A DNA stretch of 32,000 bases. It comes from an uncultured archaeon (lineage in GTDB: Archaea; Asgardarchaeota; Thorarchaeia; Thorarchaeales; Thorarchaeaceae). Positions 1 through 32,000 of the stretch are shown here, piece by piece. How positions within the stretch are numbered: position 1 is the stretch's first letter; each line of letters starts with the position of its first letter. The notes below the pieces were generated by a model, which was given only the letters and a program-made list of their open reading frames with translations, ran no database searches and was not told where the DNA came from. A program made the position numbers and the translations under genes. The stretch spans positions 1-32,000 of the forward strand of contig CAYHAA010000017.1 in NCBI GenBank assembly GCA_964354495.1. The letters are read 5' to 3'.

Positions 1-201
1 CAACTCTAGGTACTGTATGAACACACTTTCAGTCTGCACGCCTCGGACATTAGTAGTGGTGAGCTGAACACCTCGCCGGAGCTTGGTACTTACACCCCCA
101 CCCTATTAACCTCGTCTTCTACGAGAGTCCTCGTTCCTAGACTCGACGTTACTGTCACCAGTCGCATCGTCTTTTACAGATCGTCTAGCAAGTGGATATC
201 T
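1..201 (-). repeat. Direct repeat copy A: displaced 3' end of 23S rRNA plus trailer (probably continues left of the window)
   Basis: 1-137 aligns to 12657-12793 with 2 mismatches (88, 108). 188-201 (gcaagtggatatct) aligns to 12877-12890 (gcaaatggatatct). The interior differs. Confidence 0.95.
32..201 (-). pseudogene. 23S rRNA 3'-terminal fragment with a short ES39 variant
   Basis: Homology to the 3' end of the intact 23S. No upstream rRNA sequence beyond position 201. Confidence 0.85.
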
Positions 202-420
202 TTGACCCATTTCCACAGTGTGAGTGAACTAACTGTGAGAAACTTCTATGTTCCACCCTTCCCTTGCTCGTGTCACCACTTCCTACATTCCAATGGAATG
301 TAGAATTAGCAAGAGCTTTGTCAACTATCATCGGGATGGAATCCCTCCTGAGGACCGGGCTTCGTTCTCCTGTGTTGATATTGGTTCATCACTTCCAACC
401 ACAGAGAGAGTTTCCATAGT
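202..420 (-). ncRNA. Putative TnpB omega-RNA scaffold (5' limit unknown)
   Basis: Position at the tnpB 3' end/right end. Stems ctacattcc(283-291)/ggaatgtag(295-303) nested in cttgct(263-268)/agcaag(308-313), plus the terminal hairpin 214-237. Confidence 0.5.
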
Positions 421-1980
421 CTTTGCCACGGCGAGGTCATCATCACTCATCTTGGAGTCGTCACCGAAACCAAGAAGGTCCTTCTGGACAAAGTGAATAG
501 CCGCGGACTCTCTAGAACCTGATGTTGGTTCCTTCGCAGAGAGTAAGGACTTCCCATGAGAAGGTATCTTCTTTCGGGCTTTCAGTCGTGAGTGTTTCCC
601 TGCTTGTACAGAGTCTTCCCACTTACCTAGTCCTCTCACAGAGTGCAGTGACTTTGTGAGCGTGATGAGGCGTCCGGCAATGTTGATGGCTCCATTCCTG
701 TCTGCATTGGTCTTGTGACCACACAAAGGACATCGAAAGTAGTTCTGTTTTGGTCGTACCCCCTTTGTACCGCATTTCCAACACATGATGGATGTCCAAG
801 CTTCAGGCACTACTTGGAATCTCGATTCTTTTCCTTCAGTGGTCCATCCTCTTTGAGCCAATCCATGTCTGAAACTGTCTGTGATTCGTGCAAAGGCCCA
901 AGAGTGAATCATTCCTCTAAACTGTCTTCCTTTGAAATTCCCTTTCCGAGCCACAATTCGAATATTCTTCAAGCGACCAATCGATACATAGACTGTATAT
1001 CTCCCTGAGAGTTCCTCAATGTAGTTTAGGAGGTTCCTGACTAGAATACGGTCATACTCTCGAGCAATATTCTCACGTCTATGCCGAATTTGTCGAAGCT
1101 TCTGAAAGACCCCATCTAGGTCATCTTTTGTGAGAGTCTTTCGTTGAAGGTCAGCCACGAGCTGGTCGTATCTCTTGATGATTTCGACCTTGTCCTTCTG
1201 TTTGAAGTATCTCGTTTCACCAACCTTCTCAGGAGTGACCAATGTTGTACAAGCGGCTTTCTCAATACCCAAGTCTACTCCAAGAACTGCGGGAGGAAGA
1301 GATGTATCAGGAACTTCATCTATGGTAACGCTAACTGCAAAATTGACCCACCACTTACCTGAACGGTCGGTGAAAATCTGACATGCCTTTACTTCACCAC
1401 GATGAAACTGGTTGACATGGAATGGGGACACTTTCAGAGGTATGATCAGTCTATCATGAAATGTTCTTCCTTCAGGAACAGAATCTAGAGAGTTCCGAAG
1501 GTTGAGCTGCCACCCAGAGTAATGTTCAAGTTTGAACCGTTGATTAAACACCCATCGAGGAATTCTTCTTGAGAAGTTAGTCCTGGTGGGTCGAGAAGCA
1601 TTCCATCCTTTCTTATCTCTCAGTGCCAAGTAACTCTCATAGAGAGCAACTGCTGTCTGCCTACACTCCTGCAGCTCATTGGTTGAAATTCTTGGGAATC
1701 TCTTCTTTATGTCATGGGGAACAGACGGTCTTTGACCATACCCGGCTTTTGTTTTGAGTGCGGTCATCGTGAGCTCGTCTAGTTTTCCATCATGAATCCG
1801 ATTTTTGTTACGACCTGTCAACAACTTGTTTTCATGTTGTTCAATTATTCCAAGGAATGCACGAATCACTCTCGTGTCCCTTCCAACAATCTGCCTCAAT
1901 CTCTGTTGAGTTCGTTGTGTCATCGACTCCCACTTTATTGGGATTTTAACACTGATTGTTGTTCCACGGGACCGAGCCAT
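328..1980 (-). CDS. tnpB: TnpB RNA-guided endonuclease with rearranged RuvC (550 aa)
   Basis: RuvC-I LGVDLG, RuvC-II IGRL (Gly for Glu), VPEAWTS, CWKC/CPLC zinc finger, RuvC-III NADRNGAINI. Confidence 0.92.
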   Translation of the reverse strand: MARSRGTTISVKIPIKWESMTQRTQQRLRQIVGRDTRVIRAFLGIIEQHENKLLTGRNKNRIHDGKLDELTMTALKTKAGYGQRPSVPHDIKKRFPRISTNELQECRQTAVALYESYLALRDKKGWNASRPTRTNFSRRIPRWVFNQRFKLEHYSGWQLNLRNSLDSVPEGRTFHDRLIIPLKVSPFHVNQFHRGEVKACQIFTDRSGKWWVNFAVSVTIDEVPDTSLPPAVLGVDLGIEKAACTTLVTPEKVGETRYFKQKDKVEIIKRYDQLVADLQRKTLTKDDLDGVFQKLRQIRHRRENIAREYDRILVRNLLNYIEELSGRYTVYVSIGRLKNIRIVARKGNFKGRQFRGMIHSWAFARITDSFRHGLAQRGWTTEGKESRFQVVPEAWTSIMCWKCGTKGVRPKQNYFRCPLCGHKTNADRNGAINIAGRLITLTKSLHSVRGLGKWEDSVQAGKHSRLKARKKIPSHGKSLLSAKEPTSGSRESAAIHFVQKDLLGFGDDSKMSDDDLAVAKTMETLSVVGSDEPISTQENEARSSGGIPSR

Positions 1981-2232
1981 CGTTTACCAACCTTATAAAT
2001 TTCTGACCCGTTTCGGCCAGTCGAGTTCACTCCCCTACTTGTTTACAATAGAGGTTATGTACTCATATTTTCTCTATTACCGAACCTTATAAATTTATTA
2101 AGCAGAAAGAGCTCATAATACTTTATTTGCTATTTAAAAGTCATATATTGCTTTATTTCATTAAAATAGATATTCGTATTGAACTCTAAATCCTTATAAA
2201 TTATTGATAGATTTTGTTCAAGAGGTAAGAAA

Positions 2233-5200
2233 ATGGGTCGCAGACCGAAGACGTTCCAACCAAATGCAGTCCTTCAGTCTGCAATCTATTCGGGACTTGC
2301 AGCTTTAGCACGTCTAGCACGAGGACGAGTCCGAAGTAAGAAGAAGAAATACTACAAGAGTATTGAAAAGAACTGGATGAAAGCCTGGAAGAAGTGGGAA
2401 GAGTCCAGACTACTTGATCCCTATGACTTCTCATCTATCCAGAATGCAGAACCAAACCTTCGAGGTGCCTTTCTCAATCTACTATGGCAGTCAACCAGGC
2501 GTTATGGTAACAGAGAAAACAAGAGAGTGTACAGCTGGTTGGAGGGTACCGTTGGACCACTCAACGCCTTACTGAACTATGCAGGTGCCCGTCTCCGTGA
2601 CCTTGCCCTAACACACTATCAGTTTCCAGAGCCAATATATTATGAAGTCAGAGTCTATGATAAGATTACCACCAAGGTTTTTCCCAAGAATATAGCCAAG
2701 TTGTATCCTGATCCTAATGCGGTCAAGACATACAACAAGGCTGGCTATCCAGGAAACCAGTTCGGTCCTAGAATACTCTTGGCTCATCCCACTCTCCCTG
2801 GAATGGACTTTGTAGACATGATTCGTGCCCACCTCGTCGAGCTCTGCAAACAGCTCTTCATCTACAACGTCCCGCGTACTGAGGCACACAGGTACATCAG
2901 ACTTCTCATCCACAAGCTCCGACCGTACCTCGACTGGGTATATACTCAAGGAAGGACAGGTAAGAAGAACTTCAATCCTGAGAGCGACAGGGAACTAAAA
3001 GAAATCGTGAATGAAACAAAGGCATTTCATGGAAAGAATGTTGGTCGACACAAGTCAGTCACAGAAACAATAGAAGGTAGTCAACTGCCAGACACTATCA
3101 AAGAAGTGAGAGGGGAGATCGAACAAAAGCTCAAGGAAACAAGGGACAAGACAGAGAAAAAACGCATCAAGGAGATCTTGGACCAGATAGACCAAGAGAC
3201 CCTACAGGACAAAGACGCTCAGATACTCAGGGACCAAGTGTTGAGTTTGAGTCAGCAAGAGGGTAATTATTGGCATAGGATACTACTTTCAGACCTGCAT
3301 CATCCAGCCTCTCTAAAGCAGGTAGTCTTTGCAGGGGACAAGATGCTTGAAGAACCATCACCAGTTTTGATTGTAGGAGAGCTACCAGTAGAAAAACGAA
3401 CAGGACAGATCGATATCACATTCTTTCTCAGAAGAGAGATACCGGGACAGACCATTATGACCCCCATACTCATTCTAGAGATAAAGAGCAAGACTGGGTT
3501 CAGCTATAACCTCTATGGAGTCCGAACAAGGAACAAGAAGAAGAAGGATTATGGACCAAGACTGTTTGCATGGAAGAGGAAACTCAATGATCATGAATGG
3601 AACGTAATATCAAAGGCAAAACCACTGAAGGACACGATGGACCAACTCGATGCATATGAAACAATATTGTTGCAGGAGTATAGGAGTCTAGTTCCTTCAG
3701 ATCCCACTCCTCCAAAAAAGTTGTGGAAAGGTGTCATTGTATTAGACACAGATCAGAAACCTTTGGATGTCTTTGATGCATTCTATGACCTGCTGGATGA
3801 ATTGGTCACTGCTCTGGTCAATGGCATGGTCGACTCCAGCAGTCTCACTTCGTACATCTCAGACCCTAACAGTGATCTCAGAATGGCCCTCATTCTGACT
3901 CCATCTGAGGGGCCTTCTGAACTCGTACAGCAGATGAGCCCTCCTGAAAACATTACAGAAGAAGATCCATTCCAAGACCGGGTTTCGGACGATAGGATAC
4001 TCACACTCTATGTGTCTGTCCCCTCTTCAACCTCTTCTGGAAACGCAGCAGCAGGGATATCGACGAACTGGCATCTCATTCACCACATCAAGGATTGCAT
4101 TGAGAAAATGTCAGAGAAAACGGAGGTCTACTGGTTGGACCTTATGGGTACCTACAAAGAGATCGAAACGGAATACTCTGAGAACCAAAAAGATGCAGAT
4201 GAATCTGATGACAGGGAAGATGAGCGAATCCACCTCATCAACAAAAGGTTTGGACTTGACAAGATGCTGAGGGAGAGAGAAATATCTCGGAGAACTCACA
4301 GACGATTGACGGATCTTCTTAAGAGAATTAAGTTCGTGGACTTGAGCTCTGAGATAGACTCCATCCTCCTTAAGAACGAAACCGATTTCTCAGAAATCGT
4401 CGACACTGTTCAGTCCAATGTTCCTTCAGACAGAAACACTGAGAAAATCATTGTCCTAGATGGTTGGTCAGAATTCGCAAATCTGGTTTCAAGGGAACAC
4501 AGACCATTAGTGAGTGGTCTTGAACGGACCTTCCTCGATGTCCTTCCAGAGAAAGACACTGAATTGATTTGGATAGACAGTGGGGTTTCTCACACACGGA
4601 TGAACCCGACATATCAGCGGACGTGTATCCGACCCATACCACATGATTCGCACCGAAGGAAACATCTGGACGAGATTATATACAACATACCAACAACCCC
4701 ACGTGTCTTTGGTTGGCAGACTCCTAGAAGAGAGGATATTCGTGTCATCATCCAGGACACACCGACCTCGGCAGACCCATGGTCGCAGATCATTGATGTT
4801 CCCCTCCTCAGGAATATGACAAGGAAAGTTCGAGGTGTGTCAAAAAGAGATGGACTTGCGTCAGATGATGGCTTAATACAGCCAGCTCACTTTACGCCGA
4901 TGTATGGTAGAGGAATCACACTCTCAACTATAGCTACTTCTATGTACCCCCTGACAGAAGACACAGTTGAACAGATCAAGAAAGATTCGGTGACACTGAT
5001 TCCCAGCACCATCAGGTCAAGAAGGAAGGAACCTGAGGAAGAAGTAACTGAGGTTGATGAAGAGGAAGAAGAGGCCAAGAGGGAAATAGACATTCATGTT
5101 ATTGCTTCGCCATCAAAGACCTTTTCTCTAACGAGACGATTGGTCTTAGATCCAACACACCCACCTCCACCTCATCCCAGGGCACGAGAGCAGTATCATG

Positions 5201-7941
5201 AGGTAAAGAAAATCAATAGAGCCTGGTGTTATGATAGTTTTCCAGTAGAGGAGGAAGAGGAAGACTATCCGGTTTTGAAACCTCCACTTATCGAGTTGAC
5301 CACCAGTCAAGAAATCGATACAACGACGTGTAGGGAACTGGAACTGCGGCGGACTCTATATACAGCACAGTATCTGATGAGGAAACTTCCCTCCTATGAA
5401 GACCTGTATCACTGTTGTGAGAGGATTGTCAACACAGTTTCCCCGATTCTGAAGAAAAAGAGGGAAATGAAGACTGGGCTGGTATTACTCCGCCTCCTTA
5501 AAGATGTGCGGAGTCTAATTAGGGAGGAGTCGGGGAGTAGACAGGTCTGGGAAACACTACTTCCAATGAGGAAGGACCTAGTCACACTCCTAAACTCCGA
5601 AAACAGGAAGTCACTGGAAGACACGCTGGCACAGAACTCAGATGTCCTCGAACTTTATGGCAACAACCTATTCCTTACAATGTGTGCCACTATGGATGAG
5701 CTTCTATCGGAGGAGGCTCTGAGGCCTGCAATGGCCATTCAGCTCTGGTCAGCCATAGCACAGTGGGTTCCCTATCAACTCGGTTTCAAAACGCAGTCAA
5801 CCATGATCACATCAAAGTACGACTTACGGGCAATCCACTCAGACCTCCGTTTGAGGATCAAGTCACTAGTGAATAGGGTTCCAGTAATCCAAAGATTAGA
5901 GATCCAAAACTACGGACAAATGCTATGGTCTGAAGAAGAGGGAATCTTCTCGTCGTGGATCATCTTTCCCAGCGCAGAAGAGATGGTAGGAGGATATGTC
6001 ACAGGACTTGGAGAACCATTCCTCCGTGCCAAGTGGTATGACTGTGTCAAGGATGCGGGAATGCAGAAGTTCTCTGCAAGAAAAGCAGCAAGTTCTACTA
6101 CACGTACTCCGATAATGACCCAACAGTATGGGAGTGAAACCATTCTCTGGGTGTTGTGTGAAGATGATGAGGAAGCAGGTTTGTTTTGGCTTCCCTTCAT
6201 ACTTGAGTATCCCTCGAGTAAGAATGTGCTGTTACCTTGGTTCAAACTCTCAGAACTGTCTTCTTCATCATTCGCAGAACTGCAACCCCCAACCTCTGTG
6301 GAAGTCCCTCCGTATACTGTGAGGAACATTGACAGGTTCCTACAGTCTGTTATTGAAACGACTAAAGACCCTATCGAGGTGACCTGTGAGGTATCAATAG
6401 ATCTTGAGAGTAAGTTGTTTCAGATTGACTTCACTCAAGGTGGGAAGATCATTGAAACCTTCAAGTGCAAGGAAACCTACAAACTCCTTCGGACTCTCAG
6501 ACATCCCATCAGGACTGGTTTTGGATATGAAACATCAAGTGGAAACCTGTTGACATGGGACCACAGAAATGATATCGAATACCATGATGTGACAGTGAAG
6601 AGAAACGATGGGAGAAAAGAAACCATCTCCCTTACTCTTCTCAAACCCTTCGTCCATCGAAGCAGGTTCTTTCCTGACGAATACAGCATTCCCAAGACCT
6701 GTAGTGAGCTGTTGTCCACAGAAGAGTGTGATATGTTGACATTATTATTCGTGCCAGAGGACTCCAGCTTCAGGTCAATAAGATTGGAGTTTGATGGACT
6801 CCCATCTGGTTCTTCTTTGCATGCCCTTGAAACTGTATGCATGAACATCTATGATGTTGCGCTTTTGACAGAGTGTGAGCAGCTGGTTGATACGGCGAGA
6901 GGGACTCGACACCGTATGGATATCAACGCTAAAGGACTCTTTGATCTCCAGTTCTCTAGGCTGAGCGACTACCCTCGATTGCAGGAAGCAATCAAAGATT
7001 TGGATATTAGTGACTATGACTGGTCAAGAGACCCGTGGACAATCAAAATTGACACTACCATAGTGAACAAGAACGAAATACGATGGTACCTAATGTCCGG
7101 GTCTGGAATGGTATGGCAGAAGAAGGTGTATGACTTCGTCATGGATTACACACTCAGCATTAACGAGGTCATCAATGAATTTGAAGAGGTGGTGGACAAG
7201 ACTATCCCTCTGAAGCACATCTCAGGACTCTCAGAAGTCATTGCTAGCCTGAGGAGTACACTTCGTGATCAGGGTTGGAGAAAGGGAAAGCCGCGATGTA
7301 GGATCATTCTTGAGGAAAGGGGAGGAGGGTATGTAGCGGTGGTCAATAGGCTGGGACCAAAGAGAATTTCGACTGAGATTGACAGCTTTCCTATTGATAT
7401 GATGATTGATGAGGAAGTCTTGAGTGAAGAGTTGGGAGGAGAGTGGGGACTTCTTTCTAGGTTTGATGTGGTGAACTTGGAGGAGTTCTATGAGGCTGTT
7501 TCCATTGCCGCATCTGGAGTTGAAATGGAAGACAATAGTGACAGCGAGCTTGATGAGGAGGCTGAGTTGCTCCAAGTAATCAGTGAGTGGAGAGAGGAGA
7601 AGAAGCATCCCTTTGCGCAGAGATTTCTTGGTGAAACTCTTGCGCAACTAGCGAGTCTTTACTTATCACAGAATAGGCTCCTTGAAGCATTGAATTTTGC
7701 AGAGGAATCTGTAAATATTCTTCAAGCATGGGATGAAGGTGGTCCAAGTGTCAGACTATCCCTAGCAAGAGCTTTTGCTGTGAAAGCAGACGTCTTCCTG
7801 ATTGAGAAAAGGGACATTTCTGAGGTCAAGAGTCTTCTACAGAAAGCCCATGAGCAGATTGGTTCATTAAAGCCTGACATTAGTGTTTCGAAAGTTAGTA
7901 AGTGGATAGAAAAGTTATCAAGAAGAGTCAGTAGTGAGTGA
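2233..7941 (+). CDS. Giant hypothetical protein (1902 aa): PD-(D/E)xK nuclease motif, degenerate RecA-like NTPase, C-terminal TPR-like helices
   Basis: Uninterrupted 5.7 kb ORF. GELPV..QIDITF..ILEIKSK motif, EVYWLDLMGT and KIIVLDGWSEF strands, TPR-like LAQLASLYLSQNRLLEALNFAEES. Confidence 0.8.
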   Translation: MGRRPKTFQPNAVLQSAIYSGLAALARLARGRVRSKKKKYYKSIEKNWMKAWKKWEESRLLDPYDFSSIQNAEPNLRGAFLNLLWQSTRRYGNRENKRVYSWLEGTVGPLNALLNYAGARLRDLALTHYQFPEPIYYEVRVYDKITTKVFPKNIAKLYPDPNAVKTYNKAGYPGNQFGPRILLAHPTLPGMDFVDMIRAHLVELCKQLFIYNVPRTEAHRYIRLLIHKLRPYLDWVYTQGRTGKKNFNPESDRELKEIVNETKAFHGKNVGRHKSVTETIEGSQLPDTIKEVRGEIEQKLKETRDKTEKKRIKEILDQIDQETLQDKDAQILRDQVLSLSQQEGNYWHRILLSDLHHPASLKQVVFAGDKMLEEPSPVLIVGELPVEKRTGQIDITFFLRREIPGQTIMTPILILEIKSKTGFSYNLYGVRTRNKKKKDYGPRLFAWKRKLNDHEWNVISKAKPLKDTMDQLDAYETILLQEYRSLVPSDPTPPKKLWKGVIVLDTDQKPLDVFDAFYDLLDELVTALVNGMVDSSSLTSYISDPNSDLRMALILTPSEGPSELVQQMSPPENITEEDPFQDRVSDDRILTLYVSVPSSTSSGNAAAGISTNWHLIHHIKDCIEKMSEKTEVYWLDLMGTYKEIETEYSENQKDADESDDREDERIHLINKRFGLDKMLREREISRRTHRRLTDLLKRIKFVDLSSEIDSILLKNETDFSEIVDTVQSNVPSDRNTEKIIVLDGWSEFANLVSREHRPLVSGLERTFLDVLPEKDTELIWIDSGVSHTRMNPTYQRTCIRPIPHDSHRRKHLDEIIYNIPTTPRVFGWQTPRREDIRVIIQDTPTSADPWSQIIDVPLLRNMTRKVRGVSKRDGLASDDGLIQPAHFTPMYGRGITLSTIATSMYPLTEDTVEQIKKDSVTLIPSTIRSRRKEPEEEVTEVDEEEEEAKREIDIHVIASPSKTFSLTRRLVLDPTHPPPPHPRAREQYHEVKKINRAWCYDSFPVEEEEEDYPVLKPPLIELTTSQEIDTTTCRELELRRTLYTAQYLMRKLPSYEDLYHCCERIVNTVSPILKKKREMKTGLVLLRLLKDVRSLIREESGSRQVWETLLPMRKDLVTLLNSENRKSLEDTLAQNSDVLELYGNNLFLTMCATMDELLSEEALRPAMAIQLWSAIAQWVPYQLGFKTQSTMITSKYDLRAIHSDLRLRIKSLVNRVPVIQRLEIQNYGQMLWSEEEGIFSSWIIFPSAEEMVGGYVTGLGEPFLRAKWYDCVKDAGMQKFSARKAASSTTRTPIMTQQYGSETILWVLCEDDEEAGLFWLPFILEYPSSKNVLLPWFKLSELSSSSFAELQPPTSVEVPPYTVRNIDRFLQSVIETTKDPIEVTCEVSIDLESKLFQIDFTQGGKIIETFKCKETYKLLRTLRHPIRTGFGYETSSGNLLTWDHRNDIEYHDVTVKRNDGRKETISLTLLKPFVHRSRFFPDEYSIPKTCSELLSTEECDMLTLLFVPEDSSFRSIRLEFDGLPSGSSLHALETVCMNIYDVALLTECEQLVDTARGTRHRMDINAKGLFDLQFSRLSDYPRLQEAIKDLDISDYDWSRDPWTIKIDTTIVNKNEIRWYLMSGSGMVWQKKVYDFVMDYTLSINEVINEFEEVVDKTIPLKHISGLSEVIASLRSTLRDQGWRKGKPRCRIILEERGGGYVAVVNRLGPKRISTEIDSFPIDMMIDEEVLSEELGGEWGLLSRFDVVNLEEFYEAVSIAASGVEMEDNSDSELDEEAELLQVISEWREEKKHPFAQRFLGETLAQLASLYLSQNRLLEALNFAEESVNILQAWDEGGPSVRLSLARAFAVKADVFLIEKRDISEVKSLLQKAHEQIGSLKPDISVSKVSKWIEKLSRRVSSE

Positions 7942-8301
7942 CCCTACCTCACTTCTGTCGATGAAGATTAAAGGTAGTAAGATAGTAAGTTGAGGAATGT
8001 CTATTAGTTTCTACTCCGAATCAGGTAAAGATTGGTATCGCCCCATACTCCAATGCGCTCCTCCTCTGGAAGTCTGTCCATAACAAGTAGAGCCCATCTG
8101 ATGTCATGAAGGAGACCTCAGCTTTCGGATGGAATCTTCAACGATTAATGGACCTTAAATAACTCGTCATCATAGATGCATTTTTCTGGGCGACTTGGAC
8201 TGAAACCCCACATACAGACATACTAACAACAGAGCAACGGGATATGGGAAGCCTTGAGTGAAGTATAAAAGAGACTGCTAGAAAGATGATATCGGAGGGA
8301 A

Positions 8302-9303
8302 GTGACGTTCAAACCATACAAACTCAGTAAGGATGCTATATCGGCAGTGAAGCAGATAATAGGTTATAGAAGTACTCCGATGGAAGACAGACCACAAGTA
8401 GAAGATATGTTTCATACATCATTTGGAAAAACACTTGGTAGTCAAGTTGGTGAAATTCTAGATTTTGCAAAGAGAGGACAAATTCTCCTAATAATACTTC
8501 CACTCACTAAAATCATAGAGAAATTACAGAAATTCATTCAAGATGGAAGTTATCTTAAGGCTGTGGAAAGCGCTCTATCACCCAAAGACATTGATAAGAT
8601 GAAGGCCTTTGAGGTTGTCATGCAGGATGTCGATGTTGGGGACACTGTAGACACTGTGGAAGAATTGATAATCCAAGACGATGAGCTCTGGTACCTGTCA
8701 TTGATAACATTTACAGTGTATGCGTATGTGGATGTTTACTCGAAGAGTCTAATCAAAAGTCTGACATCAAATCCACTACTGATGCAGAAATTAGAAACAT
8801 ATCTTGAAAGAGAAGCGCTTCATAATAAAGACGATATAGAGAGAAAATATGTCACATCAGTTACAGATCTCTCGCAGTATGGAGTTAGTCGGAGGCTTCG
8901 GACCATAGAAATAGGTCTGTCAATAGACCGGATTTTATCTGAGGTTACAAATCAAGATATTCTTAGCATAATTAGAAGTAGCTTTATCAAAATCATAAAA
9001 ACAAGACATGAAATTGCACATAGAGATCCAAAGTTGAAAAGAGATGACTACACATATGAGATGTTTGAGGATATTTCAAACGCTGTCGAGGAATTGGATT
9101 TCACTTTTAATGAGATAGAAGAAATGTTTGGTTTTTTGAAACCAATATTCGGCACAATCGAGGATCTAGGAAAGCAGACAATGGATAGAATTAAGAGAAC
9201 TATGAATATTGCCTACATGACAGTGCTGTATCCAGCATTAATTGATGTAGTAGTTCATGATTTGGTAACTTGCACAACTAGGGATTCACATCACACAATG
9301 TGA
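8302..9303 (+). CDS. HEPN-domain protein (putative RNase/toxin)
   Basis: Helical protein with an intact Rx4H motif (KTRHEIAHRDP). Confidence 0.75.
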   Translation: MTFKPYKLSKDAISAVKQIIGYRSTPMEDRPQVEDMFHTSFGKTLGSQVGEILDFAKRGQILLIILPLTKIIEKLQKFIQDGSYLKAVESALSPKDIDKMKAFEVVMQDVDVGDTVDTVEELIIQDDELWYLSLITFTVYAYVDVYSKSLIKSLTSNPLLMQKLETYLEREALHNKDDIERKYVTSVTDLSQYGVSRRLRTIEIGLSIDRILSEVTNQDILSIIRSSFIKIIKTRHEIAHRDPKLKRDDYTYEMFEDISNAVEELDFTFNEIEEMFGFLKPIFGTIEDLGKQTMDRIKRTMNIAYMTVLYPALIDVVVHDLVTCTTRDSHHTM

Positions 9304-9628
9304 TAAATGCAGAGTAGACCTATGACCTATTAGAGAGATGCGAAAAATCGAGATAGAGTATGCAACAGGAGATAGGACAACAGACTACTACTATTCCTGT
9401 GTTTCAGAAGATGGGGCTATTGTTTTCAAGCCAGAACCTATCACTATCAAAAGCCTAATCAATTTAACTTCAAAGTGCTAATTGCCATCATCCATCTCGT
9501 TCGTTGTGAATGTTCCACATTGTAAAGCATCCAAGGATTCCTAACCCAATATCATGGTCAGTAACCATAGAGCCATAGTGGGACGTCCCAAGGTTGTGTG
9601 TGCAAACTTCCAATTGTTCTATTGAACC

Positions 9629-10822
9629 TCACCATCTCCAATTGTCTACATGATAATCCCACAATCCAACACACATTTTCAATGATTCGCGAATTCGAAG
9701 CTTATCATCTTCTGATTTACAGCTTAAGAAGACTTTGTATAGATGAGGAACCGTTACAAGACAAATCTTCAATTGTTCTGCCATCTTCACAACCGAATCT
9801 TCGTAAGCTTTTGATAAATCACGGTCATTCGGATGAATATGGTACCAGGGATTGAGAATGAATATTCCCCTAATCTTCTCTCGATCGTCAATTAAATACT
9901 CTAACACTTGACGAAATTTCGTCTTCCCCAGACTGCCTTTTTTTCCAGTACACTCAATTCTTGCTTTATAGTCACCATCATTAATCTCGATATCTTCTAA
10001 CCACTTAGTTTCCTTATATTCTGCATGAAATCCTAGAGATTGAAGGATAGTAGTAACCTTGTGTGAGAGAGAATGACCATGATCAGCAAGAATACTCTTC
10101 TCTTTTTCGATTTCATCTAGCTTATTCCTTATGTCGTGCAGTTGACATCTGAGCTTCTCTTCATCACGAATGAAAATAGAATCAAGCCAGGATGGTCTTT
10201 CGTGGGATGGATTCCAAAAAGGTGGTAGGATATTTTCAATAATCTGCTTCAAGTAAAAAGACAACATCTTCCTTGATGATGGATTTGATTCATTTAGCAT
10301 AATTTGTCTTGTGGGCGGAATAATCAATAATCGACCTTTCCTATGTTGATAGACCAGTGAAATACAAGTTCCACCTACTCCCTGCATTAGAATATGGGCA
10401 GTTGAAGGAAGTGGGTTAAATTCAACAGAAGATACGAGATTGTTTTGCAGTCCAAATAAAAATGATTTGATCCAATGTGGTTGTTCCTTATGAAACCGCA
10501 CTTCTGATTCATTAAGATAACGTATCGATTTCCCTAGACTTTTAACCCATGGTAAGAAGTGATAGTTTGAAATCTTCTCAGAAACCATCTTTGGTGGTGC
10601 GCTAACGACAACTAGAATTCCTCCATTGTCTTCAATGAAATCTATTATGTTGATAATTCGAACAATCGTTTCTTCATCATAGACCTCGTTCAGGTTGAGA
10701 ATGACTACATCATCAGATTCCATTTCCAGTGATTTCTCAGGAAATTTTGAATGCCAACTATATCTAATTCCCAACCCGTTTTGAGGGCTTTCTCCGAAAC
10801 CAATGATTAGAAGATTCGGCAT
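9629..10822 (-). CDS. GATase/ThuA-like N-terminal domain fused to a restriction-endonuclease-like C-terminal domain
   Basis: IIDFIEDNGGILVVVS motif, coiled-coil linker, and LQSLGF..EDIEI..ARIECTGK..FRQVLEY resembling Mrr-like PD-(D/E)xK domains. Confidence 0.6.
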   Translation of the reverse strand: MPNLLIIGFGESPQNGLGIRYSWHSKFPEKSLEMESDDVVILNLNEVYDEETIVRIINIIDFIEDNGGILVVVSAPPKMVSEKISNYHFLPWVKSLGKSIRYLNESEVRFHKEQPHWIKSFLFGLQNNLVSSVEFNPLPSTAHILMQGVGGTCISLVYQHRKGRLLIIPPTRQIMLNESNPSSRKMLSFYLKQIIENILPPFWNPSHERPSWLDSIFIRDEEKLRCQLHDIRNKLDEIEKEKSILADHGHSLSHKVTTILQSLGFHAEYKETKWLEDIEINDGDYKARIECTGKKGSLGKTKFRQVLEYLIDDREKIRGIFILNPWYHIHPNDRDLSKAYEDSVVKMAEQLKICLVTVPHLYKVFLSCKSEDDKLRIRESLKMCVGLWDYHVDNWRW

Positions 10823-11055
10823 TATATCAACTCCTTACACACAGATGTCAATTCTTCTATAAGAGGAATATCTCTCTTATCATTAGCTGTTGGTCTGGCA
10901 CTTGAACAAAAGTGCTAATGTTCATGTGTTTAGAGATATTGTCCAGCTTAGAATTAACAATGCAAGACTAGATACACATCTGTATGCCTTGTAACACCTG
11001 AAGTACATAGCTTCGTTCTCTGCAAGTGTTTCATTGGTCATTGTGATTTCCTCCA

Positions 11056-12213
11056 TCAATCATAGTAGTCATCTACGAATGTGTTGTAACCATACTCCCC
11101 AAGATAGGGAGAGTGTCCATCTCGTTCAAGTTCTTCGAACTCTTCCTCAATCTCGTCCACCTTGCCAAGAGCGTATTCATGCTCTGGATCATGGACAAGT
11201 GCTTCTAGATACATGTCCAGTGCATACTTCTTAAGCCCAGCATCATAGAATAGCTGTTCCTGTTCACAGATGATATTGGGGTCTTTCGGGTCCAAGGCAA
11301 AGGCTCGATTGACGGCATCCTCATAGAGGTCATAATTAGTGTGTACCTGTGAGAGTTCGTACCAAGCCTGAGCATCCTTGGGCATGAGTCGAGTTGCCAT
11401 CTCAATGCACATGATGGTCTCCCATCGTCGGTCGTATCTCTCAAAGACATCTGCAAGGACGACCCATGCTCCAAGGTCATTTCTCCCAATATCGAGAGCG
11501 TCACGGATCCTACGTCTCTCTGTCTTACGCTTACTCTTGGGACCTTCTATTGATGATTGAAGGAGAGATAAGGCATCCTTTGTTCTATCAAGTCGGAAGA
11601 GGATGAGGCCTAGAGAGAATTGTATAGTCAGCTCTTCAGGTGCAAGTGTGCGTGCCTCCTGCAGGAGACCCAATCCCTCTCTCTCTTTGCCCAGTTCTAC
11701 GAGGGCTAAACCAAGGAATTGGAGGGCACGTGGTGTTATTTTAATCTCTAGAGACTTGTCAAGAGCTTCCTTACACTCCTTCCATTTCCTTTGAAAATAG
11801 TACGCTACTCCTACCTCGGTCCAGTGATCAAAAATCTCAGGTTGAATCTTACATGCTTTTCCGAAGGCTTGACTAGCATTATAGTATGCATGTTCTATCA
11901 TCTCGATTATTCCTAGATGGAACCAGGCGGCACTGTTCTTTGGATTGAGTTAGGTTGCATTCTTGAGAACTACATCGATGTTGTGCCATCTCTCAATCTC
12001 CATACATCTTCTTGCATAATGCAGGTAGGCTATGGATGTCTTTTGCTTCTTTCTTGATCTTGCTTCTAGTTCCTTGGCTTCACCGAATAGTTCCTCCGGA
12101 CTCGATAGATAGATACGCTCAACCTCTTCTTCATCAAGTTCCAGACCAGTATAGGAGTTTACATCCCATGATACCCACATCAGCTCGTTTCTCCACAGAA
12201 TAAAGGTACACAA
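11056..12213 (-). pseudogene. TPR-repeat protein interrupted by an in-frame TAA (11950-11952)
   Basis: ORFs 11950-12213 and 11056-11901 are in frame. The 16 intervening codons (LNPKNSAAWFHLGIIE) continue a TPR motif. Confidence 0.75.
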
Positions 12214-12641
12214 GAATAGTTAGATGTTGTTTCAAAGCCACATTGCTTACAATATGATTCTAATAGATGTGAAACGGTTTTAGACTTCGTTAATACACTA
12301 AATCGAAATTATGAAGAACACTTTATGAATTTGCGACAATTATAGGTTTTATTGAGAGTTCTTAGAGTCCTAATTTGCAAAACTCCAGTTTTTCAATCTA
12401 ATCAACCATTCAAACCTTGAGTTCGAATCCTTTCACTGTGATCTCGTAGGGAATCACATCCTTCGAGTGTATAGCTACTCGCCATTTGATAGTGAATACT
12501 TGAGATGCCCCTTCTGTATAGTAAAGCAAATTCTCCCATCCTGTGATTGGATTGTGACTACTGGATATTAGGATTAGGAATCACAACCCTAACCTCTCTT
12601 CTTATATTAGAAAAACAGACAACAGGGGATGGAAGTACTTT

Positions 12642-12666
12642 AACAAAACCCCTAGACAACTCTAGG
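12642..12666 (-). terminator. Hairpin plus T-tract downstream of 23S
   Basis: cctaga(12651-12656)/tctagg(12661-12666) followed on the minus strand by GGTTTTGTT. Confidence 0.5.
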
Positions 12667-12687
12667 TACTGTATGAACACACTTTCA

Positions 12688-15794
<3,107 letters not shown>

Positions 15795-15795
<1 letters not shown>

Positions 15796-15822
15796 CGGAC
15801 TTAGTCATGTGTTGACACAGTA
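15795..15822 (-). other. 5' strand of the 23S processing stem (BHB-like), pairing with trailer 12667-12693
   Basis: Leader TACTGTG-TC-AACAC-ATG-ACTAA-GTCCGC pairs with trailer GCAGAC-TGA-AAGT-GTGTT-CA-TACAGTA, with 3-nt bulges on opposite strands. The central helix is imperfect. Confidence 0.6.
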
Positions 15823-16150
15823 TTACCTGTTGTCCACAAAATGTGAACATGATTGATTATTGACCAATCATGCCAAGGAGTTTTGTAATAACTTCGTACT
15901 TACCTTACGTTAGGTATATCCTACGTATTCGGTCAGTGTACTTCCATCCTCTGCAATCATTGCATTAGCTTTAACGGTGCACGGCACCAAAGCTAGTGCA
16001 TTGACGGTCCTCCATCGGGAATGGCACCTAATTCACAGCCGGGTCCCGATGTGCCTTCATTCAGTGATTCAAACCAGCTGAACTCCGGACCTAACTTTAG
16101 CTCTACACTGATATTTCAGTGAGCGCTCCGGCAGCCTCTTTGGCTGACGA

Positions 16151-16156
16151 TTTAAA
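16151..16156 (-). promoter_or_regulatory. Candidate TATA box for the rRNA transcript (second candidate TTTATA at 16283-16288)
   Basis: TTTAAA upstream of the structured 23S leader; motif match only. Confidence 0.3.
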
Positions 16157-16349
16157 GCTTGCTATGCGTCGAGGGCAGTCCTGTTGCCAGTCCACCAGAA
16201 TCAGTTTCCGGCAACCCTTTCATAGCCGCCGGACAATACCATCTTTGCTCGACAGTAGCAATATAGGAAGGCGAAATTTCCGTATAAAGCTTACGCCATC
16301 TGCACAAGCGAGGTCTGCCATTCATGTGACTTTGAGAGCAGTTACAGAG

Positions 16350-17057
16350 TCACGGAGTTGACAGGATCTTGGTCTGCAGGTCGATCAGTTGAGATATGCC
16401 TCTTGATGCCAGACTTAGCATCTCATCCAGCGCGTCTCGCTTGAAGGTTGTACCCTCCCCGGTCCCTTGAACTTCAACGAACTCGTCGCCGCGCATTACA
16501 ATGTTCATGTCTACATCGGCCTGTGAGTCTTCTGCATAACAGAGATCGAGTAAGGTTTCGTTCTTCACTAGTCCTACACTGACAGCTGCGACATTTCCTA
16601 GAATCGGTGGTTTTGTGATCAGACCTAAGTTCACCATGTGGTCTAGCGCATCACAGAGGGCAACAAATGCACCAGTGATTGATGCAGTTCTCGTGCCGCC
16701 ATCTGCTTGGATGACATCGCAGTCAATCTTTATTGTGTTCTCGCCAAGACCCTTCAGGTCAACTGCTGCCCGCAAAGACCGTCCTATGAGCCTCTGTATT
16801 TCCTGTGTTCTTCCGCTCACCTTGTACCGGTTCATTCGCTCAGTCGTAGAACGCGGAAGCATTCCATACTCCGCAGTGACCCAACCTTGGTCACAACCGT
16901 TCAGCCAGCCGGGCACGCCCAATTCCAAGGTAGCTGTACAGATTACCTTCGTTTCTCCTGTCGTAATTAAAACAGAGCCCTCGGGGTGTTTCAAATATCC
17001 TCGCTTGATTTCAAGGGGTCGAAGTGCATCATTTGCTCTTCCATCAGCTCGGGGCAT
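16350..17057 (-). CDS. rph: Ribonuclease PH, bacterial type
   Basis: [83 protein letters not shown]. Confidence 0.95.
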
Positions 17058-17193
17058 TGCGGAACCTCTCGGTGTGAGTTGAATTTCGACTATTAATTAC
17101 TGTCGGGCAACATATCAGATACTTTTATTGAGTGAATCCCCTTTAGGAACGCTAGGCAACTGAATTGCCGAGAACTGGAAGGGCTATACAAAC

Positions 17194-18225
17194 ATGATAG
17201 ATGTTCACAAACGCTTCAAGACAGCACTCGAAGATACAGTGAAGGAATGGAAGAACCAAAAGACTGTACGAGGTGTCTTCGTATACGGTTCCTTTGCCAA
17301 GGGAACTGCAACTGCAGAATCGGACTTGGACATCTGTATCATATGGAACGCCGAGGAGGCACCAGTGCGGCTTTTGTCCACGCACAAAGAGGTTCTTATT
17401 GATACTGTATTCATGACAATCCGAGATGTCGAAGGGGTTCTTGATGGTACAATCAGTGATGTCTTCAAGATATCAGAGGTCGTAAATAGGCTTCGGACCT
17501 CACAAGTCCAGTATGACCCCGATGGAATGGTCAGGAAGTGGCAGAAGCGAGCCATGGAATACACATGGCCGAGTAGCACCATCGACGGGATGAGGAAGAC
17601 AGCCCTTGAGGAACTCTCTCGAGCAAAAAGGTATGCCGATGAGAGTGACTATGTCAGTGCAATCTATGAGATGCGCGAAGGACTCTTCCAGCTCGGACGT
17701 GCAATTGTGATGTCTAATAACATCTTCTCAGTGCTTAGACCTGCTGAGGTGCTGACTGAAGTACGAATGCTTGATCCGATGATCTATCAGCTCTTCCTGC
17801 GAACTTACAAACTCAGAGGATTAGACGAGCCCAGACTCCTAGTAATTCTTGAAGAGCTGAGAAAATGGCTAGAAAGAGTAGAGAAGCCTCTTGAAGAACT
17901 CGAAGACAGTGGAGTCATTGCTCGAGGTACGAGACTCCTTGCACAGGCTCAGCGGCAGTATCATGGATCACTCAGTCTGACCTACGGAGGAGATTATGAA
18001 CTTGCTGCACTTGAGATGCGAGAGGCAATCTGTGCGCTTGGAAAAGTGATGGTCATCATAAAAGGAAGAGAGAGTTCCGAGGAAACGGGGTTCATGGCAA
18101 TCCTTAGAGATTCGGAACCGGAGTTCTTCAATCAGATTCTCGTTGAACATGGAGCATACGACATACAGCCTGCGGAGATTGGCCGTATCATCAATGAGGT
18201 TCAGTTTCTTTCTCATCGCCATTAA
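17194..18225 (+). CDS. Nucleotidyltransferase (MNT/pol-beta family) fused to two HEPN-like helical repeats
   Basis: YGSFAKG..SDLDICII catalytic motif; repeated DY..A..EMRE....LG helices. Confidence 0.8.
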   Translation: MIDVHKRFKTALEDTVKEWKNQKTVRGVFVYGSFAKGTATAESDLDICIIWNAEEAPVRLLSTHKEVLIDTVFMTIRDVEGVLDGTISDVFKISEVVNRLRTSQVQYDPDGMVRKWQKRAMEYTWPSSTIDGMRKTALEELSRAKRYADESDYVSAIYEMREGLFQLGRAIVMSNNIFSVLRPAEVLTEVRMLDPMIYQLFLRTYKLRGLDEPRLLVILEELRKWLERVEKPLEELEDSGVIARGTRLLAQAQRQYHGSLSLTYGGDYELAALEMREAICALGKVMVIIKGRESSEETGFMAILRDSEPEFFNQILVEHGAYDIQPAEIGRIINEVQFLSHRH

Positions 18226-18278
18226 TCATGATGGTCAATGGTTAATTTGATTAGAGTCAAAATGGTAGTTGGCCGCTA

Positions 18279-18887
18279 GTGGTCTTCATGAATGTGAAAA
18301 GAGCCGAAATTCTAAGACTTCTTAGTGTTACACTCACAAGAGAAAAACAACTGCTTCTTCAAGAGGAATTCAAGAGGTATGCAACAGCGACGAACTGGGT
18401 CATTAAGAACATTCTGAAGAACCATCTTAGAGGACAGACAAGAATACGAAGCATGATTGACGAGGAGTTCTTGAGAGAATTCGACGAGAGACCAGTATAT
18501 CTGGACAATGTTGTGACTTCTGCACGAGCAGAGGTGGCGCGACATACCAAGCTTGCAATGGCTGTTGTCAGTATGAGGGATAAGATACCGTTCTTCAAAT
18601 CTGGAAGACTGATTCTCTCCCAGCCCATCATGACAGTGGGGGACAAGGCTGTAACGCTCAGACTACCTGATAGAACTGAGCTTCCCATACCCTACGATAA
18701 GCGAAGCAGAAACAGACTCTCGTCCAAGATTGATATGATTCTTAGGGGAGAGCCAAGAAGACTTGACACATCTAGCATTATGCCTCTCAACAAGAGATAC
18801 GAACGCATTCGGCTTACCTGGCACAACGAGGGCTTTGTGGATATCGATATCAAAACCACCCTTCCTGAGAACGACGCAAGAGCATAG
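18279..18887 (+). CDS. TnpB/Cas12f-like N-terminal (WED/REC) lobe only, no RuvC (202 aa)
   Basis: Pattern LLSVTL..LQEEFKRYATATNWVI..PFFKSGRLIL..VTLRL..LPIP..IRLTW..VDIDI matches my recollection of archaeal TnpB N-lobes. It stops before a GVDLG motif. Confidence 0.6.
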   Translation: MVFMNVKRAEILRLLSVTLTREKQLLLQEEFKRYATATNWVIKNILKNHLRGQTRIRSMIDEEFLREFDERPVYLDNVVTSARAEVARHTKLAMAVVSMRDKIPFFKSGRLILSQPIMTVGDKAVTLRLPDRTELPIPYDKRSRNRLSSKIDMILRGEPRRLDTSSIMPLNKRYERIRLTWHNEGFVDIDIKTTLPENDARA

Positions 18888-18895
18888 CGTCAAGA

Positions 18896-19777
18896 TCAGA
18901 TACTCCATGACGTGACAGTGCCAGCGAAATCCGTGGAGAATACGACTTCATCGTTTGGAGCCCACTCGACCGCTGTAATTCCGGATAGTAGCGTTCCGTT
19001 TGATATCTCCTTGAGACTGTTGAGAGACCAAATACGTAGTGTACGGTCCCAACTACCTGAAGCTAGTCGCTCACCTGTAGAATCAATAGAGAGCGCACCA
19101 ACGATGTCCGAATGACCAACCAACTCCACAGTCTTCTTTGGATTCTCGAGATCTACTGACAGTATTCTCCCACTTCGTAGGCCCAAGACAAGCTTTGAAC
19201 TATCAACATTCGTGGTGATTGCACGAATACTTTCTCGAACCTTATTCAGTTCTAGTTCAACTTCGTAAGAACTGAGATCCCATATCTTGCATTCGCCGTC
19301 CAGAGAAGAGGTAACAAGCTTGGACCCTTCGTTGATGAATGCCAGACCAGTGATGTCGGTGCCATGGGCTTGAAGATTTCTCATTGATTTCAGAGTGTTT
19401 AGTGAGAACACCTTGACCTCACCGTCACGGGACCCAGCTGCTCCTTTTCCTTGGCCCAGAGCAACTGCAAGCGCTTTGACCTCGGAGTTGTGTTTCAATA
19501 TAGTGGAGTCTTCACCACTCTTGGTGTCCCACAGGCGGGTGGTATTGTCCCAGCTGCAAGACAGTATCCTGTTCTTGTCACCGACAAAGGCTGTTGCAGT
19601 TATAGGTCCTTCATGGCCTGTAATTGTGCTCTTGCTTTTTCCAGTCCTGATGTCAACGACAAATAGAAGCGAGTCAGTAGTTCCACACACAAGATATCGA
19701 CCCTTAGAATCAACGGACAGGCAGGTGAGTGGAGATAGCTGACCATTGTCTTGCTGGAATAGCACTGTCTTTTCCAA
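18896..19777 (-). CDS. WD40-repeat beta-propeller protein
   Basis: GH..I....F....RILSCSWDNTTRLWD, LVTSSLDGECKIWD, LASGSWDRTLRIWS repeats. Confidence 0.93.
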   Translation of the reverse strand: MEKTVLFQQDNGQLSPLTCLSVDSKGRYLVCGTTDSLLFVVDIRTGKSKSTITGHEGPITATAFVGDKNRILSCSWDNTTRLWDTKSGEDSTILKHNSEVKALAVALGQGKGAAGSRDGEVKVFSLNTLKSMRNLQAHGTDITGLAFINEGSKLVTSSLDGECKIWDLSSYEVELELNKVRESIRAITTNVDSSKLVLGLRSGRILSVDLENPKKTVELVGHSDIVGALSIDSTGERLASGSWDRTLRIWSLNSLKEISNGTLLSGITAVEWAPNDEVVFSTDFAGTVTSWSI

Positions 19778-19876
19778 TCTGAATCACCAGAAGAGAGCCA
19801 TTTCATGAGATATGGGCAGCGGATGTTTAAAAGCTTGTAACATGACCGTTCATTGTAAGTTGTACAAACTTGGACA

Positions 19877-20197
19877 TCAAGATGTACGCCCAGAAACGGC
19901 ACTGGGCTCGGGTTGTTGAACATACATGATGTTCCGTGCAGCATTCACATCAGCATGAAAGTGTTCTCCACACTTGGGACAATAGAAAAACTTTCCTCCT
20001 CTTTGTTCAATTGTGGTGTTCTTATCTTCTACTCAAATCCCTCTCTCACCACACACATGACAAGTCTGCGAGGTCCACATGGGATTCACCAACCAGATGC
20101 CTCCCTGCTTGTGACCAAGAGCCTCACGTCTATAACGCACGCCCTCGATCATCATCCCCCACAGGTCAGCTGATAAATGTCCAACTTTGTCATAGAT
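19877..20197 (-). pseudogene. C-terminal TnpB remnant (zinc finger + RuvC-III) with internal TGA at 20033-20035; absent from the ORF track
   Basis: Manual translation: ..GIWLVNPMWTSQTCHVCGERGI*VEDKNTTIEQRGGKFFYCPKCGEHFHADVNAARNIMY.. Confidence 0.85.
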
Positions 20198-20218
20198 TTA
20201 TGTAGCTGTTAACCCACC

Positions 20219-21223
20219 CTACTGCCTTCGATGAAGATAGACAATCAGGATGATGAAACCGGGTACAATGATAATTGCTGCATAGACCAGGTACTGCACA
20301 TCTGGCGGATATGTACCATTGCCGGCGACGTGTTCAACAATGAACACCTCCAGAACGCTGCCAACAATCTCGAGACTCTCAGCACTACATTTGTCAGAAG
20401 TGTCCTGGAGGGTGTGCCAATACTCTGGGAAAGGATACTCGATTAGGACCACAGCAGGAATACCTGCATCTAGGAACGGTCTATGATCATCAAGGATGCT
20501 GCCACCGGCTGATTCGACAAAGACATCACCATAGCCCATCTGGCCTGCAATAGACCATATCGCGTTCTGCAGCGATGAGGTTGAGTAACCCTCCCGTGGA
20601 AGATACAGGTCACTATCGCCTACCATATCAACAAGCACCATTGCACTAATCGATTCTCTTCTTGTGGTATTGAGCTCGGACACATAGTATGTGGAACCCT
20701 GTATCCAGTCCCAGCCATTGATTGTTCCCGAATCTTCGGCATCGAAGAAGACGATTTCAACTTCTGAACGAATGGACTCAGGAAGCACTCGAGCCAGTTC
20801 CATGAGAACGGCGGTTCCACTTCCACCATCATTTGCACCAAGAATTGGCCTCGTTCGGTTTAGCGGATCAGAGTCCCGCGAAGCCTCTGGACGAGTGTCA
20901 TAGTGCGCTCCGAGAATTATGGAAGTATTGACCGAAGAGTTCCAAGTGGCAATGATATTCGTGCATATCGTTTCTCTATATGTGAAGTTCTGGAGTGTGA
21001 CGTTCCAACCAAATGATTCGATGGTTTCGGAGATATAGAGCCTACAGAGAGTCAGGTTCTCAGACCCCGGAGGTCTGGGACCGAAGGAGCATTGCTCCAA
21101 AAGATAGTCATACGCATTATCTCCATCAAATGTAGGGATATGGGTGGTCTGTGCATTTGTTTGAACTGTTAGCGCGGACAGTAGAATGATGAAGACCGCA
21201 ATAGACTCTAGGACTCTCATCAA
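20219..21223 (-). CDS. M28-family metallopeptidase (glutaminyl cyclase/aminopeptidase-like), secreted and membrane-anchored
   Basis: Signal peptide, GAHYDTR, GANDGGSG, FFDAED, DMVGD, DDH motifs, C-terminal TM helix. Confidence 0.9.
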   Translation of the reverse strand: MMRVLESIAVFIILLSALTVQTNAQTTHIPTFDGDNAYDYLLEQCSFGPRPPGSENLTLCRLYISETIESFGWNVTLQNFTYRETICTNIIATWNSSVNTSIILGAHYDTRPEASRDSDPLNRTRPILGANDGGSGTAVLMELARVLPESIRSEVEIVFFDAEDSGTINGWDWIQGSTYYVSELNTTRRESISAMVLVDMVGDSDLYLPREGYSTSSLQNAIWSIAGQMGYGDVFVESAGGSILDDHRPFLDAGIPAVVLIEYPFPEYWHTLQDTSDKCSAESLEIVGSVLEVFIVEHVAGNGTYPPDVQYLVYAAIIIVPGFIILIVYLHRRQ

Positions 21224-21257
21224 GATTGCAGGCAGGTGTATCTACCTAAGAAGGTTT

Positions 21258-22487
21258 TCAGTATGATACAGGCATTCTGGACTTGACCATCTGCATGAGC
21301 ATTTTAGGAAGCTGCCTTGGCAAGCTCTTCAGGATAAGATAGGGGATATCTGCATAACCTATCTCCCCTCTCGCAACCATAGACATCACATCTGAAGCGA
21401 GCTTGTAGCCGCTAATACGTGGGAGGATTCGCTCGGCAAAGACAGTCCCTTTGGATCCCGCCCAAGCTGCCATCTGAAAATTCGCAGCGAACTCTCTCCT
21501 ACATAGAATCTGATACTCTGAGAGTCTAGCTGCATCATACTTGCCCTCTTCAATTGCGCTGTCAATCACCGCGGCTGCGAAGACACCGGATTTCATTGCA
21601 TAGGCAATACCCTCCCCCATCATTGGATCCACAAACCCTGCGGCATCGCCCACGAGAATAGCACGATCAGCAACATTTCGACTACCTAGCCCATCTCCGC
21701 CAAGAAAGCATGTTCGCCTCTTCTCTAGGGGAAGACGCACATGCAGTCTTTCCTCCAAATTCCTATGAAACCGATCAAAGACCGACCGAAGGGCACGCAT
21801 GTGTACTCCAGACCCTGCGACCCCAATGGCCAAGTGTTCACGTTTAGGAAAGATCCAGCCATAACTGATACGGTCTTGAGCAGGAATTATCTCGAGAACA
21901 GAGGGATTGCCATTGGTGGCCCTGTCCACTCCGTCCTCCCCCACATAGAAATCGGACTCCATTCCAAGACCCACCTTTGTCAAATCCTTTCGTTCTGGGC
22001 GCAATCCCAGGGACCGACTGACTAGGGAATTCACACCATCAGCACCAATCAGAAATCGAGAACGAAATTCACTACCGTCCTTCACTCGTACTATTGCGGT
22101 TCCATCTGAAGTAGCGGCATGGACAACCTGTGTGTCTTCCATGAGTTCGGAACCAGCATTAACTGCTCTCTTTGTGAGATATTCATCGAACCTATTTCGG
22201 AAGACCGTGATTCCTATCATCTTGTCAGAAACAAATTCTGCTTTTGCACCGTTAGGTAGACTGAATCTTAGACCGAAAATTCTCTGTTCTACGAGCCTAC
22301 GCGGCACGTGCCCTCCTATGATACGAATGCCGCGGAACATCACAGCGCCGCCACATGGCTTATCCCTCGGGAGAGAGCTTTTTTCCAGTAACAGAGTGGA
22401 GAGGCCTTGCTTTGCGCACTCATAGGCAGCGATAGACCCAGCAGGTCCGGCTCCGACAACTACCACATCGTAGGTCAACTCTCTCAA
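21258..22487 (-). CDS. Geranylgeranyl reductase family FAD-dependent oxidoreductase
   Basis: DVVVVGAGPAG, KPCGG, IGADG, GYGWIFP-like YGWIFP, LVGDAAGFVDPMMGEGI. Confidence 0.92.
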   Translation of the reverse strand: MRELTYDVVVVGAGPAGSIAAYECAKQGLSTLLLEKSSLPRDKPCGGAVMFRGIRIIGGHVPRRLVEQRIFGLRFSLPNGAKAEFVSDKMIGITVFRNRFDEYLTKRAVNAGSELMEDTQVVHAATSDGTAIVRVKDGSEFRSRFLIGADGVNSLVSRSLGLRPERKDLTKVGLGMESDFYVGEDGVDRATNGNPSVLEIIPAQDRISYGWIFPKREHLAIGVAGSGVHMRALRSVFDRFHRNLEERLHVRLPLEKRRTCFLGGDGLGSRNVADRAILVGDAAGFVDPMMGEGIAYAMKSGVFAAAVIDSAIEEGKYDAARLSEYQILCRREFAANFQMAAWAGSKGTVFAERILPRISGYKLASDVMSMVARGEIGYADIPYLILKSLPRQLPKMLMQMVKSRMPVSY

Positions 22488-22582
22488 ATGCCTCCCCTAG
22501 AGCCAATTCCCAGATATGCAAGCACAAGCTCTGCATCATACGACTGTTACTACTGAACTATGAACGCTAATTAGGCTTAGCT

Positions 22583-23407
22583 TCAACTTCTTATGACCCT
22601 GAAAGTATCTACAGGCTCCTTGTCGCTGACGCCCAGTTTCTCGCGTATCAGTTCTTCATAGGCAGGATTTATCTCATAGCCTATGGAGTTTCGACCCAAC
22701 TCTCGAGCAACTCGGAGAGTCGTTCCACTGCCAGCGAATGGGTCGAGGACCGTATCGCCCACAAACGAGTAGAGCCTGATACATCTGCGTGGAAGTTCCT
22801 CCGGAAATGGTGCAGGATGTCGTTCCTGTTTGGCTGAAACAGGTTGGAAGTCCCAAATAGAGTTCTGTACCCACCTTGTGAATTCATCATGTGTGATTGC
22901 TGACTCCTCTTTCCTAGCTTTGCCTACTGGAGGCCGCTTGCCGCTCTTGGAAAATACAATGATCCATTCGTATGGGTATGTCGCAAGGAGATTGCCAGGG
23001 TATGGATACGACCCCCACGAACTGAATCGTACAGCCTTTCGTTTGTCCCAGATATACAATGAGTGGAAGTACATGTTGCCAAGAGAACTCATGAACTCCT
23101 CAAGGTCCGGAAGTACAGTCTTAGTGACTCTGCGATTGAACTTCGAGGTAGCTCTTGGAAGTAGGATCGGCATGATATTCACAATGAGCTTTCCATCAGG
23201 TACCAGCGTTCTTACACATTCCTTGAATACTTCGCAGAGTGATCCAATGTATTCATCATAGGTCGAAGAGGACTGGCCAATGGCATCCTCACTGCCATAG
23301 TCTTTGAGCCTCCAGTATGGTGGGGACGTGACAACAAGATGAACAGACTCATCCGGAACTTCCTTCATACAGCGACTATCTCCGATTACGACAAGATGAG
23401 TCGTCAT
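22583..23407 (-). CDS. Site-specific DNA methyltransferase (N4-C/N6-A, beta-like motif order)
   Basis: VVTSPPY, HPAPFP, VLDPFAGSGTT. Start placed at ATG 23407, just after the upstream stop. Confidence 0.92.
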   Translation of the reverse strand: MTTHLVVIGDSRCMKEVPDESVHLVVTSPPYWRLKDYGSEDAIGQSSSTYDEYIGSLCEVFKECVRTLVPDGKLIVNIMPILLPRATSKFNRRVTKTVLPDLEEFMSSLGNMYFHSLYIWDKRKAVRFSSWGSYPYPGNLLATYPYEWIIVFSKSGKRPPVGKARKEESAITHDEFTRWVQNSIWDFQPVSAKQERHPAPFPEELPRRCIRLYSFVGDTVLDPFAGSGTTLRVARELGRNSIGYEINPAYEELIREKLGVSDKEPVDTFRVIRS

Positions 23408-23408
23408 T

Positions 23409-24530
23409 CTACTTGCGTCCTCCAGTGGCCAGGTTCCATACAATCACCTGTTCCTTTCGTCGCGTGGCGTTTATGCTATCCCAGAGCTCGCTTGCAGTAT
23501 TCGTATACTCGCGCTCTATGACATATGGATCGGCCCAAGGAGCAATGTCTGAAAACAAGTCAGAGCCGCGTACCAGCTTCCTGTGAACCATCCTGTTTCC
23601 AACAACAAAGATGATTATCGACTTGTCATGGACCACCGTGTCGATAGCAAGCAATGCGTCGCGCATGTCTCTTCTATAGGTAGCAAATCTCTGAATCAAC
23701 CCACCACGAATTTGGGCTCTATCAACATCTAGTATCTCTAGTACCAGTTTCGTGTAGTAACCTGTATAGTCCAGTGCATCAAAGTAAGGAGGACTAGTAT
23801 ATACAATATCAATGGAATGTGAGGGAATGATTTCATGTATGAGGCGCGCATCATGGAAGTGGATCTTGGCCGGCGGTGCACCTCGCACGAAGTCAACGTG
23901 CTTTCGTACCTTACGCTGGAGTGCTGAATAGAAATCGATACATCTCAGAGGCGAGTTTATCTTCCCGATGGATGTTGAAGTCCACAGCCATCCGTTGCAT
24001 GCTCTTGCTGCAAGGCATATCGCTCCATAGAAACATGCCAGAAGGAACGGAGAGAAATCTCTTGACACAGATAGTATCTTCATTATCTGATCAGCTGTTG
24101 TTGGGTGAAAGTACTTCGCAGGGCCTGTGGGCATTCTGGGAACATCTGTAAGAGATTGAGCGTCTGCAATGGTATTTTCAAGATGAATGAGAACTGCCTC
24201 CTTGTCCAGAGGCTCAGTCTTTCCACGAGCAATCATACAAGCGAGAGGATTATTATCAACTCCAGTCACAAGCAGTCCACGTTGTTGCGCTTCATAGACT
24301 GTTGTTCCTGTACCACAGAATGGATCCAACAAGCGCGAATGAGGAGCGAATTGAGAGATGATCTGGGCAGCATCAATGGGAGACATCTTCCCTCTGTAGG
24401 GGTAGATACCATGGATAGATCGGGGATTACTCACTTTTTCAAGATGCCTGAGGGTGATTCTTCCTGGGGAGATAAGAAAGTGAGAGTCCTCAGCCGCAGG
24501 TTCATTCATGACACTCTTGAAATGGTGCAT
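23409..24530 (-). CDS. Site-specific DNA methyltransferase (alpha-like motif order, probably N4-C)
   Basis: HGIYPYRGK, LLDPFCGTGTT, TSPPYF. Confidence 0.88.
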   Translation of the reverse strand: MHHFKSVMNEPAAEDSHFLISPGRITLRHLEKVSNPRSIHGIYPYRGKMSPIDAAQIISQFAPHSRLLDPFCGTGTTVYEAQQRGLLVTGVDNNPLACMIARGKTEPLDKEAVLIHLENTIADAQSLTDVPRMPTGPAKYFHPTTADQIMKILSVSRDFSPFLLACFYGAICLAARACNGWLWTSTSIGKINSPLRCIDFYSALQRKVRKHVDFVRGAPPAKIHFHDARLIHEIIPSHSIDIVYTSPPYFDALDYTGYYTKLVLEILDVDRAQIRGGLIQRFATYRRDMRDALLAIDTVVHDKSIIIFVVGNRMVHRKLVRGSDLFSDIAPWADPYVIEREYTNTASELWDSINATRRKEQVIVWNLATGGRK

Positions 24531-24688
24531 CTGGCTAATAAGCTGTCCACTCTGCCGCTAGATATCCGGACAAGTCTCACATCCAGCCCTTGGCCTCAGA
24601 CCTATACTATGCATTACCTTGCCGCTTGGTGGCTCTCCAGCAGACTCAGACCCCACTGGAACTGACATGTTTTTCCTTGTCACACACA

Positions 24689-25462
24689 TCATTTCTTGAA
24701 GACTCTATCAATGGATGCAATGGTTGCCTGCACTGTCTTTTCTATCGCTTCGATGATGAGCGGATTTTGTTCTCCCGTCTTCTCAGCTTCATCCTTCTGC
24801 TCGCCTTTTTGGGCACCATGGAGATTGCCGTCACAGGAAAGAATCGAGGCCGCATCTAACCCCCGGGTCTGTGCAAACGTGAAAACCAGCGAACTCTCCA
24901 TCTCCACACATTTGACCTTCGCTCGAGTCCACAGATCTAATCTGTCGTAGTCTGGATTCGTATAATAGATGTCGGTTGTCAGACATATACCAGCATGCAC
25001 ACGCTTTGGGGGAAGGGTCTTGGAGATTTCTTCATAGAGAGCATTGAACCAGACAGGCGAGGCAACTGCAGGATATTCTATTGGAGCATAGTTGAGACTC
25101 GCTCGTTCATCTCGAACACAACCTGTCGGAACAACCACATTGCCAGTTATGACCAATGGGTCGATTCCTCCGCAACTTCCAAGCCGAATTATCACCTTTG
25201 CACCCAGTTTTGCTAGCTCTTCAATGCAGATGTGAGTCGATGCAACACCCATTCCCGTACCGGAGATAGTGACAGGATTTCCTTTTGGTGTATAGGCATG
25301 ATAAGTCACCAGACCCCTGTATCGGGCACGCTCTTCGGCATCCTTCATCTTCGATGCAATTATCGGTACACGATCAGGATTGCCAGTGATGATGACTGCC
25401 TTCTCTACATCACCTTCTCCAACTCTCAGATGTGGTTGAACTCTCTTCTTCAAAGGACTCAC
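24689..25462 (-). CDS. udp: Uridine/nucleoside phosphorylase
   Basis: QPHL, GNPDRV, GMGVAS..IEEL, IRLGSCGG, VEMES motifs. Confidence 0.85.
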   Translation of the reverse strand: MSPLKKRVQPHLRVGEGDVEKAVIITGNPDRVPIIASKMKDAEERARYRGLVTYHAYTPKGNPVTISGTGMGVASTHICIEELAKLGAKVIIRLGSCGGIDPLVITGNVVVPTGCVRDERASLNYAPIEYPAVASPVWFNALYEEISKTLPPKRVHAGICLTTDIYYTNPDYDRLDLWTRAKVKCVEMESSLVFTFAQTRGLDAASILSCDGNLHGAQKGEQKDEAEKTGEQNPLIIEAIEKTVQATIASIDRVFKK

Positions 25463-25520
25463 CTAGTACTTCTGAACAATCCGAACTCTCTTTTCACTTT
25501 TCGGTTTTGATTCTTGGCCC

Positions 25521-25715
25521 CTAGCATGGCTCTGTTTGGATTCTACGGACGATGCAGTTGACACAGACCCATTTGTTACCTATGAGAAAAGACTTGCTGA
25601 ACCTCGGTGGGGCAGTTCCGCAGAAATCGCATCGGTTCTTGCTAGCCGAGTAGTTCTCACCGAGAAAGACGAATAGAAGAGACAACAGCTTGGTAGCAGA
25701 CTGTTCAATCAACAT
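25521..25715 (-). CDS. Small putative zinc-finger protein (start uncertain)
   Basis: CDFC..CVNC pair in a 64-aa ORF that fits the intergenic gap. Confidence 0.35.
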   Translation of the reverse strand: MLIEQSATKLLSLLFVFLGENYSASKNRCDFCGTAPPRFSKSFLIGNKWVCVNCIVRRIQTEPC

Positions 25716-25844
25716 CTGTGGACACTTCGCTAGTGTAGTCCTACAGGCCCCTTATTAGGTCGTCATCTTTAGAAAACAGAGGAAACCCACACCACCACAA
25801 CAAAGGGGTTTATTGCGGAGGAGCTTCTCGCGGGGTCGACCATC

Positions 25845-26222
25845 ATGACTGAAGATGTCAACTTTGAATACTATTGTTACCGTTGTGGTGCAAAGAATCA
25901 AATCACACTACCGTGCCCAATTGCCCCGGAATTTCACCATTCAGACTTGCAGTGCAGAAGCTGTGGTGATGGCACACGAGTAATTCTGAGCCATTGTCCA
26001 AGTTGTTCGAGATTCATTTTCTGGATTGATGATATGTCTATACCAGAGCTTGTAACAGGGTTTGCTAGATACATGGTCCACAATATGCAGACAATGATTG
26101 ACCAAGCTGCCCTGCAGGGCGCAACCCTAGAGATTGACACACAAGACAAGTATCCAATCTCAGCCAACTGTCCATGTGGTGAGAAAGTCAAAATAGAGAT
26201 TCCAATACCTGATTTGGACTAG
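25845..26222 (+). CDS. Cys-rich zinc-ribbon protein (125 aa)
   Basis: CYRC, CRSC, CPSC, CPC motifs; ATG start. Confidence 0.7.
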   Translation: MTEDVNFEYYCYRCGAKNQITLPCPIAPEFHHSDLQCRSCGDGTRVILSHCPSCSRFIFWIDDMSIPELVTGFARYMVHNMQTMIDQAALQGATLEIDTQDKYPISANCPCGEKVKIEIPIPDLD

Positions 26223-26255
26223 GAATGAAGAATTCAGTGAAGTATGTTGGGACTA

Positions 26256-26933
26256 TCAACCAGTCATGAGTGTAGGTCTGTTCTTTTGCCTCCACAGACA
26301 CGGTTCTTGAAGAGGACATATCTCGCACCGAGGATCTCGCCTCAGGCACACCATAGCGACGAGATCGATGACGCCCCAGTAGAAAGCTTTGTTTTGCTCA
26401 CCGAGTTCAAAGGACGCTATGAAGTCCCAAGCGCTCCGATTAGCGGGACCAGCAAATTTCAACTCGAACAATCGTGATAGCAGGTGAATAGTGTTACCAT
26501 CGACAAGCGGCGAAGGTCTACAGAATGCAAAGTTCAAGACCGCAGAAGCAACATATACTCCGACACCAGGTAGATTGACCAGTCTTTCCATTGTGTCAGG
26601 GATAGACCCTTTGAATTCCTTCACTATGTGGGCTGCGGTCTGCTGGAGATGCAGAGCTCTAAGATTCTGGAGCCCTAGTGTACCAACCATGGATGCGATG
26701 GTTCGGACTCTTGCCCGTGCAAGTTGCTCTGGTCGCTCGAATCGTCTTATGAACGCGGAATAGACCCGCGCCACTGCAGTCGCAGTCGTGCGTCTCAGAA
26801 GCATCTCTGCAATCAGTACTTCATAGGGGTCCGAAGTGGTTCTCCAAGGAAGGTCTCTGCCATTTGTGTCGAACCACCTGATGATGGACTCCTGTACCCT
26901 GCTCTTCATTAATTCGGTGGGAAGGAGATTCAT
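26256..26933 (-). CDS. HhH-GPD DNA glycosylase with [4Fe-4S], MIG/MutY family
   Basis: GRDLPWR..PYEVLIAEMLLRRT, LPGVGVY, VDGN, C-x6-C-x2-C-x5-C. Confidence 0.9.
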   Translation of the reverse strand: MNLLPTELMKSRVQESIIRWFDTNGRDLPWRTTSDPYEVLIAEMLLRRTTATAVARVYSAFIRRFERPEQLARARVRTIASMVGTLGLQNLRALHLQQTAAHIVKEFKGSIPDTMERLVNLPGVGVYVASAVLNFAFCRPSPLVDGNTIHLLSRLFELKFAGPANRSAWDFIASFELGEQNKAFYWGVIDLVAMVCLRRDPRCEICPLQEPCLWRQKNRPTLMTG

Positions 26934-27488
26934 TCACGACTCCTCATGCACTTTTCTCCTTACAAGATCAACAATCTCGGAGGGTTTCATCAGAACTGTG
27001 ACAGACTCCATGTTGCGCAACCGATTGACATTCTCCAGGTCAATGGTACGAGGATAGACAGTGAACTTGATTCTATCTGGACTCTCTGTTTCAATTGGTT
27101 CTTCAGACTGATCAACCGGATAGACATACACAGGAGTATGTCCCTTGAGCGCCTGAGCAACCGCATTAGTAATCAGTGTGTCAGCAATACCATGAGCAAT
27201 CTTTGCTGTCGAATTCCCAGTAAGTGGCGCCACAATTAGCAGGTCATATGTGCCAATCTGCAGAGGACCAGCAATGAATGGGACATTGGCATTGGTTTCT
27301 ATTTGCACTCTGTCAAATGATGCTCTCAAACGCTCCAAGAGATTATACCATCGCAGCACTTGCTCTCCAGCTTTTGAAACAACCACTGAGATCTTCAGTC
27401 CATCCAACTCTTTCAGATGAATCATGGTTTCTAGAATCTCGTCTAATCTATCACCCGAGCCAGTTATTCCCCAAATAATGCGAATCAC
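26934..27488 (-). CDS. Archaeal flavoprotein (AfpA/DmrX-like); ORF is open upstream to 27542
   Basis: IWGITGSG, APLTGNSTAKIAHGIADTLITNAVAQ, VYPVD. Confidence 0.85.
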   Translation of the reverse strand: MIRIIWGITGSGDRLDEILETMIHLKELDGLKISVVVSKAGEQVLRWYNLLERLRASFDRVQIETNANVPFIAGPLQIGTYDLLIVAPLTGNSTAKIAHGIADTLITNAVAQALKGHTPVYVYPVDQSEEPIETESPDRIKFTVYPRTIDLENVNRLRNMESVTVLMKPSEIVDLVRRKVHEES

Positions 27489-27609
27489 TGTAATCGGCAC
27501 CTTGATGATGCATATGCAGAAATACATACGCCTCTCAGGCAACAGGCGAATACTTCAAAGAGCGGCACTGCTACTTGGACGAGGAACACAACCAGTCAGG
27601 CTGCTAGAA

Positions 27610-28602
27610 ATGTACAGAGCAAGCGTCGGTATCACGACAAGTATGAATACGAGTGCTACAAACTGGATAGGCCAGATTGCAGACTCATTAGGGGTAGAGG
27701 GGATTTGGGTTGGTGAGGACATAGGTGTGGGACAAGAACCCTCTATTCTCTCATCTTTCCTACTAGAGAACACAACACAAGTCAGGGTGGGCACCGGCAT
27801 CACACCAATTACAGTACATAATATCTCAACAATAGCCAGAATGGCCTACACACTGCAGGAGGTCGGCAATGGAAGATTCGTTCTTGGATTAGGTCTTGGA
27901 GGTATTCAGGACCTGCAAAGGGCAGGACTGAAGGTGGACAAACCTGTGAGTGCGTTACGCGATGCGACTCTAGCTCTTAGACATCTCTTCAATGCCGATT
28001 CTGTCACCATGAAGTCCGAGCTCTTCAATCTCACCGAGTTCAGCCTGCGAATCAGTCAACCAATTGACATTCCAGTCTTCTTCGGAGTTCGCGGTCCCCA
28101 GATGCTTAAGCTTGCCGGAGAGATGGCAGATGGAGTGATTCTCTCAGGACCCCTGGAGTACCTACGATATGCAATGGATATCATAGACAAGGCTGCGCAT
28201 GAGAGAGAGAGGCCTCTGAGAGAGATTGAGAGAGTAGTGTGGCTACCAACGATTCCAACATTTAAGGGAGGTAGTGACAAACTCGCAAAGCAAGTCGTCG
28301 CTTTGGTTCTTGCAGACACTCCAGAGCAAGTACTGGACCTATTGGACATTGACAGAAACCGAGCAGACAGAATACGCAAAGTCGTTGCAGCATCGGGACC
28401 GAAGGCCGGGGCGGATCTTATTAATCAAGACTTCATCGACACCTTTGCAGTCTCTGGAACAAAGGAGCATATGATTGACAGATTCGAGGAGATACACAAA
28501 ATGGGGGTGACAGAGGTAGTTCTTGGGCCTCCATTCAGTGGGGATTGGAGGGGAGCGATGACCGAGATCTTCCAGGAGATACATCAGAGGAGAGGCTCCT
28601 GA
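27610..28602 (+). CDS. LLM-class (Mer-like, F420/FMN-dependent) oxidoreductase
   Basis: GIWVGED, VRVGTGIT, GRFVLGLGLG, GVRGPQMLKLAGEMADGVIL. Start placed at ATG 27610. Confidence 0.9.
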   Translation: MYRASVGITTSMNTSATNWIGQIADSLGVEGIWVGEDIGVGQEPSILSSFLLENTTQVRVGTGITPITVHNISTIARMAYTLQEVGNGRFVLGLGLGGIQDLQRAGLKVDKPVSALRDATLALRHLFNADSVTMKSELFNLTEFSLRISQPIDIPVFFGVRGPQMLKLAGEMADGVILSGPLEYLRYAMDIIDKAAHERERPLREIERVVWLPTIPTFKGGSDKLAKQVVALVLADTPEQVLDLLDIDRNRADRIRKVVAASGPKAGADLINQDFIDTFAVSGTKEHMIDRFEEIHKMGVTEVVLGPPFSGDWRGAMTEIFQEIHQRRGS

Positions 28603-29522
28603 TGGAGTGGGGAATAGCCATCAATCTCAGAGAGCCGGTTTCCGAGATTGTTGAGAAGGCAATGGTCGCGGATACCGGAGGCTTGGATTCTGTCTGGATC
28701 ACCGACTATCCTGCTACAAAGTTGTCACCAGTCTTGGCTTCAGTTGTCGCTCAAAAGACTGTGAAGTGCAGAATTGGTGTGGGCCTCCTGAGCCCACTCA
28801 TCTATCCGCCGACGCAGATAGTCAGGTTCATGTCTGGTCTAATAAGAGCACATGGGGATCGATTCGATCTCCTACTTGGACCCGGAGATAAGACGCGTCT
28901 AGCAAACATTGGTGTTCAATATGGAAAAAGGGCAACGCTTGTTAAGAAGATGGCAGAGTCACTGGTCACGGTGCGTGAAGGGCTAGCTGACTTCAATGAG
29001 TGTCGTGTGTTCTTCGGCGCACAGGGAGTCAAGATGATCGAAATCTCAAGGGCTTCTGATGGGGTGTTTCTGAACTACTCAGACCCTGAAATGATTCGAG
29101 AGGCCATGACAGCACTGGGAAGAATTCCTGCCGGATTCAAGATTGGTGTGTTTCCACCCACATTAGTTGGAGATTCTGTTTCCTGCAATGAGCGTCTGGG
29201 AATACGGGGCTCTGCTGCAGTTGTCGCACTTGGACTGAGTCCAGCCATGATGAAACGATTCAAGATATACGAGGCTCTCCTCCCTGCGCTCTCGCTCTTT
29301 AGAGAGAGAGGCAAAGTGGATGAAAGCGTGATTCAACTGCTTGACCAAAGCATCATTGATAGGTTCTGTGTCTGCGAGAACCTAGAAGGAGTCTGTAACC
29401 GGGTGCTGCAGTTTGAGAAGCTAGGAGTGACAATGATTGTTTTCGGGCCGCCTCAAGGATCTAATCACGAAGGCGTTAACCAACTGATCCAGGCCAAAAA
29501 CATATGTAAGAAACCGGATTAG
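28602..29522 (+). CDS. Second LLM-class oxidoreductase (TGATG-coupled to the first)
   Basis: DSVWITD, RIGVGLLSP, RFDLLLGPG, GAQGVKMI..SDGVFLN, IVFGPP. Confidence 0.85.
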   Translation: MEWGIAINLREPVSEIVEKAMVADTGGLDSVWITDYPATKLSPVLASVVAQKTVKCRIGVGLLSPLIYPPTQIVRFMSGLIRAHGDRFDLLLGPGDKTRLANIGVQYGKRATLVKKMAESLVTVREGLADFNECRVFFGAQGVKMIEISRASDGVFLNYSDPEMIREAMTALGRIPAGFKIGVFPPTLVGDSVSCNERLGIRGSAAVVALGLSPAMMKRFKIYEALLPALSLFRERGKVDESVIQLLDQSIIDRFCVCENLEGVCNRVLQFEKLGVTMIVFGPPQGSNHEGVNQLIQAKNICKKPD

Positions 29523-29526
29523 GCTC

Positions 29527-30993
29527 CTAGAAGTCCATATAGTCAGCAATATCGATTGATTTTGAATCAACCGACCATCTTCCTTCGCTATAGGCCACAT
29601 CCCTTGTCAGATCCAGCATTGATTTAGATCCATGAGGAGAGATCGTCATGATTGGTTGAACTGAATCCACACCTGGTTTCTGTTCCAATGCACGAAAGAG
29701 TTGATAGTACTCTACCTGATGCTGTTCGGGAGTCATGGCCCATACAATGATTCCTCTTGACGATAGATAATACATCACCCATGGGAACTTCTTGATTGTC
29801 GCCAAGATATGGGATTTCCAGTCATCAGTGCAAATGATTTCAAAACAGAAGTTAGAAGAGAGTTTCGGAAGAGTGAATATCGAGTAAGGAAGAGTAAGCC
29901 CATGACTATGGAGTTTTCGCGTGATGGTAGACACTTTCTTCGGGTCGATGTCTATCCCTCGCATCCGTAGTCTTTCACTGAGTTTGCTTGGAGGCGCTCT
30001 GGCATCCAACTGTTCCTGTGCAGCTACTATGAAGTCTTCTTTAGTAAAACCGAGCTTTGTACCAGTGGAATAAAGAAGGGGAGGATAGTCCTCAGGACTA
30101 ACTGGTTGATCTCTCTTCAGTAGATTCTCTAAATCCCCCGGCAAATCCCATGAATCATTACTATACAATGTGATATCTGATTTTGCGCCCGATTGAGTCT
30201 GGATATGTATGCTAGAGTAATCAAAGACAGATTTCCCAATCCCTCGGATTGATTTATTGAACAGCGGCATGTTTTCTTCGAAGTTGGGAATAAGGAACGT
30301 CGCGTATCCCACATCAGTCATGGCAGTCCTGAGAATACTCTTTGTAAATGGATACCGAGATAGGTCTTGCTCGATTTGTTCCCATTCGACGCCCTTCTGA
30401 AGGGTGAAAAAGACCATTACTGATTGAAGGTTAAATGCTGTGTAATCAACCAGACAAGACACTCGAAGATTGTTTCTCTCTCGAAGGCGCTCCAGAGAAC
30501 GTGCAACAGTCCGGGGAGCCAAGTTGAGCAGATTGGAAACATCCACAAGAGAGATTAGTGGATCCCTGCATATCGCAGAGAGCACTGTAAGATCATTTTC
30601 GTTAACCGGAGCGTCCTCAACCAAGAACACGAAGTTGTACGCAGACCTTATTGCACTCGCGGTGAATAGGTTGAATTTGCTGAGAGTCTTGAGATTCTCA
30701 AGCATCTTCATCTTGTACCGCTCGTTTATCGGGACTAGTGTTGGATTAGTTGGAGAAACAGTGTACTCTGGATTCTCCTTCAATACATCAACAGCCTTCA
30801 GGGCGGCTTCCATGGTAATCGAACCTGCACAGAGACCAAGGTATATTCTCATTGCATCCAGATAGAATTGCACCGATGGATCATCAACGTGAGGTATCAA
30901 ATCATCATATGGCGTTTCTATGGAAATCTGATATGAACTGGAATCGCGATTTGCCTCTTCTGTTCCCGAACGAGTTTTATTCAATGTTTTCAA
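29527..30993 (-). CDS. Lrp/AsnC-like regulator with tandem wHTH-RAM modules
   Basis: PLISLVDVSNLLNLAPRTVARSLERL HTH; second HTH-like APPSKLSERL..KVSTITRKL; alpha/beta RAM-like segments. Confidence 0.7.
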   Translation of the reverse strand: MKTLNKTRSGTEEANRDSSSYQISIETPYDDLIPHVDDPSVQFYLDAMRIYLGLCAGSITMEAALKAVDVLKENPEYTVSPTNPTLVPINERYKMKMLENLKTLSKFNLFTASAIRSAYNFVFLVEDAPVNENDLTVLSAICRDPLISLVDVSNLLNLAPRTVARSLERLRERNNLRVSCLVDYTAFNLQSVMVFFTLQKGVEWEQIEQDLSRYPFTKSILRTAMTDVGYATFLIPNFEENMPLFNKSIRGIGKSVFDYSSIHIQTQSGAKSDITLYSNDSWDLPGDLENLLKRDQPVSPEDYPPLLYSTGTKLGFTKEDFIVAAQEQLDARAPPSKLSERLRMRGIDIDPKKVSTITRKLHSHGLTLPYSIFTLPKLSSNFCFEIICTDDWKSHILATIKKFPWVMYYLSSRGIIVWAMTPEQHQVEYYQLFRALEQKPGVDSVQPIMTISPHGSKSMLDLTRDVAYSEGRWSVDSKSIDIADYMDF

Positions 30994-31005
30994 CGCCGGA
31001 TGATT

Positions 31006-32000
31006 TCATCCAGAGGAAGCGCGAGATGCCAGATAGGACACCACACTCTCAAGTCGATTTGATTTCTCGCGTTGGTTGGCTATAAATGTACATATCTCCG
31101 AAGAATTCCCAGCGAGACCTGACATCACTTGTGAGAGAGGAAGCCAGTTGATGTTGCTCGGTACTTCTAAGTCGAGAAGTGTGAGACCAGGACCCGATAG
31201 AACTCGTGCCTTCGGAAAGGTGCTAGCTTGAGCGTGGAGAACGTGAGAGAATGCAGACTCTTTCAGGACATCGTCACGAAAGGAAATCATGATATGTTGA
31301 TCAAGACCAATATTGCCAATCTCAACATATGGCTCTGCAAGATTCTTCCTTGCGCGAGCGATTCTTCTCCGCAGCGTACGATCCGAAGGCGGTTTCAGTC
31401 CTAGTCCAGCATAGACAGATGCCAAGCCGGGAGCATCTATGCTGTAATCGCTTTCAATTGCTGCTGCAACAATGAGGTCGTCGATGATGGGAGCGCTTGG
31501 AGAACTCTGTTCAACGGTCCCGACTACAGGGAGGATATCTACATATCCTCTCGCTGCACCAATCGATGCCTCCAGTCGGAAGCTCTCAGGGAAGTTCCAG
31601 TTGGCTCCATCGAACAACCCCAGATTCAGATGGTGAGATATTTTCGAACAGTCACAGGTGTGTATTGTTAGTGCGTATGGTTTTTTTCTGAATCGGTCGA
31701 TTTGACTCTGGAACCAGCCATACTGACTATCTCGAGGTGACAATGCTTCAAAATAGACGAGAGAGTTGAATGTCGAAGAAATCATCGACTGTAGAGCTGA
31801 AGTGACCAACTTGCTAGACCTCAGCCACCGGTGAAACTTCTCAAGAACATCCGATTCCTCATTGGCGATGGCCCAACCGAAGACCATCTGAAGACCGACT
31901 TTGCCATGATCAAGGTTTCCTCTTATCTTGAGCTCATTCTCATGCTCTAGATTTTGCCAGATTTGATTCACAGCGGAACGTGTCACATGCAAGTCTCTCG
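31006..32000 (-). CDS. Lrp/AsnC-like regulator, 5' end runs off the window
   Basis: PPSDRTLRRRIARA HTH-like segment; frame open to the window edge; co-oriented with the downstream paralog. Confidence 0.55.
   Translation of the reverse strand, partial: RDLHVTRSAVNQIWQNLEHENELKIRGNLDHGKVGLQMVFGWAIANEESDVLEKFHRWLRSSKLVTSALQSMISSTFNSLVYFEALSPRDSQYGWFQSQIDRFRKKPYALTIHTCDCSKISHHLNLGLFDGANWNFPESFRLEASIGAARGYVDILPVVGTVEQSSPSAPIIDDLIVAAAIESDYSIDAPGLASVYAGLGLKPPSDRTLRRRIARARKNLAEPYVEIGNIGLDQHIMISFRDDVLKESAFSHVLHAQASTFPKARVLSGPGLTLLDLEVPSNINWLPLSQVMSGLAGNSSEICTFIANQREKSNRLESVVSYLASRASSG

Follow-up and report, generated by a model that had tools for sequence, protein, structure and literature searches.

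Genomic islands are said to integrate into the 3' ends of tRNA and tmRNA genes and to restore the gene with a copy of their own, as Williams reportedly described in 2002. In bacterial 23S rRNA, intervening sequences (IVSs) occur sporadically in helices 25 and 45 and are cut by RNase III, which leaves the rRNA fragmented. The common view of expansion segments is that they record ribosome evolution through slow accretion and vertical inheritance, and ES39 of Asgard archaea has been used in arguments about the origin of the eukaryotic ribosome. Mosaic rRNA genes are known, and interoperability has been described for 16S rRNA (PMC6677816). In Asgard archaea, ES39 joins H98 to a variable arm Ha and a conserved arm Hb in a three-way junction; it is reported as 50-60 nt in Thorarchaeota, and its size is treated as a lineage trait that grows by accretion (Penev et al. 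2020; PMC7594248).

The DNA analyzed here (the window) is 32,000 nucleotides long and forms the first 32 kb of contig C17 in a 3.3-Mb metagenome assembly of a Thorarchaeaceae archaeon (51 contigs, 97.7% complete; genome G000). Window position 1 is the end of that contig. The sole intact 23S rRNA gene found by an Rfam profile search of all contigs lies on the minus strand at 12687..15795 (RF02540, 2482.9 bits, model 1-2987) and carries an 85-nt ES39 at 12793..12877. Located 12.6 kb behind this working gene is a 201-nt partial copy of its 3' end on the same strand, copy A, which comprises the last ~170 nt of the gene, the start of the trailer, and 14 nt upstream of ES39. Within copy A, positions 1..137 hold H99-H101, the mature 3' end at ~31, and the trailer start; the RF02540 model recognizes 45-134 (68.7 bits, model 2883-2973). 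Positions 137..188 hold a 52-nt ES39, assigned from its fold and from the intact 23S genes of congeners, and 188..201 hold 14 nt of the H97 3' strand and junction, which mark the 5' limit of 23S homology. Copy A runs off the contig end, and its equivalent of the 3' BHB cut falls between 5 and 6.

The flanks of the two ES39 sequences, called identical in the first-pass annotation, are nearly but not fully so. Positions 1-137 agree at 135 of 137 sites with 12657..12793, the 3'-terminal 23S segment and trailer start on the minus strand (BHB circularization junction at 12661/12662), and homology resumes at 188-201, where 13 of 14 sites agree with 12877-12890. These direct repeats bracket ~12.4 kb of inserted DNA (202..12656), which is missing at this site from the sister genome G012 and from the congener G017; the insertion DNA was not found in G012. 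The 201/202 junction is known from one assembly only. The locus is extended by contig C32 (reversed), whose last 41 nt equal window 1-41 and which farther along shows synteny with what lies behind the 23S genes of G012 and G017. The resulting order is: the 23S gene with the 85-nt (long) ES39; the insertion; copy A with the 52-nt (short) ES39; 1.2 kb; a copy of the last ~49 nt of the gene with a G012-like trailer; 2.4 kb; a further copy at C32 9247-9470; and the conserved flank. In G017 the conserved flank lies directly behind the 23S gene, and in G012 only two small partial copies intervene.

Like the tRNA and tmRNA islands, this locus has direct repeats that bracket the insert, a displaced fragment downstream, further partial copies stacked behind it, and relatives that lack the insert. 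Unlike them, it has a 23S gene as target, yielded no integrase in the searches, and includes a divergent, structured ES39 in its repeat; an event of this kind can therefore change the gene product instead of restoring it exactly. The insertion thus appears to work like a target-restoring island, and it is not assigned to that class because the searches found no tyrosine or serine integrase. The locus shares with mosaic rRNA and with IVSs a variable module in conflict with organismal phylogeny and recombination in conserved flanks. It differs from IVSs in that RNA contigs run through both ES39 alleles and in that the replaced allele is kept beside the gene. Relative to the Asgard ES39 survey (PMC7594248), the H98 site and the junction are the same and the short allele (50-52 nt here) fits the reported size; the 85-nt Thorarchaeota form and two segregating families are absent from that paper. 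The first-pass annotation had credited Asgard archaea at large with an enlarged, eukaryote-like ES39, which is true of Loki- and Heimdallarchaeota; the 50-60 nt of Thorarchaeota correspond to the short allele (PMC7594248). Target-restoring islands, mosaic rRNA, and the Asgard ES39 are each known, and their combination is new: the literature searched held no report of ES39 dimorphism, expansion segment exchange, or insertion at the 23S 3' end in Asgard archaea.

In the RF02540 alignment, the extra sequence of the 23S gene follows model position 2882 and precedes 2883, which places it between H97 and H99. H99 starts at about model position 2887, and copy A aligns from 2883-2885 onward. By this alignment the extra sequence occupies the H98/ES39 site. 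The stems named in the first-pass annotation read exactly as given: TAGAC (138-142) and GTCTA (183-187) lie 40 nt apart in copy A, and CGAGC (12794-12798) and GCTCG (12872-12876) lie 73 nt apart in the working gene. A 5-nt stem is meaningless by itself, and the weight of the comparison lies in the covariation of H98 and Hb.

When folded, the two alleles adopt one and the same layout, a three-way junction in which H98 meets a 5' arm (Ha) and a 3' arm (Hb). H98 consists of 6 bp, CUAGAC/GUCUAG in the short allele and CCGAGC/GCUCGG in the long, and is extended outward by two U-A pairs; at four of the six the alleles differ by changes on both strands, so the closing helix is indeed kept by co-varying changes, as had been proposed. 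Hb has two helical segments, of 5 bp and then 4 bp, separated by a GG/AA internal loop and capped by a GNRA loop (GUGA in the short allele, GCGA in the long). This arm is homologous in the two alleles and has been re-paired by compensatory changes at up to seven of nine pairs, and the earlier description of the interiors as unrelated is accordingly wrong. Only Ha is extended: it measures 3 bp with a 5-nt loop in the short allele and ~13 bp in three segments with a UGCGU loop in the long, and the length difference between the alleles is confined to it. The long ES39 folds at -40.8 kcal/mol (z -2.9).

Both alleles have been shaped by selection on structure, because the covariation of H98 and Hb is strong and the pairs of the long allele are compensated. 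Across 22 intact genes, 99.7% of H98 and Hb cells are paired and 12 of 17 pairs are doubly changed. The covariation score is 0.619, compared with 0.252 for shuffled alignments (0/500) and at most 0.124 for slid registers. Among six long alleles, 28 pairs are held in common and 12 of these, pairs of Ha included, show compensatory changes, with the UGCGU loop conserved. Taken together, the folds and alignments indicate that selection on RNA structure maintains both allele families.

The suspicion that the short form might be mere decay, never present in an intact gene, is contradicted outright. It occurs in the intact 23S genes of 12 of the 14 congeners with the region assembled (G003, G004, G005, G006, G009, G010, G012, G013, G014, G016, G024, and G041), and in 23S RNA contigs; the H98 of these genes is identical to that of copy A and their Hb is nearly identical. 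The long allele is found in the intact 23S of G017 and of the metagenome contigs L052, L053, L055, and L057, and the partial contig L054 carries the same long allele. These five contigs, recovered by a pattern scan with the long H98 3' strand, show the allele in a 23S setting and represent three or more subtypes. Each allele thus resides in intact genes of different lineages.

The distribution of the alleles conflicts with the relationships of their hosts. A tree of two proteins encoded beside the 23S gene (894 columns; all genomes compared are metagenome assemblies) pairs the long-allele G000 with the short-allele G012 at 100/100, and the short-allele G006 with the long-allele G017 at 98/97, the genome assignment of the G006 23S fragment being less safe as it lies at a contig start. 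The two pairs are joined at 100/100, with short-allele genomes outside. On this tree the ES39 allele requires at least two changes. The AU test rejects a clade of the long-allele genomes G000 and G017 (p 2e-47); this group was named after the identity tables had been seen, which weakens the p-value and leaves the topology untouched. The incongruence holds with G000, G012, and G017 alone, and in each of the latter two genomes the upstream genes, the 23S gene, and the downstream flank lie on one contig. When the 600 nt of 23S just before ES39 were used for a tree meant to place the metagenome contigs, no branch was resolved, and from it only the identity of G000 and G012 is used.

That identity locates the change sharply. 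Over the 600 columns that precede ES39, no difference separates G000 from G012, and their ES39 sequences belong to opposite families. Over the 23S body, G000 differs from G012 by ~1.2% and from G017 by ~4.5%. Passage from long to short by deletion cannot account for the G012 allele, whose H98 and Hb are canonically short and differ at four of six and up to seven of nine pairs, respectively. Two independent origins of the long form are ruled out by the H98 and loop that long alleles have in common. With deletion and independent origins set aside, replacement by recombination is required, and ES39, together with the 23S tail, would have been replaced in this way at least twice. The horizontal exchange of ES39 proposed in the first-pass annotation is thereby upheld for the genus: ES39 has very probably been exchanged within it, by whatever path.

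Both alleles are also found in transcribed 23S. Circular pre-23S rRNA is a known processing intermediate of archaea. Contigs L052, L054, and L057 are circularly permuted, with the 23S 3' trailer at 12662 joined to the 5' leader at ~15825. The permutation junction lies at the bulges of the leader-trailer processing stem, where trailer ...CAGTACCTAG is joined to leader TACTGTGTCAACAC...; because they are permuted at BHB sites, these contigs are RNA-derived. They are probably assembled circular pre-23S rRNA and map the BHB cut sites of the genus. In metatranscriptome run X26, long-type RNA contigs span 12800-12895 with 6-7 changes, and short-type ES39 lies inside 23S RNA contigs of X15 and X26 at a depth of about 500, although all four runs were compared as contigs, from which expression levels cannot be read. 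In the run labelled 'organism A', a 23S body contig with 1 change in 424 nt is joined to a short allele. In run X25, a DNA contig covers 12682-12880 with zero differences and stops at 12880. Both alleles therefore occur in 23S RNA contigs, a result that pertains to genes with a body and does not extend to copy A itself. The RNA contigs are continuous through both long and short ES39; partial cleavage is possible, as contigs cannot exclude it. The insertion has zero cover in all four runs, and among the contigs listed from them none matches exactly across 201/202 or across 12890, a result neutral as to transcription of copy A.

Copy A has no gene body. Two of its letters stand out: window 164 is C, against G in each of the 22 intact genes, and window 108 is T, a letter present in no intact short-allele gene of the genus. 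It appears to be silent and beginning to decay. Its closest match is the native tail of the sister genome G012 (190/201); the other short-allele genes match at 164-187 of the ~201-206 positions compared (81.6-92.1%). Its H99-H101 pair signature, GU/AC, is that of the working gene, and G012 has CA/UG. The copy at C32 ~9247-9470 is a hybrid whose 5' limit of homology lies within 4 nt of that of copy A. Its first two thirds carry a decayed long-type ES39 with a broken apical stem and a UGUGU loop; the remainder, beginning at the conserved Hb block, is a short-type tail free of decay that has the G012 signature in H99-H101. The sequence upstream of this copy had been likened to a TnpB 3' region, a candidate dropped because no TnpB-sized ORF is present there. 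Many congeners have more partial copies behind 23S, all of which begin 3' of ES39, so the usual junction at this hotspot lies near the very end of the gene.

With moderate confidence, we read window 137-188 as a silent spare ES39, with the long family in the working gene and cassette replacement by recombination as the cause of the arrangement. More generally, the 23S 3'-terminal cassette (ES39, H99-H101, and trailer) would be replaced occasionally through recombination with incoming DNA that bears a cassette of its own. Whether the insertion itself swapped the working ES39 is close to an even question. If it did, a long-ES39 cassette with ~12 kb of cargo would have entered the resident gene by recombination where H97 borders ES39 (AGAT|ATCCA). 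The incoming cassette would have become the tail of the gene, and the resident short cassette would have been displaced downstream as copy A. Gene conversion would then have homogenized the 137-nt repeats while copy A started to decay. One event would cover the insertion, the change of allele since the split from G012, and the retained short copy. Consistent with this proposal, the insertion is not in G012 or G017, copy A is nearest the G012 tail, copy A and the hybrid C32 copy have nearly the same 5' limit, and copy A has its C at window 164. The signature of copy A is GU/AC and not the CA/UG of G012, and the swap therefore needs the extra step of gene conversion. The usual junctions of the hotspot near the gene end, the ES39 subtype of L055, and the G017 module without ES39 also speak against it. 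The link between the long ES39 and the 23S body depends on one contig.

A single-crossover insertion leaves exactly such a picture, and which allele is native depends on the position of the crossover. For a swap, the exchange must fall within the 14 nt that lie 5' of ES39; an exchange within the 137-nt repeat lets the ribosome retain its ES39. Homology amounts to only 14 nt on the 5' side and to 137 nt plus trailer on the other, so that ordinary homologous recombination would almost invariably take place 3' of ES39. In that case the long ES39 would already have been native and have reached the lineage by another exchange, and the short ES39 of copy A would have been carried by the element from an earlier short-allele host. 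Other partial copies at the hotspot start 3' of ES39 in agreement with such a crossover, and a module in G017 (contig C133, L048) joins the final ~64 nt of 23S and its trailer to 110 nt resembling the first 110 nt of the insertion, again with no ES39. The C32 hybrid, a decayed long 5' part joined in the conserved Hb to a short 3' part, shows that junctions or conversion tracts can fall inside the homologous region, and the letters of copy A that are absent from intact short-allele genes (164 and 108) lie in its 5' part. This course of events is nevertheless less likely than the swap. It needs a further, traceless replacement of ES39 in the lineage after the G012 split, and it leaves unexplained why an element-borne fragment should be most like the native tail of the sister and why two unrelated upstream sequences should give way to 23S homology at points no more than 4 nt apart.

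Assembly error and in-place growth fare less well. rRNA genes are classic sites of chimeras in metagenome assemblies, and the gene body of this organism could have been joined, in conserved 23S, to sequence from another Thorarchaeote that comprises the 3' end, the insertion, and the partial copy. The contrast with G012 would in that event be spurious, and two alleles in one locus would still hold for the other organism. The 600 nt identical to G012 upstream of ES39, the position of copy A at a contig end, and the want of an exact contig across 12890 are what such a join would produce. It is improbable given the 41-nt overlap of C32 with the start of C17, the synteny of the C32 flank genes with those of G012 and G017 (diverged as much as this genome should be), the one-contig loci of G012 and G017, an incongruence against short outgroups that is independent of G000, and the variety of signature and trailer contexts, at least four, in which long alleles occur. 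That no exchange took place at all, the long ES39 having arisen by growth of Ha in place in two lineages or copy A being a decayed long copy, is very improbable, even though Ha is the most variable arm of the Asgard ES39 (PMC7594248). The two families differ by coordinated double changes in H98 and Hb and not by an insertion, the H98 and UGCGU loop common to the long alleles of G000 and G017 point to one origin, and copy A is closer to short-allele tails (87.7-94.5% for 11 of 12, 81.6% to the incomplete G009 row) than to the long one (71%). The remaining probability falls to more complex histories.

The gene content of the insertion offers no recombinase as agent. Searches of its ORFs (Pfam, PHROGs, and NCBIfam) and of the ORFs beside the C32 and C15 copies (Pfam) found no integrase or recombinase. 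The same three profile sets identify a TnpB of 550 aa at 328-1980 on the minus strand. A giant ORF of 1902 aa at 2233-7941 on the plus strand has no Pfam match. Profile searches give a weak HEPN match at 8302-9303 and a TPR protein at 11056-11901 (minus strand), and a 397-aa ORF lies at 9629-10822 (minus strand). When the left-hand 23S piece (20 nt upstream of the homology limit) was sought in the insertion, the only match was in the intact gene. An exact-pattern scan of viral_contigs for the 23S 3' end, which detects exact matches only, returned none. The 23S-proximal end of the insertion recurs behind the long-allele 23S of L055, where the downstream DNA is 88% alike. The ES39 of L055 is another long subtype despite this likeness, and ES39 and cargo are thus not strictly co-inherited. 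Separately, at ~12560-12600 the sequence AAGAAGAGAGGTTAGGGTTGT.ATTCCTAAT follows the trailer T-run and is common to the window, L055, and L048. It contains an imperfect inverted repeat, GGTTAGG / CCTAATCC, which could serve as terminator or recombination signal at the proximal end of the insertion.

TnpB is paired with a divergent giant ORF at three sites in the genome (328-7941, C27 7258-13000+, and C6 13608-20000+), with homology continuous through the common upstream region; the two look like a two-gene unit and not like a plain IS beside a chance neighbor. In alignment with the other genome copies, the conserved TnpB element end stops within a few nt of 202-205, so the next 20 nt, the start of copy A, would be the guide. 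These 20 nt differ from the working gene at five positions (10 and 15-18) and match short-allele 23S genes. It is conceivable, if unlikely, that TnpB guided by the displaced short ES39 cuts un-swapped short-allele 23S genes and spares its host, with repair copying the long cassette and cargo. If this were true, the ES39 dimorphism would be an immunity polymorphism, and the element an RNA-guided homing system that targets a ribosomal expansion segment. TnpB ends in this genome do not generally abut stable RNA fragments, an idea considered and dropped: the C27 copy faces an intact tRNA-Gly 3' end (convergent), and the others have no tRNA. A 151-nt RNA-library contig from X15 (3 changes) covers 205-310, from the TnpB stop codon to the element end, and then diverges, in keeping with the element end seen by alignment and consistent with a transcribed guide-RNA scaffold of a related copy elsewhere.

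Exchange of ES39 between close relatives would alter how expansion segments are read. G000 and G012 are sister species whose ES39 differ by 33 nt and a dozen compensated pairs, and one of the two genomes holds both forms. An expansion segment can, on this evidence, move as a cassette by recombination, which would make its size unsafe as a phylogenetic character at such a scale. Insertion at the 23S-tail hotspot may not merely add cargo but alter the ribosome itself, and natural allele swaps would provide a means to test the function of ES39.

Further irregularities were seen in and around the 23S genes of these genomes. A solitary copy of the 23S tail and trailer, 86% identical, lies at C15 12077-12228 of G000 (L058), remote from any 23S gene and near a class I tRNA synthetase gene and an amino-acid kinase gene. 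The partial copy of L048 (2821-3168) lies 58 nt after a gene whose G000 homolog (C7 73844-73934) is called tRNA-SeC by ARAGORN. Within the 23S gene body, G009 and L055 have a ~780-nt insertion at the same site, 13218/13219, which is missing from the gene of the window. L053 has ~300 nt inserted at 13069/13070, and G025 has ~800 nt further upstream, at about 13745. These insertions are probably introns.

Follow-up and report, generated by a model that had tools for sequence, protein, structure and literature searches.

A TnpB right end at a displaced 23S rRNA fragment in a Thorarchaeota genome and its predicted rRNA-derived guide

The locus raises the question of why the right end of a tnpB element lies directly against a displaced piece of a 23S rRNA gene, and what the nuclease would recognise if its guide were read from that piece. 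The window, meaning the whole stretch of 32,000 nucleotides that was analysed, comprises bases 1-32000 of contig C17 of a MAG of 3.3 Mb in 51 contigs (G000); where homologues of its proteins come with a source name, that name is Candidatus Thorarchaeota. The reading preferred here, to which a probability of roughly 0.55 is given, is that of an intact OMEGA module carrying an ordinary flank-derived guide in an unusual place and aimed at 23S genes with a short H98 helix, for retention or homing.

The 23S gene, the island and the displaced fragments

The features of the window that bear on this question are listed below, with the evidence for each in brackets.

1-201, minus strand: displaced 23S 3' fragment A, of the short H98 type usual in the genus (Rfam, BLAST)
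182-202, minus strand: predicted guide, 20 nt past the right end, at 202-183 or 201-182 (mapped right-end position)
203-345, minus strand: omegaRNA scaffold of about 143 nt, overlapping the last tnpB codons (nhmmer profile of family copies, matching 345-202)
328-1980, minus strand: tnpB, 550 aa, intact (Pfam, NCBIfam, PDB profile, 24-copy alignment)
1981-2232, no strand: divergent intergenic region with TTTATAAGG-type promoter boxes, conserved between copies (upstream alignment of C17, C6 and C27)
2233-7941, plus strand: giant gene, 1902 aa, divergent partner of tnpB (tblastn pairs, AF2 and Foldseek)
8089-8208, plus strand: remnant of a KaiC-like ATPase gene, 3' part (alignment with L111, which runs to about 8211)
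8302-12686, no strand: rest of the island (Pfam and NCBIfam scans, BLAST)
8302-9303, plus strand: HEPN-like ORF
9629-10822, minus strand: 397-aa ORF
11056-11901, minus strand: TPR protein
12687-15795, minus strand: full 23S rRNA gene, the only one in the assembly (Rfam 2482.9 bits; alignments)

The order of the locus was read along the rRNA strand. The 23S gene with its long-H98 3' end (B) is followed by an island of about 12.5-12.7 kb, in which the TPR protein, the 397-aa ORF, the HEPN-like ORF, the giant gene, tnpB and the omegaRNA succeed one another, and the island is followed by fragment A. After A come a 187-aa ORF, fragment C, about 2.4 kb, fragment D and finally housekeeping genes, which are syntenic with the regions downstream of the 23S gene in G012 and G017. 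The resident 23S carries a long variant of the H98/ES39-like helix. A second Rfam 23S match at 45-134 corresponds to the last ~90 positions of the model. The last 137 nt of fragment A are 98.5% identical to 12793-12657 (Rfam, BLAST), while the remaining ~60 nt form a different, shorter H98/ES39-like helix with compensatory stem changes relative to the resident 23S. Direct repeats of the 23S 3' end thereby lie at both island borders, 12890-12640 on one side and 201-1 plus the trailer on contig C32 on the other. A 14-15-bp direct repeat, (T/A)AGATATCCAYTTGC, was rejected as a target duplication; it has two mismatches in 15 positions, compared with two in the next 137 nt.

The rRNA fragment reported at the window start by the first-pass annotation is real, with the correction that position 1 is the contig end. 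Contig C32 shares a 41-nt overlap with it and runs on into the rRNA trailer, and the locus most likely continues from C17 into C32. It was considered whether the first 201 bases had been wrongly joined to the tnpB flank at the rRNA repeat. A contig end does lie 201 nt away from the junction, the MAG has a contamination of 3.8%, and the last 137 nt are a repeat. None of the public read runs contained more than 20% of the sampled words, and the contigs of four runs gave no bridge over 202/201. Such an artefact is nevertheless highly improbable, because the assembly has no second copy of the 64 nt beside the right end (201-138, short H98), which places the join away from any repeat boundary. It is also very unlikely that a false join would coincide exactly with a TnpB right end, and the overlapping C32 has the matching trailer.

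Displaced 23S 3' fragments were located at 1-201 of the window, at 13207-13290, 11897-11987 and 9247-9524 of C32 (L056) and at 6078-6229 of C15 (L060). The fragments of this array (A, C and D on C17/C32 and the one on C15) differ in phylogenetic affinity. Fragment C, of ~90 nt, is nearly identical to the G012 allele, and fragment D, whose homology begins 4 nt later than that of A, at ATCC, joins a long-type 5' half to a short-type 3' half as a hybrid. Comparable arrays of 23S 3' fragments were found in G012, G001 and G009. The nhmmer search revealed no omegaRNA remnants before fragments C and D or in the rRNA-fragment arrays of G012, G001 and G017. As the other fragments have no preceding omegaRNA, the 23S 3' end would be a general integration hot spot in the genus, with the TnpB junction as one event among several; from the arrays it looks like a recurrent integration site. 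A 180-aa ORF of no known family adjoins a 23S 3' fragment at two loci (L056 12685-13248 and L060 5546-6082); the two copies share 73% aa identity and differ in their orientation relative to the fragment.

These arrays bear on a reading in which the module is a passenger. A site-specific recombinase, supplied in trans or since lost, would have placed the island in the 23S 3' end, like the other fragments of the array, with the tnpB and giant-gene unit merely at its edge. The guide would then be a by-product that meets no cleavable target, because the TAM is wrong, position 1 is mismatched, or the module is silent or decaying. The arrays of differing affinity here, those without TnpB in G012, G001 and G009, and the start of fragment D only 4 nt from the same rRNA position without an omegaRNA fit this reading. 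It is considered unlikely, as purifying selection acts on tnpB, the omegaRNA and the giant gene, all of them intact, and as it leaves to chance that right end and rRNA homology meet within 1 nt. The Pfam and NCBIfam scans also revealed no integrase, tyrosine or serine recombinase, TnpA or reverse transcriptase in the island or on C32.

The right end, the omegaRNA and the tnpB gene

The right end was mapped by alignment of nine tnpB 3' regions from this genome with about 45 from 18 of 28 congeneric genomes. Every aligned omegaRNA closes with a hairpin, whose loop is GTTCACTCA, and a tail that terminates in RGGTYA; past this motif the copies share no further similarity. On the minus strand of the window the order is hairpin (237-214, GTTCACTCA in its loop), a short single-stranded tail ending in GGGTCA (208-203), A202 and then AGATATCCACTTGCTAGACG (201-182), and the 23S homology begins at 201. 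The scaffold end and the start of rRNA homology thus agree within 1 nt, which confirms the first-pass claim that the tnpB right end abuts a displaced rRNA fragment; judged from the alignments, the coincidence is not a chance resemblance. The terminus had been given as (T)TCAA, and the family alignment replaces this with RGGTYA. The caveat that the TCAA could be an rRNA relic was likewise set aside, since GGGTCA is the right-end motif both in the family alignments and at the point of divergence from L111, a JGI metagenome contig whose sequence parts from that of the window directly past GGGTCA/AGGTTA.

The structure of the omegaRNA is conserved in the family. RNAalifold gave 21 consensus pairs with compensatory changes in 14 of them, and when 20 copies were folded singly almost every one formed the terminal hairpin. 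Its stems covary, being CACAG/CTGTG in the window, GCAAG/CTTTG in L111 and AACAG/CTGTT in L062. A conserved GTTCACTCA motif downstream of Asgard tnpB genes and 'aCas1-associated' TnpB groups have been described, and a 'hypervariable region' before GTTCACTCA was suggested as a possible guide (PMC10691335). Family-wide, for example at 237-214, this region is the 5' strand of the hairpin and covaries with the 3' strand.

In eight other family insertions the sequence past RGGTYA continues the empty-site sequence of this genome. The base directly past RGGTYA already belongs to the flank in six of these eight, so the guide probably starts at A202.

The tnpB gene was analysed for its integrity. Its product matched Pfam Cas12f1-like_TNB PF07282 with 45.7 bits (cut-off 26.3), NCBIfam guided_TnpB with E 1.7e-25 (90.1 bits, under the cut-off of 100) and the PDB TnpB 9nzp with E 7e-13. 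The RuvC-I residue D236 (GxDLG), the RuvC-III residue D427 (NADxN) and the zinc-finger residues C400, C403, C417 and C420 are invariant in 24 family copies. In all 24 the canonical RuvC-II Glu has given way to another residue (AIGRL), and an alternative Glu, E393 (PEAWTS), is invariant. In sequence this arrangement fits the 'rearranged RuvC-II' class of Altae-Tran et al., which is predicted to be active (PMC10691335). The dN/dS of tnpB against L111 is 0.16, which indicates that the gene is maintained.

The predicted guide and its candidate targets

TnpB guides are always flank-derived, and the guide here would therefore be rRNA-derived. In the preferred reading the RuvC-II-rearranged TnpB and its ~143-nt omegaRNA would constitute the right end of a tnpB and giant-gene element. 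This element would in turn be the distal end of a 12.7-kb insertion that separates the only 23S gene body from its displaced 3' fragment. If the module is expressed, the transcript would pass from the scaffold end GGGTCA (203) into fragment A, and the guide, taken as 20 nt, would be (A)AGATATCCACTTGCTAGACG, the first part of that fragment. PMC10705468 describes how TnpB cuts the element-free allele so that recombination restores the element. By this established logic the RNP would cut an element-free allele and homologous recombination would copy the element back; its target here would be the uninterrupted short-H98 23S allele that is usual in the genus.

The guide was compared with the resident gene and with those of relatives. 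The resident 23S (12890-12871, preceded by GCCGAAAAT) matches at 15 of 20 positions with mismatches at 10, 15, 16, 17 and 18, inside the swapped helix, exactly as the first-pass annotation had stated, and through these mismatches the host long-H98 gene would probably be spared. Among the 20-mers of this genome with up to five mismatches it is the only one in an rRNA context; the other matches with four or five mismatches lie in unrelated sequence. The survey of relatives covered 13 congeners with an assembled 23S 3' end. The native 23S has 0-2 mismatches to the guide in 11 of these: none in G012 and G009 (20/20), one in seven species and two in two species. Only the two long-H98 genes, those of the host and G017, have 5-6. 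Un-invaded 23S alleles matching the guide, which the earlier annotation had supposed, therefore do exist in this survey and also in a soil-metagenome contig, which reads CAAAGCCGAAAAT followed directly by AGATATCC. The sequence ...AAAAT stands directly upstream of the target in all 13, a flank whose compatibility with the TAM is presumed.

Several observations count against the preferred reading. A guide start at A202 gives a mismatch at position 1, as the native 23S genes all have T opposite this base. The left end of the mobile unit is rearranged (8089-8208 and the inverted 12401-12489). Random insertion fails to explain the exact coincidence of right end and rRNA start, which needs either insertion into rRNA at this very point or movement of the island as one unit. 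The guide of a related copy on C27 perfectly matches the tRNA-Gly(CCC) of its own genome behind AAGAG.

The TAM was sought in the eight empty sites. The 5' contexts of five insertions in nearer relatives (AAGAA, AAGAG, CGAAA, CTAGA) are purine-rich and resemble the GAAAA(T) of the 23S, and those of three more distant insertions (CCAAC, CTAAT, TTCAT/TGGAT) are not purine-rich; the logo of all eight yielded no strict TAM motif, which agrees with the passenger reading. The perfect match of the C27 guide lies in tRNA-Gly(CCC) at G000 C6:77863-77937, behind the purine-rich AAGAG, and appears to be a tolerated self-target. The C27 copy is orthologous and stable in G000 and G012. A guide that matches an essential tRNA-Gly(CCC) of its own genome speaks for a more specific TAM or a low activity, and the lack of apparent harm is likewise a point for the passenger reading.

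The match and mismatch pattern has also been read as the design of a homing element, the first of two models in the first-pass annotation. A purpose-built rRNA homing element would mean that the whole 12.7-kb island spreads between Thorarchaeota chromosomes, with a 23S 3' end that resists the guide on one side and TnpB/omegaRNA on the other. TnpB would cut un-invaded short-H98 alleles, and the island would be copied in by repair that uses the 23S body and the displaced fragment. Homing would be expected to leave the site in empty alleles and to destroy it in occupied ones, and at the sequence level this was found (0-2 mismatches in 11 of 13 congeners, five in the host). TnpB has a reported TAM-proximal seed of 12 nt, and the resident mismatch at 10 falls within it, with those at 15-18 beyond. 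The matching naive alleles are common in the genus and present in soil metagenome. The insertion is moreover bounded exactly by GAAAAT and AGATATCCA on the left (12891/12890) and by the right end at 203/202, like one unit, and searches of the island for an integrase, TnpA or Cas1 were negative.

Neither the 87 class genomes nor the metagenome scan yielded the same insertion at the same site again. In the metagenome collection 31 pattern matches to a junction between the right end and 23S were obtained, none with an omegaRNA or an rRNA fragment, and all 31 are attributable to chance; a pattern match in G066 was similarly rejected as a chance match inside a coding region. It had been asked whether close tnpB homologues also sit beside rRNA fragments. 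No further case was found in these 87 genomes and the metagenome scan, and the nearest tnpB relative (95% aa) is beside a protein gene. The occurrence is thus single. Fragments C and D and those of G012 and G001 have no adjacent omegaRNA, so the array arises by another route; the island interior is rearranged, and guide position 1 is unmatched in native 23S. The homing model therefore stands as far as matching un-invaded alleles and a mismatched resident 23S are concerned, but a purpose-built design has no positive support and is considered doubtful.

If the RNP of the preferred reading is active on short-H98 genes, it would be the first case in which an RNA-guided nuclease polices or invades an rRNA gene while a 'recoded' immune allele occurs naturally beside it, and TnpB-assisted retention would be extended from small insertion sequences to a 12.7-kb island. 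If it is inactive, the locus would be a clear example of flank-derived guides accidentally pointing at essential genes. Short and long H98 form a natural target and non-target pair for an Asgard TnpB with a relocated catalytic Glu.

The giant partner gene, the mobile unit and related systems

The pair of tnpB and giant gene was searched by tblastn. Further pairs lie on C6, C27 and C31, and in relatives most full-length tnpB copies have the giant gene as a neighbour. The giant protein has 125 homologues, none with a Pfam domain, and the source names that identify an organism are all Thorarchaeota; the size in the family is 1.6-1.9 kaa. The dN/dS of the giant gene is 0.26 (window against L111), and from these comparisons the pair appears conserved and under purifying selection across Thorarchaeota. 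The locus thereby highlights a widespread, unannotated partner protein of 1.6-1.9 kaa. The AlphaFold halves of the protein (pLDDT 83.8 and 78.6) suggested a PD-(D/E)xK-like sheet at aa ~378-449, a RecA/Rad51/KaiC-like domain at aa ~586-880, beta-rich domains and a TPR-like C-terminus. In the homing reading these predicted nuclease-like and RecA-like folds are in favour, since the protein may assist recombination.

The identification of the giant protein as Cas1, an integrase or a transposase was rejected, as no Pfam, NCBIfam or PDB-profile match was obtained and no Cas1 stands among the Foldseek matches listed for either half; an Atlas lead to AAA_22 scored only 0.75. Cas1 (PF01867) is absent from the whole genome in the Pfam scan. 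With no Cas1 in the genome or among the partner-fold matches listed, this subfamily does not show the 'aCas1' association described in the literature. Aloposons (PMC8813620) were rejected as a different element; they have tandem genes of 3-6 kaa preceded by one for a ParA-like ATPase, and TnpB is not mentioned for them.

The extent of the mobile unit was estimated from L111, which is 92% identical in nucleotides over window 212-8211 and lies at an unrelated locus. The occurrence of this unit at an unrelated locus with an unrelated flank indicates that the guide is whatever flanks the right end. The mobile unit, as far as this alignment reaches, would be at least 8 kb and contain tnpB and the giant gene. 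The second model of the first-pass annotation, an ordinary IS inserted at TTTAT followed by AGATATCC, was thus not borne out; the unit is not a 1.9-kb IS but one of at least 8 kb, and the flank on that side is not TTTAT. An IS200/IS605 or IS607 element would carry TnpA or be a short tnpB-only unit, and no TnpA was found in the window.

Position 8211, where the C17/L111 alignment ends, was rejected as the left terminus; the stretch is a remnant of the ATPase gene that is intact elsewhere (L116-L118). A second piece of it was found by BLAST at 12401-12489, inverted and 4 kb from the piece at 8089-8208. The opposite orientation suggests that the island has undergone an internal inversion or deletion. 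This rearrangement obscures the left end of the mobile unit.

The right-end junctions of the family were examined for structural-RNA genes. At least five of 48 distinct junctions begin inside tRNA-derived sequence (a tRNA-Arg anticodon loop, a tRNA-Gly 3' end, two tRNA-Ser pieces and T-arm-like fragments), and C17 adds rRNA. By this count the enrichment at right ends lies well above chance, and it is the main reason for keeping a homing or targeting hypothesis. One of these junctions belongs to the C27 element (G000 C27:7054-14335), which is 7.15 kb long and has tnpB and the giant gene as its only genes. On one side stands an intact tRNA-Gly(TCC), whose CCA end occupies the expected position of the RGGTYA terminus, and on the other a 46-nt tRNA-Gly fragment that begins in the anticodon loop, at the stop codon of the giant gene. 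The element is orthologous in G012 (L107), and its presence in two species argues against homing by indicating vertical inheritance with no recent spread. More generally, the Thorarchaeota pairs might be self-contained cassettes for island homing, in which TnpB cuts unoccupied 23S and tRNA genes, the giant protein promotes copying-in and the island carries a guide-resistant gene end; this extension is speculative and is given still less credence than homing of the window island.

The locus was compared with known systems. Like the IS200/IS605 TnpB-omegaRNA of ISDra2, it has a RuvC and zinc-finger TnpB, an omegaRNA over the 3' end of the gene and a guide beyond the right end. It differs from ISDra2-type systems in lacking TnpA in the window, in the relocated RuvC-II Glu, in the 1902-aa partner within a unit of at least 8 kb and in a flank that is a fragment of an essential rRNA gene. 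With the Asgard aCas1-associated TnpB (PMC10691335) it shares the Asgard host, the rearranged RuvC-II and the downstream GTTCACTCA, here a hairpin loop. The differences are that no Cas1 was found in the genome (Pfam) or among the partner-fold matches listed, and that the 'hypervariable region' is one strand of a covarying stem and not a guide.

As in genomic islands that integrate at tRNA/tmRNA genes and rebuild the 3' end of the gene, the island has direct repeats of that end on either side, the target gene is kept intact and displaced fragments stand in tandem. Here, however, the target is a 23S rRNA gene, no integrase was found and an RNA-guided nuclease reads across the junction. The homing endonucleases of rRNA introns (I-DmoI, I-PpoI) recognise a conserved rRNA site of empty alleles and do not recognise the occupied allele. 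The window resembles them at the sequence level, with a conserved rRNA site in empty alleles and a mismatched occupied allele, but recognition would be RNA-guided, and a 12.7-kb island downstream of a replaced gene end takes the place of a self-splicing intron. In CRISPR-associated transposons, homing guides toward tRNA genes direct insertion by the transposase. The likeness is that the guide of a mobile element matches a conserved structural-RNA gene beside its insertion site, whereas at the window locus only the nuclease is present.

Two relatives of the element were also noted. IS200/IS605 elements are not known to make a 10-12-bp duplication, and such a direct repeat, GGTTGGAGTA(TT), occurs at 7795 and 19199 of L112 around an 11.7-kb island (tnpB, giant gene, peptidase S8 and nucleotidyltransferase) that ends with a 77%-related copy; the repeat is found once in the empty site at G000 C3:~169600. 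A tnpB-only relative of ~2.2 kb without the giant gene lies at 13567-15787 of L095 (G015:C8), and its clean empty site was located at G000 C6:38845-38914.

Follow-up and report, generated by a model that had tools for sequence, protein, structure and literature searches.

The locus that we studied raised the question of why a TnpB-family gene ended directly on a piece of 23S rRNA, and whether that piece could serve as the guide of an RNA-guided nuclease. The window that we analysed comprised the initial 32 kb of contig C17 in the 51-contig genome of an Asgard (Thorarchaeota) archaeon. In Rfam, family RF02540 covered 12687-15795 of the minus strand as a full 23S gene (2482.9 bits over model positions 1-2987), and a second, short match fell at 45-134 on the same strand. 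By alignment, this second copy ran from 201 down to 1, position 1 being the contig start. The window was thus a MAG contig that ended inside the 23S repeat, and its join to contig C32, discussed below, was inferred.

Read on the minus strand from 240 to 182, the junction consisted of a hairpin (CACAGT, a loop with GTTCACTCAC, ACTGTG), followed by GAAATGGGTCAA and then by AGATATCCACTTGCTAGACG. All the sequence statements that the first-pass annotation had made about 182-237 were borne out by this reading. The 20 nt directly past the scaffold end (182-201, minus strand, read directly from the sequence) formed a putative TnpB guide template. The resident counterpart of its target, GAAAAT plus a 20-mer, was located at 12871-12896 on the minus strand. 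There, the 20-mer from 12890 to 12871 was AGATATCCATTTGCCGAGCG and agreed with the guide at 15/20 positions, with mismatches at 10 and 15-18, which reproduced the earlier count for the intact gene.

The gene at 328-1980 (minus strand) encoded a TnpB-family protein of 550 aa with a RuvC-II of the rearranged type. The protein matched the Cas12f1-like TNB domain of Pfam (7.6e-12) and the TnpB structure 9nzp from the PDB (7e-13), and its match to the NCBIfam guided_TnpB model (1.7e-25, 90.1 bits) was under the curated cut-off of that model, 100 bits. Among 33 homologs, the RuvC-I D236 (GxDLG) and the RuvC-III D427 (NAD) were invariant. The canonical position of the RuvC-II Glu was occupied by an invariant Gly (..IGRL..), and an invariant E393 was a possible substitute. 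The C4 zinc finger between RuvC-II and RuvC-III (CWKCG...CPxCG) was conserved. TnpB proteins with the Glu-to-Gly change form a published rearranged class (RIIr) that was predicted to be active with a relocated Glu. Judging from the conserved residues, the protein from the window may be active as well despite its non-canonical catalytic Glu. This genome contained ~9 further TnpB copies or pieces, and the family was present in 57/87 genomes of the order; most copies had open frames and showed no decay.

On the 3' side of the gene, an omega-RNA-like conserved 3' UTR scaffold occupied 202-327 of the minus strand, with GTTCACTCAC in its terminal hairpin and GGGTCA(A) at its end. When over 40 copies from the family were aligned in their 3' UTRs, a conserved structured region emerged that ended in (A/G)GGTYA, and immediately past this point, which in the window was 203/202, the flanks of the copies were unrelated. 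The structure was supported by covariation (14 of the 20 consensus pairs had compensatory changes in an alignment of 30 copies) and by a fold z-score of -2.96. Toward the 3' end the order was GTTCACTCAC in the covarying hairpin (216-225 of the minus strand in the window, and present in nearly all copies), then 8-22 nt, then (A/G)GGTYA. Rfam had no family for this scaffold. As in TnpB systems, a structured scaffold followed the gene and the guide started where the copies diverged. Thus, with the scaffold ending at 203/202, the 20 nt at 201-182 stood where a TnpB omega-RNA has its guide.

It had been cautioned that the TCAA at the junction could be a relic of the rRNA, given that GTCAAAG also occurs in the 23S gene. 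The motif was indeed present at 12905-12899, but the relic origin did not hold. The scaffold end at 203/202 coincided with the start of the 23S homology and GGTYA was kept family-wide, and therefore GGTCA(A) belonged to the element. The family end consensus was GGTYA plus one nucleotide and was only loosely similar to the TCAA of IS608. The 7 nt of GTCAAAG were found at 200-206 and at 12899-12905, that is, 10 nt upstream of the target. At the latter place they were common to this genome and a sister genome, its closest relative (G030), and most relatives had GCCAGAC there. Possibly, the motif shared by the junction and the 23S gene represented a microhomology.

Which of the two 23S tails was native could be decided by comparison with relatives. 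The body of the 23S gene (1410 nt before the site) had 98.8% identity to G030 and 95.5% to another relative, G042. The tail at the contig start (copy A, 1-201, minus strand), with a short ES39/H98 stem continuing to the 3' end, matched the tail of G030 at 94.5% identity along its full 201 nt. The tail of the full-length gene (copy B, 12611-12890, minus strand) contained a long ES39/H98 stem as in G042, the 3' end and ~75 nt beyond it (12611-12686), and had only its last ~148 nt in common with G030. Since the body and copy A were both G030-like, copy A was the former resident tail, now displaced, and copy B arrived with the element, making the full-length gene chimeric. On the same grounds, the reverse assignment, with copy A borne by the element and copy B native, was rejected.

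The stems of the two copies folded alike, and the guide mismatches 15-18 were compensated on the opposite strand; thus, the tail swap kept a working helix. These comparisons agreed with the proposals of the first-pass annotation that the rRNA fragment was a displaced tail and that the resident 3' end was recoded, the recoding taking the form of an imported unit. Its further proposal, that the guide fits un-invaded 23S alleles, was likewise upheld. The 20-mer matched the 23S gene of G030 at 20/20 positions and that of most of 13 genus relatives at 19/20, and AAAAT was located 5' of the site in all relatives compared.

The insertion spanned 202-12890, or 12,689 nt (12.7 kb), inside the 3' domain of the 23S gene, with the copy B tail at its left end and the TnpB scaffold at its right end. 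In G030, the 23S gene was followed by two tail fragments and then by housekeeping genes including ubiE. This order was syntenic with contig C32, and therefore 202-12890 was a single insertion. On C32, 23S-tail fragments were located at 9247-9453, at 11897-11987 and at the contig end (13207-13290), and housekeeping genes were found below 9132. The end fragment had an exact 41-nt overlap with positions 1-41 of C17. Based on this overlap and on the synteny with G030, C17 was joined to C32, and copy A probably continued into that contig. The overall layout was gene-restoring: copy B completed the gene, copy A was displaced and the empty site was available in G030.

Several genomes had 23S 3'-tail fragments arrayed behind their 23S gene, namely at C32:9247-13290, G030:C34:20977-22145, G046:C33:2504-5517 and on G053:C181. 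The fragments were 60-210 nt long and were spaced 0.8-2.4 kb apart; the spacers were unique, unrelated between genomes and contained only family-less ORFs. These arrays looked like a recurrent insertion hotspot or decayed remnants of earlier elements. A lone, diverged (~85%) 23S-tail fragment with its downstream flank was also found at C15:12077-12228 (L019), far from rRNA genes, among housekeeping neighbours (tRNA synthetase, amino-acid kinase, PolX).

Between copy B and the scaffold, the element contained a giant gene and four cargo ORFs. Of the latter, a 333-aa ORF at 8302-9303 (plus strand) had a weak HEPN (RiboL-PSP) match below the Pfam cut-off, a 397-aa ORF at 9629-10822 (minus strand) belonged to no family in Pfam, PHROGs, NCBIfam or PADLOC, and a 281-aa ORF at 11056-11901 (minus strand) had TPR repeats according to Pfam. 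The HEPN-like ORF next to family-less ORFs and a TPR protein was possibly defence or toxin-type cargo. Among the island ORFs there was no TnpA/Y1 transposase, PolB, TnsB, TnsC or TniQ family, and no tyrosine or serine recombinase in Pfam, PHROGs or NCBIfam. Terminal inverted repeats and 14-15-bp target duplications were not found; the repeats were gene segments of 50-280 nt. In the paralogous copies on contigs C6 and C27, homology ran past the TnpB start, through the intergenic region and into the giant gene, and there was no left end near 2040-2100. A conserved left end was also searched for between different elements and was found only in the orthologous pair C27/L071.

The giant gene (2233-7941, plus strand) encoded a protein of 1902 aa and was divergent from the TnpB gene. 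The intergenic region between them (1981-2232), which contained repeated TTTATAA-type boxes, was kept in paralogous pairs. Boxes of the AAATTTATAAGG type were located at 1996-2009, 2083-2096 and 2191-2200, in this region and upstream of it, and were likely archaeal TATA/BRE promoters for the TnpB and the giant gene. The giant protein had no match in Pfam, NCBIfam, PHROGs or PADLOC, a profile search of PDB sequences returned only noise, and the sole lead from the ESM Atlas was a weak one, to AAA_22 (0.75). The Pfam Cas1 model found nothing across the whole genome.

An AlphaFold (AF2) model of residues 1-880 (pLDDT 78.5) was more informative and suggested a layout with a Cas1-like catalytic domain at 1-253 and a RecA/RadA/KaiC-like ATPase at ~585-860. 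In a VIA search, residues 1-253 matched nine Cas1 and casposase entries in all, with Z of 12.8, 12.5, 12.2, 11.4, 10.9, 10.7, 9.8 and 9.5 for Cas1 and 10.6 for a casposase. The domain is helical, and Z of ~11-13 was only moderately above the helical-fold background; the domain was called Cas1-like from its fold and from motif likeness. Residues H185, D192, D195 and E203 of the protein were invariant. Residues 585-860 matched RecA, RadA, KaiC and DnaB ATPases, with Z up to 11.9 for RecA-like chains, and Foldseek on the model pointed to RAD51/RadA. A PD-(D/E)xK-like motif (D394..ExK418) was also seen, as a motif plus strand order only, and residues 881-1600 had no fold match.

Homologs of the giant gene adjoined TnpB on contigs C6, C27 and C31 and at 29 loci from other genomes. 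Giant paralogs with 24-26% identity and without a nearby TnpB in tblastn were also observed (C1:3111-5465, C3:79622-83872 and C44:2110-4683).

It had been asked whether close homologs of this tnpB also sit next to rRNA fragments. They did sit next to fragments of RNA genes, but these were tRNA genes rather than rRNA genes. Among 53 unique flanks, 17 matched a small tRNA/rRNA set, compared to 14/530 control windows, and 12 of the 17 matches started at most 8 nt from the scaffold end. On C27, the scaffold end abutted an intact tRNA-Gly(TCC) in the antisense orientation, and the displaced 3' half of this gene was 7.2 kb away, past the giant gene; locus L071 was orthologous. At locus L058, 22-nt exact tRNA-Asp repeats were 7.7 kb apart, and in other copies the scaffold end abutted pieces of tRNA-Arg(CCG), tRNA-Arg(TCG), tRNA-Ser and tRNA-Asp. 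A tRNA-Arg near the C6 copy was considered as well and did not account for the C6 flank.

At C27, L071 and L058, the tRNA-segment repeats bracketed the TnpB-giant pair, and the minimal element thus consisted of these two genes. As a general rule, TnpB was at one end and read outward, with the guide position within the repeat of the target gene. Its orientation to the target varied: TnpB read in the sense direction into the displaced 3' part, or antisense into the intact gene end or the 5' part. At C27 and L071, the guide was read from the intact gene copy and not from the displaced one, and therefore the displaced fragment was not the guide source in general. The 5' contexts of six inferred tRNA/rRNA targets gave no consistent TAM motif, and AAN in 4/7 was unconvincing. 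Junctions between the scaffold and 23S were searched for in 87 genomes of the order, where only the window was found in addition to one chance match in G024, and in one metagenome scan, which returned a single chance match of 22 nt. Since rRNA regions assemble poorly, the single 23S case was weak evidence either way.

Several other placements in the family were worth recording. About 7.2 kb upstream of the scaffold end at L071, a degenerate scaffold end (GGTTAACTAAC..CAGTCTAG) preceded the displaced tRNA-Gly fragment, which suggested that another such element had occupied this site earlier, and hence serial insertion. Five loci (L059, L063, L075, L028 and L046) had a common non-tRNA flank, GTAAAGCCTTTGTAGATACAAAG.. 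with a small hairpin, right after GGTTA, and this flank may be another conserved target. At L089, ARAGORN with the intron option called a tRNA-Asp with a 2.4-kb 'intron' that contained a TnpB copy. This call may be artefactual, or a TnpB unit may be housed in a tRNA gene.

The element in the window belongs to the Asgard aCas1-TnpB association. It had a gene beside tnpB that was Cas1-like by fold and motif, GTTCACTCA downstream of tnpB, and flanking repeats. The source of the Cas1 homologs (the Cas1H-Asgard groups) was reportedly the work of Makarova et al. 2020. The association itself in Asgard archaea and its flanking repeats have already been published, and the text consulted describes the GTTCACTCA motif for these loci (Altae-Tran et al. 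2023, PMC10691335). According to that text, the published loci were similar to ours in the Asgard host, the Cas1-like neighbour, GTTCACTCA downstream of tnpB and the repeats. However, the guide proposed there was a hypervariable stretch upstream of GTTCACTCA, whereas the flanks in our alignment diverged downstream, after GGTYA. In addition, the Cas1-like domain was here the N-terminus of a 1600-1900-aa protein with a RecA-like ATPase. The text of PMC10691335 that was consulted did not mention tRNA/rRNA targets, gene-end replacement or adjacency of scaffold and target. More generally, the aCas1-TnpB literature consulted did not describe tRNA/rRNA targeting, replacement of the gene end or a guide that coincides with its target.

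The first-pass annotation had viewed the junction in the frame of IS608 and ISDra2, and this frame did not fit because TnpA was lacking and a Cas1-like partner was present instead. The element was similar to IS200/IS605 and IS607 elements in the TnpB fold, the zinc finger, the scaffold encoded at the 3' end of the gene and running to the element end, and a guide represented by the flanking DNA that names the empty site. In contrast to them, it had no TnpA and no pair of left- and right-end hairpins, was 7-13 kb long with a Cas1-like partner and cargo, was bordered by long gene-segment repeats rather than seamlessly inserted, and had a rearranged RuvC-II.

We regarded the anatomy, the boundaries, the family placement and the sequence matches as solid. 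The explanation that we favoured, with a probability of roughly 0.55, was an RNA-gene-targeting aCas1-TnpB integrative element in the 23S gene, whose TnpB guide names the unoccupied site and would direct TnpB to cut it, thereby aiding retention or copying of the element. The element would have entered between ...GAAAAT and AGATATCC..., with the giant Cas1-like protein as the candidate integrase. By carrying a substitute 23S tail on the left, the element would keep the gene whole, and the original tail would be pushed to the right end. With TnpB as the last gene and reading outward, the transcript would run on past the scaffold end at 203/202 into the repeat, and the displaced tail would supply the guide sequence. 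Such a guide would spell the unoccupied 23S allele and would have 5/20 mismatches to the resident recoded tail. RNA-guided cutting of the TnpB type could then act on unoccupied alleles, for example on further copies of the genome, in revertants or in incoming relatives, and would favour retention or copying of the element. Meers et al. 2023 reportedly demonstrated homing and retention by TnpB cutting for IS605/IS607.

Two features would protect the occupied chromosome: the scaffold-side copy lacked AAAAT, and the resident tail differed from the guide at five positions, including position 10. The homing or gene-drive model of the first-pass annotation would thus be a plausible fit to the design of the element. 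For this reading, we infer transcription of the guide, nuclease activity, a TAM and the homing outcome.

The main rival was an arrangement similar to CRISPR-associated transposons (CAST), in which TnpB and its omega-RNA would mark the tRNA/rRNA site, the Cas1/RecA-like giant protein would perform the insertion, possibly aided by the gene segment that the element carries, acting as a homology arm, and the guide would be a by-product. We considered it doubtful. Like the type V-K CAST that home to tRNA genes, the element combined a protein of the TnpB/Cas12 lineage with a fixed guide directed at the RNA-gene attachment site of its carrier. The strict pairing of TnpB with a Cas1-like and RecA-like protein, the target-gene segment that always adjoined the scaffold, and the loss of the canonical RuvC-II Glu would all suit this arrangement, as would the absence of a conserved left end. 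So would the long flanking repeats (50-280 nt), which were imperfect and variable in extent as if from a single crossover. However, the crossover in the window fell in the initial 9 nt of the repeat, an awkward position for homology-driven exchange. Moreover, the RuvC-I and RuvC-III Asp and the alternative Glu were invariant, unlike in the nuclease-dead Cas12k, the Tn7-type proteins (TnsB, TnsC and TniQ) were lacking, and coupling of a Cas1/RecA-like protein to TnpB had no experimental precedent. CAST also insert downstream of the gene, whereas here the insertion was within the gene and its end was replaced.

Plain site-specific integration appeared unlikely. In this scheme, an attP gene segment borne by the element would be recombined with an attB RNA gene, either by the giant protein or by some host factor, and TnpB would be a passenger at the element edge whose rRNA guide has no role. 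The layout was the classical one of archaeal and bacterial integrative elements at tRNA genes: element DNA completes the gene, a fragment remains at the far end, and repeated insertion gives tandem arrays. The 23S-tail arrays of several genomes could be a recombination hotspot without TnpB. On the other hand, such elements use a tyrosine or serine integrase that was not found here, and the 23S target with its swapped ES39/H98 stem was also different. A passenger would hardly be expected to have its scaffold end coincide with the repeat boundary to the nucleotide in the window, to abut tRNA pieces in 12/53 flanks, or to be kept without decay at the outward-reading terminal position.

Two other groups of integrating elements shared part of this layout. 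Casposons have a Cas1-family protein as integrase, here only a candidate, and some of them are located at tRNA 3' ends, similar to the gene-end preference of our family. In contrast to casposons, the element had no PolB, no TIR or 14-15-bp duplications were found, and a TnpB partner was present. The aloposons of Heimdallarchaeia (Wu et al. 2022, PMC8813620), compared by description only, are likewise Asgard elements with giant genes and integration at tRNA sites. They carry tandem genes for 3000-6000-aa proteins and a ParA-like set, with no TnpB mentioned.

It was very improbable that the junction was an accident, that is, an rRNA relic of GTCAAAG with a 10-nt deletion or an assembly artefact, leaving no 23S guide. 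The presence of GTCAAAG in the 23S gene and the position of the junction, 201 nt from the end of a MAG contig, would be compatible with this. However, GGTYA was the conserved scaffold end of the family, the 7 nt shared by the TnpB end and the 23S gene were too few for a k-mer chimera, and unique sequence at 138-201 spanned the junction. Finally, the second model of the first-pass annotation, an ordinary ~1.9-kb IS of the IS200/IS605 type inserted at TTTAT|AGATATCC at the island edge and guarding only its own excision site, was hardly tenable: a TnpB gene whose 3' scaffold terminates in ..TCAA and a TTTAT-rich region upstream (~2080-2200) would suit it, but paralog homology continued past 2040-2100 into the giant gene, the island had no TnpA/Y1, the pair was kept in 29 loci, minimal elements consisted of TnpB and the giant gene within tRNA repeats, and the comparison with G030 indicated a single insertion.

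Our preferred reading therefore remained an aCas1-TnpB element that targets RNA genes and whose guide names the unoccupied site. A more speculative extension, which we put forward only tentatively, was that one carried gene segment may serve as the TnpB guide, the homology arm and the replacement part at once, with TnpB finding the tRNA or rRNA gene, the Cas1/RecA-like partner installing the element, and the element's version replacing the gene end. If this were true, these elements would carry variant ES39 segments and halves of tRNAs from one Asgard lineage to another.

The aCas1-TnpB association thus gained a concrete anatomy, including a target class, exact boundaries, an empty site and a candidate guide. 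The window also provided a case of an rRNA gene that was made chimeric by a mobile element, which brought in a different ES39/H98 stem. Such a chimeric 23S gene bears on the variation of rRNA expansion segments in Asgard archaea and on the trust placed in rRNA trees. If TnpB cuts or marks the unoccupied site, then a gene-drive-like or CAST-like design would have been built from TnpB and Cas1. In that case, the origin of RNA-guided transposition would be directly testable, with both the guide and the target known.
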